A stretch of DNA of 64,000 bases from a virus, in the IMG/VR virus record IMGVR_UViG_3300010938_000009, positions 32,001 through 96,000 of that record, one strand, 5' to 3'. Made by a program: the position numbers and the translations under genes. Positions 1 to 64,000 of this stretch are shown here, piece by piece (within the stretch, counting starts at the first letter, position 1; each line of letters opens with the position of its first letter). Below the pieces are notes generated by a model. That model searched no databases. It worked only from the letters and a program-made list of their open reading frames with translations, and had not been told where the DNA came from.

Positions 1-27
1 CTTTATAACCACTTACAGCAATTACTT

Positions 28-1011
28 TCATTGTTCACCTTTCAATACTGTATTGCCCTTATAATATAAGTAAGGGGCCATATAGTACATTATAACAGGT
101 ATTCCTAGTTTGTCAACTAGTTTTTCTAATTCTTCCCAACCTTCTTTAGTAGCGAATACAAAATCTCCATGATACCTAATAACTTTAAATTTGTCGTTAG
201 ATAACTTATCTATAATTAAGTCTCCATTAGGTTTACCGTTATTAATACTATAAGGTTGTAGTTCATTTTTAGTTACTATTAGTTCTTTTTTTGTGTCAGC
301 ATTATGAGCTTCATCTATTATAACAGTTTTAGCAGGTATACCTTTAAGGTTAAGTCTAAATAGTGTGTAAACTAGTGTAGCTTTACGTAATAGGTTTTCA
401 AACTTAACTGCTAGTCCTTTACCTGGTTTTAAATAGAAATGTAGTAAATGCGGTTTATCCTTAAGTAATTCTCTAGTTCCGTTAAAGTATTCAAAGTAGA
501 CTTTTTTAGCAGCTGATTCATTAATACCTGTATGAGCGCCTCTAGTTACTATTAAGTTTTTACCGTAATTAGCTCTTAATAAAGTATCGGTATTCTTAAC
601 TCTTATATTAGAATATTTACTTTCTTCGTTAACTTCGTTAACTAAAGCGTAAAATACTGGTTTTTTAGTACCTACTAACACGTCATCAATACTAGCTATA
701 GTTTTAGCGTTATCTTCGTCAGAGTTTTCCCACTGACCTACTAATACAAAATACCTATAACCCCACATAACTGCTAAGTCTGCGAAATCTTTAATAGCAG
801 ATTTATTGTCGTCATTAACCCTAATAAAGTTAGCCCCGAAGTCGTATATTTGACTATGATCTCCAGATTTATTAGGAGCTGTAACTCCTCTAACAAATCC
901 TTCTCCGCCCCCTACTAATCTTTTTAGAATAGGAGCTGGCAACATTAGTAGAAAACTACCTACAATATAAGCAAAAAGTTTATGTAATATATACATATTA
1001 AATATCTCCAT
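28..1011 (-). CDS. Hypothetical protein with hydrophobic N-terminus; possibly a glycoside-hydrolase-like TIM barrel
   Basis: 327-aa ORF; hydrophobic N-terminal segment; 'LVNE' and 'IIDE' resemble clan GH-A acid/base and nucleophile contexts (weak). Confidence 0.3.
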   Translation of the reverse strand: MEIFNMYILHKLFAYIVGSFLLMLPAPILKRLVGGGEGFVRGVTAPNKSGDHSQIYDFGANFIRVNDDNKSAIKDFADLAVMWGYRYFVLVGQWENSDEDNAKTIASIDDVLVGTKKPVFYALVNEVNEESKYSNIRVKNTDTLLRANYGKNLIVTRGAHTGINESAAKKVYFEYFNGTRELLKDKPHLLHFYLKPGKGLAVKFENLLRKATLVYTLFRLNLKGIPAKTVIIDEAHNADTKKELIVTKNELQPYSINNGKPNGDLIIDKLSNDKFKVIRYHGDFVFATKEGWEELEKLVDKLGIPVIMYYMAPYLYYKGNTVLKGEQ

Positions 1012-1255
1012 TTTCTTTCATTTTTTCTAATTCATATTCTGATACTGTCCGACGGTAGAACTCTAACTTAGCGCACTCCATTACTCCTATTAAACTATTA
1101 GCTACATAGTAACTTTGGTCGCTTTGTTCCCAACAAATCTTTAACATACTACTTATTATGTAATTTAGTTCCCCTTCGGTTCCTGGGGTTTTTTCTTTGA
1201 ACTCGCTTAGTATTTTGTCGTATTTGTCTCTTAGGTTTCCTTTTATGTAAGGCAT
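998..1255 (-). CDS. Conserved phage hypothetical protein (MPYI...GELNY...KLEFYRR...YE...NGD type)
   Basis: Motif pattern familiar from small phage proteins; overlaps neighbouring genes. Confidence 0.6.
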   Translation of the reverse strand: MPYIKGNLRDKYDKILSEFKEKTPGTEGELNYIISSMLKICWEQSDQSYYVANSLIGVMECAKLEFYRRTVSEYELEKMKENGDI

Positions 1256-1526
1256 CGTTTGGCTCCTGTTTTGGTAACTCTGTACCGTATAATAAACTCC
1301 ATAATTCTAAATTACCTTTTGGTAAATCTTTTTTAGCAATACTATAAATACTATTTTGAGTATAAATAGTAGGCGGTTTTTCTGTAATCTTTTTTATAGC
1401 TGACGTATAAATAAACTGTCCCGTAAAAAACTTAGGATTACCTATAGCGTATCCTGAAGCTCTATAACCGTATTCAGTTTTAATAAAAGTTACGTTTTTT
1501 AGTTTAAATTTTTTTTCTTTTTTCAT
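1149..1526 (-). CDS. Hypothetical protein
   Basis: ORF track; ATGA overlap with the upstream pseudogene. Confidence 0.5.
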   Translation of the reverse strand: MKKEKKFKLKNVTFIKTEYGYRASGYAIGNPKFFTGQFIYTSAIKKITEKPPTIYTQNSIYSIAKKDLPKGNLELWSLLYGTELPKQEPNDALHKRKPKRQIRQNTKRVQRKNPRNRRGTKLHNK

Positions 1527-1878
1527 TTAGTTTTCTTAATATAAACTCTTTGTCCCATCCATTCTTTACAAGGTAAATCATCCACATAACTAATTGGTTT
1601 ACTTATTATTAAGTCTACGTATTCTTCTAACTGTAAAATTCTAACTACTTCTTTAGCTCAATCTCAACCGCCAGCGCTCCACACTACTATCTTTTTACCT
1701 TCAGATTTATACCTCTTTAATAGATTAATATGTTTTGATGAGGTATCAAGTTATAAATACATCTACTTTGTGGATCATTAAATTCTAAAGTATTACCTTC
1801 TTCCGATTTATCTCCTTATATAACTAGCGTATTATCACAATCACAATAAATTACTGGATCATCCTCTAATATAAACAT
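1523..1878 (-). pseudogene. Disrupted HAD-family phosphatase-like gene
   Basis: Manual translation: MFILEDDPVIYCDCDNTLVI*...IPHQ/KHINLLKRYKSEGKKIVVWSAGG*D*AKEVVRILQLEEYVDLIISKPISYVDDL. DxDxT, WS and DD motifs; stops at 1816-1818, 1664-1666 and 1658-1660; 1-nt deletion in the A-run at 1733-1736. Confidence 0.8.
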
Positions 1879-2087
1879 TAGTCTTTATCCTCTAAAGCGA
1901 AAGGGGCTTCGTGTATAGTACTATTCCAGTAAATAACACAACCTTCTTTTTTAATATCTTTTCTATCAGGTACTAAATAACTTTGGTAAGTATCAGGTAC
2001 TCCTAAGTATCTAGCACAAGTAGCCCTTACAGGGCAAACTTTAGTACCACATTTACTAATACCTTGACATAAACTATAATCTGGCAT
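1878..2087 (-). CDS. Small Cys-rich phage protein (CP.R..C.RY)
   Basis: ORF track; Cys pattern. Confidence 0.55.
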   Translation of the reverse strand: MPDYSLCQGISKCGTKVCPVRATCARYLGVPDTYQSYLVPDRKDIKKEGCVIYWNSTIHEAPFALEDKD

Positions 2088-2158
2088 AATTACTTCCTAA
2101 CTCCGTTACTAGTTCCATTTTCTGTATGCATTAAATCAAATAATTCAAATATAGTCAT

Positions 2159-2536
2159 CTACTTACCCTCATTAATATATTTATATAATGACTCAAGCTG
2201 TTCTTTACTAAATTTATACTTAGGCATCATATTAGTACTACGTCTAGGCTTATAACCTTCAGGGTACTTACCTTCGTTTACTTTCAAGTTAATTAAAGCT
2301 TGACTACTAGGTTTAAGTTCAGGACCTACAGCACCTACTTTACTTGTATCACTATTATGACAATGAGTGCAAGTTTTATTATAAATAAACTTACCTTTTT
2401 CTAAAGTAGGAATTTCATTAGGTTTGGGTATATCGTGCGTATGATCTTTGTGTTCATTAATATTATATCTAATCAAACTTAAAATTACTATTAAAGTTAC
2501 CACGAATAATACAAATCTAACTATTATAGCTATCAT
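2159..2536 (-). CDS. Membrane-anchored class I cytochrome c
   Basis: N-terminal TM helix, G..IY...CTHCH haem-binding motif, GPEL, distal MP, C-terminal helix 'QLESLYKYI'. Confidence 0.8.
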   Translation of the reverse strand: MIAIIVRFVLFVVTLIVILSLIRYNINEHKDHTHDIPKPNEIPTLEKGKFIYNKTCTHCHNSDTSKVGAVGPELKPSSQALINLKVNEGKYPEGYKPRRSTNMMPKYKFSKEQLESLYKYINEGK

Positions 2537-2943
2537 ATTTATGATTTAACCTCTTTTTATTAAGTTGTATTACTATTATTAAAGCTCCTATAAAAGCTAT
2601 GGCTGTAGGAGCAGTAGCTACAGGTAAACCTAGTTTAAATATAGCTAGAAGTAGTAACTCTTTAATAAAGTATTGTAAAGTGTAGTATATCATTAAAAAT
2701 TGAAAAAGCAACATTAAACTAAAGATATATTTATTATTCAACATATAGTCCCTCCGTTAATTCTGTAACTAACATGAAATTAGCTAGGGGATTTAAATGT
2801 TTCCATTGTAAACTTAAAGTGCTTCCATTAAGAATTACTTCGAATCTATACTCATTACAAACTTTTACTATGGCTTTTTCATATTTATTATTACTATTTA
2901 AATAAATTATTTTATCACCTGGTTTAAAATTTAAAGGTTTCAT
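2517..2943 (-). CDS. Two small hypothetical ORFs (2517-2744 membrane protein; 2734-2943 with C-terminal LY motif)
   Basis: ORF track; coupled overlaps. Confidence 0.55.
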
Positions 2944-2964
2944 AAATATAGCTCCTTAATATTA

Positions 2965-3039
2965 TGGTAGCGGTGGTAGGAATCGAACCTACTTTCTTCA
3001 GATTATGAGCCTGACGACTTACTACTTGTCCTCACCGCA
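2965..3039 (-). tRNA. tRNA-Met(CAT), initiator-like
   Basis: TGCGGTG/CACCGCT acceptor stem with U1-U72 mismatch, anticodon loop CT-CAT-AA, GGTTCGATTCC T-arm, encoded A-CCA end. Confidence 0.9.
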
Positions 3040-3045
3040 ATATAA

Positions 3046-3075
3046 AGTATACTATAAGAATAACTACGTTGTCAA
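3046..3075 (-). promoter_or_regulatory. Sigma70-type promoter for the tRNA
   Basis: TTGACA-18 nt-TATACT immediately upstream of the tRNA 5' end. Confidence 0.6.
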
Positions 3076-3079
3076 GTAT

Positions 3080-3120
3080 AAAAATAAAAAAAGACTAGCA
3101 ACTTTATAGTTACTAGTCTT
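3080..3120 (-). terminator. Intrinsic terminator after nrdJ
   Basis: AAGACTAGTAAC/GTTGCTAGTCTT hairpin followed by a T-run on the minus strand. Confidence 0.65.
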
Positions 3121-3150
3121 ATTATAAGTATAGTTAGTATTTCTAAGGGT

Positions 3151-4929
3151 TTAGGTTATTTCACATATTCCTGAAGTACAGTCTGTTTCTACAGCTTTAA
3201 TAACTTCATTATTATATTTAAGTTTAGCTTCTTCTAAAGTTAAAGCTTTTAGTGGAGGTTCGTGTACAACTCCGTTATCATCTACATAACCTCTTGTATT
3301 CTCTCTATAAAAAGTAATACCTTTAATATAAGGTAAATACTCTAACCATAGTTTAGACATATCTTCAATAGGGTAGTCTTCAGGTATATTAATAGTTTTT
3401 GATACTGCGTTATCTACGTGTTTTTGTATAATTCTTTGTACTTCTATATGGTCTTTTACACTTAAGTCTCTAGCGCCTTTAAAATGTTCTACAGATCTAT
3501 TTTGTTCTAAGAATTGTGCAAATAGAGGGTGGTAAACTAACTCCACTTTTCTAGAATCTCCATCCCAATAACGCCTTTCATAAGCAGGAGCAAACATAGG
3601 TTCGATACCACTAGAACAATTACCTGATAGAATGCTAACAGTCCCAGTGGGAGCTTGAGTAAGAATAGCACAATTTCTAATACCATGCTCAGCAATTAAA
3701 GACTTAATTTTAGAAGGCATTCGTTTAACAAATCCTGATTCAATATGTAAATCTGGTCTACAAGCAGGAAAGGCTCCTTTTTCTATAGCTAACATAATAC
3801 TAGCTTCGTAAGCTACTTTAGAAATGAATCTGTAAAGTTTATCTATAAATTTATTACCTTCTTCACTACCATATTTATAATCTAATAAAGCTAAAGTGTC
3901 AGCTAACCCTGTAGTTCCTAAACCTATTCTTCTAAGTTTGTGGGATTTCTCTTTCATTTCAGGTAAAGGATAAGAGTTAACTGTTAGTACGTTATCTAAA
4001 AAACGAACAGCACTACGAACAGTGTCTCCTAAAAGCGCATAATTAACTTCCCCTTCAGTTATAAATCTAGGTAGTACAATATGCCCTAAACAACAACAAT
4101 CAAAAGCACTAAGAGCTATTTCTCCGCAAGGATTTGTGGTAACTAGGTCTTCGATATAGTAAATATTAGACTCACTTAAAACTAATTCCCAATTTAAAAA
4201 TCCAGGTTCTGCGGAATTATAAGCATTAGTAACAATTTTATTCCATAAATCTCTAGCTTTTATAATTCTTTTATATTTACCTTTCCAAGATAATTCCCAA
4301 TCTAAATCTTTTTCTACTGCTTTAATAAATTCTTTTGTTCTTTTACTTCTCACACTAATATTAGCGTGAGTTAGTTGTCCTTTTTGTAGTTTAGCATCTA
4401 AAAATTCTTCTATGTCAGGATGATCTAAATCCAATGAAAACATTAAAGCTACTCTTCTTTGACCTCCAGCCTTTACAGGCTTGGCACAACCATCCATTAA
4501 TTTCATTAATTCAACAGGACCAGGAGCTTCACCTTTTTGTTGGTTTATTATTGCTCCTCTAGGTCTTATATCAGAAAACTCATCACCGCAGCCGCCGCCA
4601 GTCATAGAAGTTATTATCATATTTTTAGCGGAATTTCCCCAACCTTCTTTTGAATCTTTATTAGGATCTAAAACAAAACAATTTAATAACTGTGGATTAG
4701 TTCTACCTGAATTATACCAAATTCTTCCACCTGGTACAAATAAATTTTTTATTAATATATCTTTAAATTTTTCTTCGTATATCTTTTGTTTATCTGGAAT
4801 TTCAGCTATAGCCATTTGTCTAGAAACTCTAGAACAAGCTTCTGACCAAGTTTCTTCTGTTGTAAAAGCATATCTTTTTTTGAATATATCTAATGAAAGT
4901 CCTTGAGGCTCGTAAAGATTATCAGACAT
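3151..4929 (-). CDS. nrdJ: Class II (adenosylcobalamin-dependent) ribonucleotide reductase
   Basis: PGGRI..N, NCFV, TNPCGE, RRIGLG, APTGT, VDNAVSKTIN, C-terminal CTSGIC; no nrdB small subunit in the window. Confidence 0.88.
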   Translation of the reverse strand: MSDNLYEPQGLSLDIFKKRYAFTTEETWSEACSRVSRQMAIAEIPDKQKIYEEKFKDILIKNLFVPGGRIWYNSGRTNPQLLNCFVLDPNKDSKEGWGNSAKNMIITSMTGGGCGDEFSDIRPRGAIINQQKGEAPGPVELMKLMDGCAKPVKAGGQRRVALMFSLDLDHPDIEEFLDAKLQKGQLTHANISVRSKRTKEFIKAVEKDLDWELSWKGKYKRIIKARDLWNKIVTNAYNSAEPGFLNWELVLSESNIYYIEDLVTTNPCGEIALSAFDCCCLGHIVLPRFITEGEVNYALLGDTVRSAVRFLDNVLTVNSYPLPEMKEKSHKLRRIGLGTTGLADTLALLDYKYGSEEGNKFIDKLYRFISKVAYEASIMLAIEKGAFPACRPDLHIESGFVKRMPSKIKSLIAEHGIRNCAILTQAPTGTVSILSGNCSSGIEPMFAPAYERRYWDGDSRKVELVYHPLFAQFLEQNRSVEHFKGARDLSVKDHIEVQRIIQKHVDNAVSKTINIPEDYPIEDMSKLWLEYLPYIKGITFYRENTRGYVDDNGVVHEPPLKALTLEEAKLKYNNEVIKAVETDCTSGICEIT

Positions 4930-4949
4930 TATATCTCCTATCTAAGTTG

Positions 4950-5539
4950 TTATTTTGTTGGATATCTTGGTACTACTTGTAAGTATTGTTCTCCTACATC
5001 GTCCTGTTCTAGCATTATAATATAATTACTAGTATAAGCTACTAAATAACTTATAGTACCTATATTACAAGTATATTCTACATGTTCTATAGTCTCGTTA
5101 TACTTATCTAGTATCTGATCTAGTTCGTGTTTAAGAGTTGTATTAAGGTATACAGCGTCTTCTATCCAGTATTCATTATTCAATCTAATATTTAGTACTT
5201 CTTCAGTTAAGTTACCATATCTCATTTTGATTTAAACTCCGTGTATTGTTCTAGTAAGTCTTTATGTAGTTCTATAAGTAGATCTATAAACTTTAATCGT
5301 TCAGACTTAACTCCTTCATTATAGCCCATTGCATAAGAAGTATTAGTAGGAGATAGGTCGTTTATAGGTTTTACCTTAGTTTTAAGGTGTTCCATCATAT
5401 AACGTACTATAAACATAGCTTCGTCCATCCAAGCTTCTTGTCGCTCTTTTGATATGTGTTTCCACCTAAGCTTAGTACCAGTTTCCCTATAAGCATAATG
5501 TTCAAACATAGTTTTAGCTAGTTCTTCTATTGTAGTCAT
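4950..5539 (-). CDS. Two hypothetical proteins (4950-5225, 5222-5539)
   Basis: ORF track; coupled stop/start. Confidence 0.55.
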
Positions 5540-5871
5540 TAATTCTTATCCCAATAGTCTTGTATTTCTTTGTCGGTTTTATTAGTTTGGTCGCCACTAA
5601 TTTTTTTTCTTTGTTCAGCTAATTGTACCATAGCTTTAGTCAAATCGTCAATCTCTTTATTCAATAATTTTCTTTCTTTTAGCATTTCATTAATTTCAGC
5701 TTCTAACAGGTCAGCTTCTTTTTGAGTATTAGCTAGAGCTATTCTAGCTTTTAAAGCTTTAGCTTCCTTATTTTTAAGGTTAATGTAGTACAGTAATAAA
5801 CCTATAACTACTCCTAATACTATAGTAATATTAGCGTAAATATTTTTAAAAAAATCTTTAATTTTACTCAT
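5539..5871 (-). CDS. TM plus coiled-coil protein (spanin-like?)
   Basis: N-terminal TM, long heptad helix. Confidence 0.35.
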   Translation of the reverse strand: MSKIKDFFKNIYANITIVLGVVIGLLLYYINLKNKEAKALKARIALANTQKEADLLEAEINEMLKERKLLNKEIDDLTKAMVQLAEQRKKISGDQTNKTDKEIQDYWDKN

Positions 5872-6421
5872 TGTTTTTAGTCCTTTTAACAGTTACACCT
5901 TGTTCATTAACTCTAAGTTCCTCAAAATATACTTTACCAGCTTTAATAGCATTTTTAATAAGTTTTTGTCGTTTACTAGTTTTACTGTTACCTGATTTAA
6001 CTTCAATAAATACTACTTCAGCGTCATCAAAATTAAAATACAGATAATCAATAGGAGTACCTAAATGTCTTAGATTTTGACTATCATAAGGTAAACCTTG
6101 TAATATTGGAACTAGATTTTCTGTTATATTACCCAAACGTGTCTCAGATGATTTCTTCATTGATAAAATAGATCTACTTTTTTCTCTTTCTAAACCTAAA
6201 TCTTCTTGTGTTTTAAATAAATCTTCTTGTAATTCTCTATTACCTTTAAGTAATTGTTCGTTGTCTACTCTAAGTTGCATTAAATGGTCTTGTTCATCTA
6301 TATACTTACCTAATATTTCAGCTCTCTCTACTTTTATATTAGTCATTTCTTTTTTTAATGTATAGTTATTATAAATTAATAATAATATACCTAATAATAA
6401 AATTATTACTGCAGTTTCCAT
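5864..6421 (-). CDS. Membrane-anchored Holliday-junction-resolvase-like PD-(D/E)XK endonuclease
   Basis: LG.PIDYL.F, VVFIEVKSG, SKRQK motifs; N-terminal TM and coiled coil. Confidence 0.75.
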   Translation of the reverse strand: METAVIILLLGILLLIYNNYTLKKEMTNIKVERAEILGKYIDEQDHLMQLRVDNEQLLKGNRELQEDLFKTQEDLGLEREKSRSILSMKKSSETRLGNITENLVPILQGLPYDSQNLRHLGTPIDYLYFNFDDAEVVFIEVKSGNSKTSKRQKLIKNAIKAGKVYFEELRVNEQGVTVKRTKNNE

Positions 6422-6846
6422 TATCTACTCCAAAATTTAGAAGCTACGTAACCTGCTCCTATAGTTAATATAACTCCACCTATTACAAATATTAAGTCTC
6501 TTTTACCTCTACCGTCCTCAGACTCTATTAACTTTCTAGTAGAATCTTCAGCTCTAATACGCCATAGTTCAGCTTTATCTCGTTCTTTATTTGTAATACT
6601 TTCTTGTAGTCTAATACTCTCATTAAGTAGATTAACTTGTTTATTAAGTAGTTCTAACTGTTGAGTAAAGAACTTATTTTCTTCATTCATTATTCTAACT
6701 TTTAGTTCTTTTTCAGGAGAAAAGAGAAAGCCACTACATGGAGCGGCTTCCCCTTTATTTAGAAAGGTAACATCCTTGATACACTCTGCTAAACTAATAT
6801 TAACTATACTTATTAACATTATTAAACTAATTAACTTACTTAACAT
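6421..6846 (-). CDS. Signal peptide, coiled coil and C-terminal TM protein (spanin-like?)
   Basis: Signal peptide, KGEAAP..G, coiled coil, C-terminal TM. Confidence 0.35.
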   Translation of the reverse strand: MLSKLISLIMLISIVNISLAECIKDVTFLNKGEAAPCSGFLFSPEKELKVRIMNEENKFFTQQLELLNKQVNLLNESIRLQESITNKERDKAELWRIRAEDSTRKLIESEDGRGKRDLIFVIGGVILTIGAGYVASKFWSR

Positions 6847-7720
6847 AATTTAGGTATATTCCAGTATTTAGGTACTTATGTATAAACTCTTGTTTCTTAT
6901 AAATCATAGTGTGAATAACATCTTGTACCATTTTTCTATCTGCAGTACTAGTATAATCAAAGATTCTACTAAAGTCAACATCTAAAGGATAAGTAATTAA
7001 AGGGCAATCTGACCAAGTTACTCTAACTGATCCAAAAAGGGTTCTTACAGTTTCTATATTAGTTCCTGTAATCATTGAACTATCACATTTAGCTAGTACT
7101 ACTTTATCAGCAGCATTAGCATTTACAGCATCTTGACCGTCTACCCAATATTCGTTCACTATTAAGTTTTTATAATCATTTACTGATAATTTCATTCTAT
7201 CTGCACATTCTTTTTCAATATTTTCCATTCGTCTAGTCCAATATTCTACTCTACTATTTAATTCTCCAGGAATTTGACCACTTACGCTACCTCTAGCTCT
7301 GTGTGACATTAGAGTACCATGAGGTAATATTAATCTCTCGCCTAAACTTTGCGCCATAATAAAACCCATACTAGCTGCAAAGTTAGTAATAGTTTTAATT
7401 TCTTGAGGTAAAGCTTTTAAAGAAGTTATAAATTCTTGTCCAGATACTACATCTCCTCCTGGAGTATCAAGTACTAGATAAATAGTGTCTTGAAATTTAT
7501 TAGCACTACTTAATTTAAATATCTTTTTTTGTACTTCTGTAACTGATTCTCCAGTAACAGCTCCTCTAAATACTACAGTATTACTTTTAGTCAAAGTAAT
7601 TAAAGGTATTTCTTTACCTTCTACAGTTTTTTTACCTGGCTTATTTAAGCCTGGAAAGTCAAAAGCTAATAAACTAGTGATTACTAGTAATAAAGCTGTT
7701 AGTCTTATAAGTTTTTTCAT
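6836..7720 (-). CDS. ClpP/crotonase-like (S14/S49) protease with signal peptide
   Basis: LDTPGGDV, FAASMG (catalytic Ser), LMSH (His), A...ADKV. Confidence 0.75.
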   Translation of the reverse strand: MKKLIRLTALLLVITSLLAFDFPGLNKPGKKTVEGKEIPLITLTKSNTVVFRGAVTGESVTEVQKKIFKLSSANKFQDTIYLVLDTPGGDVVSGQEFITSLKALPQEIKTITNFAASMGFIMAQSLGERLILPHGTLMSHRARGSVSGQIPGELNSRVEYWTRRMENIEKECADRMKLSVNDYKNLIVNEYWVDGQDAVNANAADKVVLAKCDSSMITGTNIETVRTLFGSVRVTWSDCPLITYPLDVDFSRIFDYTSTADRKMVQDVIHTMIYKKQEFIHKYLNTGIYLNYVK

Positions 7721-7729
7721 ATACTCCTC

Positions 7730-7972
7730 TTATTTGTTCTCAGCAGCTTTACTGCTAGAATCATTACCAAAATCACCTTTACTTCCGAAGCTAAATCTTC
7801 TACCAAAGTATAAGGCTGTTGTTGTATATAGGAACTCTTGTAGAGGTCCTACGCCACTTACTATACCTACTAGTGATAGTCCTGCTGCTATTAAATAAGC
7901 TGCTATAGCTATATTTAACATAGTTAGACTTACTGAAGGTTCCCCTGTTTTAGGATCTATCATATATTTCAT
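7730..7972 (-). CDS. Two-TM small membrane protein (holin-like)
   Basis: Two hydrophobic helices, LYFGRRF, charged C-terminal tail. Confidence 0.4.
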   Translation of the reverse strand: MKYMIDPKTGEPSVSLTMLNIAIAAYLIAAGLSLVGIVSGVGPLQEFLYTTTALYFGRRFSFGSKGDFGNDSSSKAAENK

Positions 7973-8154
7973 ATTATCTCCTCGTTATTTAGATAAATTT
8001 GTTTACAAGATATAAGAAAGTCTTGTAATTTTAAATCTTGCTTCATAAAATTTACGTAACTACATACTAATGAGCAATATTTTCTAATTTTGTTCCAATT
8101 AGTAACTCTAAAAGAATTGTTACAATGTTCACAATTTTTATAATTATTAATCAC
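7969..8154 (-). CDS. Zn-finger miniprotein, probable internally deleted HNH endonuclease remnant
   Basis: CEHC...RKYCSLVC joined to a VN.MKQDL..QDFL..CKQI-type C-terminus. Confidence 0.4.
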   Translation of the reverse strand: MINNYKNCEHCNNSFRVTNWNKIRKYCSLVCSYVNFMKQDLKLQDFLISCKQIYLNNEEII

Positions 8155-8155
8155 T

Positions 8156-8800
8156 TTATAAAACTCCTATATGAGGGTTAAAAGTGCAATTAGAATAATC
8201 AATTTTTTTTATACCTAATCTTTTCAACCAACCTAAAGACACTGCTATAGCATCATATAGATCATTAGGTGTTTGTCTGTTGTTTTTTGTTATATTTGAT
8301 ATAATTTCATTAGGGACATTTAAAACTTGTAAAACTTTTTGTTTAGTAGGCTCTTTATAGTCCCTTTTACCTTGAGAAGTATCAGGTTTGATACCTAGTT
8401 CACTTCTCCATTGTTGGGGGTAAATTGAAGTAACTTTTACTCCATTTTCTGCCGCCCCTACTTTAATAGCGCCGACCATTTCACTAACTACCATACAGCC
8501 CATAGCTTTTTTAGGATTTACACTATAATGTTCGTAAACTATATGGTCAACTTGTTCTACTACTTCAAAATAAGTCATAATAGCGTTAAACATATAGGAA
8601 AACTTCTCTTGGTGGTCCCAATTAGGGTCTAACCATAAAGCTCCTGCAGACTTAATATTAGCTTTCTTATTAATAAAGTCTACAGCTACTTTACAATAAC
8701 CTGTACAACTAGAACTAATATCTAGAAATAACACGTTAGCAGCATCTACATTAACTTCGTTATCTGTTAGTAGTTTTTTAATTTCATCTAGATCTTCCAT
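8156..8800 (-). CDS. ruvC: RuvC-like Holliday junction resolvase
   Basis: LFLDISSSCTG, IVYE, P.QWR, D..DAIAV. Confidence 0.75.
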   Translation of the reverse strand: MEDLDEIKKLLTDNEVNVDAANVLFLDISSSCTGYCKVAVDFINKKANIKSAGALWLDPNWDHQEKFSYMFNAIMTYFEVVEQVDHIVYEHYSVNPKKAMGCMVVSEMVGAIKVGAAENGVKVTSIYPQQWRSELGIKPDTSQGKRDYKEPTKQKVLQVLNVPNEIISNITKNNRQTPNDLYDAIAVSLGWLKRLGIKKIDYSNCTFNPHIGVL

Positions 8801-9726
8801 ATTTACTTTTAAACTCCTGTATTAAGTCGTTAGCTAAATTTACATCTCCAGCTTTATAAGCTATTCTAATACGTTTATTTAACTCTCGTTTTATTTTATG
8901 TTGTTGTAATTCATTAAAATGACTAATTCTAGTATTTACCATTTTAGCTAACTCTATATCATTATTAATGTCTTTACCTTTTTTTACAGCCACTTTGTAT
9001 AATATATCGGATAGTTCTTGTTTATCTTCAGGAGCTAGAGCAGCTAAACTAAGTAGTTCTTTTAGTTCTGATAATACCCTTTCATATTCTTCTTTAGTAG
9101 CGGTTTTAGTTAAAGTGTTAATTTTAGTTTTAATTTGTTTTATACCTATATCATAATACATTTGATTAGTTTGTTTTATAATCTGTTTAGTAGTAAAGTT
9201 AGGTAAGTTTTTACGTCTTTGTCTTCTTTCTATAAAATTATCATACCATAATAGAATATTAAAATAAATATTACCTAAAAAGCTAGTATAAAATAATTTT
9301 TTAATACTTTTCACCTTTTAATACTCCTTTTACATTAGGGTTGTGTTTTTGAGCTTTAGTTCTATTAGAGCAAGTAGTACATTTTCTAAAATACCAAGGA
9401 TTACCTTGTTTAGTATATAATACTATTTCTAAATAACCTGTCCCACATTGTAAACATTTCCATTCATCTTTTAGTTTTTCTAAAATATCTTCTCTTTCTT
9501 CTAATTTATCTTCATAGTAATATTTATCTAATAGTTCTTTAACATTATTATAATCATCTAAGTCAATTCTTGCTAACTGTTTTCTTAAAGCTCCTATTTG
9601 TTTCTTTAACTTATCATTCTCTCTTTTTAATTTCTGTAGTAAGTCATGTTCTTTATCCGTATGAACTCTTCTTTTCATAATACCTCTTATAACTTTATTT
9701 ACCTGTATGACCAAAACCTCCAGCAC
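8784..9726 (-). CDS. Two hypothetical proteins (8784-9314; 9301-9726 coiled coil plus CxxC...CxxC Zn ribbon)
   Basis: ORF track. Confidence 0.55.
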
Positions 9727-10144
9727 CTCTACTACTAGTACTTAAATCAGTTACTTCTTCATATTCTACTTCAGGGTAAGGCATTATTATAAGTTGTCCT
9801 ATTCTATCTCCATATTGATATTCTAAGTGTTCTTTATTATCTTTGTAACTTAGTCTAAGTTTTATTTCACCTCTATAATCACTGTCAATTACTCCTATAG
9901 AATTAATTAAAGTATGACTAGTTTTGCTTATACTAGATCTAGGAAATACTAGTCCTACATATCCTTCAGGTATTTGTATAGCTAATCCTGTACCAAACTC
10001 TATGTATTCAAAGTCTAAGTTTTTATAACCATCTATACAGTATAAGTCATACCCTGCAGAACTTTCAGTACCTCTAGTTGGCGTAAAAGCGTTTTCTACT
10101 AGTTTTTTAAATTTAATTTTTAGTTTTGAGGAAGATTGCAGCAT
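9695..10144 (-). CDS. dut: Trimeric dUTPase
   Basis: SAGYDL, PRSS, GVIDSDYRGE, RIGQL, RGAGGFGHTG. Confidence 0.95.
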   Translation of the reverse strand: MLQSSSKLKIKFKKLVENAFTPTRGTESSAGYDLYCIDGYKNLDFEYIEFGTGLAIQIPEGYVGLVFPRSSISKTSHTLINSIGVIDSDYRGEIKLRLSYKDNKEHLEYQYGDRIGQLIIMPYPEVEYEEVTDLSTSSRGAGGFGHTGK

Positions 10145-10633
10145 TATCGTCTCTATTTGGTTGTACCATTTCTTTCATAACTAGAATAGCTTGTTCTAGT
10201 TGTTTATATTCACTACCTTTTTTAGTACCTAATTTTATATGTAGGTTAATACCTATTTTTATTAAGTATTCTCCAGTTACAGCAATTAAATTTCCTATAA
10301 CTATTGGAATATTAGCTATAAGGTTTTTCATTTTTTCCACCATCCCTTTATATCTTTTTTATCTTCTAATTCTTTACGTTCTTCTTTAAGTTTTTTAATT
10401 TCTTCATACATAAAAGCTACAGTTCTTTCGTACAACTTATTAGAGTCTTCTATACCAATAAACTCACTAGTAGCGGCTTTTATTTCATCGTTCTTATGTG
10501 CCATAGTATTTAAAAGTGCTACTTTAACTTGCATTTCACTCTCCGTCGCTATAATGTTCAATAATTTGTGCGCTACCCCATTTTTCTCTATTTTCGTTTT
10601 TATAATCGTCAATAGCTCCTGGCTCATTGGCAA
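10113..10633 (-). CDS. Two hypothetical proteins (10113-10343, 10328-10633)
   Basis: ORF track. Confidence 0.45.
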
Positions 10634-11465
10634 ATATTTTATCTGCCACTATAACAAATTCTCCGCTATTTTTAACGCTATTAATATGATTCTTTCTTAC
10701 TACAATTTTACTAATTATTCCAAAAGCTAACTGTTGTCCATCAACTATAGCTTTTAGTTCTTTTACTTTTTTTGTTTCTATTTGTAATGAGGATACGTAT
10801 TTTAGTTTTTTACCGCCTCTAGGTTTATTAGTTGCTTGGCCTCCAGGAAATTGAGCTGGTTCTACGTAAATTTGATTTAATACTACCATTCCAACATAAT
10901 GTGGAGCAGTATCATATCTAGTATCATTAATTTTATCAGACAAAATCATCAAATGTTCAGTTATTACTTTTGCATTTTGTTGATGTACGTTTTTTAGTTT
11001 AGTAGTTCCGTCTTTTTGATCCATTCTAGCTGCTCTACAATTAACGCTACCTAACGAATCAATAAATATTAATGTATCATAAGGTAGTTTTCCTCTATTT
11101 ACATCTGCTATAATTTTATCAGCAAACTCAAAAACATCTTCTATTGACTTACAAGAAAAATTCATAATAGCTTGTTTCTCGTCAAAACCCATTGCTGCGG
11201 CTCTTTCTTTTCTATATTTTTTTTCAATAATTATCATTACTGTAAATATTCCCTGTTGTTGAGCTTTTGCAGCAGCTTCTAGCATTAATGAGCTTTTTCC
11301 TGTATCAGAATCCCCGTAAATTTCAGTTATATCTCCTAACGCAAATCCTGGAAGTCCTAAACAACTTTGTAATTCTTCGTTAAGAATAACGTATTTTGGT
11401 TCTTTTTCTATTAATTCAGTTAATTGCAAACTATTTTTATAAGCTTCTAAATTAAATTTTGCCAT
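10536..11465 (-). CDS. recA: RecA/UvsX-like recombinase
   Basis: EIYGDSDTGKS Walker A, IFIDSLG Walker B, LNQ, PRGG.KLKY, KN. Confidence 0.85.
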   Translation of the reverse strand: MAKFNLEAYKNSLQLTELIEKEPKYVILNEELQSCLGLPGFALGDITEIYGDSDTGKSSLMLEAAAKAQQQGIFTVMIIIEKKYRKERAAAMGFDEKQAIMNFSCKSIEDVFEFADKIIADVNRGKLPYDTLIFIDSLGSVNCRAARMDQKDGTTKLKNVHQQNAKVITEHLMILSDKINDTRYDTAPHYVGMVVLNQIYVEPAQFPGGQATNKPRGGKKLKYVSSLQIETKKVKELKAIVDGQQLAFGIISKIVVRKNHINSVKNSGEFVIVADKIFANEPGAIDDYKNENREKWGSAQIIEHYSDGE

Positions 11466-12157
11466 TTCTATCCTTTATAAAACCTTCACAGATTTTAATA
11501 TAACCGTCTTCTAATTCGTCATTTATACTTGGCCCATAACATAAGTGGTGCCAACCAAAAGTCTTATCTACACGATCTTTAGAACTATAAGGTTCTATAT
11601 ATTTAATCCATTTTTTTACTAATTTAGTTAGTTCTTTATCTAGTTTAGAGTTTATTTGTACTTTACGAACGTCTATTTCTTTATTCGGCGGCAAATAGAA
11701 ATTATCTTTACTATATAAAGCCTTATTCATTGGATAAGCTTTATGTAATAACCACCAATATAACCTAGTATAAGGACAATTCTCTCTAGACTTTGCCTCA
11801 AACTTCTTAAGAGTTCCTATCTTGAATAACATTAATTACTCCTGCTAAAGTACGTTTAAGTCTAGGAGTAGCATTTTCTAAGTTCCTGATTAACTCATTA
11901 ATATCTACTGCATCAGTTCTACCTGTACTACGTCTAATCCTATTACTAGCTCTTAAAGCTCCGTAAACGGACTGTAATCTATAACCTAGTCTTCTATAGT
12001 ACTTATTATCAGATTCTACAAGGAACCTGACTAGTTGGTTCACAGTTACTGTTCTATGATTATTAGTTGAATCACCTATATAACCTTTAATACTATTATT
12101 ACCTACAGTACTTACTACTGTACTTACGTTATTTACAAATGTATTTACTACTGACAT
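11452..12157 (-). CDS. Two hypothetical proteins (11452-11832, 11807-12157)
   Basis: ORF track. Confidence 0.5.
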
Positions 12158-12166
12158 ACTTACTCC

Positions 12167-12751
12167 TTATAATTTATCTGCGTACATATCAAACAATGAC
12201 CTTCTAAGCCTATGTTGTGGTGTAATACCTATAGCAGCTAGAGTCTTTTCACCTTCTTTTAGCACGTCTTTAACGGTTATACCTAGTTCAGTTACTTTCT
12301 CTTTATTAACTTCTACTTCTATAAATCTACCTACTTCTTTCATATTCTTATCATAAACAGTATAATATACATAATTCAAATTATCAAGAAAATAAATGAA
12401 ACAAGACTTAAATATTCTAAAGTTTTCTTTCATACCTTCAAAGTCTAGAAAGTCCTTTATAGCCTTTTCAGTTATCTTTTTAGGGTCTAGTGGTAGATCA
12501 GCTTCTACTCGTTCCCATACAGATTCTTTTAGTCGTCTTTTTTTAGTTAGTTCTGGAGTTTCGTCGCTTTTTCTATACCTAGCAAAGAAATCTCTACGTT
12601 CATTTAGTGTGTAATACACATCCCATGAACTACGTTCTAAGCGTTTAATAGTACTTAGTTTAGCCATTAGAGCTTCAAAATCTTGAAGTTTAATGTCTGT
12701 GGCATCATATTTAAATTCTAACTCTAATGGTTCGTTATTAACATTTTCCAT
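12167..12751 (-). CDS. CYTH-domain (class IV adenylyl cyclase/triphosphate tunnel) protein
   Basis: N-terminal ELEFK (ExExK), D.YY, R.R, LTKK, R.E, FIEVE. Confidence 0.8.
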   Translation of the reverse strand: MENVNNEPLELEFKYDATDIKLQDFEALMAKLSTIKRLERSSWDVYYTLNERRDFFARYRKSDETPELTKKRRLKESVWERVEADLPLDPKKITEKAIKDFLDFEGMKENFRIFKSCFIYFLDNLNYVYYTVYDKNMKEVGRFIEVEVNKEKVTELGITVKDVLKEGEKTLAAIGITPQHRLRRSLFDMYADKL

Positions 12752-12781
12752 AATATTTTTAGTTTATACCTCATTATCATA

Positions 12782-12810
12782 AGTATAAACTGTTATTTTA
12801 TTATTGTCAA
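12782..12810 (-). promoter_or_regulatory. Sigma70 promoter
   Basis: TTGACA-17 nt-TATACT, intergenic. Confidence 0.75.
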
Positions 12811-12824
12811 GTATTATTTTCATT

Positions 12825-15800
12825 TTATTTACTTTCTGCCCAATTATCTGAAATTACGGGTTCAGCTTTTAAGGGTACGCTGATTTTAATAGTATTTTCC
12901 ATAGTTTCTTTCATAATTTTACTGGCTATTTCGGATTGGTCTTCCCTTACTATACAAGTAACTTCATCGTGAACCATAAGTAAAATATCTGCGTCGATAT
13001 TATTAGCTTTAAAAGCTTTTGTTAAAGCTATCATAGATCTATTTATTATAGTTGCAGCTAAGCCTTGAATTTTAAAATTTTTAGCATTATTTAGAAGATT
13101 TTTATACTCTCTTCTTACCTTTTCTAGACCTTTTTTAGCTGCCCATTTATAATCTAAAATCTCACTATCATTATACATTGCTGCAGTTAATCTAGCTTGT
13201 TTTAAATGTCTTACTCTACCAAATTCCGTTTTTACAAAACCATATTTTTTAGCTTCATAATTACATTGATTCATATATTTTTTTAAATTAGGGTAAGCTT
13301 CTAAATAATCATTAATAATTCTATGAGCTTCTTGCCAAGATACGTTCAGTATATCCTTCACTCTTGAAGCTTCAGCACCATAAACTACTGCTAAGCAAAA
13401 AGCCTTACTTTTTTGTCTAGCTTCTTTTTCATGTAAACCTAGATAATTAGGATCTTTTTTATTAGCGCTATAATCACTTAAATTAAAAACATCAATAGCA
13501 ATACGACTATATAGGTCTTCTCCATTTCTAAACACATTTCTGAGAGACTCATCGCCTGAAACATGAGCAAAACATATCGGTTCCAGACTATTATAATCGG
13601 CATTAAGTATTTTATAACCTTCTGGAGCTATAAAACCTTTTCTAATTTGATTAGAATATTTTAAAACTATTTCAGATATGCCAGAATCTTCGTCTTTTAT
13701 TCGAGGTAAATTTTGACAGTTACCTGTTATGAAGGTATCTGAACCTCTACGAGCTATAAACATAGAACTAGGAACAGAAACACACCAAACCTTTTCACTA
13801 GAGATCTCTGAATTTATTTCAGCATTTGCTGTTAAAGAGAAATTTCTTTTAGTTATTTGTAACTCATAATTATTATTATTAGCTATTGTTTTATAAATTC
13901 TTTTGTGTGCTCGCCAACCTTCCATAACACACAAGGCTTGTATTAAATCGACATTTAATTCTTCATTAGAACTATAGTTACATTTTCTAGTACTAAGATC
14001 ATCCCATTCAAATATCTCTTTTAATACTGTCTTTCTTTCTTCTGAACCTAAAGTTACCCAATTATTAGGAAATATTTTTTCATAACCAATAATATTAATG
14101 ATAGCGTCTTTACAACCACTAACTAAAATTTCATACATACCATTTTTAGATTTATCTTCTACTAAGAATTTAAAATTATTTAAAATCTCAAGTAACCTAT
14201 TATATTTTCTTTTTTTATAAAATCTAAATCTTATTTTAGAAGAATCTTTTCTTATTTCTGAATCCGCTTGACACGCTACTACAAACCTTAACCAATTTAA
14301 ATCATAACCTTGAGGAATTGTTAAAGTGTGTATTCCATGATAAATTCTAGCATCTTTTGGAAAATTTTTTGCAGGTTTTTCGCACATTTTATTGTTATTA
14401 TGTCTATCAAAGTAGATAATTCTATGATTATCTGTCAGTCTCATATTAAGGTGTTGATTTTTAATAGTAATAATAGTTTTATTATTATTTTCTGATAAAT
14501 AAATATTATCTGGTGTTTCAAAAATTATTTTATCACCATCAAAACTAGCTATTTCGGTATATTTATTTATTTCGTTATATTTTTTAAAACCTTTATTCGT
14601 AAGAATTTCTGTATCCAAACTCAAACAATTTGGATTCCTACTACTATATCTACCTGAAGTAGTACCAAATTGTAGCATACTCGCATAAATATAACCATCT
14701 ATTTGTCTTTCTAAAATACCTTCTACATAAGTTGATAATAGTTTATTAAGTTTCTTATAATCTAATAATTTCTTTATAGCACTTTTACGTTTAGCTACTA
14801 ATTCTAGGAAATCATCGTCAATTTTAGGTTTACCTGTTTCAGTTTTCTCTTGAGGATTTAACTTCCATACCTTACATATCAAGTATGCTAAGTGATCATT
14901 ACTAGACAAATTAAACACGTACTTTCTATTCTGATCAGCTAACAGCATATTTCGTTGTACAGCCTGTAATATAGAATCTGCTAGTTTATAAGGACTATTA
15001 CTTATTATACTATCGTAAAAGTCTGAGTGAATAGGAGTTAGTTCTTTTTGTTTCTCTATAGCTTTCTTAGCTAGAGTTACTTTACCTGTCTTAACACTTA
15101 CTGGTAAAGGTATATTAAGATGTTCTGCTAGTTTTACTGGAAATAAACCACTAGTTTTGATAGGATAGTCCTTATCTAGTAACTCTTGTTCAAAATTAGC
15201 TACTAGAGGTTTAATTTCTTGCATTATTTCAGTTTCCAGTTTAAGTATTTCTTGAGTAATTTCAGTTTTTAGGTTATTAAAGTGATCTAAGTCTATTTTA
15301 AAACCTTTACGTTTCATATTAATAGTAACGTGCTTATATAAAGGCATTACCTCATCCACGTAAAATAGGTTTACTAGGTCTTCTTCTATAAGTCTTGACT
15401 CATATATATTAAATAACATTATGGTTAAAATAACGTCATGACAACAATATTCTGATAGGATTTCTGTGTCGGCCAAATGTATGTCTTTTTGAGTCTTGAC
15501 GAATTTTCCGCCGTTAGCTAATACGTTTTCTTTTAGTTTATCTTGAGCTTTATCGGCCCAATCTCCTAGCTCTTTAGTAGCTATTTCTTTTAGAGCAAAG
15601 GGAGGTTCTTCTTCTAAAGTATGTTTTTGTAGGATAGTATCTGAATAAATATAGTCTGTTAAGTTTATACCTAAATTATTCTCTATAACTAGAATATCAT
15701 ATATAATGTTGTGACCAATAAGTCTAAATTTAGAACAGGTATCTTCAAGCCATTGACTTATAGTTATTTGTTGTTCTTTAGTCCAAGTTTCTGAACCATC

Positions 15801-16004
15801 TTTATTGCGCCACACAATATAGAAAGCCTTCTTTTCATTAAAGCATAAACCTATACCGTATAATAAGGCTATCTTCTCTATTTCAGAATTAGATTCTACA
15901 TCTAATACTATATTTTGAGAATTTACTTGATTAGTGTATCTTACTAATTTATTAAAGTCTTCTATATTTGAAATGGTGTAAGTACTAAATTCTGGTTTAA
16001 TCAT
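12825..16004 (-). CDS. polA: Family A DNA polymerase with 3'-5' exonuclease domain, intein-containing
   Basis: LDVE, GHN..YD, TTSGRYSS.NPN/QNLP, ADYNSLE, K.FCLAVVYG, QG.AA, VHDE. Confidence 0.93.
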   Translation of the reverse strand: MIKPEFSTYTISNIEDFNKLVRYTNQVNSQNIVLDVESNSEIEKIALLYGIGLCFNEKKAFYIVWRNKDGSETWTKEQQITISQWLEDTCSKFRLIGHNIIYDILVIENNLGINLTDYIYSDTILQKHTLEEEPPFALKEIATKELGDWADKAQDKLKENVLANGGKFVKTQKDIHLADTEILSEYCCHDVILTIMLFNIYESRLIEEDLVNLFYVDEVMPLYKHVTINMKRKGFKIDLDHFNNLKTEITQEILKLETEIMQEIKPLVANFEQELLDKDYPIKTSGLFPVKLAEHLNIPLPVSVKTGKVTLAKKAIEKQKELTPIHSDFYDSIISNSPYKLADSILQAVQRNMLLADQNRKYVFNLSSNDHLAYLICKVWKLNPQEKTETGKPKIDDDFLELVAKRKSAIKKLLDYKKLNKLLSTYVEGILERQIDGYIYASMLQFGTTSGRYSSRNPNCLSLDTEILTNKGFKKYNEINKYTEIASFDGDKIIFETPDNIYLSENNNKTIITIKNQHLNMRLTDNHRIIYFDRHNNNKMCEKPAKNFPKDARIYHGIHTLTIPQGYDLNWLRFVVACQADSEIRKDSSKIRFRFYKKRKYNRLLEILNNFKFLVEDKSKNGMYEILVSGCKDAIINIIGYEKIFPNNWVTLGSEERKTVLKEIFEWDDLSTRKCNYSSNEELNVDLIQALCVMEGWRAHKRIYKTIANNNNYELQITKRNFSLTANAEINSEISSEKVWCVSVPSSMFIARRGSDTFITGNCQNLPRIKDEDSGISEIVLKYSNQIRKGFIAPEGYKILNADYNSLEPICFAHVSGDESLRNVFRNGEDLYSRIAIDVFNLSDYSANKKDPNYLGLHEKEARQKSKAFCLAVVYGAEASRVKDILNVSWQEAHRIINDYLEAYPNLKKYMNQCNYEAKKYGFVKTEFGRVRHLKQARLTAAMYNDSEILDYKWAAKKGLEKVRREYKNLLNNAKNFKIQGLAATIINRSMIALTKAFKANNIDADILLMVHDEVTCIVREDQSEIASKIMKETMENTIKISVPLKAEPVISDNWAESK
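13719..14627 (-). mobile_element. Intein (303 aa) in PolA, degenerate-looking LAGLIDADG region
   Basis: NPN|CLSLDTEILT...TDNHR...VWCVSVP...FITGN|CQNLP; removal restores SSRNPNCQNLP. Confidence 0.9.
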
Positions 16005-16011
16005 ACTTATA

Positions 16012-17058
16012 TTATACTATACTTTTATTTAGTTTGTCAATAGCTTCTGCAAATATTTCTGTATCTAATCCTAATGAAATTCTAGCTCTAGTTTTATCTC
16101 CAAAATAAACTCCGTCTATAATATTAACTTTAGCTTTTTCAGTAGCTTTAATAAAATTTTTACCTTTCTTTAAAAAGGCGAACATACCATTAGGTTTAAT
16201 ATCATTAGGGTCTAATATCGACTTATCAATTTGTTTTAACTTATTAATATTGACTCCTAGTTTATTTTTACATTGATTATGAAAGTAGGTTTCAGCGTTA
16301 GGATTATTATAGAAGAATACTTCTATATCGTATAATATCTTTTGAGAGAAATCACTTGTACCCATTGTAGTAATTTCTAAGTATTCCGACATCTTAGTAG
16401 CTAGTTCCTCTGACTCACAAATTGCATAACCTATTCTTAAGCCTGATAATCCGAACTTTTTACTACAGGATACTAAATGTATATTACCTTTAACTTCTAG
16501 TTTATGATTAGGTAGATATTGTTGACAATAGTAAGCCCCATCAAATATGATAGGTTTATCTGAAGTATAACTTATATAATCTATATTACTATCAGGGTTA
16601 TTAGGAGCTGTAATTAAGCTAAAGTCTGCGGTAGCTTCTTTATGTACCATCTTACAACCTTCTTTATTAATAAGTACAGGAAATGATAGCCAATAAGGTT
16701 TAGGTACGTATATGTTAGCCTTCTTATCGTCTCTTAAAGCATATATAGCGGCTGATAAGCCTTGTTTAGCCCCGTTAGTAATAACTACAGGCTTCTGGTA
16801 TTTAAAGCTTAGAAATTGCTTTAATTCATCTGTACCTGCTGCTGGAGGGTATTTAGAGTTCCTAGGGTCAAATCTATAGTTTAGAGTTTCTCCAAATGTA
16901 GTTAAAGTCTTCTCTAAGGCTCTCTTAATTATATCAGGTTCGCCTATAGTTAAATTTATAGTACCTTCTGGTAAGGGATTTCTAGCTAATACTAGATCAT
17001 TTTTTAGATATTTTACCATTACTGTATGCCGAGTTGTTTTTGCCGGATTTAATTTCAT
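16012..17058 (-). CDS. PLP-dependent aminotransferase class I/II
   Basis: GEPD, NGAKQG, PNNP, DGAY, SCSKKFGLSGLRIG, RIS. Confidence 0.85.
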   Translation of the reverse strand: MKLNPAKTTRHTVMVKYLKNDLVLARNPLPEGTINLTIGEPDIIKRALEKTLTTFGETLNYRFDPRNSKYPPAAGTDELKQFLSFKYQKPVVITNGAKQGLSAAIYALRDDKKANIYVPKPYWLSFPVLINKEGCKMVHKEATADFSLITAPNNPDSNIDYISYTSDKPIIFDGAYYCQQYLPNHKLEVKGNIHLVSCSKKFGLSGLRIGYAICESEELATKMSEYLEITTMGTSDFSQKILYDIEVFFYNNPNAETYFHNQCKNKLGVNINKLKQIDKSILDPNDIKPNGMFAFLKKGKNFIKATEKAKVNIIDGVYFGDKTRARISLGLDTEIFAEAIDKLNKSIV

Positions 17059-17371
17059 CTAAACTCTTTTTAATCTTAGTACTAGAAGAATTAGATATTT
17101 TAGCTTCTAGCATAAATAACTCTAAATGTCTATGTAATCTTTTAATTTCTTCTTCTCCTAAAATAGTACAATCAAAATGGTTATTGTTTGGTTCTAATTT
17201 AAATAGGTATTTTATAGCATTTTTCAATCTATCAAAAAATCCTAAGTGTTGATTTAAATATGATTCAATAATTATTTCTTTGTATTCTTTGTCTGAAGAA
17301 ATTCTTAAAATATGCGACATATCGCAATCAATACATTCAAAGTATTCTGGTTTATTATTCTTTGGACTCAT
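16997..17371 (-). CDS. Hypothetical protein
   Basis: ORF track. Confidence 0.5.
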   Translation of the reverse strand: MSPKNNKPEYFECIDCDMSHILRISSDKEYKEIIIESYLNQHLGFFDRLKNAIKYLFKLEPNNNHFDCTILGEEEIKRLHRHLELFMLEAKISNSSSTKIKKSLDEIKSGKNNSAYSNGKISKK

Positions 17372-18164
17372 TTTTTACCTCTATTAATTTCTGTAGTTCT
17401 ACTGGAGTATCGTCTACTATTAAGTTTTCGTCTACCTCTTCTTGTTTATATTCATTTATAACTATATTTGCTAATTTATTTTGACCTATTCTAGCTAATA
17501 ACTTATTAGTTAGGTTGGTCATTGTTTTTTTATCTACGGGTTTACTTAAATGTGTATCTCTAACTTTTCTAAAGTTACCTCGTTTTTTAGGTTCTATAAT
17601 TTTATCTGCTAAACCTAAAGTTATACATTCTTTAGCTGTCAAATATAAATCTCTTTGACAAACTTCTTTCCAAAATTCTTTTGGCATATGGCTATTTTCT
17701 GAATAGATTTTGTATAATACTTCCATTAATCTCTTTGACTCATCTGCTTGAATATGCACATCTGTATAATTGCCTTCTATTCCTTCCCAACCATTATGAA
17801 CCATAACTGTTGAATGAGGGTACAAATACCTTTCATCGCAAGCCGCCATAACCCAAGTAGCTGCACTCATAATAGCTCCACCGCCAAAAAACTTAATTTG
17901 ACAGGTAGAAGCTAGTATAAAATCATGTAGGTATAACATAGCATAAGGATCTCCACCATAAGAATTCATGTGTATTTCTATAGGTTTCTTAGGGTGATCT
18001 GCTATCATCTTACCCATAGCTCTTATAACGTGACTTACAGAATCTATAGTAAAATCTGAATGAGAACTATGACTAGAGTCAATAGGTACTCCAAAATAGA
18101 TTTTTCTATTCTTCTCATCTACGCCATAAACTACAAAGCTTTCTAATTCTATTCTAGTTGACAT
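17355..18164 (-). CDS. clpP: ClpP-like protease
   Basis: MNSYGGD, IMSAA (Ser), VMVH (His), RDLYLTA.E....GLADKI. Confidence 0.85.
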   Translation of the reverse strand: MSTRIELESFVVYGVDEKNRKIYFGVPIDSSHSSHSDFTIDSVSHVIRAMGKMIADHPKKPIEIHMNSYGGDPYAMLYLHDFILASTCQIKFFGGGAIMSAATWVMAACDERYLYPHSTVMVHNGWEGIEGNYTDVHIQADESKRLMEVLYKIYSENSHMPKEFWKEVCQRDLYLTAKECITLGLADKIIEPKKRGNFRKVRDTHLSKPVDKKTMTNLTNKLLARIGQNKLANIVINEYKQEEVDENLIVDDTPVELQKLIEVKNESKE

Positions 18165-18176
18165 TAATTATCCTAA

Positions 18177-18734
18177 CTATTTTAGTAAAGAACTCATAGC
18201 ATAAAATACTTTAGCAGTAAGTTCTGTATCAAATTTAGCTCCATGTAAATCATCTTTATTAAAAGGTATTTTTAAAACTTCAGCTAGTCTACTCAAACTA
18301 ACTTTATCTGTTTTGATAATACCTACAGATTGTAGGAATAATCCTATTGTAGCTGTATCAAGTACTTTATAAGAGAATAAATTATTAAAACCATCAATAC
18401 TATTGATATCAAATCTAGTCTTTATAAAGTTTATATCAAAATTAACATTATGACCACATATAACAGTATCTCTAGGTAAATCTAGAGCATAATCTACAAA
18501 CTCACATAACATTTGTTGTTCTTGTTTATCTTTACCTGCTAGTAATAGAGTTTTAATTTTTTGTTTATTAACTACTAAAGCTCCTAAATTAACTTTAGTA
18601 TTAGGACTAAAACCTTTAGAATGAAACTCTGATTGTATAGCTCCATTACTATAAAACTTACCTGAAATTTCTATAATAGAATTTATACTAGGATCTAGTC
18701 CTACAGTTTCTATATCTAAGAATAATATGTTCAT
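18177..18734 (-). CDS. DEDDh 3'-5' exonuclease (DnaQ-like)
   Basis: LDIET.G, GHNVNFD, DT, HGAKFD. Confidence 0.88.
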   Translation of the reverse strand: MNILFLDIETVGLDPSINSIIEISGKFYSNGAIQSEFHSKGFSPNTKVNLGALVVNKQKIKTLLLAGKDKQEQQMLCEFVDYALDLPRDTVICGHNVNFDINFIKTRFDINSIDGFNNLFSYKVLDTATIGLFLQSVGIIKTDKVSLSRLAEVLKIPFNKDDLHGAKFDTELTAKVFYAMSSLLK

Positions 18735-19042
18735 TTTTTACTCCGTCTGTCCATACATTTTGAATAAGAATTTAAAGCTCTATCTTTAGCTAATTCTTTA
18801 CCAATTTTATAATTAAAATTATCATCTGGTGAACAAAGAGCCGTACCTGAAAACATCTCTCCATCTCGAAGTATTACACAAATAGTATGACCAGTTTTAC
18901 TACCATCTATATTTCTTGGATAAATGTAAAATTCTTTACTTCTGTCCACTATCTTCTCCTTTTTTGAGAAATTGCATAAGATATCTGTAAATTTTGAAAG
19001 TATTCCTCGCATCATATTTAGCATCGTGTTTTCTCCCTTCAA
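18731..19042 (-). CDS. Hypothetical phage protein (CS.DD.FN...GK.LA..RA)
   Basis: Recognisable small phage motif. Confidence 0.55.
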   Translation of the reverse strand: MKGENTMLNMMRGILSKFTDILCNFSKKEKIVDRSKEFYIYPRNIDGSKTGHTICVILRDGEMFSGTALCSPDDNFNYKIGKELAKDRALNSYSKCMDRRSKK

Positions 19043-19568
19043 AAGTTAATCCTAACCTATTCATAGATTTGGATAATCCTGACTGTAATTTTAATTCGTT
19101 TACTAAACAATAAGTTTGAAATAACTTTTTAGCATCAAAAAAACTTCTACCAAATACGTAATCTTTTTTGTCTATACCAAGTTGTTTTAATAAAGTTTCT
19201 GTATCCCCACAACCCCAAGTTATAGGATTATGAAAACAATTATGTCTTTTCTTAAAATCTAATAAAACTTTATGGGCATTTTCTAGCTCTATTCCATTAT
19301 CAACTTGATCTTGAGTTATACCCGTTAGGTTTATTATATATTCTGATAATTGTTCTTTAGGGTTTATATACATAGAGAGTTCTTCCTTGATCTCTCCTGT
19401 ATATAAATCTGCCGCAATGATTCCTACTTGAATAATGCGGTTTGATGGTTGATTCATCTCTAAATCTAAAGTCATTATATTTCTATATTTTATCACTTGT
19501 ATCTTTCTATTGAGATTCAAAAATCCTAAAGTCTGGATGTTTTTCTTCTTTTCTATCTTTATTTTCAA
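18936..19568 (-). CDS. DEDDh exonuclease (ERI-1/KapD-like); true start probably at MTLDLE
   Basis: LDLEMNQ, LTGITQ, TWG..D, FEGRKHDAKYDARNT. Confidence 0.85.
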   Translation of the reverse strand: MKIKIEKKKNIQTLGFLNLNRKIQVIKYRNIMTLDLEMNQPSNRIIQVGIIAADLYTGEIKEELSMYINPKEQLSEYIINLTGITQDQVDNGIELENAHKVLLDFKKRHNCFHNPITWGCGDTETLLKQLGIDKKDYVFGRSFFDAKKLFQTYCLVNELKLQSGLSKSMNRLGLTFEGRKHDAKYDARNTFKIYRYLMQFLKKGEDSGQK

Positions 19569-19857
19569 AAGCTACTAATTTTACTTTATCACCTTCTGTA
19601 GAAGCTTCAATTAAATTAATTAGTTTTTCTCTGTCAATACTAATAGATAAAAATCTATTACCATTCTTAGAAGACCTATCCCACACAGCTCCAATATTCT
19701 GCTTCAATCCGCCCGAACCTCCACCATTTCCGCCTCTATTATAATTTCTGCCTTCTGCTCCGCCACCTACAGTTCCTCTGCCAACTACTCCGCCTCCAGT
19801 TGAACTACCTTTATCAAAACCTGATCCAAAAGTGGATCTCTTAAAATTATCTGACAT
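19507..19857 (-). CDS. DUF736-like putative ssDNA-binding protein with Gly-rich N-terminus
   Basis: IGAVW..SSKNG.RFLSI...F.NK.....HPDFRI. Confidence 0.6.
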   Translation of the reverse strand: MSDNFKRSTFGSGFDKGSSTGGGVVGRGTVGGGAEGRNYNRGGNGGGSGGLKQNIGAVWDRSSKNGNRFLSISIDREKLINLIEASTEGDKVKLVAFENKDRKEEKHPDFRIFESQ

Positions 19858-19859
19858 AT

Positions 19860-20324
19860 TTACTCCTTTTGTAACATTTTTACAGATTTCTTAATATTAT
19901 TAAACAAAACTTTTGCTTTGTCAACTTGAATAAATCTTTCTCCAAACCTAACATATTTATTAGGTACTATATTTATAGGGCTATTAGCTAAATCATCACT
20001 AGTTACACACAGATAGCTAGTTTGATCACTATTAAACATAATATACAAAGTAGGTTTATCTAGTTCAGTATATTTTAGTTTTCTTTCTGGAAAATTTACC
20101 GATTGATACGGAAAATCTGGACCAGACCAAACCTTTTTAATTTCTACTTCTGCGTAAAATTGATGTTTTCCATTTTTAAACACTAATAAATCTACTTTTC
20201 TCTTTTTCTCATTTTCTACAACTTCATAACATTTGCCTAGTGTAGCTAATAAGTTAGCTACCATTTCTTTTGCTATTCTGTCATTTTCTGCATAAAGCTT
20301 TGGATCAAAGGGTTTTTTTATCAT
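19860..20324 (-). CDS. PD-(D/E)XK nuclease-like protein
   Basis: VDLL....YAEVEIK..W. Confidence 0.6.
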   Translation of the reverse strand: MIKKPFDPKLYAENDRIAKEMVANLLATLGKCYEVVENEKKRKVDLLVFKNGKHQFYAEVEIKKVWSGPDFPYQSVNFPERKLKYTELDKPTLYIMFNSDQTSYLCVTSDDLANSPINIVPNKYVRFGERFIQVDKAKVLFNNIKKSVKMLQKE

Positions 20325-20562
20325 TTTTCCTCTTCTCTATTTCTTGTCTAAGTAAACTACAAATTACTGCCTCTTTACTAATTTTAAGTGTTTCACTAAT
20401 ATTACTTACTAACTTAAAAGTTTTATCTGTAGAGTTTAAGTCTACTTTTTTTAGCTTACTTTTAGATAATAGTTTATTAAGTAAATGTTCTTCTATTATC
20501 ATGTTTTTAACTTGCTCTATACTAATATTTAGTTTTTTTGATAGTTTTTCTAGATCTTTCAT
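20305..20562 (-). CDS. Small basic, possibly DNA-binding protein
   Basis: ORF track; two repeated L.IS.E.V helices. Confidence 0.4.
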   Translation of the reverse strand: MKDLEKLSKKLNISIEQVKNMIIEEHLLNKLLSKSKLKKVDLNSTDKTFKLVSNISETLKISKEAVICSLLRQEIEKRKNDKKTL

Positions 20563-21815
20563 TTATCCATTCTCCATCTAATGAATACAGGATGTCTTAA
20601 CGAACCTGCTTCCGTTTGTTCCATATATTTGATTTCAGCCACTTTACCCACAAACTTAGAGGGTGATGCGGCCATTTCTTTTCTATGGTCAATAGTAAAC
20701 CCACTGCCACAACGAACGGTATGATTATTAAAATCAAACTCAATACCACCAGCCAAACCGACAAAATTACCTTCTGCTTCATAGAGCGACTTGACCGTAA
20801 CATCTATAGTCTCCATAGGCTTTAATTTTAACATTTCACCTGATCTTAAAGTTACTCTCTTCCAGTGATATAAACCGTCAATACTTCTTATTATACTACC
20901 TTCAAAACCACTTTGCAAGTGTTTTTTATAAATATCTACTAAATCTTTAGCATTATCTACTTTTGTAGTCTCAATGTCAACTACTTTTTTATAATCAGCT
21001 ACTTGATCATTTAAAGTCTCTCTAAGTAATTTTAATCTTTGTTCATATCTTAGTTTACAACTCTTATTATTCCAGTCCTTTAAAGGTATGCAGTCAAATA
21101 CTGTAAATTTAAGGTCTTTAGGTATTTCAGCGTCTTCTGTAGTCAATACAGATACTAATTTCTCAAAGCTTAATTCATGACTATATAGTTCTCCATCTAA
21201 TACTACGTCTTTCACGTTTTGTAAAGCCTTAAAATGGCTTATAAGCTGTTTATTGCCGAATATCTTGCCCGACCTACTCCAAAGGGTTATTTGGCCGCCT
21301 AAAGGCAAACATACGCACCTAAAACCGTCTAATTTAGGAGTAATATAAGTAGGATAAGATATATTTGTAACATTAGCTAATTTACTAGGAGCTAACATTA
21401 CGTCAAAAGTAGGTATTAAGTTAGGCCACACTTTATTAACTGTACTTACTCCTACTCCTATAGCAGCTTTAAATAGTACGTCTTTGAATACCTGTTCTAG
21501 TTCTTCATTATCTACTGAGGCTAATACTCCTACAGTACGTTCTATAGCTTCGTTACCTGTATATACTCTATTTTCTAAATCTGCTAGTAATTGAATAAAG
21601 TGTTTCCAACTACTCAAGTCATTTAAAGGTCTGGCTTTGTTGTATTCAGGTATTTTCTTAATATAGAATAACTTATAAGGGTTAAGGTTAGCTTCTAACA
21701 AAGTTTGTAAATGGTAGTTATCTACTTCAGTTAATAGTATAGCTTCTTTATCTTTTATAGAATTAGTAGTTTTAAGCTTCGCTAAAGTCGCTAATGCTCT
21801 GTTCAGAGGATTCAT
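20559..21815 (-). CDS. ATP-dependent DNA ligase
   Basis: KLDGFR, SRSGK, LDGELY, FD, EGSIIR, KLK, CGSGF, SLRHPVF..WR.DK. Confidence 0.93.
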   Translation of the reverse strand: MNPLNRALATLAKLKTTNSIKDKEAILLTEVDNYHLQTLLEANLNPYKLFYIKKIPEYNKARPLNDLSSWKHFIQLLADLENRVYTGNEAIERTVGVLASVDNEELEQVFKDVLFKAAIGVGVSTVNKVWPNLIPTFDVMLAPSKLANVTNISYPTYITPKLDGFRCVCLPLGGQITLWSRSGKIFGNKQLISHFKALQNVKDVVLDGELYSHELSFEKLVSVLTTEDAEIPKDLKFTVFDCIPLKDWNNKSCKLRYEQRLKLLRETLNDQVADYKKVVDIETTKVDNAKDLVDIYKKHLQSGFEGSIIRSIDGLYHWKRVTLRSGEMLKLKPMETIDVTVKSLYEAEGNFVGLAGGIEFDFNNHTVRCGSGFTIDHRKEMAASPSKFVGKVAEIKYMEQTEAGSLRHPVFIRWRMDK

Positions 21816-22002
21816 TTATATATTCCTTAATTTGGTTAAGTTTTTTAATTACTATTTTAGTTTTACCTTCTAAGTCAGTTACTTTTAGTTTAGCTCGTTT
21901 GGGTAAGTATTCAATAAACTCGCCTACAATTCCTGTAGTAAATTTTACTTTGTCGCCTACTTGTAATATCATTTCGTCTGGTTTAAATATTTTTGTTTTC
22001 AT
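21772..22002 (-). CDS. Small SH3/KOW-like hypothetical protein
   Basis: LQVGDKVKF start. Confidence 0.45.
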   Translation of the reverse strand: MKTKIFKPDEMILQVGDKVKFTTGIVGEFIEYLPKRAKLKVTDLEGKTKIVIKKLNQIKEYINESSEQSISDFSEA

Positions 22003-22109
22003 TTAGTTTATCCTTTCTCCTAGTCAGTATCTTAATTTATGGAATGGTCAAATTTTTTCTATTTTCTTTTTATGATATAATATTTTTCATTCTTTCTATG
22101 TTCCTTTTC

Positions 22110-22140
22110 TAATAAAACGGGCTAGTATTTCTACTAGCCC
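22110..22140 (-). terminator. Intrinsic terminator
   Basis: GGGCTAGTAG-AAA-TACTAGCCC followed by GTTTTATT. Confidence 0.6.
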
Positions 22141-22189
22141 TACGTATTGAACTAATCATCGGTGAGTGGAGAGACTCACTTAATTAAGT

Positions 22190-24205
22190 TCAAAATGAAG
22201 TATTTCCATTTCTTTTATTTTTTAAATATTCTCTTTCTTCAGGTTCTACTTGAGCTTGGTATTCTGCGTACTCATGTTCACTTAAATCTCTTACTGTACA
22301 CTTAGCTCCATCCCAATATAAAGGTCTTTCTACTTCTGAACCCATTCTATTTTTAGCTAAGAACATTCTTATAACGTAGTCTTTATTTTCTACGCCCATA
22401 AATGGCCGCCAAACAGTTATTACATTACTAGCAGTTTCTTCCCAATCTCCTGATTCTTTGGCTACTCTTTTTGACCTTAAAGGAGTAGAACCGTCCCCTG
22501 CTGCTCTAGCTATTTGAGCTATAAATATCCAATGAGCATCTGTTTGGTCTGCAGCTTGAGTTGATAACAAAGCGTTGTGTCTAGCTGTAGCATAAGAATC
22601 ACTATAAGGCCCTGAAATTCTACTAGCATAATCTACTACTACTAGTTTAATTTTATTACCTGTACGTTCTTGAACTTGAATTACTTTATCTCTCATTTGT
22701 TCTAAAGTCATTGTAGAACTAAAGTCAAAATAAGTTTTACTGTAAGTTTTTCTAATTATATCTCTAATTTCATTAATTTTTTTAGTATTTTTAGTGGCAT
22801 AAAAAGCCATAATTTCATCTTGAGTATATTGTGTTAGTTTTTGAGCTAACTTTAAATATACTAAATTACGATGCATATCTAAACTTGCAAAGTAAGTATG
22901 TTGTCCTAATTTGTTAGCATTTTCCATAATATTTAAAGCTATCGTAGTTTTACCTGATCCTGATGCCCCAACTAGTAAACTAGTAGTTCCTACTGTTAAT
23001 TTCATATAATCGTCAATTAAATTAATTCCAGTTCTTACTATATTACTTTCAAAGTTTTCTGCAAAGTTTGAGAACATATCAGAAACTTCGTCAATTTGAA
23101 CTACAGTTTTATCTTGTCCATGACCATGATGTAAAGTACATTTACAATCACTTTTAATAGCATCGCAATATCTCTTTAAAGGTTCGTAGTCTGCTGCTGT
23201 ACCTATTGCTCCTGGTATTAATTTAAAATCTTCTTTAAAAGCGCTATTTACAGCGTTCCAAAGCCTTTTTTTGTCGTGAACTTCAGCTTCAGGGTATAAC
23301 TGGTTATTTAACCTAGCTATTCCTTTTAATATATTATAAACTACTTCTTTATGTGCGCCTTGATTTCTGTAAAAAGTAGCTAACCTTAAAAATAAATTAT
23401 CCCTTTCTCCTCTACCTGGCACCATTATACCTTTAGATAAAGCGTAAATACATCTTGGAGTATTTTTAGGGCATTGTCTAAAATCTATAGTTTCTAAACC
23501 TCTAATTCCATCTATTACTTCTGCATCAGCTATTACAGCTACTTTATTTTCTACTTTAGAATACTTATCTAGTAGTTCTTTAGATGAATGAGGTTCTATA
23601 GTTATATTAATTATTCTAGAGTTCTGAGACATAATTTTAATTTGTCCCATACTTAAAGATTTTAATCTTGAAGGTCTAATATAGGTTTTATATAGCCCTG
23701 ATTTTTGATTTTTTGTAAAAGGTATTCTAAATATTCTATTAGTATTATAAATACTTGTATCAAAAGTTTTTATATTACCTGCAAAGTTATTACAGAATTG
23801 TTTTAATTGTTTAGGAGTTATTTCTAAGTCTGTAGTTAGCTCTATATGAAAACCTTTATTACCTGAAAAGTAAACTGCTACAGATTTATCAATATCTACA
23901 CCTTCTTGTTGTAGTTTTTCTAGTAAGTTACAAGCGTCGATTCTAGCTGTGTCAGGGTTTACTTCGCAATCTAAGTCAAAAGTAATCTTATTAGTAAAGA
24001 CTTCCCCTTTATAACCAGCTATACTACCATTATTATTATTAAAATGGTCTAAAGCTTCCTTACTGTAAGTAAATAAGGATGCGTACCAATCTTTTTTAGT
24101 ATCTAATTTTTGAATTAGATTACTTAATTGGTTAACTGCAACTATTTCTCCAGTATCATTTAAACCGTCTTTTAATTGAACGTATCTCTCCATTTGTAAC
24201 TCCAT
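22190..24205 (-). CDS. Primase-helicase (AEP primase fused to DnaB-like SF4 helicase)
   Basis: FDLD, FSGNKGFH, RIFRIP; GASGSGKTT, SLDM, VVVDY, AQ, KNRMG. Confidence 0.88.
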   Translation of the reverse strand: MELQMERYVQLKDGLNDTGEIVAVNQLSNLIQKLDTKKDWYASLFTYSKEALDHFNNNNGSIAGYKGEVFTNKITFDLDCEVNPDTARIDACNLLEKLQQEGVDIDKSVAVYFSGNKGFHIELTTDLEITPKQLKQFCNNFAGNIKTFDTSIYNTNRIFRIPFTKNQKSGLYKTYIRPSRLKSLSMGQIKIMSQNSRIINITIEPHSSKELLDKYSKVENKVAVIADAEVIDGIRGLETIDFRQCPKNTPRCIYALSKGIMVPGRGERDNLFLRLATFYRNQGAHKEVVYNILKGIARLNNQLYPEAEVHDKKRLWNAVNSAFKEDFKLIPGAIGTAADYEPLKRYCDAIKSDCKCTLHHGHGQDKTVVQIDEVSDMFSNFAENFESNIVRTGINLIDDYMKLTVGTTSLLVGASGSGKTTIALNIMENANKLGQHTYFASLDMHRNLVYLKLAQKLTQYTQDEIMAFYATKNTKKINEIRDIIRKTYSKTYFDFSSTMTLEQMRDKVIQVQERTGNKIKLVVVDYASRISGPYSDSYATARHNALLSTQAADQTDAHWIFIAQIARAAGDGSTPLRSKRVAKESGDWEETASNVITVWRPFMGVENKDYVIRMFLAKNRMGSEVERPLYWDGAKCTVRDLSEHEYAEYQAQVEPEEREYLKNKRNGNTSF

Positions 24206-24232
24206 TTTATTCTCCTGTAAAAGGAATATACT

Positions 24233-24463
24233 TTATTCTTCTTCTTCAGTTGTAAATACAAACCTTACGTCTGGTGCTTTAGGATGATTTTTTTTATCGT
24301 TTGAATACATTGCAAAATTTGTAATAGGCACAGCTTCACCATTAGGTAATAGAGCAAAAAGCTTTAAAGTTTTCTCTTCAGCTTTAGCACTAACATACTG
24401 TGTTCCATCTCTAGGGTTTTCTTTAAACCAACCTGCTCCAATTATGTTATATTTTTTAGCCAT
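24233..24463 (-). CDS. DUF736-like small protein (paralog of 19507-19857)
   Basis: IGAGW.KE...G.QYVS...N.KK.HPKAPDVR. Confidence 0.5.
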   Translation of the reverse strand: MAKKYNIIGAGWFKENPRDGTQYVSAKAEEKTLKLFALLPNGEAVPITNFAMYSNDKKNHPKAPDVRFVFTTEEEE

Positions 24464-24887
24464 TTTCTAACTCCTTGTTAACTTGTTCTACTTCTTTATT
24501 GAGTTCTTCTTCATTCATTTTAAGTCTTCTATCATGTTCTTGTTTTATATGATACTGCATTAATACAAATCTGTCACTAATTAATCTTTGTCCTATTGCA
24601 AAAGCTAATTTTTCTTCTTCTTCTTTTAAGAAAACGGGTATTCCAGACGTAGGTAAGTCCATTATGGCAGCCATAACTCTATCTTTACCTCTTTTACTTA
24701 AACCTTTAAATAATTGAGCTAACCTAACTTTATTAGTAATGAAAGAATTACTAGCTCGTTTAGCCATTTCTTCAAAACTAGGTAGTTCTATTTTTTGTCC
24801 TGTTCTATCTTCTTCTTGAGCTATACTAGTAACTTCTGTAAGTACAGGTTCTTGTTTAGATTCTTCTACTTTATTTTCTTTACTCAT
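24456..24887 (-). CDS. Hypothetical protein
   Basis: ORF track. Confidence 0.55.
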   Translation of the reverse strand: MSKENKVEESKQEPVLTEVTSIAQEEDRTGQKIELPSFEEMAKRASNSFITNKVRLAQLFKGLSKRGKDRVMAAIMDLPTSGIPVFLKEEEEKLAFAIGQRLISDRFVLMQYHIKQEHDRRLKMNEEELNKEVEQVNKELENG

Positions 24888-24897
24888 ATTTTATTCC

Positions 24898-25704
24898 TTA
24901 TTCAAAATCTGGATCGTCTAGCAATCCTGGTTTACCTAAACTTTGAAATGTAGTATTAGTACTCTTAGCTGCTGCTGCTGCCATTCTAGCTAATAACCCT
25001 GTAGCGTTACCATTAGCTTTAGGTTTAGGTTGTTCTACTTTATTAGGTTTAAGTCCTTCAGCTTGAATAACTGGAATATCTTTTAATATAGATTCTGTAC
25101 CTACATTTATAGACTCTTTAACTGGAGGTTCAAACTTAGTTAGCTTAGTTTTTATAGCGTTATCTTTAAGCCCCTTTGGCGCTGATTCAAAATCTGGAGT
25201 AAAAGCAGCTTTTTTAGCTCCTAACTTAGCCATAATATTACCTGTAGCTTTAGCAGATTCAGTTATTACAGCTCCGTCGTTTTCAATATCAGCTCCCTCA
25301 TCAGAAATCATAAAGTTCTTAACTAACGCAAACTTAACGCTGGCTGTTATAGCTTTAGATGCAGATTTATCGCCACTATCTATTCCACTTCCGACTGAAG
25401 TAATAGTAAGCTGTTCACCCGACTCAGAATCAATAAAAGTGTGTTCTGTTTGTACAGTTACTAAAAATTCTGTAACATTATTACCATTTTTATCCATTCT
25501 ATCTTTTTTCTCAGTTTCTACGTGTTTAGCGGAAGTTAACATAAACATTTTTTTATCTATCAATTCACGTTTTAAAGCTTCCATTACGTCTACTTCTCTC
25601 ATATAGTAGTAGTTTTGACCTTTATTATAACCTTTTTTCGGCACAGAAGCTAAATTTTCTAGTATTTTTACTAGTTTAGCTGTAATTTTTGCTCTATTCT
25701 CCAT
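24898..25704 (-). CDS. ERF-family ssDNA annealing protein
   Basis: V.K.GYN..QNY.Y, G.G.DSGDK...KA.T...KF. Confidence 0.82.
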   Translation of the reverse strand: MENRAKITAKLVKILENLASVPKKGYNKGQNYYYMREVDVMEALKRELIDKKMFMLTSAKHVETEKKDRMDKNGNNVTEFLVTVQTEHTFIDSESGEQLTITSVGSGIDSGDKSASKAITASVKFALVKNFMISDEGADIENDGAVITESAKATGNIMAKLGAKKAAFTPDFESAPKGLKDNAIKTKLTKFEPPVKESINVGTESILKDIPVIQAEGLKPNKVEQPKPKANGNATGLLARMAAAAAKSTNTTFQSLGKPGLLDDPDFE

Positions 25705-25705
25705 A

Positions 25706-25945
25706 TTAACTCTCCTTTCGTTTCTTTATATCTTGAATCTGTTTTATCACTTCATCAGGATTATTTACTATATTAGCAGCAAAACTATTAATAGTAAAGT
25801 GTAATCTAATAGTTTGTAACAAAAAATATATAACTGCTATAGACTCTAAAGGTATTTTAACCTCAAAAAACTTAAATATCAATATAGAAATTCCTAAAAC
25901 AAACCCATGAAATATTATATTGAATAAAGTACCAAAAAATGCCAT
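25706..25945 (-). CDS. Small membrane protein
   Basis: Two hydrophobic segments. Confidence 0.5.
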   Translation of the reverse strand: MAFFGTLFNIIFHGFVLGISILIFKFFEVKIPLESIAVIYFLLQTIRLHFTINSFAANIVNNPDEVIKQIQDIKKRKES

Positions 25946-25954
25946 TATAACCTC

Positions 25955-27073
25955 TTATTTCTTTATTAGCCCTGAAGGATCATTTTTATGACACAAATTT
26001 TTGTAAACACAAATACTCCCGTACCAATTATCACACCTAGACGTATTCTTATAAACTATCTTATTCTTCATAGCTAGTATAATATTACTAATATCCTGAA
26101 ATAGTGACTGTATCTGTTCAGGTGACTTCTCTTCTACTAATACCTGTACTATAGGCTTAGGTACTTTAGTTTCTATCCAGTCTCCATGACACCTATTTCC
26201 GGTACTATCTAGTGCATCACAGGTCTTATGCCTACCATTTCTATTACCATTACACTTATTGCAGTAAGCTACTATATCTTTAGGTATATTCTTACATAGT
26301 ACTATATAACCTACTAAGTTAGTATTATAATAACTACCTTTCATACCAGCATATAAGGTTAATTGGTCTGAATAGTCTATATTATTCTGATCATAAGGCA
26401 TACCAGCAGTCTTTAAGTCAAATATAATAGGTTTATCGTAACCGTCTATTTCTAGTACCATATCTATTACTCCTACTACTGAATCTCCAGTATTAGGGTC
26501 TGTTATATTTGTAAATTGCTGGGTAGCTATTACTTTCTTTATTTTAGGATAAAATTGCGTTTTAAACGCTTCTAATAGGATTCTACCCTTATGGTTCATT
26601 GATAACCATGAAAGTCTATTAAAATACTTAATTTGTTCGTTTGTAGGTCTTTTAAAGCTGTTTTTCTTAAGCTTTACAGTTTCTTTATATAAATTTACTA
26701 GTTTAGAAAAGTCTGCTGTTTCATTAGGTTGTAGTAAATTTAATTCTCTAGCCCAGCTTTCCATAGTTATAGAATCGTTAGTTTTGTCTAGTATTGCTTC
26801 ATCAAAGTCATTGTAGCCGAAAATAATATCGTCGGCATCGTATATTTGCTTGGGTTTATTATTACTTATAGCTGTATGCCATCTATCGTAGAATTTCTCT
26901 ATATAGTCATTATTACCTTTAAGTAAGTGTTCTACTGCTGTATCTATAGCTGAACCAAAGTATAAAGAAGCCCCTTCTGTAACTCCTTTAAGCTTTTTAA
27001 CATAACTATTAAACCAATACATTGGACACATTATATAAGTACTGTTTTGACTGTAACTTGTTTTTGTACTCAT
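25955..27073 (-). CDS. PD-(D/E)XK exonuclease, Cas4/AddB-like with Cys cluster
   Basis: SYSQ....MCP, FGSA, GVIDMV, FDLKT, QL.LY, C-terminal C.....C.Y..LC. Confidence 0.8.
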   Translation of the reverse strand: MSTKTSYSQNSTYIMCPMYWFNSYVKKLKGVTEGASLYFGSAIDTAVEHLLKGNNDYIEKFYDRWHTAISNNKPKQIYDADDIIFGYNDFDEAILDKTNDSITMESWARELNLLQPNETADFSKLVNLYKETVKLKKNSFKRPTNEQIKYFNRLSWLSMNHKGRILLEAFKTQFYPKIKKVIATQQFTNITDPNTGDSVVGVIDMVLEIDGYDKPIIFDLKTAGMPYDQNNIDYSDQLTLYAGMKGSYYNTNLVGYIVLCKNIPKDIVAYCNKCNGNRNGRHKTCDALDSTGNRCHGDWIETKVPKPIVQVLVEEKSPEQIQSLFQDISNIILAMKNKIVYKNTSRCDNWYGSICVYKNLCHKNDPSGLIKK

Positions 27074-27827
27074 AATCCCTTTTCTTTAAAGAAGCGTAAA
27101 TATAGAAACTTATAAGATAACTTAATAGCTTCTGTGTGCCCTTTTTTCATTAAATATTTTGATAGATTAGCTAACTTCATTGCATCGTTTATAGTTAAAC
27201 TATTATCTCCGTTAAGTAATCTAACTCTTAAGGCTTCAGCTTCTTCTAATAATTTTATATAGCTAGTTTTATCTAGCTTTTTGTGAATGTGTTCTTCTAA
27301 AGAAGCCACTTTATCATCTTTATCGTCTTTCATTATTAATTTCCTCTAATAAATCAGTTAAAGTAGCTATTGCAGATTTATGGAATACTACCTTATCTTT
27401 TAGAGACATTAATTCGTGAGCTGTTTTAATCTTTTCTTCTGTAGATATTGTACTGTTATTTTTTAGGTTGTCAAGTTTTTTCTGAATTTTAAGTAAAGAG
27501 CTATTACTACCGTTAATTTCTACCTTATGTTCAGATATTTTAGTATTTATAAGTTGTTGTAATTTATTAATCTCCATATAATTCCTTAGCTAACCTATTA
27601 CGTTTAAATACTATAACGTAAGTTGTACTAATAACTGTCATAGGTACTGAATAATGTAAAGGTGTACCATGAGTAGCAACACTATAGTTATTATCATAGT
27701 CTGTACTTACATTAGGTAGTATTTGTACTACTTCCCAACCTCTTTCTAAACTCTCACTTATACGGTAGTCTATACTAGAAGCTTTTATATCAGTTAGCGT
27801 ATAATATTCATACTCTAGTTCTTTCAT
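27070..27827 (-). CDS. Three hypothetical proteins (27070-27333, 27320-27577, 27567-27827)
   Basis: ORF track; coupled overlaps. Confidence 0.55.
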
Positions 27828-28381
27828 AAATATAAACTTTCTAACATTTCGTTATTAAAACCTAAATTGTATTCTTTATTCAATAAAAATAATAGTTTAT
27901 AATATAATTCTGTATATTTAGTTTCTTTTTTGAAGGCATTGGTGGAGCAGGAGGCGGCATGGGCGACATCAGCAGCAGTAAAGGCGGTATTGGCGATGGC
28001 GGCATAAGCGGCATAGGAGGTAGCATAGGCGGCATAGGCGGCGGCATAGGCGGAGTCCATGGTGGTTTCGGTGGTGGTGGCGGAGGTATAGGCAGTATAA
28101 GCGGCGGCATTGGCGGTATTGGCAGCGTTTTTTAAATCTTTTATTTTATCTTTAGTTGGATTTAAAATGTAATTTGCTAATAATTCCAAACAAATTTGCC
28201 TAGTTTTATAAACTTCAGGATATTTTTCTTTGTTGTAATATTGTTCTAAATTTAAAGCACATTGGTAAGCAAACTTTACTTTTAATAAATGCGGCAAACC
28301 TTTTATATTTAGAAGATTGGTAAGTTTAGTTTTATAGGTTAATTCTTTATTTTGAATAATTAAATTAATTTCAGTTTTCAT
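27824..28381 (-). CDS. Protein with Ala/Tyr-rich (AAYAA) repeat region
   Basis: FAYQCA...followed by a GC-rich GCC/TAT codon repeat. Confidence 0.65.
   Translation of the reverse strand: MKTEINLIIQNKELTYKTKLTNLLNIKGLPHLLKVKFAYQCALNLEQYYNKEKYPEVYKTRQICLELLANYILNPTKDKIKDLKNAANTANAAAYTAYTSATTTETTMDSAYAAAYAAYATSYAAYAAIANTAFTAADVAHAASCSTNAFKKETKYTELYYKLLFLLNKEYNLGFNNEMLESLYL
27932..28127. repeat. GC-rich degenerate GCC-GCC-TAT codon repeat
   Basis: Several GGCGGCAT copies on the + strand within an AT-rich genome. Confidence 0.8.
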
Positions 28382-28383
28382 TC

Positions 28384-28923
28384 TTATCCCTTGAATATAA
28401 AAGGTACATTATAGTTTACTTTACCTTTATTACGTTTCACAAATACTTGCCACTTTATATTATAATCTTGTACTAATTTACTTTTAACTTTATAAATAGC
28501 TTGTCGGCTAACTCCTAAGTCTTTACCTACTTGAGTTAAAGTTTTATTATCAAAGTATATTTTTTCTAATACATCAATTTGATGAAAAGTTAATCTATTT
28601 CTATTTTCTTCTAAAAACTTACGCATTATTGCGTATTCACTTAATTTATTCAAACTGCTATAAAAATAATATTTTACTGTAGCAGCATTACTTAAGTTCA
28701 TAACTTCTGATATATATTTAAAGCTTTTATTTTCGTACATATACATTTTTACTATTTTTTCTTTTTTATTTGTTAAGACGTCCCAAGGTATTGAAATATC
28801 TGGTTCTGGTTCTGTAAATAACTCTTCTTCTAATGACTTAGGATCAGGTATATTACTTAAGTCCTTTCTATATACTAATGTTGGTTCTTTCTTCATTCGT
28901 CTTTCATCATTACTCATTTTCAT
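28384..28923 (-). CDS. Tandem sigma70-region-4-like HTH protein
   Basis: LT.K.E.I..MY.YENKSF..IS..M.LS and LT..Q..V....YFDNKTL.QVG.DLGVSRQAI. Confidence 0.7.
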   Translation of the reverse strand: MKMSNDERRMKKEPTLVYRKDLSNIPDPKSLEEELFTEPEPDISIPWDVLTNKKEKIVKMYMYENKSFKYISEVMNLSNAATVKYYFYSSLNKLSEYAIMRKFLEENRNRLTFHQIDVLEKIYFDNKTLTQVGKDLGVSRQAIYKVKSKLVQDYNIKWQVFVKRNKGKVNYNVPFIFKG

Positions 28924-28969
28924 TTCTTCCTTAAAATCTATAAGCTTCTCATAAGCTCTAATGTATTTA

Positions 28970-28998
28970 AGTATAAAGCAGTTTTAATATTAAGTCAA
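28970..28998 (-). promoter_or_regulatory. Sigma70 promoter
   Basis: TTGACT-17 nt-TATACT, intergenic. Confidence 0.7.
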
Positions 28999-29001
28999 GC
29001 T

Positions 29002-29340
29002 TTATTTAAGATAAAGTAATTTATCCATTTCATTTATCTCAAATTCTATCCCATCTTGGTTTTTAAGTACTTTATCATTTGCGTCTATAATGAATAAACT
29101 GACATGAGCTATAGTATTAAACCCATATGGTTCACTACTTAAGGGACTTATTACATCTAATATATCTTCTTTTCTAATAAGAAAATAGTGTTCTATAGTT
29201 TCAGGCCAATGGTCATCTAGTTTACTCGTAGAAAAGTATTTTCTTTCTACTATCAACTCTTTACCATATTTACTTTGATAATATAACCAAGCCTTCTTAA
29301 GTCTTAGATAAGCTGTCTTATTTTCCTTGGTTAGTTTCAT
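29002..29340 (-). CDS. Hypothetical protein with C-terminal LY motif
   Basis: ORF track. Confidence 0.55.
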   Translation of the reverse strand: MKLTKENKTAYLRLKKAWLYYQSKYGKELIVERKYFSTSKLDDHWPETIEHYFLIRKEDILDVISPLSSEPYGFNTIAHVSLFIIDANDKVLKNQDGIEFEINEMDKLLYLK

Positions 29341-29383
29341 ATTAAAATTCCTATAAAGTGTAAAAGATTAAAAGTATAAAGGA

Positions 29384-29961
29384 TCAAATTTTTGTTCTCA
29401 CCAGGCGGAACCCCACACTACGGCTGTGGAGAATGGGGTAGTCCCTATTGCAAAAAGCAGAACGCAAGCCCTGAGGGTCGCTGCACCAACCGCCCCCATG
29501 GAAAACACGAAGGGAACCACTATAAATACTAGAGGTCCATTCCCAAACGTTTCCGTGCATATCGTATAATCCCCATTTATTAGGTTTTTTAAGCCTACAG
29601 CTTGAGTTTTATGATTCGAGTTCTCATAAAACCAAACATAGTTAAATAATTCTTCTACGTCGTTGCCGAAGCAATACTCCGTCGTAGAACCAGCTCTGCA
29701 ACAATACTCCCACTCTTCTTCTGAAGGTAAACGGTAAATGTAATCTTTTTGTTTTAGATTTAATTGCTGAATTAAATCTAAGCAAGCGTTATAACTAACT
29801 TGTTCTATTGGATTACTTGTGCCTTTAAAATAACTGGGATTGTTTTGCATAAAAAACTCCCAAAGCTTTTGCGTAAATTGAGTAGTTTGAATTTCAAAAG
29901 CTTTGTTAGGGATTTTAACAAAATCAAACTCATATAACTGTTTTAATAATTCTTCATTCAT
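29384..29961 (-). pseudogene. FGE-sulfatase/C-type-lectin-fold protein needing a -1 frameshift at A_AAA_AAC (29584-29590)
   Basis: Frame 0: NNPSYF, P.EQVS, YRLPSEEEWEY.CRAG, WF.ENS..T..VGLK. The -1 frame continues KPNKWGLYDMHGNVWEW...GGGW...RSA...VGFRLVRTKI*. Confidence 0.8.
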
Positions 29962-30391
29962 ATATTTTTAATGCTTTCTTTACCTTATTTAGATAATTAA
30001 AATTAATAATTAAACCTTTTTTATTATACCTTATACTACCTGCATTATAAGCTAGTATAGCTAAGTCTATGTCTTTATACCTAGTTAACTGGTACTTTAA
30101 ATATTTGGCGGCATAGTAAGCATTAGTATAAGGCTCTAATAATCCTAGTTTAGTGCCTTTATAGCCCATATCTTTAGCTGTAGGGTATTGTACCTGACAT
30201 AAACCCATACTATTATGTCCATTTCCATCGTTGTAGTTAATAGCTTTAGGATTATGACTACTTTCTACCCAACATATAGCTTTAAGTACTTTACTGTCAA
30301 CTCCTACTGTATTAGCAGCTTTAATTATAACGTCTGTTACAGCTAAAGCTTTAATAGATAGTAATGATAATAATATTATAGTTTTTGTCAT
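29954..30391 (-). CDS. Lytic transglycosylase (SLT domain) with signal peptide
   Basis: AICWVESS, GLCQV, AYNAG, YLNKV. Confidence 0.88.
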   Translation of the reverse strand: MTKTIILLSLLSIKALAVTDVIIKAANTVGVDSKVLKAICWVESSHNPKAINYNDGNGHNSMGLCQVQYPTAKDMGYKGTKLGLLEPYTNAYYAAKYLKYQLTRYKDIDLAILAYNAGSIRYNKKGLIINFNYLNKVKKALKIYE

Positions 30392-30484
30392 AGGAAGTCA
30401 ATCGTTAGTTTTACCTATAATACCTATAAGTAATGTTATTACTATTAAAGTTAACATAGTTTTCTCTCCCAATGGTTTTCTATT

Positions 30485-30892
30485 TTATCTATTATAAGAG
30501 TTTCTAATAGTTAGAATACTAGAAAATATTATTTTGTTGCGACATTTTTGAGTAGCTTTTTTTCTTATAATATTTATCATATTCTTTTTGTATTTTTTTC
30601 CAGGTTTATTACAATTTTTATAAGTTTGTAAGTTACAATATTTTAATTGAATTGACTTTTCTCCTAAAAATACATATAAACCTAATACGTTAGTAAAAGA
30701 TTTTAAACCATAAGTATTAAATTCATTTGTTAAACTTTTATCTTTTTTTTCTATCTCTATATCTCTCTGTACTTTATATCTAGGATTTTTAATAGCTATA
30801 TAAGTTACTAGAGTTTTAGCCACTTTTTCTTCAACAGTAACAGGAAGCTCATATAGCTCTTTAAATAAATCTAGGTTAATTTTAGAGAACAT
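30485..30892 (-). CDS. Hypothetical protein
   Basis: ORF track. Confidence 0.45.
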   Translation of the reverse strand: MFSKINLDLFKELYELPVTVEEKVAKTLVTYIAIKNPRYKVQRDIEIEKKDKSLTNEFNTYGLKSFTNVLGLYVFLGEKSIQLKYCNLQTYKNCNKPGKKYKKNMINIIRKKATQKCRNKIIFSSILTIRNSYNR

Positions 30893-30893
30893 T

Positions 30894-33290
30894 TTACTTC
30901 CTTTTCTGCACTTCTACTTTAGTTTTAGCTCCCCAATCATACTGCACTTTACAGTTAGGTAATAAAGCCCATAATACAGGGTATTTAGGTTTTTTTAGCT
31001 CATTACCTTCAAAGTTCATACCATCAGTAAAGTAAATTAAACCGTCTATTTCTAAGTCTTTACACTTATCAAATACAGGTTTAAATGCAGTACCACCTCT
31101 ACCTTTAAACTCAAACTTATGTTTAGGATCAAATTCTCCTATCCATTGAATTTTAGCATCACAAGCTATTAAAGTAATTTTAACGTCATCTCTATGTATT
31201 CTATCTACTTCCGCCATAAATTGATTTAAACACTCTGTATCAACTGAACCTGATTCGTCAATAGCTACTGCTAAGTGTAGTTTAGGATAAACTTTAGTTC
31301 CTGGAAAAATAATACCATAACGTCTATTTCTAGCTTTTCTTGAGGACTCAATAACTATTTCTGCTGTTTTAGCTACAAACCTTTGTAAGTCTTGTTTCCA
31401 GTTTTTAGGTTTATAATTAAGCCTATTAATAGCTTCAAGTATATCTCCAGGTAAATTACCTATACCGCCACTTTGTTCTACAGATTTATTAATTATAGAC
31501 TTTACCTTTTCAGTAACATATTCTTCATCGGGATTACCTTCAGCCCATAAACTATGATCATCAATTATTATAACTCCTTGTCCACCGCTTTGATTACCAT
31601 CTTTACTTTCTTCTTGCTTAAGAAATTCATAGTAATATTCCATATTTTGCCTATGTTCTATTCTAGGTATTTCTTTCTTTAAGTCTTCTACTAAACAAGG
31701 TCTACCTTCCATTGGTTTACCTGCATCTAGACTAGGATTAGGTATTTTATTACCATCTTTATCCATTATTTCAGTAGGATGACGCATTACATTACCTTCT
31801 TTATCAAACATTTGTAGTTTTTTAGGTAAATTAGGTAAATATTCATTAATAGCATAATCTGCGGCTCTGTTTAATCTATTAGCATCAAACATACTTTTAA
31901 TTTTATCAATTAAAGGTTTATCTTTTTCTAACATATTAGGTTCAAGGAAATTAAACCTGTGAAAGTGATTCATCATTACATGATAACAATTGTGTACAAG
32001 AGTTTTATTTGCAAAAAAATTATGATTATCAGCTACAGTAATATCATACAATTGTGATCTTACAAACTTTTTATTTTTTACAGAAATTATCTTTTTTGCT
32101 GAAAATTCTAAAAAGTTTGTATTAAGTTTTTTAGAATTTAATTTATTATAATATTTTTCAGAAATTTTATATTTCATGCTATTATGAATATAAGGTGCTA
32201 TTAAAGCAAATAATTTATTTGTAGCTTCTTTTTTTAATTTAATATTAAATAAATGTGGTTTTCCAGATCTTTGTTTAATTTCTGATCTTAAACCAAATTT
32301 ATTTTTTAAAGTTTTTACAATAAGTTTTTGTTCTTCCAAAGAAAAACCTTCCGTATGAAAAAAAGAAGAACCATAATTATTCCAACTTCCATCATCCATA
32401 AACCAAAAAGCTAAAGCTACAGTATCTAAATTTTTCATTAAAAACTTAATATTTTTTTTGTTTTTAATATAAACTAATTCTCTTAGTTTTTTTGTTTGCT
32501 CATTAGTGCCATGATTGATCCTTAAATTAGAGTATTCATTTTTATAATCGCTCCAACTATTTACAATTTTTCCACCTAATATAGAATGTTTATATTCTAT
32601 ATAATCTTTATGAATTTTGCTTCCAGTAGAAGAAAATTGACCTGTAGAATTAATACAAGAATCTCCCAATAAACAACCGATAATTACACTTAATTGATCT
32701 TTATTGAATAAAGGTCTTTCTTTGTTTCTTTGTCTATCTATATCTATTTTTCTAATACTATATAAATTTTTAGCTTTTTCCGCTTCAATATACTCTATTT
32801 TTGGATTAAATATATCTCTAGTTACAGCTATTTTATGATCATTCGTACAAACTACTGAAGAGTATAAATAAGGACTTTTAGCATATTTCAAACTTACCCA
32901 TCGTTTATTAGGATAATCTTTAATAGGTTTTTTAGAATAACCTATTACTGGTTTATATTCTAATTTTCCTTTTTTAGATAAAGATAGAACATTTACTTTA
33001 AGTTTATTTTCTACTATTTCTCCAATAGTAATATCTCCTTTATCTGTTTTTACTAATACGTTTTTAGCTACACATTCATGCTTTAAAACGTCTACTTGCT
33101 CTGTTAATGACATACTTTTCCAAAAGAAAGGGTTAACATACAGATTTACATTATCTGTAACATTAACTCCCAAAGTTGGTACATCAGTAGTATAAGTTCT
33201 AGTCATATTTAATATTAAATTAGCAAAAAAGGGTTCTTTTTTAATTAACTCTGTTATCGCTACTTCTATTAAATTTGCATGGTTACTCAT
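30894..33290 (-). CDS. Metallopeptidase-VWA (DUF2201-type) protein, intein-containing
   Basis: HE|CYH after splicing, N.AAD.AIN, DDH..W, VAIDESGS, GRGGT.F, YFTDG. Confidence 0.88.
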   Translation of the reverse strand: MSNHANLIEVAITELIKKEPFFANLILNMTRTYTTDVPTLGVNVTDNVNLYVNPFFWKSMSLTEQVDVLKHECVAKNVLVKTDKGDITIGEIVENKLKVNVLSLSKKGKLEYKPVIGYSKKPIKDYPNKRWVSLKYAKSPYLYSSVVCTNDHKIAVTRDIFNPKIEYIEAEKAKNLYSIRKIDIDRQRNKERPLFNKDQLSVIIGCLLGDSCINSTGQFSSTGSKIHKDYIEYKHSILGGKIVNSWSDYKNEYSNLRINHGTNEQTKKLRELVYIKNKKNIKFLMKNLDTVALAFWFMDDGSWNNYGSSFFHTEGFSLEEQKLIVKTLKNKFGLRSEIKQRSGKPHLFNIKLKKEATNKLFALIAPYIHNSMKYKISEKYYNKLNSKKLNTNFLEFSAKKIISVKNKKFVRSQLYDITVADNHNFFANKTLVHNCYHVMMNHFHRFNFLEPNMLEKDKPLIDKIKSMFDANRLNRAADYAINEYLPNLPKKLQMFDKEGNVMRHPTEIMDKDGNKIPNPSLDAGKPMEGRPCLVEDLKKEIPRIEHRQNMEYYYEFLKQEESKDGNQSGGQGVIIIDDHSLWAEGNPDEEYVTEKVKSIINKSVEQSGGIGNLPGDILEAINRLNYKPKNWKQDLQRFVAKTAEIVIESSRKARNRRYGIIFPGTKVYPKLHLAVAIDESGSVDTECLNQFMAEVDRIHRDDVKITLIACDAKIQWIGEFDPKHKFEFKGRGGTAFKPVFDKCKDLEIDGLIYFTDGMNFEGNELKKPKYPVLWALLPNCKVQYDWGAKTKVEVQKRK
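31989..33074 (-). mobile_element. Intein (362 aa) with LAGLIDADG endonuclease, inserted in the HExxH motif
   Basis: LKHE|CVAKN...CTNDHK...GCLLGDS...WFMDDG...LYDITV.DNHNFFA..TLVHN|CYH. Confidence 0.9.
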
Positions 33291-33293
33291 AAA

Positions 33294-34388
33294 TTAAGTC
33301 TTTCCTCTAGCCTTTTTAATAATTTCTATAATTTCTTTATCAGCTTGGAACATTTCTCTACAATTTTCTAAGATGTATAACTCATGAAGTATGTTAAAAC
33401 ATAACTCTCTTGGAATAGTTTTAACAAAACCGATAATATTTTCTTCTTCTTTTTTAGTTAATTTCTTGTTACTTTTTCTTGACTTAAGGTTATCCATTAA
33501 GTCATCACAAGTATATTTAAGTAAATCAATTCTACCACCTGTTTCAGAATTAGAATACTTTTCAAGTCTTTCTTTAAAGTCTGGAAAGTTTTTGATAATA
33601 TCATTAGCTGAAATAGGTTTATCTTTATTTTTAAGTGAAGACATAAAAGCCACTGTAGCTTCATGTCCTATTAGACCATAACATAGTTCTTGTAATAAAG
33701 GTAGTGGAGTTTTAGCGGCGATTAGTCTGTTAACGCTGTCCCAACTACGTCTACTAGGTTTAACTTCTTCTAATGTAAATTCTTCTAGTTTACTTTGAAG
33801 TAATTCAGGTTGATCTACAATAAAGTTAATTACTTCTTTAGAAAAGTTAGTGTTTTTAGCATACTCTATCCACTCTTGTACTGATGGGGATAGTTTAATA
33901 TGACAAAACCTATCCATTAAAGCTTTATCTGACACATCTGTTACTATATAATCTTCTGTATTTGGATTTTGGGCGGCGATAACATATACATTTTCAGGTA
34001 ATGTAATAGTATGCATTTTTCTATCCAACACTAGTTGAAATACCGCTTGCAATACGTCTCTTCTAGCTCTGTTAAATTCATCTAGAAAAATAATACCATA
34101 TTTCTTAGGGTTTTTATTAGCCCAATCAATTAGCTCTGTTAGCCATTTTGGAGTCATAAAAACTGTAGTTGTTTTATTGCCTGACTTATCTGTACCAAAA
34201 TCAGGTAGACCTAATAAATCTCCTACATCTTGTGTACCTAGTCTTAGGTCAACAAATTTATGTCCACCTTCCTCTGCAAACTGCTTTACAGCTTGTGATT
34301 TACCTATTCCATGATGTCCAATTACCAATGGCGCAATATTTGACTGAAACAAATAAGGTAATGCCTCTTTGAATGTACTAATAAACAT
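33294..34388 (-). CDS. MoxR/AAA_5-type ATPase
   Basis: GHHGIGKS, DLRL, D..GLP, FLDEFNRA, AAQNP, ALMDRF, SRRSW. Confidence 0.9.
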   Translation of the reverse strand: MFISTFKEALPYLFQSNIAPLVIGHHGIGKSQAVKQFAEEGGHKFVDLRLGTQDVGDLLGLPDFGTDKSGNKTTTVFMTPKWLTELIDWANKNPKKYGIIFLDEFNRARRDVLQAVFQLVLDRKMHTITLPENVYVIAAQNPNTEDYIVTDVSDKALMDRFCHIKLSPSVQEWIEYAKNTNFSKEVINFIVDQPELLQSKLEEFTLEEVKPSRRSWDSVNRLIAAKTPLPLLQELCYGLIGHEATVAFMSSLKNKDKPISANDIIKNFPDFKERLEKYSNSETGGRIDLLKYTCDDLMDNLKSRKSNKKLTKKEEENIIGFVKTIPRELCFNILHELYILENCREMFQADKEIIEIIKKARGKT

Positions 34389-34456
34389 AATTTTCTCTCC
34401 TTTATTTAGTCTTATTTAAAAATTTAAATCTAAGTTAAGTAGTCTAGTTCGATTAT

Positions 34457-35809
34457 CTATTTTCCTATTAATTTAATTAAAGTTTTACTTAATTTTTTAA
34501 TTGTTGATTTTTTAAAAACTATTTTATTTTCAAAATTAAAGTGATTTAAACCTACATATTCTTGGTCATTAAAAATATAATGTTCTACCGATAGTTTATC
34601 ATTGATTTTATATTTTTTCAAAACTTTTATTTGTTCTTGCTCCATTTTAGCCTTTCTTAAAAAATTATTATTTGTTCATAATTTATAGGTAATACTATAA
34701 AACCTTCTATAATCTGATTATTATAGATTATTCCATAAGTTTCATTTATATAATATTTTCTACATTTAGTTTTACCTATAACAAATAAAGGTTTAATTTC
34801 TGCAATAGGAGGTATTTCTGAATCTTTTAAAAACCTTCTTTTACTTAGATCTGTGTTATTAATATATTCTTCAAATTTAACTTTTTTCTTTTTTATGAAA
34901 AATTCTTTTATCGTTTTTAGCATTTTTAATCTCTTCATTTTTATTCCTTGATTTAAAATAATCTTCTTTTTCTTTACGTTTCATTTCCTGATAATACTTC
35001 ATAACTTTTTCATCAGCTTTACCTCTTTTAAGAGTTTCTTCCACCTCTTTTATAGCCAGTGCCGCCATTTGTTTGCTAGGATATAATCCACAAATAGTAC
35101 CTTTATTATCTACTAAAACGTACCATTTTCCTGTAGCTTTTAAATTATACTCCGGATATTCTGTACTCCACTCACCTCTTTCTTGAATAACTAATTCTAA
35201 TTTACTCATATAACTCCTTTTATAAGTATAGATTTTTTACTAAATCTTTATTATCTACTCTAACGCATAACTGTTCTATTTTAGTTTCATAATATCTTGC
35301 TAACTCTTTTGTTTTTACTTTAACTAGATCATAAAGATAACCTTCTTGTTTACCTCTAATTGGTAATGTTACATCTATTACTTGTAAGTAACAATTTTTA
35401 TCTGATCTATAAAACATATCTCCAACTTTATATTTAGGTTTTCTTTTTTTAATATTCATATTTCTAATCCTTCCTGTTCTAAAGTTAACATTAGATTATC
35501 TAATTGATCTTTTAATTTTATATATTCATCATGTTCAGCTTCAATCATTTGATATTCTATTTCTTCAAGTATATTAAATAATTCTATTTCTTTCATATAT
35601 ACCTTTCAATGTATTAACTGACTTTTAATATATTGTTCATATATCATTTTTAATTGTTCATCATCCATATTTAATAAGTCTTCTAAAGCTTTATTTTGTG
35701 CGTATTCTAATAAATCTTCTTTATCCCAAAATTCCATATTTTCTATCAATGTTTCAATCATATCATTTTTTTGTTTGTCTGTTAGTTTCATTGTTTGCCT
35801 TTGGTGCAA
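34457..35809 (-). CDS. Cluster of small hypothetical ORFs (34457-34645, 34657-34938, 34877-35209, 35220-35459, 35606-35809)
   Basis: ORF track; co-oriented, several with Shine-Dalgarno sites. Confidence 0.5.
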
Positions 35810-36479
35810 GTTTTATATTAAATATTGTTTTAGCTAATTTTCCTGTATATATAGCCGTAGCCTGACTAGTACCTTCCCAACATACATTATAAAAACAAGA
35901 TTTACCTATTTCATAGGTATGAACAATTATACCGTAATTACTTTTTTCATGTAAGGTATTATTATTTTTTAAATTACCTACTACAATAAGATTTTTAATA
36001 TTAGTGTAACAAGCAGGATATACGTCACAAGTTTTTGTTGTAAGGTTTTTACTATCATTTCCAGCACTTACTACAACTTTTATACCTAAATCACTAGCTT
36101 TTGATATAACAAAATATTCTTTAGTTATAAATTTCTTTCCAGATAATGATATATTAAGTAAATCTACTTTATTTATAATAGCTTTATCTACTGCTTTGTA
36201 AACTGTGCTAACGTCTTTTATATTATATTTATATATAACCAAACAATAATCTATTGTACCAAGATTTTCTACAATTGTCAAAGCTATATTTGTGCCATGT
36301 CCGTTAAAATCTCTACCAATCCCTTTTTTATTAGTTTCAAAGTCATAATGCCCTTTAGAGCAAAGTTTTATATTGCCTAATTTAGTTAAATCTAATCCAG
36401 TGTCAATTATCCCAATTTTTACTTGGGCGGCATAAACCAAATTTATGTTCAATATAAGTAATATTAATAATTTTAACAT
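35763..36479 (-). CDS. Subtilisin-like S8 serine protease with signal peptide
   Basis: IIDTG, GHGT, SAGND, YPA, SNYG, GTSQAT catalytic triad motifs. Confidence 0.85.
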   Translation of the reverse strand: MLKLLILLILNINLVYAAQVKIGIIDTGLDLTKLGNIKLCSKGHYDFETNKKGIGRDFNGHGTNIALTIVENLGTIDYCLVIYKYNIKDVSTVYKAVDKAIINKVDLLNISLSGKKFITKEYFVISKASDLGIKVVVSAGNDSKNLTTKTCDVYPACYTNIKNLIVVGNLKNNNTLHEKSNYGIIVHTYEIGKSCFYNVCWEGTSQATAIYTGKLAKTIFNIKLAPKANNETNRQTKK

Positions 36480-37773
36480 TATTTATCCTTTCTAACGTCT
36501 TTATCATCTTTATATAATAAAGTAGCTGTTTCTAAGTCAACTTTAGAACAAAACCTATTAACAAAACTAGCTGTTAAGTGTAAACATTCGTCATTTTCTT
36601 CTTTTCTAACAAATACTACGTCATTTAAGGTATTTATAACAAAATATATCTCTTTAGTTCCTACGTCTATTATATAGTCGTTCTTTTTAAATTTACACGC
36701 CATAAATTAATTCCAACTCTTCGTTTTTATAAGAATCTATAACTTTTTGAATTTCATTATTTAAAGTATCTTTTTCTTTTATTAAACTGTTTAATTCTTC
36801 TTGGTAAGAGTTAACTTTAGTTTTTAATTCATTTGTTTGATTATTATAAGCAACTATTTTAGCTTTAAAAAGATCACAAGCTTGTTGATGACTCGCAATC
36901 GCATCATCAATAGCTTTGAAATGATTTGTTCTAATACCTTCTTTTTTAAGGTTTTTTAATAATATTATATTACTGCTTTTATTATAATATTTCTCAGGGT
37001 TAAAATAAGTAATTTTAACTAATTTTTCAGGATTAAATATAATTTCAACAGTAGGACTAACAGAAATATAAAATTTAGATAGTTTTTCAACTTTAACTTT
37101 ATCATTTGTTCTACTTTTTATAGAATTTAATTCCAAATTAGCAGTTTCTAAACTATTATAAACTTTAACTTTATAAAGATTAGATTTCTGTGGAGTCATA
37201 AACATTACTTTAGTACCATAACCTTTGTATAATAAAGTTTTGCCTTGACTCTTTTTAGTTATAACATAATAGTTATTAAAATCATAATAGTTCACTTCAA
37301 ATTTAAAACTCATTGTATAGTCCTTTCTTCATACAGATAATCTAATTTTTCTGGATGTATTTCTAATTCTTTTTTAGCTTTAAACTTTTCTCGGTCAATA
37401 TCTTGATAAAACTTATAAGTTTCAATGTAGCCTGTATTTTTATCTCTAATGTATAATACAAACTTTTTAGTCATGTTTAATCACATGAGTTACTACACCA
37501 CCATTGTGTAATATAATCCTTTCCTATTTTCTTATAACTACTATATCCATAAAATCCGTATCCTGATGGATGTCTGTTACATTGTAATTGGATTAGCCTA
37601 GCTTTTTCTACATCAATAGGCATATCAGATACCACAGTAAAAATCCATTCTCCGTAACCTTTTGTTGGTTTAAATGTCATATCTAAATGTGATATACCGT
37701 AAAGATTCACAATATTTGGATCTAATTTTTCTAATTGGTTTACCATAACCTTCCTTTTAAAGGAGTTTATCAC
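36479..37773 (-). CDS. Hypothetical ORFs (36479-36703, 36693-37313, 37310-37474 found manually, 37477-37773)
   Basis: ORF track plus manual translation MTKKFVLYIRDK...KLDYLYEERTIQ. Confidence 0.5.
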
Positions 37774-37792
37774 AACTAAAAACTATTGTCAA
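37764..37792 (-). promoter_or_regulatory. Sigma70 promoter with extended -10
   Basis: TTGACA-17 nt-TAAACT with TG at -15/-14, downstream of a very AT-rich tract. Confidence 0.65.
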
Positions 37793-37938
37793 CCACAAAC
37801 TTTCTTTTTATTTTTAATTTTTCTTTTATTATTCAATAAACTAATTATCATATAAGTATTATTATAATATAAGTATATTATAGTATACTAATTAATATAA
37901 TTATTTATTATAATTATATTAATTTATTATAATACTAT

Positions 37939-38340
37939 CTAGTTACTACCTAAGTCTTTGTTAATTGATAGTTTAATATAATCTTTATCTAAATCAGTTA
38001 GGTTATATAACTTTTGTACTATTTCTAGTGTTATATCTGTTAACATATCTACGTCTATAACATTAATGTAATAACTAGAATTAACTAATTCTATTATAGC
38101 TTTTTTGTATTTCTCTATATCATTAACAGTCATAACCTTAGTTATAATGATATCCTCTTTTTTTATCTTTAAAACATCTAATAACTTATTAAGATATACT
38201 TCACTAACTTGATTAGGACTATTCAACATTCTACTTAAACTACTTTGGGCGACTCCCATTAGTTGAGCTACTTTTGACACATTACTGTGTTTATCAATTA
38301 GCCGTCTTAGTTCTTTTTTAAACTCTTTAACATTATCCAT
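37939..38340 (-). CDS. XRE/Cro-type HTH regulator
   Basis: VSKVAQLMGVAQSSLSRMLN. Confidence 0.75.
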   Translation of the reverse strand: MDNVKEFKKELRRLIDKHSNVSKVAQLMGVAQSSLSRMLNSPNQVSEVYLNKLLDVLKIKKEDIIITKVMTVNDIEKYKKAIIELVNSSYYINVIDVDMLTDITLEIVQKLYNLTDLDKDYIKLSINKDLGSN

Positions 38341-38352
38341 ATTATTTCCTTT

Positions 38353-39266
38353 CTATATTCCCCAGAAACTATCATCATCATTATCATAGATACTAATAAA
38401 GGCATTATCCTCAACGTCTAAGTCTGTTAAGGTATCGTTATCCAACTCTTTATCGTCAATCATAATACCTTCTAATTCATCTAATGCCTTGCTTAAATGA
38501 TAATACAAATGATCATACTTAGTAGTATTATCAGATTCACTTTTAGTCTTAATAATACTAGAAATTTCATATAGTTTACTTCTAATTTCTCTATTATTCA
38601 TATTATTCTCCTTTTAAAGCTTTCAAATTCATAGTTAAACACCAAATATTAAAAGCGGCTAATATTACACTTGCTAAACTAAGATTTGTATTTCCTAAAC
38701 TAAACATAACCATGGCAGTAAAGCTACAAAAGCCTATTGCTATACAATTACATACTATTAAAAACTTTAACATAAAAATGTCCTTTCTATTTATCACATT
38801 TATTTTCACAGCCTGAACAATTAGAACAAGATTTACTAGCTAGTTCTAGCTCTATATCATCCAATGCCCGTCTTAATTGTTCAAAAGGCGACTCTTCTAT
38901 AGTACCGTCATGATAATTATCAAGAGCCTTTTGAAATCCCATATTAGCCACATATTCTAATGTTTGTTCATTTTCATCTACTTCTTTAGTTTCCTTTTTT
39001 GTTTTTTTCTTAACCATATATTATCCTCTCTATTTTAGAACTCTGAAACCTTTTCTATAGGTTATACTATTATTATTTTTATTTAACCACTCATTTAAGT
39101 AATTAGTTATTTTATTAGTTAAGTCTATCATTTCAGGAGTTAATGCTTTGTTTTGTAAAGTTTTTAACATTTCTAAACTATCTATAACCTTTTTATGATA
39201 TAATGATTTATTTTTTATGTTTTGATGCAATTCTAGTAATTCAATTAATAATTCTGATCTATTCAT
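38353..39266 (-). CDS. Four small hypothetical ORFs
   Basis: ORF track; AGGA Shine-Dalgarno sites. Confidence 0.5.
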
Positions 39267-39280
39267 ATAATTTCCTTTCC

Positions 39281-39784
39281 TTATAATTCTGTTACACTAT
39301 TAAGATATACAGTAACATAACTACCTGAAATTAGTTGCTGTATTTCTAACTCTACTACTAACTTATTAGAACTATTAAAACTAAATTTAAACTTATGCCT
39401 ATAAGTACCTGTATTTACTAATTGTACTCCATTACTAGCTTGACCACTAATATTACCTACGAATACACTAGCATTACTCCCTGTTAATACAGCTAATGGA
39501 GTAATTACAACATTATCAAGTATATCTAAATCAACTAATGCGCCAATAGTTATAGTAGCTAAACTATTATTACTATTAGGATAAACTAATGAATTACTAA
39601 TAGTAGCTATTTGATTATTGTAGTCGTTATATAATTCAACTATACCTCCATTAGGCATATAGTATCTACCTTCAAAGTCTTCACTAGATAATACTTCAAT
39701 AGTCCTTTCAGTATCTTTTCCTTTGGTTTCGACTATATTGTCTTTACAACCTATTAATATGAATAATACTAATAATTTAAACAT
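39281..39784 (-). CDS. Putative lipoprotein
   Basis: MFKLLVLFILIG-C lipobox-like signal. Confidence 0.55.
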   Translation of the reverse strand: MFKLLVLFILIGCKDNIVETKGKDTERTIEVLSSEDFEGRYYMPNGGIVELYNDYNNQIATISNSLVYPNSNNSLATITIGALVDLDILDNVVITPLAVLTGSNASVFVGNISGQASNGVQLVNTGTYRHKFKFSFNSSNKLVVELEIQQLISGSYVTVYLNSVTEL

Positions 39785-40011
39785 AATTACTTCCTTTCTT
39801 TATCATTAATTAAAAATATACCTAATGCTTGATAAAATAGTATTCCACTCATTACACTAATTAATACAACTATAACAAATATGCTAATAATTTTATCCCA
39901 TTCCCATTCTAACATTGGCTACTCCTTTCTTTTATTTCATTTTTAATTGTGTTTTAGTTTCACAACTATATGTAATATTTTCAATTTTTATTAATTTTTT
40001 TAAATAATTAT

Positions 40012-40656
40012 TCATTCTACTTCATTCCAAGTAGTATTATCATAATTCTTTGTTCCATGGTAAACTAATCCTACTTTATGATTATCAGTCAAAGCTAGGT
40101 TATCGTCTTTACTAGCGTCAATATAACCTTGCTCTATTAGTTGCTCTAAACTCTCAAATACTCTGCTATGGCGCTCATTTTCTGCCTTAATTAAATTGTC
40201 TTGTTTACCGCCATAACTGTATATGTAGTTAAAATTTACGGGCATAAGTCCCCTATTTTCAAAGTCTTTAAAAACCTTAACCATTTTAGTATAAGCATAA
40301 AATTGAGTACTAGGATTAAGTCTCATTATTTCTAACCATTTACTTAAATATACAGGACTATAGAAATCACCACTATCATGTATTCTAACCCTTAAAACTT
40401 TACGTCTTTTAATCTCACTATCAATTACTTGTACAAATGAGTCACTTAGAGTCAATTGTAACCTTTCCTCAAATGCCCTAGCTACATTACTAAATCTATA
40501 TGTACCCATTGTAGCATAACAACCTTTCACGCATTTATCAGCCATAGGACAGGTAACTAGTCCAGTATTAGACTTATATGCTGGAATACCAAAGTTATAA
40601 GTTTTAATACCACTCATAGACTTAATCTTACTATTTTGAGTTAAGTAATTTTTCAT
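40012..40656 (-). CDS. Gp88-like protein
   Basis: NSK, TCP.A..C.K.CYA, RIHDSGDFYS, FYAYTK. Confidence 0.8.
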   Translation of the reverse strand: MKNYLTQNSKIKSMSGIKTYNFGIPAYKSNTGLVTCPMADKCVKGCYATMGTYRFSNVARAFEERLQLTLSDSFVQVIDSEIKRRKVLRVRIHDSGDFYSPVYLSKWLEIMRLNPSTQFYAYTKMVKVFKDFENRGLMPVNFNYIYSYGGKQDNLIKAENERHSRVFESLEQLIEQGYIDASKDDNLALTDNHKVGLVYHGTKNYDNTTWNEVE

Positions 40657-40714
40657 TTTAAACTCCTTTACAATCTAATTATGACTATAACCTAATTTAT
40701 CACAATAGGTATTA

Positions 40715-43410
40715 TTACCTATCCTGCAATAAATCCCAATAATATTCTGCTTGACAGGCTTGATTTTCATACCATTTTTCATATAATTCTTGCTGATAAT
40801 TCTCATAGATATATTCTAAATCTTCATCACTTATATCTTTATTTGTATCTACATAATAGGCGCAACCGATTTGTATATCGTTCTCATATTTACCGTAAAT
40901 ACTTTCAATTTCTATTTCTTGTCCTAATTTATTTTTAACTAGCATAAAACCTACCTTTCATTATTTAACTTTACTTATTTTGCCGTCGCCTAATTCTATT
41001 ACTTCTAATTCCTTAGTTTGATCACATTCTATAGTAATACTTCCTACTCCCTCAACTTTAACTATTCCAGTAACTTCATCATAACCCAAGTATTTAAATA
41101 CTGTATTTTTAGTTACAATAACTTTATCGCCTACTTTAAACTTAGTCATTGTGATAACCCTAATTTCTTTTTAGTTCTATTTAATTGAGCTAATTCTAAA
41201 TTAGGATAACATTCTATATTAACTACAATATAGCCTAATCTTTTAAGTTTGTTTACTATAATGTTTAGTTCACAGTTTAAATATATGTTATATTCTTCTA
41301 GTCCTTTGTCATCTATTATAGTTACTAAGTTAAACATAATTAAGTCCTTTCATGTTATACTATAACCTATCTATAACCTTATTATAGCTTAATTTTTGAT
41401 TATTGCAATAGTTATTTTAACCTATATAACTCTATTAGTTCATTAGCTCTAATCCTAGTTTTATCTATATCTAGGTTATTAGCTAATAGTTCTAGTTCAA
41501 TAGACTTGCTAATTTGAGGTAAATCAGTCATTTTAAATTGTTTGTAATTACCTACCTCTTTAAATAGGTCATTTACTAGTTTATCTATTTTCTTTTTAGA
41601 AATTTTAACCATAAAATTACCTTTCTAGGTTATTTAAACCCATTAATAATTTCGATTACTTAGGCTAAGAGCTTGTAATTACTTGGGCGGCACAGTAATT
41701 TCAATAGCTTAACCCTCAATTTTCCCTGTTTTTAAACATTTACTTAACCAAGCTATGAAAATATTAGCGTCAACTTTACCACCTACATTATAAGTATTGA
41801 CTCCACTAGCTCTAAACTCGGCTACACTAGGATAATTACTATCATATAGATTAGTACATTTCCAGTCATATACTGTAAAGGTGTTGCCTAAAGAGTCACT
41901 AAAAACCCATTCTCCACTAACTTTGTAGTCATCTCCATCAATTGGCTGGCCAAACAATTCAGCCATTTTATTGAAATCTAAATCAATATGTCCTCTCAAG
42001 TTAGTTCCATTTACATCAGCGTTATTATTTAACTTAAACATAAAACAATCCTTTCCAAAAAGCTAATATTAAATTTGCCTTTCCTAATGTAACTGTCAAT
42101 TATAATCTACGTCAATAATGACTTATGTCAAAACGCTACCTATTTTAACAAAATTAATAACTTAAACTTGGGCGGCATAAATTAAGTCTTTACCATATAC
42201 TTACTTTACAAATACTGTAATAACCTTATTAGTATCATTTAATTGCATACAAACTCCTATTTAGTTTAATAGTACCTATTGTATGTATTAAACCTATTCA
42301 AATAAGTACCTATTCTATACTATTCAAGTAACTGTTTATGATTACTAGAATTACTAGCAGTAATTGTAATAAGTGTAATGATTACTTGTAGTTGTAGTGG
42401 TATTTGTAGTAATAACAAGTACTTAGCTCATCCACATTTTTCATGCCTACCCTCCATTACCACTAATAATACCTGTAATTACAACAACTTACACCAATTA
42501 CACTACAATTACTTGCGATATAACTTAGTATAACCCTTATAACTATTATTAGTTGTACTATAACGTGTACTAGTTATACTTATAGATAGGCTATAGCTAG
42601 TTATACTATAACCTACCCTAGGAGTACAATTATTTGTTAGTCCTTTTACACCAACGCAAGTAAACTCCTAAAGTCTCTGTTTTAAATAATTGACCTGTAA
42701 ATTGCTGACAAGCTACAATAAACCTAGCTGTATCAATTACTCCATTAATTTTTATGTAATTAGAATTTGATACTTTATCTTCTTTCACTAGTTTGTAGAA
42801 ATCTAATACCTGATCTTTAATAGTTCTATTACTCACTTTACTCATATACGTTCTCCTTAGTTATTAGTGGCGCATTTTTACGCCACTAGGTTTAATTTAA
42901 GTTTAGTTTAAGTCTAAAGTTATACCTTCCATATACTCTAATTCATTACTATTTGAGTGATTAATTACATATACTACGTTCTTACGCTTAATAACCCTAT
43001 AGCCGAAAGGTTGTAAGGCTAAGTTAAAACACTTCCTAGTATGGGATGAAGACTCCCACCCATTAGCTAAGAGCGTGATTTTCTTAGTACTGTAGTCTAC
43101 CGTTACTATATTAGTATAATACAGTCTATGTACAACCTTGTCTTTGTATGGCGTGATACTGTAACCTTTTGGCATAAATACCTCCTTATTTTTTAAGTTT
43201 AACCTTACTATCTAACTTGTCAACTAGTCCAGTAACTTGATTTAATTGTGATTCTATTAGTTTAGTTTGTTCTAATACTTGTAGAGTCTTTAAATCACTT
43301 ATAAGTCTTATTAAATCACTTATAGCCTTATTAGTAATATTAGTTTTGCCTAGTCTTGCATCTACCACTAGTTGCGCTATTATTTGAGCTATTTTAAATT
43401 CTATAGTCAT
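40715..43410 (-). CDS. Early-region small hypothetical ORFs (40715, 40961, 41146, 41412, 41709, 42630, 42903, 43186)
   Basis: ORF track; strong AGGAG/AGGT Shine-Dalgarno sites. Confidence 0.55.
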
Positions 43411-43436
43411 ATATACCTCTATTCCTTGGCTTATAA

Positions 43437-43535
43437 TTACTTAGTTCTATATAATACTGTATAACCTAAATCTAATAACTTCTCTACTGACTTCATATTC
43501 ACTTTACCTACTAGTATAATTACTTTACTTGTCAT
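43437..43535 (-). CDS. 32-aa microprotein (not in ORF track)
   Basis: AAGGTGAG SD, MTSKVIILVGKVNMKSVEKLLDLGYTVLYRTK. Confidence 0.45.
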   Translation of the reverse strand: MTSKVIILVGKVNMKSVEKLLDLGYTVLYRTK

Positions 43536-43818
43536 ACTCACCTTCCTTCTAATATAACTATAACCTACTAGTGTTATAGAGTCAACTATAATCGTAATAG
43601 TCAATAGTTACACAGTACCTAGTATAAGTACTTGTAATTACAGTACTTCCTTAATATAACTTAATTCTAGCTCATTTATAATATAACCTAGTCTATAACA
43701 TAGGCTAGTTATATAATCAGTATGAATATAACTTGACTCAATGTTACTCATTCTAATTAAATCAATTATTGTATAACACTTAATATAGTCTATCATATAA
43801 TCCCCTTGTTAGTAGTAA

Positions 43819-43932
43819 CTATCTTATAATGATCTTATAACCAGCATTATAGAAGCTATCATAAGCTTGACTAGTAATGCTACTTACTATTACTACCTTA
43901 GTTACTTTGTTTATTTTAATTATGTTTGTCAT
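43819..43932 (-). CDS. 37-aa microprotein, probably leaderless from the sigma54 promoter
   Basis: ATG lies at the expected +1 region of the -24/-12 promoter; resembles 43437-43535 (...GY.I..R). Confidence 0.4.
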   Translation of the reverse strand: MTNIIKINKVTKVVIVSSITSQAYDSFYNAGYKIIIR

Positions 43933-43943
43933 ACTTAGACTAT

Positions 43944-43960
43944 AGCAAGTGATGTACCAA
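43944..43960 (-). promoter_or_regulatory. Sigma54 (-24/-12) promoter
   Basis: TTGGTAC-ATCAC-TTGCT with GG-N10-GC spacing. Confidence 0.6.
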
Positions 43961-44026
43961 GTATAAGTATTTGTAATTACTGGAGTGGTAGTAGTAGTAA
44001 TTGTATAACTTGTAGTCGTTATAGTA

Positions 44027-44039
44027 TAACCTATTGATA
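44027..44039 (-). promoter_or_regulatory. IHF consensus site
   Basis: TATCAATAGGTTA matches WATCAANNNNTTR. Confidence 0.5.
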
Positions 44040-44221
44040 CTATTCAATGTTATATTATAGTCAGTGTATAGAAGTTCTATAGTAATAATAACATAGGTTA
44101 TAAGTGACACTTGTAGTTATAGTATTACAAGAAGGGGTATACGGTGTAAAAAATGACACACCCCACACCCAGGGGTACTCAAGGTCTCTTTTTTAAATTT
44201 TAAAAAAATTAAAAACGGGGC

Positions 44222-44250
44222 TTGACGATAGTCAAGAAATAGATTACACT
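44222..44250 (+). promoter_or_regulatory. Sigma70 promoter with UP element and overlapping palindrome
   Basis: TTGACG-17 nt-TACACT; CTTGAC-GATA-GTCAAG palindrome; A-tract AAATTTTAAAAAAATTAAAAA upstream. Confidence 0.65.
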
Positions 44251-44257
44251 CTTCAAC

Positions 44258-44371
44258 ATGACTCAATATAATCCTGGTGATATCCTAGAACTAACACTAC
44301 AACAACATACAGGACTACCTACTCTAGTACCAGAAGCTAATAAAGTACTAATAAAACAGCTATACTTCTAA
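44258..44371 (+). CDS. 37-aa leaderless microprotein with LY C-terminus (not in ORF track)
   Basis: MTQYNPGDILEL...VLIKQLYF*; ATG at the predicted TSS. Confidence 0.5.
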   Translation: MTQYNPGDILELTLQQHTGLPTLVPEANKVLIKQLYF

Positions 44372-44640
44372 TAGCTTATTAGAGCCTCTACAATCAATTA
44401 TAATACCCTTTCTACTACTAACTCTAGTCCTACTACTTACAATCGATCTAATAGCCTTCTAGGCTCTTTAAACTTACATTATAAGTACGGGGGATTAGCC
44501 GCCCCTTCTAAACTGCTAATAACTAGCATTTTCGGAAGTTAAATTGCTGTAAGTTATTGTAATTACGTAAGGGGTAGCCCTAATAACTAGCGTTTTTAGC
44601 TAGTTACTGGTTAAAATTTTAAAAAAATTAAAAAAATAGC

Positions 44641-44669
44641 TTTACAAGTCCTATAAAGTAAGCTACAAT
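44641..44669 (+). promoter_or_regulatory. Sigma70 promoter with the same A-tract UP element
   Basis: TTTACA-17 nt-TACAAT preceded by AAATTTTAAAAAAATTAAAAA. Confidence 0.6.
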
Positions 44670-44792
44670 AAGCCCTATAGCTAATATTAAAACAATTATA
44701 GGGAGTTTGAAGTAGGGCCTTGCTACCGGACTTAGCTAATGCCTTAAAAAACGGATTAATAGTACCTTATAATTAAATAACTAAGGAGATTT

Positions 44793-47700
44793 ATGAAAAA
44801 TAAGAAAGAGCCTATATTTGATAATTTTAAAATAGAACTTGGGCCTGAAATTGATAGAAGTAGTTGGAATATTACATTAAATAGCGATTCAGATTTAGGT
44901 GTATTACCTTTTAAAGAAAGAATACAACAACAAATCAAACATCATAAAGATAGCCTAGAAAAAGCTGAAGAATGCTTAAAACAACTAGAAGCTGCTAAAT
45001 ATAAGGAAGGGGACGTACTTTTACATAAAACTAAAGGTAAGGTATTTGTAATTGAGGTTTATATAGATGAATATATTAAACCTGGAATTTTATATAAAGT
45101 TAGCTGTCCAGGGTTTGACAGGTTTCTAACTTACCAAGAAGAAGAATTATTACCTTTAAATGAACTTACACAAGGGTTATATGACTCTAATTAGAACTGT
45201 TAAGGACTTAAGGGGCCTCGGCACCGAAGTCCTTAAAAAGGAATTAGAGGCTTATATAGGAATTGAACTTTATAGTAAAACTGAAAGAAAAAGCTTTATT
45301 ATTGACCAAATTATTTTTAATTTAGATTTAGCTCCAAATCAATCCTATTCTGATTACAGAGCTATTGGAACTATATTTGTTTCTCCTGTCTACTTAGATA
45401 GGTTTTATATAGAAAGAGTTACTACAGTTTCAGCTAATGTACTACATTTAGAGACTTTTGATACGTTTATAGAACAAAACCTTAAACCCATGCTAGATAA
45501 CTTAGTACTTGACTTTAAAACTGAGTATGTTAAACTAGATACTGAAATGGCTAAAATACTATACAAAAAGGACTAATAATGGCTATTAATAAATACAAAT
45601 ACTTAGAAGAAGCTGTAGAACAACTTAAACCTATTATAGCTCCTTATGTAGGTAAAACAATGTTTTGTAGAAAATATAGAGTATTATTACAAATAGTAGA
45701 ACCTAAATTAACGATATATTATAATAACCCTTATATACTTTATGCAGTTGATAATATTGATAATCTTGAAAATATTTTTGCAATAAGTAAGTTTTACAAA
45801 GATTTTGAAGGCTATTATAAGCCTAACATAGATTTTAAGTATATTCAACATACTGTTATAACTAATATATTAAATATAGACTTTAACGACCCATTAGCTA
45901 AAGCCTTATATTCAAGGATTTAATAATGAAAAATGAAGTATTCCAAATTATTCAGACTTGTATTCAACCTTATAGTAAACAACTAGTTTATAGTTTATAC
46001 CACCGTAAGTTTGTTTCTTGCACTTTTACTACTGGTTATAACATACGTCCGCCAGCTACCGAAGAATCAGATTACAGCTATTTACTAACTATTACAGCTA
46101 GTTGTACTGATAATAACGCTATTTTAATACCTATACATCTAGATCTTATACTTAATAGTTTAACTCCTTTAGCAGAGGTACAAGCTAAGGTACAAACTGC
46201 CCTAGACCAACAATTTGCTATTATACCTGCAACAGAACTTAGTGAGACTCTATATGGCTTCGATAACGAATAATTACGTAATTTTATATAATAAAAGGAC
46301 TAAGGAGTTTTTTGAGCAAGATTGTGATAGTCCTATTATTAAAGCTATTAAAAATATTGATAATTTAAGAGATTTTCTACACGGTTTAACTTTAGCTGAA
46401 TTTAATAACTATAATATAGATAGCGTAACAGGGGATGCTTTTTATCAAATTTGGCACGATAAAGGAATTACAAGTATAAGTGTAGAAGACGTTAGAAATA
46501 ATAACTGGGTAGTTTTACCTAACACAGAATTAACTAAGAGTTTATATGGCCTCTAACCTAAAATTTAAGGTCGGCGACATCATTTGTAATAAAAAATATC
46601 CAGGACTACTACTAGAAATAATAAATATTAACTGTTACCTAGACGGTTGTTATTATACAGTAAGGTTATTAAAAGAACTTTTTGAAGTACCTTTTAGACA
46701 AGAACAAGCAGAAACAGAGTATGAATTAGTTGCTAATGAAGAAGCTATAACCCTAAAGTTATTATATGATAAGTAATTATAAAGTAGGTAGTTACTTATT
46801 AGATAATAAGAAGGAACTATTTGTTATAACTAGTATTAATATTATAAACGATACTATTAGTACTGTAGGTATTACTAGGATTAAAGTGCCTACTTATAAT
46901 ACTACAGTTGTTAGTATAGAGGGTAGTATTGTAAGTTTAACTAGTAGAAACTATTTTCAAGTAGTACCAGAACAGGATGTAGAGTTAACGGAATTATTGT
47001 ATAAATGAGGTCTTAATGGACTTTTCATGTTTACCACCATTAAGCCCAGGATGGGATCACCTCTGTTTTGAGCAGAAGGTTTACATTATACATATTTCAG
47101 CCCATAATAGGAGTTTATGAATAGAGTATCAAAATATATTAATACTACAAATAAAACGATTATAGAGCTAAATAACTATGTTTTACAAAGCTTTAGAGAA
47201 AAAGTTCAAGCTTTAAGTTTGAATTCTGACCCTTACCTTTTAAAAAACTACTTATCTCAACAAATTAAGGTTTTTAAACCTCAATCTAATTGTAAGGAAT
47301 ATTATTCTATTGAACAATTATTGAATGATTTCAAAGAGTTAACTCCAGAAGAGGAAGCTATAGCAACTTTATTATATGAATAAACCTCAATATTATACCT
47401 ATGAAGGTACTTTATTTAAATTAATACATTTTAACAGTTTAAATTCTTGTTGCCTTATGTTAGGCTTAAATAAAAATAGCCTTAAAACCTACCCTATAGA
47501 GTATATAGAAACTTATTTTGAGCCTTTAACTAATTACGATGAAAGTATGATAGACTTACTTTATGGTAAAAAGGACGCTGCGGAAGCCGTGCATGATCTA
47601 TGTCATCAAATTCTAACAAAACACTTAAAAATCTAGAAGGAAAGTGGTTCAAACCTATTTTTGGACAGTTAATATATAAGGGCGAAAATACTAAAATTTA

Positions 47701-49184
47701 CATTTCTGACCCTTTTCTTATCAAACGCCTTATAAGAACTAATCCTTACCGAGGTGACGAGTTCTTAGTAAAAACGCTAAATCCCAATTACCCCGAAGTT
47801 ATAATAGTATTAGATATGATGCTATTAGAACCTTATGAACCTACCGAATTAGAAAAACTACTCTATTCTTAATCTTATGCTAACTTTCCTTAAAATATTT
47901 TATAATACAGGTCTAGGTATATTTTACGCTGTAAATAAACTTATTTCTATTAAAAATTACTTTAAATTTCAAATACTTAGGTTATTTTATTATATATTAA
48001 TAAAAACTAAGGGTAAAGCTTTTCCTGAATTTAAAACTGGAGAATATTGTTTTTATTTAGATAGAGATAAAAAAGAACTTATTCCTGTTGAAATATTAGA
48101 TTTACGTTGGGAATATAATGAAAACTATGAAATCTACGTTAAAGGTAATTATAAAAATCTTATAGGTTACTATATAAAAGATTTAAAAATAACTAATAAT
48201 AGTCAATTATGGGGTAAATTAGCCTACCCTTACGACTTATTAAAAATAAACGACGAAGAACTAATAGATATACTAAAAACTCTGTATAAAAGGGATTAAT
48301 GTTTAAAAAAGGCGATTTCATTCACCCTATAGAAGAACAGGTAGAAGCTTTAATAACTACGGGCAAAAGTCAGTATATTCTACTTTTCGGGCCTAAAAAT
48401 ATATTTATAGTTCACAGTTTTAATAAATGGCACTTGATATTTCAGTATTTAGATGATAAAACGACTTATATTGAAGGTTTATATACTAAGTTCAAACTAG
48501 TAGAAGACCCAACTCAATTAGAACTACTACAGGCGTTATATGGACAAGATTACTAAAAGATACGGAGAATACCAAGGCACTATTTACGAAATCGTAGGTT
48601 ACGGTTATTGTAGATTTTGTACTCCTGGTAATGAAAGTCTTTACGAAGGAAATGTTCTGTGTTTTCAACTAAAACCTCTTATTAGAACTAACCCTAAATC
48701 TATTACTACAACTACTACTTATCATGTAAGTGGTGATGCTGTTAGTCATACTGCTACTTATTATCCTAATAGTTCTTTCTACGTAGAAGAGACTTCAGTT
48801 ACTGAAATAGAAGACCCTTCTACTATAGAGGCTCTTAACGTATTATATAACCTATAATAACTCTAATAACAAGTATAACCTTTTATGCATATACAACTAA
48901 TGTATGAAATGATGGAAGCTGTGTACGATACCTACAAAGATGTAGAAAATACTAGCTTACTAAAGTTTCCTATAAATACTACTAATACTATAAAAGATTT
49001 TAATATAGACGATCATGCTATATGTTGTTATAGTATAGGTAATTACGTTATAGTAGGTTATAATGTAAATAAGTTAGTAGTTCGTAATATAGAGAAAGGT
49101 TATCTTGTTTGCATTTCTCCACGTTTTTTAAAAGTGGTTGAGGACAAAACAGAGCTTTTTAAAGCTATTTACGGTAAAAAGTAA
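44793..49184 (+). CDS. Tandem array of 14 small hypothetical ORFs sharing a C-terminal helix-(L/I)Y motif
   Basis: ORFs 44793, 45160, 45579, 45926, 46215, 46546, 46766, 47117, 47376, 47600, 47877, 48299, 48540, 48885; several contain FK.GD/YK.G. SH3-like strands. Confidence 0.7.
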
Positions 49185-49830
49185 CTATTTTTAAAAATAT
49201 TTGGGTTTACTTTGTATATACTTTTGAGGGTATAGTGAGAAGTCTTTTTTGATTATGCGTGGATATTAATTAATGTTAGTTTCTTTAAACAATTAATTAT
49301 ACCGTTAAATTAAAAAACAAGTGATTTTAGTTAGTTATATTAAACAAATCACTTAATAAACTAATTTAACTAAAGCTCTACAAAAGAGCTTTAGTAGTAC
49401 AGTTACTAACTAGTTACTAATATTATAAAGTTACTAGTTAATAAAACAGTCATAATAATATGACTCAAAAAAATTACTTATAAGTACAATTACTTAATAG
49501 TAAATACTACAGTAATATAACATAAAGATTGAATTTAAGTTATAATTGTAATAATAAGTAAAAGCTTAGTTTTTGATTTTACATAAGTAGAGAATACAGC
49601 CTCTCACCCTTATATAGAGGGCTTTGAATTTCCGAACTGATAAGATTAATTATTAAGTTCCTATTACCTGAATTTTTTAATATGAACGGATATTAAAGGT
49701 TTTGACGGTAATACGGCCTCCGTTACTAGAGAATTCCCCGATTCTCTTTATAAGGTTAAGTTTTTCCTAATAAAAAACTATATATATATCGGGGGCTTTA
49801 TTAGCCCCCTTATTATACCGAGGAGTAAAT

Positions 49831-50073
49831 ATGGTAAATAAGAAGGTAAAATATACCTGTAAAAATTGCAATTGGCAAACTTCTATAAGAGTTGAATGGG
49901 CTGATTTACGCCCAAAAAGATGTATGAACCGTAAATGCAATATTAGTTTTCTAAAAAACCCAGACTCCTTATTAATTGAGTTACCAGAAGAAATAAAGAT
50001 AGCTCCTGAAAAGAAGACTAAAAAGTCTAAAAAACAAGAAGAGCTACAAAAAGAAGGTGAACCTAATGAGTAG
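49831..50073 (+). CDS. Zn-ribbon protein
   Basis: CKNC...PKRC...C; GAGGAG SD. Confidence 0.6.
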   Translation: MVNKKVKYTCKNCNWQTSIRVEWADLRPKRCMNRKCNISFLKNPDSLLIELPEEIKIAPEKKTKKSKKQEELQKEGEPNE

Positions 50074-50180
50074 TGGAGTTATTAATAAAGAAGAAGCTGC
50101 TAAGTTAGTGAATAATAAAATAACTAATAAATTAGTTGAAACAATTAAAACTATAGTAAATTTAGGGAATAGAAAGAAGA

Positions 50181-50777
50181 ATGCAAGACGACGAAAAAAA
50201 GCCAGAAGATAAGACTGATAGACAAATTTCTATGAAAGAGAAGGCTAAAAGAGGCGGCCAAGTTTCTGTTATTAAAATGGAAGCTAAAAGAGCTTTAAAA
50301 GAATACAGCAACCCTGATTCTAAATGGGACCTTATACAAGAGTTATACCAAGAAATACAAGCTCTTTATATTAGTGTAAATCCAGACCAACCTATGCCGA
50401 CTGTCCCAAAATTGAGACAACATTTAATAGATGAAATAAAATTAAGATATGAAGATGAACCAGAATTAAGAGATTTATTACTACAATGCCTTCCTAGCAC
50501 TGACCGATATATTAGAGCTTGGTATAAAAAAGAAGGTTGGATGGATGCAGTTTGGGATAAAGTTAGAGTTAAAGGTTTATTTACAGAAAGTAAAAGATCT
50601 CAAGTTATAGAAGCTTTAAGAAAAAGAGCTATAGAAAAAGATACTGCAGCAGCTAAAATATGGTTACAACTTTCTGGAGATTTAGTAGAAAATAACCCTA
50701 TAGCAGCTTCAGATAAAGCTCAAGATTTTTATAGAGAAATTAATAAAATTTTACATAGTAAAAAAGGTAACGAATAA
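50181..50777 (+). CDS. Putative terminase small subunit
   Basis: Immediately upstream of TerL; helical, 'AL...A.EKDT.AAKIWLQL.G'. Confidence 0.55.
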   Translation: MQDDEKKPEDKTDRQISMKEKAKRGGQVSVIKMEAKRALKEYSNPDSKWDLIQELYQEIQALYISVNPDQPMPTVPKLRQHLIDEIKLRYEDEPELRDLLLQCLPSTDRYIRAWYKKEGWMDAVWDKVRVKGLFTESKRSQVIEALRKRAIEKDTAAAKIWLQLSGDLVENNPIAASDKAQDFYREINKILHSKKGNE

Positions 50778-50780
50778 TTA

Positions 50781-52382
50781 ATGCAAGTTCAATATAATAC
50801 AGAAGGTAAACCTTTAAGAATAAATGAACTCGACATAGAAGGTTTAGCTAAATGGTTATATGAAAATAAAGTTAGAACGACTCAAGGTAAATTATATCAA
50901 CCATTACATAAGGGACATTTAGAAGTTTTAAAAGATCCAGCTAGATTCAAAGTTTTAGCTTGCGGTAGAAGATGGGGGAAAACTTTATTAACTTCTTTAA
51001 TGGCTTTAGCTGTTCTGTTTCAAATGAACAGAAGAGTTTGGATTATTGGCCCAGATTATTCTTTGTGTGAAAAGGTTTTTAGAGAACTTTATAGCATTTT
51101 AGTATTACAATTGAAGATTATAGTTCCTGGAAAAAAAGGACGTGCTCGGAACCAAAAAGGGGATTATTACTTAGAAACTCCTTGGGGAAGCATATTAGAA
51201 GCTAAATCAATGGAGAATCCTGACAGTTTAGCAGGAGAAGCGAACGACCTAATTATTATAGATGAAGCAGCTCTTACAACTAATTTAGAAAATATATGGG
51301 TGCAAATGCTAAATCCGACGTTAATGGATAAAGAAGGTTCAGCAATTTTTATTTCTACACCACGAGGTAAAAATAATTTTTATAAACTATTTTTATTTGG
51401 TGAAAAAGGTAAACGACAAAGAGAGGGTAAACTTAAAATAACCATAGATCCAGAAACAGGCATTAATAACGATATGACTGAATGGAGTAGTTTTCAGAGA
51501 ACTAGTTACGATAACCCTTTGTTAGCAGCTACGCCAGAAAAATCTAAAAGTGAAATTGATGCTGCTTATAGACGCTCTATAATGTCTGGTAAAATAGTCA
51601 TGTTTAAACAAGAATACTTAGCAGATTTTGAATCAGTTTCTGACAGTTGTTTTCCAGGTTTTAACGTAGAAGCTACTGAAAAAATACAATATCCTAATGT
51701 AATAGATTATAATTGGCACCCTGATGAAGGCCCAATTTACTCAGCTTGCGATCATAACTTTGCTAAACCAGCAAGTACTATATTCGCTCAAGTAAATCAA
51801 TTTGGAGACGTAGTAATATTTGATGAATATTTTACACCACATACAACCTCCTACATGCAAGCCCAACAAATAGTAGACAAAGAAAGAGAACTTACAAGAA
51901 GAGCTATAAAAATTTGGGACGACGAAGCACAATTATTAAAAAATAGAAGACATATAAAATTTGAAGAAATAATAGCAGATATTTCAGGAGATCAAGTACA
52001 ACTACATGGTAGAGCAGCTTGGGATGATTTTGAAGCAGTTTTAGGTAGAAGACCAAAAGGTTTAGCTCAAAATAGAGAAACAGGTTGTAATATGATAAGA
52101 CTTTGGTTACAATTTCCAAAGTTTGATCAAAAAGGACAGCCAGTATTCGACAAAAACAACGAACAAGAAACTTACCCTAAATTATTTGTTTCTAGTAATT
52201 GTACTAATTTAATTTACGCTTTAAGTACTGCTAAGTTCAAAAAAGGAAACGGCGGCAACTTAAAAGAAGATTATGAAGAAACTCCAGAAGGTTACGAAGG
52301 TTTAATTGATGCTTTACGTTATTTAATAGTATACTTATTTCACAATAAGGGTAATTACGTAGAAGTTTACAAAGGATTTTAA
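50781..52382 (+). CDS. terL: Terminase large subunit
   Basis: CGRRWGKT Walker A, IIIDEAA Walker B, ISTPRG.N.FY, F.QEYLADF, C-terminal DALRY. Confidence 0.93.
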   Translation: MQVQYNTEGKPLRINELDIEGLAKWLYENKVRTTQGKLYQPLHKGHLEVLKDPARFKVLACGRRWGKTLLTSLMALAVLFQMNRRVWIIGPDYSLCEKVFRELYSILVLQLKIIVPGKKGRARNQKGDYYLETPWGSILEAKSMENPDSLAGEANDLIIIDEAALTTNLENIWVQMLNPTLMDKEGSAIFISTPRGKNNFYKLFLFGEKGKRQREGKLKITIDPETGINNDMTEWSSFQRTSYDNPLLAATPEKSKSEIDAAYRRSIMSGKIVMFKQEYLADFESVSDSCFPGFNVEATEKIQYPNVIDYNWHPDEGPIYSACDHNFAKPASTIFAQVNQFGDVVIFDEYFTPHTTSYMQAQQIVDKERELTRRAIKIWDDEAQLLKNRRHIKFEEIIADISGDQVQLHGRAAWDDFEAVLGRRPKGLAQNRETGCNMIRLWLQFPKFDQKGQPVFDKNNEQETYPKLFVSSNCTNLIYALSTAKFKKGNGGNLKEDYEETPEGYEGLIDALRYLIVYLFHNKGNYVEVYKGF

Positions 52383-52383
52383 C

Positions 52384-53466
52384 ATGAGTATAGTAAAAAA
52401 AGAAAGTAAGAAACTAAGACAAGCTACAGCTACTGGCGACGCTATATCTACTAGTTTATTAGACGCAGTGAATACTTCAGAGATTATAACATTATCTACT
52501 GTAGCTAGTAAGATAACTTTTCAGAGTTCAGGTACACTAGCATTTGATTATACTGTATCAGCTAACGGTATTAACTTTGTTGCTGGAGCATCTGTAGCTG
52601 CAAATACACTAGCATCGTATAACACACATAACGTAATAGCAGTAACTATTACAAGAACTGCAGGAGCTGGACGAGTATCAATATTAGCAGTATCGTAAAT
52701 GAAACAAGTTATTATAAGAAAAAATAGAAGATTTATTATAAACGAGGAACAACTAAAGCCTCAAGCTAACAAACCTGACATTTGTAATGCTCTTTATGCG
52801 GCTATTTATAGAGAATTTTTAGGAGCGAGTGAAAACCCTAAATACAAAGATTTAACGCCCATAGATAGATTAAACAAATTAAATGAGTTTGCCTTAGATT
52901 GGCTTAAAAAAAGAGGGTTAGAATAATGTCAAATCACAAATTAGAGATTAAATACAAAACTTCTAATAAAAAGCAAGGACAAAATGCTGACGGAAAGCAT
53001 AAAGCTTCCGATGGTAAAAAACGAGCACCTAGACAAGAAGATAATGGTATCGGATCAGCTTATGCAATTGCTGTAGGAGAAGCTTTAAATTTAGAAAAAG
53101 GTAGCAAACAAGGTTTTCTTGGAAAAGAAAAGAAAACTATTGACCCAAAACAGTTCGCAGGTAGTACATTAAAAAAGGAGAACAAATAAAATGGCAAAAG
53201 TAAAAGCAGAACACCAATTAAAACATAAAGGCATGAAAGCTCCAAAGCCTGATAGCGCACAATTAGGAGATGTTAAAGCAGCTCCAAAACATAAACCAAA
53301 AATGAATTACAAAGAACCAGCATTTAAACTTCAATCTGACGCTCAATCAATGGCTCCAGATCATAAGAAAAAATCTATGCCGCACGATTGTGCTCCAGAA
53401 GGAGTTTCTAGTGTTAATGGTGGAAATTCCTATCCAATGGAAAAGGATCATTCTTTAAAAAAATAA
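52384..53466 (+). CDS. Four small late proteins (52384-52698 virion-like; 52699-52926; 52926-53189 and 53191-53466 Lys-rich)
   Basis: ORF track; tight coupling. Confidence 0.55.
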
Positions 53467-53534
53467 CCTCATAATAAGATACACGATGGACAGTAGAGCT
53501 GTTCGACCTGTTCCTTGAGAGGAAAGGAGGAAAA

Positions 53535-56500
53535 TTGAGTTTTAACCTAGGCGTGTCTAATCATCCAACGAGTAGATTAGGCGGATTAAGTTCTGTAGGG
53601 ATTTATCTTTACGAAGATATTTACTATAGACAGTGGATCAGTGAGATCGCCTTGGCCTTTTATGAAGGTGAATATATCGGCCTTCGCTTTAAGTAATTAA
53701 AGAGTTATGATGCGACAAGACGAATTAAGATAAGTTCGTCGGTAACGAAAGTTACAAAAATAATATAAATAACCACAAAATGTTATCTGGTTAGACTTAG
53801 AGTAAGACAGTTTCGTAATCCTGAGAAAATTTAAAAACTGTTTACTGAGTCTCTAAAATGGGGTGAATTGCTGGAAACTCCTAAAACTCACATAGCTACA
53901 AAGTAAATCGAAAGATTAAGCTTGACATGCTAGAGAATATGTGAGATACTCCTTAAAAGGTGTAATGGATAATCAGCAGCTAAGCGTAGTAGGGTTTAAG
54001 TTACTGCGAAAGTTCAACGACTAGAAGGTGAGTCCCAACAATAAGTCCTTCCTGAGAGTGCCCGATCCTGACCGAGTAAAGTCGAAGGATAAGATATAGT
54101 CTACTCCTATTTGAAAAAAGAGGTATATGATTAACGTAAAAAAATTAAAAAGTTCCGAATTAGATTCCGCCATATATGGTATGATTCTAGGTGATGGATG
54201 TATACAAATGGCTAGTTCTGGAAAAGGAAATAGCAATTTAAAAATAGGACATTCAATAAAACAAGAAGAGTATTTAAAATGGAAACAAGAGATTGTAAAT
54301 CAAATTGGAACGGTAAAAACTAGATTTTGGTATTATCAAAAACAAAACGCTTGTTATATAGAAACCAACACTAGAAACTACTTTACTAAATTAGAAAAAA
54401 TATTTTATATTAACAGAAAAAAAACTATTAATAAAAAAATATTGAATAAATTAACAGATTTATCTTTAGCTATATGGTTTTTAGATAATGGTTATATGAG
54501 TTATAATAAATCTGGTTCTGTTTACGGAGAACTCTGTACAGATCAATTTAGTTTAGAAAAAGTACAATTAATAAAAGATTGGTTTAAAATTAAATTTAAT
54601 ATGGAAGTTGGTATTAGAACTTTACGATATTTAAGCGGCAAACAAAAAGATACTATAGCTTATAGAATAAAGTTTAACAAAGAAAACTGTATTAAATTAA
54701 CAGAAATAATTAAACCTTATGTTAATCAAGTGAGTTGTATGCACTATAAATTATACGAGAATAAAATTGCTTCTCAGGCAGTAGAGAAATCTTCTGTGCA
54801 AAAATCTGTTATTGAAGCAACAGATACTACCACTTAATCTTACTAAAGAGATTATAGATGAAACCTCTATACTATATAGAGAAGATCCTATATATCAAGT
54901 AGTAGATGATAAGGGTAAGATATTAAAAAAAGATCAAGAATTATGGGAGCAAATCCAAAAGGATTCTCGCTACTTGACCTTTATGGACAAACTTGATAGA
55001 TGGGTACGACTACTAGGTACCGTACTAGTTAAAGTTTCTTTTGTAGATCCGCAGACTGGACTACTAGTAGATAAAAATAAAGAAGGTACTGTACAACTGG
55101 ATATGCTACATGGCGGCGTATACGATATAAGACATGGAGCTTCTCCCTACTATATTACAGAATTACTTATAGGTTTTGGCACTAAATTTGGAGGATTCAG
55201 AGAAAGATCTGGAACTCAAATTATAGGCGGATCACTTACAGGTAAATTACCTGATCCTAGTAGTATGGGGCAAGCCGACATAAAAACACGACAACGAATT
55301 GATTCTCCAGGACAATTAGGTTCAGTTAATAGAATTTATTGGAGTGCTCACTCACATTACGTTGAGGACGAAGATAGTAAGTATTACGAAACTAAAAATC
55401 CTTATGGAATAATTCCTGCTGTGCCGTTTTTTAATCAAGACCCAGCTCACTATTACTTTTTACCAATTAATGAACCTCTTATTTACGCTAATCATGCGAC
55501 TAATATGAGGATTACAGATTTGAATCATATTGCTAAGTTTCAATCGTTTGGAGTACCTGTAGTAAGTGGTATCGAAAGACCTACTTCACTAAGACAAGGT
55601 AGACCTGTAGACGATTTTAACGTATTAAAAGGTGGTACAGCTCAATCTAGATTTGGTGGAATTAGTGGTTTTGGAGCTAACGGACAATTTAGAACCTTTG
55701 ACCAAGGTTTAGGAGTAACAAGAGATGGAAACGCTGATGCTAATGCATTAGGTTTTTCTATTGGACCTGATACTGCTATAGCTGTTGGAGAAAAAGGGGA
55801 TTTTAGATTTGAACACCCTTCTGCAGATATTACAGGCTTAATTAAGGTTATACATAGTATAACTGATATGGTTAGAATTAACCACGGATTAAGACCTAAA
55901 TATGAAAATACATTACCTTCATCAGGTTTTGCATTATTAATGGAGAAGATTGGTGTTATAGAAAATAATATTAGAAGAGGTAAACTCTTTAAAGAAAGAG
56001 AAGAACAACTTTTCAATGTTATTAAGAATTTGTGGAATGTACATCATAATAAATCAGGAAGTAAAAGGTTTTCTGAAAAAGCTAAGTTAATTATAACTTA
56101 CGTTAATCCTAAATTTCCAGTTGACCCTAAAACTGAAAAAGAAGATATTATGATGGAAAGTAAAATAGTAGAAACTGGAGACAGAGCTGCTATTAAAAGA
56201 ATGTATCCACACATAAAAGAACCAGAAATAGATAAATTAATTATACAAGCAAGAAAAGATAAAGAAGAAAGATCCTTATTTGAAGCTGAACTTCAAGCCA
56301 AGGTTACTGAGATTATAGGACCTAAAGAAGATCCTAAAAATCCTGGAGCTAAACATAAATATTTAAGAAAATCTAAAGAAGCAGAAAGCGACAAAGAAAC
56401 TTATATTTATGAAGACGAAGACGGAAAAGAAAAAGAAGTCAAAAGATTAGATAAGAGTAAGGAAAAACTAGGTAAGCCTAAGATCGATAATAAAGCAAAA

Positions 56501-56563
56501 CACGCTGAAGAAAGTTCTAAGCAACCTGGTAAAAATGGTGATCCAAGAAGAAAAGAGGAGTAA
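53535..56563 (+). CDS. Portal protein, predicted spliced: join(53535-53669, 53713-53725, 53783-53798, 53801-53825, 54815-56563), 645 aa
   Basis: AGGAGG SD plus TTG at 53535; joined frame reads ...LAFYEG-RQDEF-IWLDL-VRQFRNPE-KQQILPLNLTKEIIDETS..., NPYGIIP, SGFAL; lies between TerL and scaffold. Confidence 0.8.
53670..53712 (+). ncRNA. Core-less group I-type mini-intron 1 (43 nt)
   Basis: P1 GAAGGU/GCCUUC ending in U.G; P10 CGA/UCG; CUUUAA-GUAA-UUAAAG hairpin; ends in G. Confidence 0.7.
53726..53782 (+). ncRNA. Core-less group I-type mini-intron 2 (57 nt)
   Basis: P1 GACGAAU/GUUCGUC ending in U.G; P10 UUAUCU/AGAUAA; GUAAC-GAAA-GUUAC hairpin; ends in G. Confidence 0.75.
53826..54814 (+). mobile_element. 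Group I intron (IA-like core) carrying a LAGLIDADG ORF
   Basis: P AAUUGCUGGAAA 53866-77, Q AAUCAGCAGC 53971-80, R GUUCAACGACUA 54012-23, S AAGAUAUAGUC 54091-101; P7 GACUA/UAGUC; exact ends inferred. Confidence 0.88.
54127..54837 (+). CDS. Intron-encoded LAGLIDADG homing endonuclease or maturase
   Basis: IYGMILGDG, HS.KQ.EYL.WK, LAIWFLDNG, CTD.FS, M.YK. Confidence 0.88.
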   Translation: MINVKKLKSSELDSAIYGMILGDGCIQMASSGKGNSNLKIGHSIKQEEYLKWKQEIVNQIGTVKTRFWYYQKQNACYIETNTRNYFTKLEKIFYINRKKTINKKILNKLTDLSLAIWFLDNGYMSYNKSGSVYGELCTDQFSLEKVQLIKDWFKIKFNMEVGIRTLRYLSGKQKDTIAYRIKFNKENCIKLTEIIKPYVNQVSCMHYKLYENKIASQAVEKSSVQKSVIEATDTTT

Positions 56564-56565
56564 AT

Positions 56566-56913
56566 ATGGTAAAACCAGAATCTCAAAAAATATATGAATT
56601 AACCTTATTCAGAAGAGATGGTGGTCATATTAACGTAACTCAAAGTAACAACTTTGAGGAAGTAAGTTCTTTATGGACAGAATTAACAGAAAGGTGGGCT
56701 ATTGCAATAAAAGAGCAAAAGCCGTTTATTCTAAATAAACCTGTAGTCACAAGTTTTGACCCAGGTTTAATTTATGAAATAACGGTTAGACCCCTTGTAG
56801 AGACAAGCAGGGCTAATCTTAACAATCCCTATTATCAAGATATGTTAGATAAAGGTTTAGGTAACACTTTACAAAAAACTAACGGTCTTATAGATGGTGG
56901 ATATAAGTACTAG
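56566..56913 (+). CDS. Hypothetical protein
   Basis: ORF track; GAGGAG SD. Confidence 0.6.
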   Translation: MVKPESQKIYELTLFRRDGGHINVTQSNNFEEVSSLWTELTERWAIAIKEQKPFILNKPVVTSFDPGLIYEITVRPLVETSRANLNNPYYQDMLDKGLGNTLQKTNGLIDGGYKY

Positions 56914-56956
56914 ATTAAACCCTTTATAACTAGTAGAGCTAGTTGGAGGAAATTTT

Positions 56957-57883
56957 ATGGGATTAAGAAATTCCAATAGTAATGATTTGATAGGTAAACT
57001 TGGAGCTATGAAAGCTTCAAACAGTAACGGAGTTTCAACAGAAGCTTCTGTTAATACAGACGCAAGCCAGACTGATAAAGCTGGTAATAAGTCAACTTCT
57101 GCTGCCACAGGAGAGACAAATAGTGTTGAGACTAAAGGAACAGTTTCTAGTGAGAAAGAGTCTTCAGAAAATAGTTCCGTAGTTAAAGATCCTGATAGCT
57201 GGTCGAAAGAAAGTGCTCTTCTTGAAGTTAAAAAACTTCGAGAAGAAAACAAAGCTACTAGGCTCAAATACGAGGAATCTTTAGAACAACTCAAAGCTGA
57301 TATGGAAGCCCGTATCAAAGCTAGAGAAGAAAAAGAGCGTGAATTAGTTGAGTATAAAAAGCAATTAGAGGAAATCAAAACTAAAGAAGAGGACAAGAAG
57401 CGAGATTTAACTGAAAAGTTATCGCATCGGGAAGCTCTTTTAGCTGAGATGAAAATCAAACAAGAAGCTTTAGAGAAAGCTTTTCAAAGCCAATTGCAAG
57501 AGAAAGAAATGATTCTTAAAAAGTACGAAGCTGAAATTTCTGCTCAAACTGAAGTATATAAACAAAGACTAGATTCAGAATTAAACGGGATACCCGAAAA
57601 ATACAAAGAAATAGCTAGTCTTATTGTTAAAGGCGCTGGAGATCCAAGAGATGCTCTAGTAGCTCTAAGCGAAGCAAAAATCAAAGGCGTTTTTGAGGAC
57701 AAAACAGTGGTTGTAAATCACTCTGTTCCAGGAGCTAATGATGGCGCTAGAGTTACACAAGATAAATTAAATGCTGTCGAAAGAGAACGAAGAGAAAAAA
57801 TGAACTCAAGTAGTCTTATCGGAGAAGCATTGAAAAGCATTAGAAGTGGTAATCCAAACTCAGCCTTTAGATCAAACAAATAA
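56957..57883 (+). CDS. Capsid scaffolding protein
   Basis: Low-complexity N-terminus, KKLREENKA.R coiled coil, directly upstream of the capsid gene. Confidence 0.75.
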   Translation: MGLRNSNSNDLIGKLGAMKASNSNGVSTEASVNTDASQTDKAGNKSTSAATGETNSVETKGTVSSEKESSENSSVVKDPDSWSKESALLEVKKLREENKATRLKYEESLEQLKADMEARIKAREEKERELVEYKKQLEEIKTKEEDKKRDLTEKLSHREALLAEMKIKQEALEKAFQSQLQEKEMILKKYEAEISAQTEVYKQRLDSELNGIPEKYKEIASLIVKGAGDPRDALVALSEAKIKGVFEDKTVVVNHSVPGANDGARVTQDKLNAVERERREKMNSSSLIGEALKSIRSGNPNSAFRSNK

Positions 57884-57899
57884 AAGGAGTTAACATACA

Positions 57900-59222
57900 A
57901 TGGCTCAAGTAATTTCATTATCCGATGCAGCGAAACTTTCTAACAACATGCTTGTTGAAGGTATTATCGCAGACATCATTTCAATAGATGATTGGTTCAA
58001 ATACCTTCCTTTCGTAGTTTTCGAGGGGTTGGCTTACACGTTCACTAGAGAGGCTACTCTTGCTGCGGCAGATTTCGCTTCCCCAGGAACTAACTTAAAT
58101 CAATCAAAATACCAAGCTGGAGCTTCTTTCCAGAATGTAAACGTAAATTTATCTGCTATCATTGCAGATATTATCATCGACGGTCAAATTGAAGATCAAT
58201 TCAGCGAGACTAACGATCAATTACAAGTTCAAATTAGCTCAAAAGCTAAACAACTTGCACGTATTTACATGAATGCTATCATCAATGCTAAAAGATCTGC
58301 TTCTCTTACTCAGAGTAACAATGGTCCTATAGGTATTGCTGACAGATTTCACGGAATGGCTTCTATTTTAGATGCTGAATCAGGAAATGTTGATGATGTA
58401 AATCATCCATTTTACAATGCTGGTAATCCTACTCAAACAGAAGTACTAGTTGAAGACGACCCTTCTTCTCCTCGAAACGGGAAGAATGGTAGAGTTTTTA
58501 CTCTAGAAGATCTGGATGCTCTAATCGATAGAGTAACTGTAGGTCGTCCTGATTTTATCATGATGCATTCACGAGATATCCGAACACTAAGAGTTTTGAT
58601 GAGAAACACTGGTGGCGGTACAGATGCATACATGCTACAACAACAAGGTCTTGGTAACATGAAGCCTATGCTTTATTATCAAGATATTCCAGTTTTCAGA
58701 AATGATTTCATTTCTAAATCTGATCCAGTAAACAGTACTGTACATACTATCTCTTCTGTTACAGATGCTAATACTATCGTACTAAGTTCTGCTACTGCTG
58801 CTGATGCAGAACACCTTCTTCTTAGAGGGTCTGATGGCGTTAATTATAGATATGCTATTGCTTCAGGTGCCGGAACTGCTACTATTGACGTAGCTTCTGT
58901 TTCTGGTTCTTTCTTTGATCCGGAGCAAAATAAACAAGTAGCTCGACAAGCTCTTAACACTGCAGGATTATTTCTTGCTGGCGCTCAAGCTATCTCTGCT
59001 GAAAGAATTGATGGATCTTCCATCTATTGTGGATGTTGGGGAGAGTTTAAAGGGGTTGTAGGTTTTACTTCTGCTAACAACGCAGGATTGAAACTTGAGT
59101 ACGTAGGTCCTCGTGAGAACGAAAACGCTTACCAATATCGTATGAAATGGTATTGTGGATTTGACTTATACAATCGTTTAGCTTTAGCGAGAATTAAAGA
59201 AGCATTACCACTTGGTGCGTAA
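57900..59222 (+). CDS. Major capsid protein (HK97-like)
   Basis: LSDAAKL...L..GII, LPF...EG.AY...RE.TL, F.G, LEDLD.LID.V...PD, YRMKWYCG; AAGGAG SD; downstream terminator. Confidence 0.85.
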   Translation: MAQVISLSDAAKLSNNMLVEGIIADIISIDDWFKYLPFVVFEGLAYTFTREATLAAADFASPGTNLNQSKYQAGASFQNVNVNLSAIIADIIIDGQIEDQFSETNDQLQVQISSKAKQLARIYMNAIINAKRSASLTQSNNGPIGIADRFHGMASILDAESGNVDDVNHPFYNAGNPTQTEVLVEDDPSSPRNGKNGRVFTLEDLDALIDRVTVGRPDFIMMHSRDIRTLRVLMRNTGGGTDAYMLQQQGLGNMKPMLYYQDIPVFRNDFISKSDPVNSTVHTISSVTDANTIVLSSATAADAEHLLLRGSDGVNYRYAIASGAGTATIDVASVSGSFFDPEQNKQVARQALNTAGLFLAGAQAISAERIDGSSIYCGCWGEFKGVVGFTSANNAGLKLEYVGPRENENAYQYRMKWYCGFDLYNRLALARIKEALPLGA

Positions 59223-59232
59223 TAAATAAATA

Positions 59233-59260
59233 AAAAGGAGGCATTAATTTGCCTCCTTTT
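59233..59260 (+). terminator. Intrinsic terminator after the capsid gene
   Basis: AAAAGGAGGCA-TTAATT-TGCCTCCTTTT. Confidence 0.8.
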
Positions 59261-59293
59261 AACCCTTCAATAGAGCTAGAGTAGAGGAGTATT

Positions 59294-59878
59294 ATGTCAG
59301 TTTGGACAACTAAATCTTTTGATAGAAATCGAGAGTATATAGTATTAAGACATACTTTAAGAGGCGTTAATTATATTATTAACGGTATAAAGTTTAGAGA
59401 TGGTTTTGCAGTAGTAGCTAAAAATAGTAAAGATTATTATAATTTAAAAAAGATACCAGTATTAAAAGGAGCACAAGAATTTCCATTAATTCATCTAAGG
59501 AAACTACCTTTTATCACTAGAACTTTAGATATTAAAACTATTTATGGTAGAGATGTTTATAGATACTATTTACAAGAACTAGATAAAGAACTTAAAGTAG
59601 AGAAAGTAGAACGTATTAAACAAGAAATTGTAGAACATATACAAGAAAATAAGTTATGTTCTAGAAAAATAATTAAAGACGGAGAAGAGTATCTTTGTAG
59701 TTTGGAAGCTGAAGAAGTTAGTCCTAGCGGTTATTGTAAACGACATATACTATTAGACCCTAAATTACCAGAACTAGGTATACAAGTACCTTTAGTTATT
59801 CCTAAACACGAAAGAAAAAAGTTTGCCGACAAAGTATTAAATAAATTAAAAGACCTAAAAAACGAAACGCAGGAATAA
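59294..59878 (+). CDS. Hypothetical late protein
   Basis: ORF track; C..C..YC.RH motif. Confidence 0.55.
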   Translation: MSVWTTKSFDRNREYIVLRHTLRGVNYIINGIKFRDGFAVVAKNSKDYYNLKKIPVLKGAQEFPLIHLRKLPFITRTLDIKTIYGRDVYRYYLQELDKELKVEKVERIKQEIVEHIQENKLCSRKIIKDGEEYLCSLEAEEVSPSGYCKRHILLDPKLPELGIQVPLVIPKHERKKFADKVLNKLKDLKNETQE

Positions 59879-59883
59879 ATTGA

Positions 59884-61229
59884 ATGGGTACTAAGTCTAA
59901 TAGATCATCAGGAACTCAGTTTAATCCTAAAGGTATGACTCAAGGTAACACTTTAGTTGACCCTTTTACAGGGTTACCTATACACGTTATAACTGATAAT
60001 GCTGGTATTAGACGTTTAGCTGTAGATGCTAATATTACTGCTCAAAATATTACAGTAGATGTTAATTTAGATTCTGATAACGATCAAGTAGCTGTAGAAG
60101 ACCCAGATACAGGCGCACATATTAAAGTAGAACTTGATGGTTCTATTAATACTAATGTAAATATTAATGCTGCTAGTGGGGATAATATTGCCATAAAAGA
60201 CACTGATGGCGATGAATTAGATATAAACCCTGACGGTAGTTTAAATGTAAAGCTCTTAAGAGCTAATACAGAAGCTATTACCGTTTTAAACTTACCGACT
60301 GCTGCTACCGAGGTAGCTTTTACATTTCCTAATAAAACTAAATTTTACAGAATTAGAGTTAGAAATGACGCTGACGAAGTTAGGTTAGGTTTAAATACAG
60401 GAGACATAGCAAGCGGAACGTATTGGACAATAAATCGAGGAACATACATAACTTCTGAAAAAGAAATAGATTTTGTAGACAACTACACAATTTATTTTGA
60501 AAGTAAGAATAAGAATAATGTTGATTTAGAAATTCAATATTGGTACGTAAACTAATATTGAATAAAACGGAGGAAAACTAAATGAAAATGAAATTAGTTT
60601 TTGATGTTACGGACGCTAATACAATCGCAGATAGTGATAGCGTTGGAGCATATTTACGATCAAGTGACGGCACTCTAATTGACCATGCTAGTATTAATAG
60701 CGTTGATAGATTAGCAGTAGACGCAACTCTAAAAGACGGAGCTGGTACAGCTCTAACTAGCACTTTAATAGGTGGAGCGCAAGCTCTTGATGTTAATATC
60801 GTTGAAGGTATTAATGTAGAAGTAGATCTTAGCCATCTAGACGATTCAGTAAGATTAGGGGATGGTACAAATTTCTTTACCTCTACTACAATTGGAGCTG
60901 ATATCGGTTTAGACGTTAATATTATTAACAGCCTAACTGTTAATGATGCAGCTCTAGCTAACACAGCTATTGCTAATGCAGCTAACACCTTAGATGTAGC
61001 TAATACTGCAGAAAATGTTGTAGCTTCTCCCTTAGCTAATAGAAAGTACCTATTTATTTATAATAATGGTAATAAAACTGCTTATATCGGAGCTTCAGGA
61101 GTAAGCGCTGCTAACGGATTTCCTATGCCCCCTGGTTCTATGATAGAACTTAGAGCTGGTGACGCTTTGGATATTGAGTGGGTATCTAATAACACTAGTC
61201 AAAATATTAGAACTTTAGAATTAAGTTAA
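59884..61229 (+). CDS. Two virion structural/decoration-like proteins (59884-60555, 60582-61229)
   Basis: Shared RLAVDA motif, beta-rich composition, late operon. Confidence 0.55.
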
Positions 61230-61236
61230 TTAAATT

Positions 61237-61265
61237 AGGGGAGCTTTATGCTCCCCTTTTTATTT
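61237..61265 (+). terminator. Intrinsic terminator
   Basis: AGGGGAGC-TTTAT-GCTCCCCT-TTTTATTT. Confidence 0.75.
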
Positions 61266-61275
61266 CCGAGGAAGT

Positions 61276-62695
61276 ATGAAACCTAATAGTTTTACCGATA
61301 AAGACAAAGAAAAGATAATTTCTTTTTTAAATATGATAGCAGAAAAAGGTGAGTTTAAATTTAAAGTAGAAGATAGTATAAAATTCTACGGATTACTTTC
61401 TTATTTTCAAACTGAATTATTAAAAAAAGTAGACTCTCATATATTAGAAGTAAAAAATTATATAGAACCTAAACTTGAAGTTAAACCTATAACTAAGAAG
61501 AAATAAACTATGGCTTTTCTACCTTTAGATGGACCTTCTTTACAATCTGCTGTAAATGTTACAGATTCTGTAGTATTTAGAGTTAAAGTTGGTAGTTCAG
61601 AATTTGAAGAAAGAGACGTAGTTTCTATTCACCCTATAAATGGTAAAATATGGGTATTTTTCGGAGATAATATAACAGTACCTAGTGCTGCTGATGTTAA
61701 AAATAAAGGATTTCCTCAACCTAAAAATTCATTCAGAACTTATGAAGCTTCAGGTAGTCAAGAAATATATATAGTAGCTGATACAGGTACAGTTAATGTA
61801 AGATTTGCGGAGAGAGGCTAATGAGTAGAAGAGATCTTCATAATCCTGTAGCAGAAGAAATTCCTTACGATGATCAAAATATCCCTACAAATTTAGGAGA
61901 TAATACTCAAAAAGCTATTGATAATTTATATAATAAAGTAGCTACTTCTGCCAGTCCAGGATTTACTTGGGGAAGATCAGGGACCGCCCCACCTAATACT
62001 TGGTTATTAAACGATTCAGTACCATCTAATACTTCAGGTAGAACGGTATTTTTAAATAATGCTGAAATACAAAATGTATTCGTAGCTAATCAAGATGCAA
62101 CTTCAGGTATAATTTTAGGTGTTTATTCTCATGAAGGGAATGAAGTTAATTTAACTTTATTAGGAACGGTTACTACAATAGCTACTAGGAGTAATACTTT
62201 TACTGTAGCTTTTCCAATAGCTGTAAATAAACAAATAGGTATAAAAATTATGCCAGGTTCAGCTTCTTCTAAAAATATAGTAGTAGGTATTTTAATTAGA
62301 GGAAGTAACTAATGCCTAAAATATTAAAAAATATAACAATTTCTGATATATCTATAAAAGATACAGGAATAACTATAGCAGCAGGGAGTCAATATATAAT
62401 TCAACCTCAAGATTTTTGGTTATGGTCTTCTTCTGAAGACGTTGTAACAGAAATTATAGCTGGTAATATTATAGTTAATGACGGCGAAGATGATTTTACT
62501 AATAAAAGAGCTGCAATAGCATTAATTCAAGAAAATAAAGTAGTACTCAACGAACATTATACGTTAGTTCAGGATGATGACGTATTGATAGGTAATGGGC
62601 AAATATTATTTTTAAATGATGAATTTGATACAACTGATAATGTTCCCGACTACTTAGACGAACAAATCGAAGATGACAATCCGACGGAGAGCTAA
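61276..62695 (+). CDS. Four late hypothetical/structural proteins (61276, 61510, 61821, 62312)
   Basis: ORF track; coupled TAATG overlaps. Confidence 0.55.
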
Positions 62696-62697
62696 AT

Positions 62698-64000
62698 ATG
62701 GCTAAACATATATTTAAAGGTTCAGGTGCTCCAACATTTGCACCAAGACAAGTAGGACATCATTACGTTGATTTAGTTAGTGGTGATCAATATTTATCAA
62801 AAGGTACTGCTACACCAACAGACTGGGTACTATTGACTCCTAGCATCGACGATAAAGTTAAGATTAGCGCAGCAGATACTACTTCAGGTTACTTAAATAG
62901 TGAACTTACTGTAGATAATGGAATAAATTCTACTAATCCTTTAGAAAAAAGTATTGTTAATCCTGGAGCAGATGAAAAATTAAATATTAGACTAGATCAA
63001 ACTAAATTAGCTATATTAGCTTCACAAGTTACAGATTTTAACGAAGCTGCTCAAGACGCTGTTGGTGGAATTTTAACTGATTCATCCTCTGTTGATTTCA
63101 CTTATAATGATAGTACAAATACTATAACTGCTTCTGTTCTTTATGGAACCCCTACAACTTTAATTCCCGATGGTGGAAACATTGCAGGAACAGCTAATAC
63201 TGCAGCAAGAAGTGATCACACGCACGATGTGCCAACCGCAGTAGCTTCTACAAATAACGTAGATCAAGCTAACGCTGAAGGTAGTTCTGCTAGTTTTGCT
63301 AGAGCGGATCATATTCATAATATTCCTACAGCCACTCCTACAGATATAGGCTCAGATAACTATGCAGGCTCGGCTACCACTACTGTTAAATCAGATCACG
63401 TACACAAAGGCGTACATTCCTTAGCTAAAACAACAGGAGATACTACTCAGCTTTTCGGAGACATAACCTTAGAAGAAGGTAGTGGAATAACTATTACTAG
63501 AAATAGTAATAAACTTACTTTCTCTACTCAAGCCTCAAGTGCAAAATCACAAGTAGCTTATGAAGATTTTCTATTTGATGCCTACGCAGGTGGTGGTAGT
63601 AATGATAATCCATATTCATTTCAAACTACTTCTAACGCAGGATCTTCTGATATAGAAACTACCGCTACTGGTAATGATTACATGGGAATGCACGTATTAA
63701 GTACTCTGGCTTCTGCTAGTTCTAGACCACTCTTAGAATCCTTCGGAGGATTTAATAAACTTATATTAGGCGGCTTAGATTTCAGTTATGAAATTCGAGT
63801 AAGAATGCCCACATTATCTGATGGAACCAATACTTATACTGTCAGATTTGGTTTGATGGATGGTATTGCTGCAGGTCAACCAGCTAATGGAGTTATTTTC
63901 TCTTATACTAACGGAACTAACTCTGGAAGATGGAGAGGAAGCACCATAGCTTCATCTACCGCTACTAATGTAGATAGTACTATAACTGTAACAGCTAATA
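62698..64000 (+). CDS. Tail fibre-like protein (runs off the window end)
   Basis: Open from ATG 62698: MAKHIFKGSGAP..., VTDFNEAAQDAVG, three (AR/VK).DH.H repeats. Confidence 0.65.
   Translation, partial: MAKHIFKGSGAPTFAPRQVGHHYVDLVSGDQYLSKGTATPTDWVLLTPSIDDKVKISAADTTSGYLNSELTVDNGINSTNPLEKSIVNPGADEKLNIRLDQTKLAILASQVTDFNEAAQDAVGGILTDSSSVDFTYNDSTNTITASVLYGTPTTLIPDGGNIAGTANTAARSDHTHDVPTAVASTNNVDQANAEGSSASFARADHIHNIPTATPTDIGSDNYAGSATTTVKSDHVHKGVHSLAKTTGDTTQLFGDITLEEGSGITITRNSNKLTFSTQASSAKSQVAYEDFLFDAYAGGGSNDNPYSFQTTSNAGSSDIETTATGNDYMGMHVLSTLASASSRPLLESFGGFNKLILGGLDFSYEIRVRMPTLSDGTNTYTVRFGLMDGIAAGQPANGVIFSYTNGTNSGRWRGSTIASSTATNVDSTITVTAN

What the first reader, a model, noticed from the sequence alone, without database searches (positions are those of the whole stretch)
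53793..53852. Predicted 2-nt 'AG' excision: a ribozyme-guided, editing-like frame correction
Seen: AGACUU (53793-98) pairs with GAGUCU (53847-52), ending in U.G. AGUAA (53801-05) pairs with the adjacent UUACU (53842-46), extended by ACAGUUU/AAACUGU. This leaves AG (53799-53800) bulged between P1 and P10. Without removal the frame reads LDLE*; with removal it reads LDLVRQFRNPE. The guide lies downstream of exon 4, just before the core, so exon 4 is nested in the P1 loop. Inference: the core's own IGS excises a dinucleotide ending in G, as in laboratory trans excision-splicing of very short segments.
Basis: partly seen in the sequence, partly recalled or inferred. Interest (0 to 1): 0.9.

Follow-up and report, generated by a model that had tools for sequence, protein, structure and literature searches.

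The report
Two-base intron removed by neighbouring ribozyme
An essential phage gene (the portal) carries two extra bases, AG, that would wreck its reading frame, and the evidence suggests that the self-splicing RNA enzyme of the intron next door cuts them out of the messenger RNA, which would make AG the smallest natural intron yet seen.

Summary
The portal gene of this complete 104-kb phage is split into five exons. At 53799-53800 it carries an AG that every homologue lacks; with it the frame reads LDLE*, without it LDLVRQFRNPE.

The AG sits exactly where group I chemistry could remove it:
- It follows U53798, which forms a U.G pair with G53847 in a 6-bp P1.
- It ends in G.
- The next exon pairs with the adjoining guide bases (P10).
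- The guide lies 7 nt before P3 of the only group I core in the genome.

Three new lines of evidence support excision:
- A related phage (L189) has a 6-nt insert, AAAAUG, 3 nt further along the same helix. It also follows a U.G pair and ends in G, and its guide covaries.
- An independent DNA data set (X1) also carries the AG, so it is not an assembly error.
- A contig from a cDNA library (X2) lacks the AG and both neighbouring core-less mini-introns at exactly the predicted borders, yet still holds the start of the big intron.

The scan has noted core-less mini-introns on other phage DNA before, but never a 2-nt case. Catalysis is inferred, not shown, and the tool itself flags the cDNA run as probably DNA. 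Verdict: first reading supported; confidence about 0.7.

The parts
53535..53669 (+). Portal exon 1 (TTG start after AAGGAGG; ends ...AFYEG)
   Evidence: matches residues 1-45 of all homologues.
53670..53712 (+). Core-less mini-intron 1 (43 nt). P1 is GAAGGU 53664-69 with GCCUUC 53680-85, with U.G at the splice site. It has a GUAA-capped hairpin and ends in G53712.
   Evidence: Sits at the same site as the full ~900-nt introns of L004, L006 and L014 and the 35-nt mini of L020. Absent from the X2 contig.
53713..53725 (+). Exon 2 (cga caa gac gaa t; RQDE plus 1 nt)
   Evidence: These 13 letters lie between the two joints in the X2 contig (table 5c).
53726..53782 (+). Core-less mini-intron 2 (57 nt). 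P1 is GACGAAU 53719-25 with GUUCGUC 53734-40 (U.G); P10 is 6 bp. It has a GAAA-capped hairpin at 53743-55 and ends in G53782.
   Evidence: (z = -3.1). Absent from the X2 contig, present in the X1 contig.
53783..53798 (+). Exon 3 (tt atc tgg tta gac tt). Its last six bases, AGACUU 53793-98, form the 5' strand of P1.
53799..53800 (+). AG micro-intron: two bases absent from all homologues. It follows U53798 (U.G pair) and ends in G53800 (candidate omega-G).
   Evidence: Left out of the X2 contig and kept in the X1 contig (table 4).
53801..53825 (+). Exon 4 (a gta aga cag ttt cgt aat cct gag; VRQFRNPE). Its first 13 bases form the exon strand of P10.
53835..53852 (+). Guide (IGS) of the core. The P10 part is AAACUGU-UUACU 53835-46; the P1 part is GAGUCU 53847-52.
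   Evidence: The equivalent exon-intron helix covaries in L026, L042, L020 and L189.
53859..54123 (+). Group I catalytic core (P3-P9), the only one in the genome
   Evidence: In the 8-intron alignment, 36 of 67 predicted pairs keep pairing through changes on both sides.
54127..54837 (+). Intron-encoded LAGLIDADG endonuclease ORF
   Evidence: PF03161, E = 8e-34.
54767..54796 (+). Second guide for the large intron. UUGCUU.CUCAGG 54767-78 pairs with the exon 4 end and the exon 5 start. A GAAA-capped hairpin follows at 54779-96.
   Evidence: P1' 6 bp plus P10' 6 bp. Recurs in 6 of 7 relatives, with U.G and a 10-bp P10' in L020 and L042.
53826..54814 (+). Large intron 4 (989 nt), ending in G54814
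54815..56563 (+). Portal exon 5 (KQQILP... to the stop)

Best explanation
The AG at 53799-53800 is a 2-nt micro-intron that the group I ribozyme inside the adjacent large intron removes from the portal pre-mRNA. The proposed steps are these. (1) The ribozyme's own guide, placed at the canonical position just 5' of P3, pairs with the end of exon 3. This is P1, AGACUU with GAGUCU, with the U53798.G53847 wobble marking the cut. (2) In the precursor the AG itself extends this helix by two pairs. (3) A guanosine attacks after U53798. (4) G53800 then takes the guanosine site as omega-G, while exon 4 (AGUAA, then ACAGUUU) pairs with the neighbouring guide bases as P10. (5) The 3' OH of exon 3 attacks after G53800 and joins exon 3 to exon 4 in frame. 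The same core most likely also serves the two core-less mini-introns, which carry their own P1-P2 modules, and the large intron itself through a second guide near its 3' end. What is shown: the sequence anatomy, its conservation in relatives, the AG in two independent data sets, and molecules that lack the AG and both mini-introns precisely. What is inferred: that those molecules are RNA products and that this core is the catalyst.
For: The frame break and its exact repair. P1 with U.G, P10 and a terminal G on one guide 7 nt before P3. The arrangement is rare (5 of 3174 U-N-G sites). There is only one core in the genome, and it is conserved with compensatory changes. An independent analogue exists in L189: the 6-nt AAAAUG in 'gat ctc gt|AAAATG|a cgt caa' reads VK*R in frame. 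It follows a U paired to G (P1 is AUCUCGU with GCGAGAU), ends in G, has P10 GUCAAU with AUUGAC on the same guide just before P3, and its removal restores LDLVRQF. In one search, the X1 DNA contig 53728-53879 keeps the AG and mini-intron 2. The X2 contig, from a cDNA library, joins 53669 to exon 2 to 53783 and leaves out the 2 nt at 53799, while retaining 53826-48 of the large intron. X2's exons 2 and 3 are letter-identical to the window's, which a diverged intron-less DNA allele is unlikely to match. Small core-less elements occur only in genes that also carry this intron type: 4 of 7 lineages against 0 of 36 (p = 2.8e-4). Engineered group I ribozymes from three species excise even a single G with the same P1/P10/terminal-G rules (PMC2532722).
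Against: There is no direct proof of catalysis. The tool flags X2 as 'RNA? (probably DNA)', it comes from a different strain (3 SNPs) and a different sample than X1, and it consists of one 257-nt contig at depth 8.9. No X2 contig shows the exon 4-exon 5 joint or covers exon 5. The helix is AU-rich and, taken alone, is not more stable than shuffled sequence (z = -1.1). The exon-intron helix also exists in relatives that have no insert (L026, L020, L042, L012), so complementarity by itself is not specific to excision. There are only two micro-intron cases. The guide has no P2 next to it, unlike the canonical relative L035.
Confidence: 0.7

Rival explanations
1. The AG is removed at the RNA level by group I chemistry, but not as drawn. 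The exon-intron helix would only tether the exons, and the cut would be made with another docking arrangement or by the core of a second transcript or an excised intron acting in trans.
For: The same helix exists without any insert in L026, L020, L042 and L012. The main intron uses a different guide near its 3' end. The mini-introns must already use a core that is not their own.
Against: In both micro-intron cases (window and L189) the insert lies right after a U.G pair of this helix and ends in G. No other guide for this junction was found within 120 nt.
Confidence: 0.12
2. The AG is a genomic frameshift mutation in a defective or decaying allele. The X2 contig would then be DNA of a healthy relative that never had the AG or the mini-introns, and nothing is excised.
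For: The tool marks X2 as probably DNA, and the contig still holds the first 23 nt of the large intron. Metagenome assemblies can capture defective genomes.
Against: The AG allele appears in two independent data sets that differ by SNPs (the window and X1), in a complete genome with terminal repeats and in an essential single-copy gene. X2 differs from the window by three precise deletions, while its exons 2 and 3 (29 nt) are identical; family members differ at roughly a quarter of such positions. L189 independently shows the same design.
Confidence: 0.1
3. The ribosome corrects the frame by translational recoding, through a -1 or +2 frameshift or a short bypass at UUA GAG UAA.
For: A stop codon (UAA, 53803-05) follows at once, as at some recoding sites.
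Against: There is no slippery heptamer and no matching take-off and landing codons. A -1 shift would add a residue that no homologue has. The L189 insert is 6 nt with an in-frame UGA and would need a different recoding event. The mini-introns have no matched codons at their edges. The X2 contig lacks the bases physically.
Confidence: 0.04
4. The AG is an assembly or sequencing error: a spurious AG repeat in AGAG.
For: AGAG is a dinucleotide repeat, and the window is a metagenome assembly.
Against: An independent run from another study (X1) has a 151-nt contig spanning the site with the AG, with more than 70 nt on each side.
Confidence: 0.02

Closest known systems
Trans-excision-splicing (TES) by engineered group I ribozymes (Pneumocystis, Tetrahymena, Candida; PMC2532722)
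   Same: A guide pairs with the 5' exon (P1; last base U) and the 3' exon (P10). The excised bridge ends in G and can be as short as one nucleotide. Two transesterifications rejoin the flanks.
   Different: TES is a laboratory reaction between separate molecules. Here the ribozyme, guide and substrate are one natural transcript, a 25-nt exon lies inside the P1 loop, and the reaction would repair an essential phage gene.
Ordinary phage group I introns (Rfam RF00028; for example the 301-nt ORF-less relative in L035, and the core similarity to Staphylococcus phage introns)
   Same: The same core family, the same P1/U.G/omega-G/P10 logic, and the guide directly 5' of P3.
   Different: The excised segment is 2 nt and contains no core. 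The core lies downstream of the next exon and is itself removed in a separate splice that uses a second guide.
Small degenerate group I introns of fungal SSU rDNA (Phialophora PaSSU type, 56-81 nt; PMC3160393)
   Same: Natural group I-type introns stripped of most of the core.
   Different: Those keep P1, P7 and P10 within the intron and are reported to splice alone in vitro. The AG has nothing but its terminal G and depends on a neighbour.
Core-less mini-introns beside full introns in other phage genes
   Same: P1 with U.G plus a terminal G, no core, and a full intron just downstream. The window's 43- and 57-nt elements are of this kind.
   Different: Those are 38-57 nt and carry their own guide. 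The AG uses the helper's own guide. None of those notes had a data set lacking the element.
Guide-RNA-directed U deletion in kinetoplastid mitochondria, and T4 gene 60 translational bypass (from my own knowledge)
   Same: A frame-breaking insert in DNA is neutralised after transcription, guided by base pairing or skipped altogether.
   Different: The chemistry and machinery are unrelated: a protein editosome in one case and the ribosome in the other. No matched codons or editing features are present here.

Membership tests
Group I self-splicing intron | P1 helix with a U.G wobble at the 5' splice site | tested here: met
   AGACUU 53793-98 pairs with GAGUCU 53847-52, with U53798.G53847.
Group I self-splicing intron | Terminal guanosine (omega-G) at the 3' end of the excised segment | tested here: met
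   G53800. Of the three equivalent ways to delete 2 nt from AGAG, only 53799-800 follows a U and ends in G.
Group I self-splicing intron | P10 pairing of the 3' exon with guide bases next to P1 | tested here: met
   AGUAA 53801-05 pairs with UUACU 53842-46, extended by ACAGUUU with AAACUGU.
Group I self-splicing intron | Catalytic core (P3-P9) lying between the element's own splice sites | tested here: not met
   The element is 2 nt. The only core is at 53859-54123, beyond exon 4.
Group I self-splicing intron | Precise excision seen in RNA | tested here: inconclusive
   The X2 cDNA-library contig lacks the AG and both mini-introns, but the run may hold DNA.
Trans-excision-splicing reaction | Guide elements for the 5' exon (RE1/P1, exon ends in U) and the 3' exon (RE3/P10), with a bridge ending in G | tested here: met
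   rules as described in PMC2532722.
Trans-excision-splicing reaction | Ribozyme and substrate are separate molecules | tested here: not met
   The guide and core are on the same transcript, 35-60 nt downstream of the site.
Stand-alone degenerate mini group I introns (Phialophora type) | P1, P7 and P10 formed by the small intron itself | tested here: not met
   Two nucleotides cannot form them (PMC3160393).
Programmed ribosomal frameshift or translational bypass | A slippery heptamer, or matching take-off and landing codons | tested here: not met
   The sequence uua gac uua gag uaa has neither, and the L189 analogue is a 6-nt in-frame insert.

The most novel reading that the evidence does not exclude
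One group I ribozyme core works as a multi-substrate, guide-directed RNA repair enzyme. It removes a 2-nt insert, two core-less mini-introns and itself from one essential mRNA. Introns could then decay to almost nothing, and small frame-breaking insertions could persist in phage genomes, as long as they sit after a U.G pair of a guide helix and end in G. If this is general, it would be a natural form of trans-excision-splicing. It would also be a candidate for the 'unknown expression mechanisms' behind unexplained frameshifts and stops in intron-rich phages (PMC7886860).
Probability: 0.55. Interest if true: 0.92.

Novelty: new variant of a known kind. Interest (0 to 1): 0.86.

Why it matters
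If confirmed, this would matter in four ways.

- **Smallest natural intron.** At 2 nt (6 nt in a relative), it would be the smallest known. It would also be the first natural counterpart of the engineered trans-excision-splicing reaction: a ribozyme mending a frameshift in an essential gene.
- **Shared ribozyme.** A single catalytic core could serve several guides.
- **A decay path for introns.** Selfish introns could shrink from full length to mini to micro without killing the host gene.
- **Annotation.** Frameshifts and in-frame stops next to group I introns in phage and organelle genomes need not be errors or pseudogenes. Yutin et al. (PMC7886860) explicitly left such breaks in intron-rich crAss-like phages unexplained.

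Natural cis-acting excision ribozymes could also inform RNA-repair design.

Tried and rejected
- **Annotated phage records** hold no relative of the portal. Only a 76-nt match of the intron core to Staphylococcus phages turned up.
- **Near-identical strains** were sought with an exon 3/exon 4 pattern allowing 0-2 extra bases. Nothing was found in viral or metagenome contigs.
- **The FRNP-plus-core pattern** found nothing in prokaryote genome contigs.
- **The endonuclease protein** retrieved only loci already in hand.
- **The core-motif scan** returned about 80 unrelated phage introns and was not pursued.
- **RNA runs:** no RNA holder listed with certainty. The raw-read run X4 laid no reads, and the best runs held only 9-18% of the sampled words.
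- **Single-sequence folding** gave no significant energy signal for the helix.
- **Rejected: the 3' element UUCUCAGG as a mere local hairpin.** It pairs with both exon ends, and the pairing covaries.
- **Rejected: a canonical 5' splice site at U53798 joined to exon 5.** That join is out of frame and skips the conserved VRQFRNPE.
- **Rejected: translation starting at TTG 54812.** It has no ribosome-binding site and would lose 63 conserved residues.
- **Unresolved: a guide for the +1 base in L042.** Only a chance-level match was found.
- **Literature:** searches found no description of a natural micro-intron or of core-less introns in phages.

Full report
**What is there**

The window is part of a complete 104,283-bp phage genome with terminal repeats. 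It carries a large terminase gene at 50781-52382 and a major head protein gene at 57900-59222. Between them lies the portal gene. The long ORF 54812-56563 has hundreds of homologues of about 620-650 aa. Their N-termini read MSFNLG...AFYEGRQDEF[IV]WLDLVRQFRNPEKQQILP, and that stretch is nearly invariant.

In the window this N-terminus is scattered:
- TTG 53535 to ...AFYEG (53669)
- RQDE plus one base (53713-25)
- FIWLDL minus one base (53783-98)
- VRQFRNPE (53801-25)
- KQQILP... (from 54815)

Joining these five pieces gives one 645-aa frame identical to the consensus. Keeping 53799-800 gives LDLE*. So the AG is a real two-base surplus relative to every relative.

**The pairings**

The minimum-energy fold also pairs the AG itself with C53845 and U53846 (AGACUUAG with CUGAGUCU). 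This is the usual extension of P1 into the intron, and it competes with P10 for the same guide bases. The helix is AU-rich, and its energy alone is not significant (z = -1.1).

The arrangement is significant when tested by site. Among 3174 U-N-G sites in the window, only 5 have a guide within 120 nt with P1 of at least 6 bp ending in U.G plus P10 of at least 5 bp. The guide ends 7 nt before P3 of a group I core (RF00028, 57.7 bits). That core is the only one in the genome. It aligns with seven related introns, and 36 of 67 predicted pairs keep pairing through changes on both sides. A LAGLIDADG endonuclease ORF follows it.

**Context in relatives**

I fetched sixty related portal loci from IMG/VR and one more from a metagenome. 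Most are uninterrupted. Some carry full canonical introns after AFYEG (L004, L006, L014) or elsewhere (L035, L058).

Seven non-redundant lineages carry the same intron type as the window near NPE|K: the window, L012, L025, L026, L020, L042 and L189. In these, a stretch just 5' of P3 pairs with the upstream exon (the VRQF codons), and the pairing follows the synonymous codon differences:
- L026: GUUCGUCAAU with AUUGACGAAC
- L042: GUACGUCAGUUC with GAGUUGACGUAC

The splice of the large intron itself uses a second guide 30-45 nt before its terminal G, followed by a GNRA hairpin. This guide pairs with both exon ends. In L020 and L042 it does so with a canonical U.G and a 10-bp P10.

Short core-less inserts with their own P1 (U.G) and terminal G occur in four lineages:
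- the window: 43 and 57 nt
- L020: 35 nt
- L026: 36 nt
- L189: 34 nt

They are found only in genes with this intron type: 4 of 7 lineages against 0 of 36 (Fisher p = 2.8e-4).

**A second micro-intron**

L189 reads gat ctc gt|AAAATG|a cgt caa ttt, which translates in frame as LDLVK*RQF. Removing AAAAUG restores LDLVRQF and a consensus N-terminus. The insert follows a U that pairs with G (P1 is AUCUCGU with GCGAGAU) and ends in G. The next exon pairs with AUUGAC on the same guide, again just before P3.

It lies 3 nt downstream of the window's site, and its guide has a different sequence, so it is an independent case of the same design. A frameshift (the window) and an in-frame stop (L189) would need different translational tricks. 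One ribozyme rule explains both.

**Read-level evidence** (one call allowed)

- Run X1 (apparently DNA, rhizosphere) has a 151-nt contig covering 53728-53879 that keeps mini-intron 2 and the AG. It carries one SNP and a 1-nt deletion in P3. The AG is therefore not an assembly artefact, and the allele persists in a diverged strain.
- Run X2 (library 'RNA-Seq cDNA', wastewater) has a 257-nt contig at depth 8.9. It consists of 53492-53669, then CGACAAGACGAAT (exon 2), then 53783-53848 with the two bases at 53799 left out. All three small elements are missing at exactly the predicted borders, while the first 23 nt of the large intron remain.

That is what a partly processed transcript would look like if the core, still in place, removes the small elements first.

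The tool marks X2 'probably DNA'. If so, it would be an allele with three precise deletions whose 29 nt of exons 2 and 3 are identical to the window's. Family members differ at about a quarter of such positions, so I consider an ancestral intron-less allele unlikely. It is not excluded. No exon 4-exon 5 joint and no exon 5 coverage were seen in X2.

**Mechanism**

Steps that are shown:
- the frame break and its exact repair
- P1 with U.G, P10 and a terminal G on a guide in the canonical position
- an intact, conserved core that is the only one in the genome
- a second, covarying case
- the AG in independent DNA
- molecules that lack the AG

Steps that are inferred: guanosine attack after U53798, G53800 entering the guanosine site, and ligation to A53801.

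The chemistry has a laboratory precedent. Ribozymes from Pneumocystis, Tetrahymena and Candida excise a single G using the same P1/P10/terminal-G rules (PMC2532722). P10 (12 pairs with one bulged G) should steer the second step to A53801 rather than to exon 5, which has no match to this guide.

The origin is open. The AG may be the last remnant of an intron, or a tandem AG duplication that is tolerated because the ribozyme can excise it.

**Comparison and novelty**

The AG works like a group I intron or TES substrate, but it is not a member of either in the strict sense. It has no core of its own, and the reaction is in cis.

Natural small group I introns of 56-81 nt are known in fungi (PMC3160393). 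Earlier notes of this scan describe core-less mini-introns of 38-57 nt beside full introns in other phages. None of those is a 2-nt case, and none had a data set lacking the element. My literature searches found no natural example. Yutin et al. noted unexplained frameshifts and stops in intron-rich crAss-like phages (PMC7886860), and this mechanism is a candidate explanation.

**Verdict**

Confidence that the AG is excised from the RNA by this ribozyme through this guide is about 0.7. I class it as a new variant of a known kind, of high interest.

Noticed in passing
54767-54796 (also L020, L042, L026, L012, L189): The large intron's own splice uses a guide near its 3' end, after the endonuclease ORF. 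A GNRA hairpin and a short linker to the terminal G follow it. So the P1-P2 domain sits downstream of the core. In the window, L026, L012, L189 and L025 the 5' exon ends in G or A rather than in a U.G-paired U. In L020 and L042 the site is 3 nt upstream and canonical.
   Followed up: partly
L042:3487-3506: There is one extra base just after the 3' splice site (caa caa att ctg A ccc att), which shifts the portal frame. It could be a single-G micro-intron (CU|G|ACCC), but only a chance-level guide was found. It may be a sequencing error.
   Followed up: partly
L020:2439-2473; L026:about 2372-2407; L189:1715-1748 (minus strand): Three more core-less mini-introns were seen. The 35-nt one sits after AFYEG. 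The 36- and 34-nt ones sit after 'cag tgg at'. Each has P1 with U.G and a terminal G, and each lies in a gene that also carries the full intron near NPE|K.
   Followed up: partly
53860: The X1 strain lacks one G of the GGGG run at the start of P3. This makes it match the GGG of most related introns.
   Followed up: no
53805-54123: The group I intron scores above Rfam's gathering threshold, yet the default whole-window scan missed it. It appeared only with the more permissive filters. Default scans will under-count such introns.
   Followed up: yes
P0121-P0129: Short predicted proteins from other assemblies show the portal N-terminus broken at further sites: after FR, after YLYED, and after RQWI. 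One of them (P0125) has a 12-residue stop-free insert. The contigs could not be fetched.
   Followed up: no

What the first reader, a model, noticed from the sequence alone, without database searches (positions are those of the whole stretch)
54763..54823. Second internal guide complementary to the final exon4/exon5 junction; non-canonical 5' splice site
Seen: UUGCUUCUCAGG (54767-78), inside the endonuclease ORF, is the exact 12-nt complement of CCUGAG|AAGCAA. That is the product of joining G53825 to A54815, just after G54814. It is followed by a GAAA-capped hairpin. The upstream exon ends in G rather than a U.G-paired U, so a standard first step does not fit; a shared GAA also makes the exact cut points ambiguous. 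Inference: the join may use G-site exchange or recombination-like transesterifications, with the P1-bound 5' exon as a transient carrier.
Basis: partly seen in the sequence, partly recalled or inferred. Interest (0 to 1): 0.8.

Follow-up and report, generated by a model that had tools for sequence, protein, structure and literature searches.

The report
Group I intron guide at 3' end

Summary
TTGCTTCTCAGG (54767-78) is the exact complement of the homology-defined exon join CCUGAG|AAGCAA (53820-25 + 54815-20). Portal homologues all read ...RNPEKQQ.

The match is not chance. Four independent related introns at the same portal site (L033, L043, L044, L049), plus the 3' half of a fifth (L039), carry a guide at the same place. 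It lies just after the endonuclease ORF and is matched to their own, different exon sequences. Each guide forms a 6-bp P1, then a GNRA hairpin, a short tail and a terminal G.

The core is a genuine group I ribozyme (RF00028, 57.7 bits). Its usual 5'-end guide pairs with exon codons 13-32 nt upstream of the splice site, not with the site itself. The nucleotide before the 5' splice site is G, G, A, A or U, so the non-canonical site is real across the lineage.

My reading is an IGS-plus-hairpin module moved to the intron's 3' tail, with ordinary two-step chemistry.

No RNA data show the exon 4/exon 5 join. One contig from an RNA-Seq-labelled run joins exons 1 to 4 exactly, with the large intron still present.

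This scan has noted core-less mini-introns in other phages before, but not a 3'-placed guide.

The parts
53820..53825 (+). Last 6 nt of exon 4 (CCUGAG). This is the substrate strand of P1 formed with the 3'-placed guide. The 5' splice site is 53825|53826, with sequence-level ambiguity from 53824 to 53827.
   Evidence: Homologues read RNPE|KQQ. Exact complement found.
53826..54814 (+). The 989-nt group I intron, ending in terminal G54814.
   Evidence: Boundaries come from protein homology. RF00028 hit inside it.
53793..53852 (+). Helix H. Exon nt 53793-98 and 53801-13 pair with the canonical-position guide at 53835-52. The 5' splice site lies in its 21-nt loop. The 2-nt insert AG (53799-800) sits between the two halves of the helix.
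   Evidence: Fold results. Rfam aligns model P1 here. Equivalent exon-intron helices with different sequences occur in L043 and L049.
53860..54123 (+). Catalytic core P3-P9. P element 53863-77, Q 53971-80, R 54012-25, S 54091-104, P9 with GAAA loop 54106-23. There is no P2.
   Evidence: RF00028 57.7 bits, E 2.9e-14. Element coordinates. Blastn similarity to Twort-like Staphylococcus phage DNA.
54127..54837 (+). LAGLIDADG homing endonuclease ORF. It starts right after P9 and reads through the guide into exon 5. Motif 2 reads LDNG where relatives have DDG.
   Evidence: Pfam PF03161, 8e-34. ORF comparison with relatives.
54767..54778 (+). 3'-placed internal guide. UUGCUU (54767-72) pairs with exon 5 to form P10. 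CUCAGG (54773-78) pairs with exon 4 to form P1.
54779..54796 (+). GAAA-capped hairpin directly abutting the guide (P2-like).
   Evidence: Present with co-varying stems and GNRA loops in all five full members.
54797..54814 (+). 18-nt tail ending in terminal G54814. AUCUGUU (54804-10) can pair with exon 5 AACAGAU (54819-25).
   Evidence: The same or a co-varying tail/exon stem occurs in L043 and L044.
54815..54825 (+). Start of exon 5. AAGCAA pairs with the guide to form P10. Nt +5 to +11 pair with the tail.
53670..53712 (+). 43-nt core-less mini-intron 1 (context). Guide UCGGCCUUC at 53677-85, GUAA hairpin at 53687-702, ends in G.
   Evidence: It is homologous to the 5' end of full site-A introns (L014, L026, L036) and to a 35-nt mini-insert in L049. 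It is skipped in the run X2 contig.
53726..53782 (+). 57-nt core-less mini-intron 2 (context). Guide AGAUAAGUUCGUC at 53728-40, GAAA hairpin at 53742-55, ends in G.
   Evidence: Fold z-score -3.5.. Skipped in the run X2 contig.
53799..53800 (+). 2-nt insert AG between P1 (AGACUU/GAGUCU, with U.G) and P10 of the 5'-proximal guide (context).
   Evidence: Retained in the run X1 contig and left out of the run X2 contig.

Best explanation
54767-54778 is a functional internal guide sequence of the 989-nt group I intron (53826-54814) that splits the phage portal gene. It lies in the intron's 3' tail, about 940 nt after the 5' splice site and 36 nt before the 3' splice site. The normal position is just inside the 5' end.

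Its 3' half (CUCAGG) pairs with the last 6 nt of exon 4 to form P1. Its 5' half (UUGCUU) pairs with the first 6 nt of exon 5 to form P10. It abuts a GNRA-capped hairpin, which I read as the counterpart of P2. An 18-nt tail ending in the terminal G54814 follows. The catalytic core and the endonuclease gene therefore lie, in topological terms, inside the 'P1 loop'.

I infer that splicing uses the ordinary two transesterifications in the single core. The cut would be set 6 bp from the hairpin rather than by a U.G wobble pair.

The guide in the normal 5' position (53835-52) no longer specifies this splice site. It pairs with exon codons LVRQF (helix H) and probably tethers the 5' exon. In this genome it also frames the 2-nt AG insert.

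Shown here: the complementarity, its conservation and co-variation, the module geometry, the terminal G, the group I core, and the exon join required by homologues.

Inferred: that the pairing acts in splicing, the order of steps, the equivalence of the hairpin to P2, and the tether role of helix H.
For: 1. The 12-nt match to the homology-defined junction is exact. None of 300 shuffles reached it. Only 0.15 matches are expected in the whole window even with 1 mismatch allowed.

2. Homologous introns at the same portal site carry a guide at the same place, matched to their own exons:
- L043: CCAGAG|AAGCA with UGCUUCUCUGG
- L044: CCAGAA|AAAC with GUUUCUCUGG
- L033: UGAGAA|AC..AGCAGAUU with AAUCUGCU-AA-GUUUCUCA
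- L049: AACCCU|GAAAAACAAC with GUUGUUUUUUGGGGUU
L039, for which only the 3' half is available, pairs GAGAAACAG with UUGUUUCUU.

3. Synonymous exon differences (CCU/CCA, GAG/GAA, AAG/AAA) are compensated in the guide. The own guide/junction assignment gives the best duplex energy of all 120 permutations.

4. The geometry is constant. P1 is 6 bp in 5 of 5. There is a 0-1 nt spacer before a GNRA hairpin whose stem co-varies. A terminal G sits at the homology-defined 3' splice site in 5 of 5.

5. The canonical ORF-less relative L035 has IGS + P2 (GAAA loop) at its 5' end with the same geometry. The site-D introns lack P2 there.

6. The core is a bona fide group I ribozyme (RF00028, 57.7 bits). It is the only core of this type found in the 104-kb genome.

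7. L049 has an unambiguous U.G at -1 within the 3'-guide P1, so the 3' guide is compatible with textbook chemistry.

8. Laboratory precedent exists. The Azoarcus ribozyme works with its IGS removed from the 5' end and supplied separately (PMC2709566).
Against: - No RNA evidence for the exon 4/exon 5 join was obtained (one search shows no such joint).
- The -1 nucleotide is G or A in 4 of 5 members. Group I introns are described as using a 5'-proximal IGS (PMC3984707), and, from my own knowledge, a U.G pair at the splice site. Efficient self-splicing here is therefore unproven and may need a protein.
- There are only five full sequences. The window and L043 share most of the guide, so independent co-variation events are few.
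- L044 has an A.C mismatch at the cleavage position. L033 has only 2 contiguous P10 pairs before a bulge.
- A wide, unconstrained scan for split guides returned spurious 12-nt hits. The statistics are strong only because the target junction and the position are fixed.
- I could not test whether helix H and the loop-guide pairing can coexist in three dimensions.
Confidence: 0.62

Rival explanations
1. The pairing is real but plays only an accessory role. It could be an exon-aligning clamp for the second step, or a timing device that holds back splicing until the whole intron (with its endonuclease gene) is transcribed. Another possibility is a switch between endonuclease translation and splicing. 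In this reading the 5' cleavage site is chosen by something else, such as a maturase-like LAGLIDADG protein or helix H.
For: - The U.G pair is absent at -1 in 4 of 5 members.
- The endonuclease stop codon, or in this genome the ORF itself, abuts or covers the guide, so ribosomes and the guide pairing would compete.
- This genome's endonuclease has N in place of an acidic residue in motif 2. From my own knowledge, that change is seen in maturase-type LAGLIDADG proteins.
- Also from my own knowledge, the T4 sunY/nrdD intron is activated by its remote 3' end.
Against: - The guide has the exact order and contiguity of an IGS, with the P10 complement followed by the P1 complement.
- P1 is a constant 6 bp next to a hairpin, as in the canonical relative L035.
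Confidence: 0.18
2. The join needs non-standard steps (G-site exchange or recombination-like transesterifications). The exon held on the canonical P1 (ending at U53798) acts as a transient carrier.
For: - The canonical-position guide does form a P1 with a U.G pair at U53798.
- Exon 4 ends in G, which could in principle occupy the G-binding site.
Against: - Relatives without the AG insert have no cleavable U.G in helix H, yet keep the same 3' guide.
- L044 and L033 end the exon in A, not G. L049 is fully canonical at the 3' guide.
- A public contig has AG removed while the large intron is still in place. That fits independent events rather than a coupled carrier pathway.
Confidence: 0.05
3. The portal gene is not repaired by RNA splicing at this site. 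The phage record could be defective, or the portal could be made as separate pieces. In that case the complementarity would be a relic without present function.
For: - The gene carries four interruptions, including a 2-nt frameshift.
- CheckV completeness is only 56%.
- No RNA joint for exon 4/exon 5 was seen.
Against: - The record has direct terminal repeats.
- An independent assembly (run X1) has the same interruptions.
- The 18 residues encoded by the micro-exons are almost invariant in about 100 homologues and are intact here.
- Guide co-variation in relatives with otherwise intact genes implies selection on the RNA pairing.
- There is no ribosome-binding site before 54812.
Confidence: 0.07
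4. Chance complementarity.
For: The sequence is AT-rich (30% GC). The unconstrained scan produced spurious hits of similar length.
Against. The target is fixed and the position is fixed. The match recurs with different sequences in 4-5 relatives.
Confidence: 0.03

Closest known systems
Phage IA2-type group I introns with homing endonuclease genes (Staphylococcus phage Twort orf142/nrdE; T4 td, nrdB, sunY/nrdD)
   Same: - P/Q/R/S core with an RF00028 hit.
- Blastn similarity to Twort-like phage DNA.
- An intron ORF, a terminal G and P10.
- An in-frame stop soon after the 5' splice site.
- From my own knowledge: several introns crowded in one gene (Twort orf142), and an ORF placed 3' of the core with a remote 3' splice site (sunY).
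   Different: In those introns the IGS lies just inside the 5' end (PMC3984707) and, from my own knowledge, the splice site has a U.G pair. Here the guide for the splice site follows the ORF at the 3' end. P2 is missing from the 5' end. The -1 nucleotide is G.
Canonical ORF-less relative in the same portal gene (L035, site B; RF00028 106 bits)
   Same: Nearly the same core sequence. P9 has a GAAA loop. The 6-7 bp P1 is followed directly by a GAAA hairpin.
   Different: In L035 the guide + P2 module is at the 5' end and the intron ends 6 nt after P9. In the window the ORF starts where L035 ends, and the guide + hairpin + terminal G come after the ORF.
Engineered ribozymes with the guide separated from the core (Azoarcus with IGS supplied in trans, PMC2709566; from my own knowledge, Doudna and Szostak template-directed sunY/Tetrahymena cores)
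   Same: The core acts on a P1/P10 helix whose guide strand is not in the normal covalent position.
   Different: Those are laboratory constructs. Here the arrangement is natural, in cis, and conserved in a phage lineage.
Trans-excision-splicing ribozymes (PMC2532722)
   Same: A group I core removes a short internal segment, down to 1 nt, that lies between P1- and P10-type pairings. This is a close analogue of the 2-nt AG and the mini-introns seen next to this finding.
   Different: They are engineered and act in trans. The ribozyme's own terminal G serves as nucleophile.
Small 'degenerate' group I introns of fungal rDNA (56-81 nt; PMC3160393)
   Same: Short inserts that keep P1, P10 and a terminal G without a full core, like the 43-nt and 57-nt inserts here.
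   Different: They are nuclear rDNA elements, are reported to splice on their own, and have no neighbouring full ribozyme.
IStrons (PMC4227781)
   Same: A group I core at the 5' side, with a long cargo before a remote 3' splice site.
   Different: The cargo is an IS element. The IGS remains at the 5' end.

Membership tests
Group I intron (Rfam RF00028) | Covariance-model score above the curated threshold | tested here: met
   57.7 bits against a gathering score of 50, E 2.9e-14, at window 53805-54123. The hit was missed in the 8-kb search, which I attribute to the speed filters.
Group I intron (Rfam RF00028) | Conserved P, Q, R, S elements and P3-P9 helices | tested here: met
   P 53863-77, Q 53971-80, R 54012-25, S 54091-104, P9 54106-23. 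RNAalifold on 38 family members recovers P3, P4, P6 and P9.
Group I intron (Rfam RF00028) | Terminal G (omega G) as the last intron nucleotide | tested here: met
   G54814. A G also sits at the homology-defined 3' splice site in all 5 lineage members.
Group I intron (Rfam RF00028) | [quoted passage not shown] | tested here: not met
   The 5'-proximal guide 53835-52 pairs with exon positions -32 to -13, not with the splice site. The only complement to CCUGAG + AAGCAA lies at 54767-78.
Group I intron (Rfam RF00028) | U.G wobble pair at the 5' splice site | tested here: not met
   G53825 pairs with C54773. No junction option places a U at -1. The feature is met in relative L049.
Group I intron (Rfam RF00028) | P10 pairing of the 3' exon with the part of the guide next to P1 | tested here: met
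   AAGCAA pairs with UUGCUU, contiguous with P1.
Group I intron (Rfam RF00028) | Guanosine-dependent self-splicing | not testable with these tools
   This needs an in vitro transcript or RNA from infected cells.
LAGLIDADG homing endonuclease (Pfam PF03161) | Domain match | tested here: met
   8e-34, residues 15-188. PHROG 11023.
LAGLIDADG homing endonuclease (Pfam PF03161) | Acidic residue before the Gly in both motifs | tested here: not met
   Motif 2 reads LDNG here, against DDG in four relatives. Motif 1 (GDG) is intact.

The most novel reading that the evidence does not exclude
The portal gene is repaired by one ribozyme core serving four separate guide cassettes. Each cassette has a contiguous P10/P1 guide. 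Three of the four (the two mini-introns and the large intron) also have a GNRA hairpin, a tail and a terminal G. Three cassettes belong to inserts with no core of their own: 43 nt, 57 nt and the 2-nt AG. The fourth is the large intron's own guide, displaced to its 3' end.

On this reading, the contig from the RNA-Seq-labelled run is cDNA of a natural intermediate. It joins exons 1-2-3-4 exactly while keeping the large intron. That would make guide cassettes portable modules that can be uncoupled from a group I core. It would be a natural form of excision-splicing, and a step towards a shared splicing machine.
Probability: 0.45. Interest if true: 0.9.

Novelty: new variant of a known kind. Interest (0 to 1): 0.8.

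Why it matters
Group I introns are described as finding their splice sites with a guide just inside the 5' end (PMC3984707) and, by my own knowledge, with a U.G pair at the splice site. Annotation tools and engineered ribozymes assume both.

A conserved natural lineage with the guide and its adjacent hairpin behind the endonuclease gene would change that picture in three ways:
- It would show that the substrate-binding module can be detached from the core in nature, not only in the test tube.
- It would explain how neighbouring inserts with no core of their own can persist in an essential gene.
- It would give a tractable system (one about 1.4-kb transcript) for asking how a ribozyme core chooses among several guide helices. 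That question bears on how shared, trans-acting splicing machinery could evolve.

There is also a practical consequence. Such introns, and the genes they split, are mis-annotated. Here the portal gene is called as a 583-aa fragment.

Tried and rejected
- **Rfam on 50000-58000** (E up to 1) gave nothing. The same library on a 361-nt slice gave RF00028 above threshold, so the first blank came from the search filters.
- **Portal protein searches**: tblastn against the phage collection gave no match. Pfam and PHROGs gave no hit for the 583-aa fragment.
The loci of about 15 N-terminally truncated portal homologues (for example P0066, P0094, P0106), which probably hold more site-D introns, could not be fetched.
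- **Endonuclease-based scans** found only the known relatives in IMG/VR. In metagenome contigs they found L073, which is the L043 contig, plus distant LAGLIDADG genes at about 30% identity.
- **Core-pattern scans of IMG/VR** returned more than 240 loci of the wider intron family but no new portal site-D intron. They did show that L039, already fetched, holds the 3' half of one.
- **A generic scan for 3' guide modules** in the family loci recovered only the portal introns. It also produced spurious 12-nt hits, so it says nothing about how common the layout is.
- **Joined exon 1-2-3 DNA pattern**: no match in IMG/VR.
- **Sequencing runs**: no RNA holder listed. The three runs hold only small shares of the stretch.
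- **Translational bypassing or frameshifting** for the small inserts was considered and dropped. Take-off and landing codons do not match, there is no slippery site, and each insert shows P1/P10/terminal-G features instead.
- **Exon skipping** (53669 joined to 54815) was considered and judged unlikely. It would delete 18 nearly invariant residues.
- **Terminal hairpin as P9** was rejected. A separate P9 with a GAAA loop sits directly after P7.
Full report
**Setting.** The window is part of a 104,283-bp IMG/VR phage record with direct terminal repeats. Around the finding lie a large terminase gene (50781-52382), small ORFs, and a 583-aa ORF starting at 54812. More than 300 homologues of that ORF were found, of which 120 were listed, mostly 600-650 aa. 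Some carry the SPP1-type portal domain PF05133.

**The gene is in five pieces.** The uninterrupted homologues begin MSFNLG...ALAFYEG-RQDE-F[IV]WLD-LVRQFRNPE-KQQILPLN. The window encodes exactly these residues, in order, as five pieces:
- 53535-53669
- 53713-25
- 53783-98
- 53801-25
- 54815 onward

The pieces are separated by 43 nt, 57 nt, 2 nt (AG) and 989 nt. The 18 residues carried by the three micro-exons are almost invariant in about 100 homologues.

**The observation.** 54767-78 is TTGCTTCTCAGG. This is the exact complement of 53820-25 + 54815-20, the join that homologues require (RNPE|KQQ). It is the only match in the window even with one mismatch allowed, against 0.15 expected. No shuffle of the intron out of 300 reaches it. 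A GAAA-capped hairpin (54779-96) follows, then 18 nt ending in G54814. The exon ends in G53825. Because G/AA is shared, four cut positions give the same product, and none has a U at -1.

**The intron is a real group I ribozyme.** An 8-kb Rfam search was blank. A 361-nt slice gives RF00028 at 53805-54123 with 57.7 bits (threshold 50) and E 2.9e-14. The P, Q, R and S elements and a P9 with a GAAA loop are at 53863-77, 53971-80, 54012-25, 54091-104 and 54106-23. The nearest database DNA is in Twort-like Staphylococcus phages. The LAGLIDADG ORF (Pfam 8e-34) starts at 54127, three nucleotides after the end of the Rfam model. This is the only core of its type in the genome.

**Comparative evidence: an intron hot spot.** IMG/VR holds 62 loci of related portal genes. 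tblastn shows that the first 65 codons attract introns at several sites:
- Site A (FYEG|RQDE): full introns in L014, L015, L026 and L036.
- Site B: a canonical 300-nt ORF-less intron in L035 (RF00028 106 bits).
- Site D (around NPE|KQQ): introns of about 980 nt with LAGLIDADG genes 62-74% identical to the window's, in L033, L043, L044/L045 and L049.
- L039 holds the 3' half of another site-D intron.

**Comparative evidence: the guide co-varies.** In every site-D intron a segment just after the endonuclease stop codon is complementary to that genome's own ligated exons:
- L043: CCAGAG|AAGCA with UGCUUCUCUGG
- L044: CCAGAA|AAAC with GUUUCUCUGG (an A.C at -1)
- L033: UGAGAA|AC plus AGCAGAUU with AAUCUGCU-AA-GUUUCUCA
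- L049: AACCCU|GAAAAACAAC with GUUGUUUUUUGGGGUU (a U.G at -1)
- L039: GAGAAACAG with UUGUUUCUU

Synonymous codon differences (CCU/CCA, GAG/GAA, AAG/AAA) are matched by changes in the guide. Pairing each guide with its own junction gives the best mean duplex energy of all 120 possible assignments.

**Comparative evidence: constant geometry.** P1 is 6 bp in all five. It is followed, after 0-1 nt, by a 6-7 bp hairpin with a GNRA loop and co-varying stem, then by 10-32 nt and a G exactly at the homology-defined 3' splice site. The first 10-14 nt of the 3' exon are further paired with the tail (window, L043, L044) or with sequence 5' of the guide (L033, L049). In the relatives the guide lies outside the ORF. 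Only in the window has the stop been lost.

**What has happened to the normal guide.** The canonical relative L035 has, at its 5' end, the guide GAAUUCC pairing with exon GGAAUU (U.G at the splice site). A P2 hairpin with a GAAA loop follows directly, and the intron ends 6 nt after P9. The site-D introns have no P2 at the 5' end. Their 5'-proximal guide pairs with exon codons well upstream of the splice site:
- window: 53801-13 with 53835-46, extended by 53793-98 with 53847-52
- L043: GUUCGUCAAU with AUUGACGAAC
- L049: CUUGUAC with GUACAAG, plus CAGUUU with AAAGCUG

These are different sequences covering the same LVRQF codons. Rfam aligns its P1 to this helix. The true 5' splice site lies in the loop of this helix, which I call H. 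L044 and L033 have weaker helices in other registers.

**Interpretation.** The 3' element has everything that defines an IGS. The P10 complement comes first and the P1 complement second, and they are contiguous. P1 has a fixed length and abuts a GNRA hairpin. All of this sits in the wrong place. I read it as the IGS-P2 module relocated behind the ORF. The core and ORF then lie topologically in the P1 loop, and helix H tethers the 5' exon near P3.

L049 has a clean U.G and a terminal G, so ordinary guanosine-initiated two-step splicing is the simplest mechanism. In the other four the wobble pair is replaced by G-C, A.C or A-U. The constant 6-bp distance from the hairpin suggests that position rather than the wobble pair sets the cut.

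Reviews place the IGS near the 5' end (PMC3984707). I found no natural exception in four literature searches. In the laboratory, an Azoarcus ribozyme stripped of its IGS works when the IGS is supplied separately (PMC2709566).

**The neighbouring inserts.** These are the subject of other notes on this window, but they bear on the model. The 43-nt and 57-nt inserts have the same cassette as the large intron's 3' module:
- A contiguous P10/P1 guide with U.G at the cut (UCGGCCUUC at 53677-85; AGAUAAGUUCGUC at 53728-40).
- A GNRA hairpin.
- A tail ending in G.

The 43-nt insert is homologous to the 5' end of the full site-A introns. L049 has a 35-nt counterpart, and the guide co-varies with the exon (GAA GGU CGA against GAG GGU CGC). 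Both genomes with mini-inserts also carry a full site-D intron. The AG lies exactly between the P1 (AGACUU/GAGUCU, with U.G) and the P10 of the 5'-proximal guide. Engineered group I ribozymes can excise as little as one nucleotide from between such pairings (PMC2532722).

**Public read data.** One run search and one laying of contigs were allowed. Run X1 is DNA by the tool's guess, from a rhizosphere sample. It has a contig collinear with the window across mini-intron 2, AG, exon 4 and the start of the intron. The interruptions are therefore not an assembly artefact.

Run X2 has a library labelled METAGENOMIC RNA-Seq cDNA and comes from wastewater. The tool marks it 'RNA? probably DNA'. It has a 257-nt contig (depth 8.9) made up as follows:
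- window 53492-53669
- then the 13 nt of exon 2
- then 53783-53848 with 2 nt left out at 53799

In other words, exons 1-2-3-4 are joined precisely as predicted, and the contig continues 23 nt into the large intron. It differs from the window at three positions, two of them shared with X1.

X2 holds only about 6% of the sampled words of the 1.6-kb stretch, which is hard to reconcile with even DNA coverage of a near-identical phage. I therefore lean towards this being cDNA of a partly spliced transcript, but a DNA variant lacking the three small inserts is not excluded. No contig bridges 53825 to 54815. The joined form is absent from IMG/VR.

**Limits.**
- The exon 4/exon 5 splice itself is inferred, not observed.
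- Of the 131 matches to the P7-P9 pattern across all fetched loci, only the portal site-D introns have an ORF directly after P9. My generic guide scan was noisy, so I cannot say whether the layout exists elsewhere.
- The equivalence of the hairpin to P2 and the tether role of H are structural inferences.

**Verdict.** The 'second guide' and 'non-canonical 5' splice site' are supported by co-variation.

The closest known systems are phage IA2-type introns, from which this differs in the position of the IGS-P2 module and in the splice-site pair. It is best filed as a new architectural variant of group I introns. It sits inside a locus where one core probably serves several guide cassettes. Earlier notes of this scan report core-less mini-introns in other phage portal and capsid genes. 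None reports a 3'-placed guide.

Noticed in passing
window 53492-53848 (run X2 contig): A 257-nt contig from an RNA-Seq-labelled wastewater run joins exons 1-2-3-4 exactly. It skips 53670-53712 and 53726-53782, and leaves out 2 nt at 53799, while keeping the first 23 nt of the large intron. A DNA-type run (X1) keeps the inserts. This may be the first read-level support for removal of core-less mini-introns. Whether the run is RNA or DNA is unresolved.
   Followed up: partly
window 54127-54837: The LAGLIDADG ORF looks to be decaying. Motif 2 reads LDNG, against DDG in four relatives. The stop codon that precedes the guide in relatives is lost, so the ORF runs through the guide, hairpin and 3' splice site into exon 5.
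   Followed up: partly
window 54106-54129; L035 about 3843-3866: The 3' strand of P9 doubles as the Shine-Dalgarno sequence of the endonuclease ORF. The G of its ATG (…UAUAUG) aligns with the terminal G of the ORF-less relative L035 (…UAUAAG|exon). This suggests that the ORF and the 3' guide module were appended at the old 3' splice site.
   Followed up: no
L008-L069 (portal loci), first about 65 codons: The 5' end of this portal gene is an intron hot spot. At least five distinct insertion points are seen: after residue about 23, after 45, about 50, 54/55, and 62-64. Homologous site-D introns sit at three different positions within 5 nt (NP|E, NPE|K, NPEK split), which amounts to intron 'sliding'.
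   Followed up: partly
L049 3487-3521: A second genome has a 35-nt core-less insert at site A. It is homologous to the 5' end of the full site-A introns, and its guide is matched to its own exon codons. This genome also carries a full site-D intron.
   Followed up: partly
L039 about 880-970: A variant 3' module. The GAAA hairpin lies 5' of the guide, and a hairpin with an AAAA loop lies 3' of it. The endonuclease is a different one. The contig starts inside the intron, so the 5' exon is unknown.
   Followed up: no
window 54051-54056 and 53845-53849: CCUGAG recurs inside the core and CUGAG recurs in the 3' strand of helix H. The guide's CUCAGG could pair with either as an alternative fold. This is not conserved in L043.
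   Followed up: no
window 50000-58000: The Rfam E-value search of 8 kb missed a group I intron that scores above the gathering threshold when 361 nt are searched. Blank Rfam results on long stretches should not be read as absence.
   Followed up: yes
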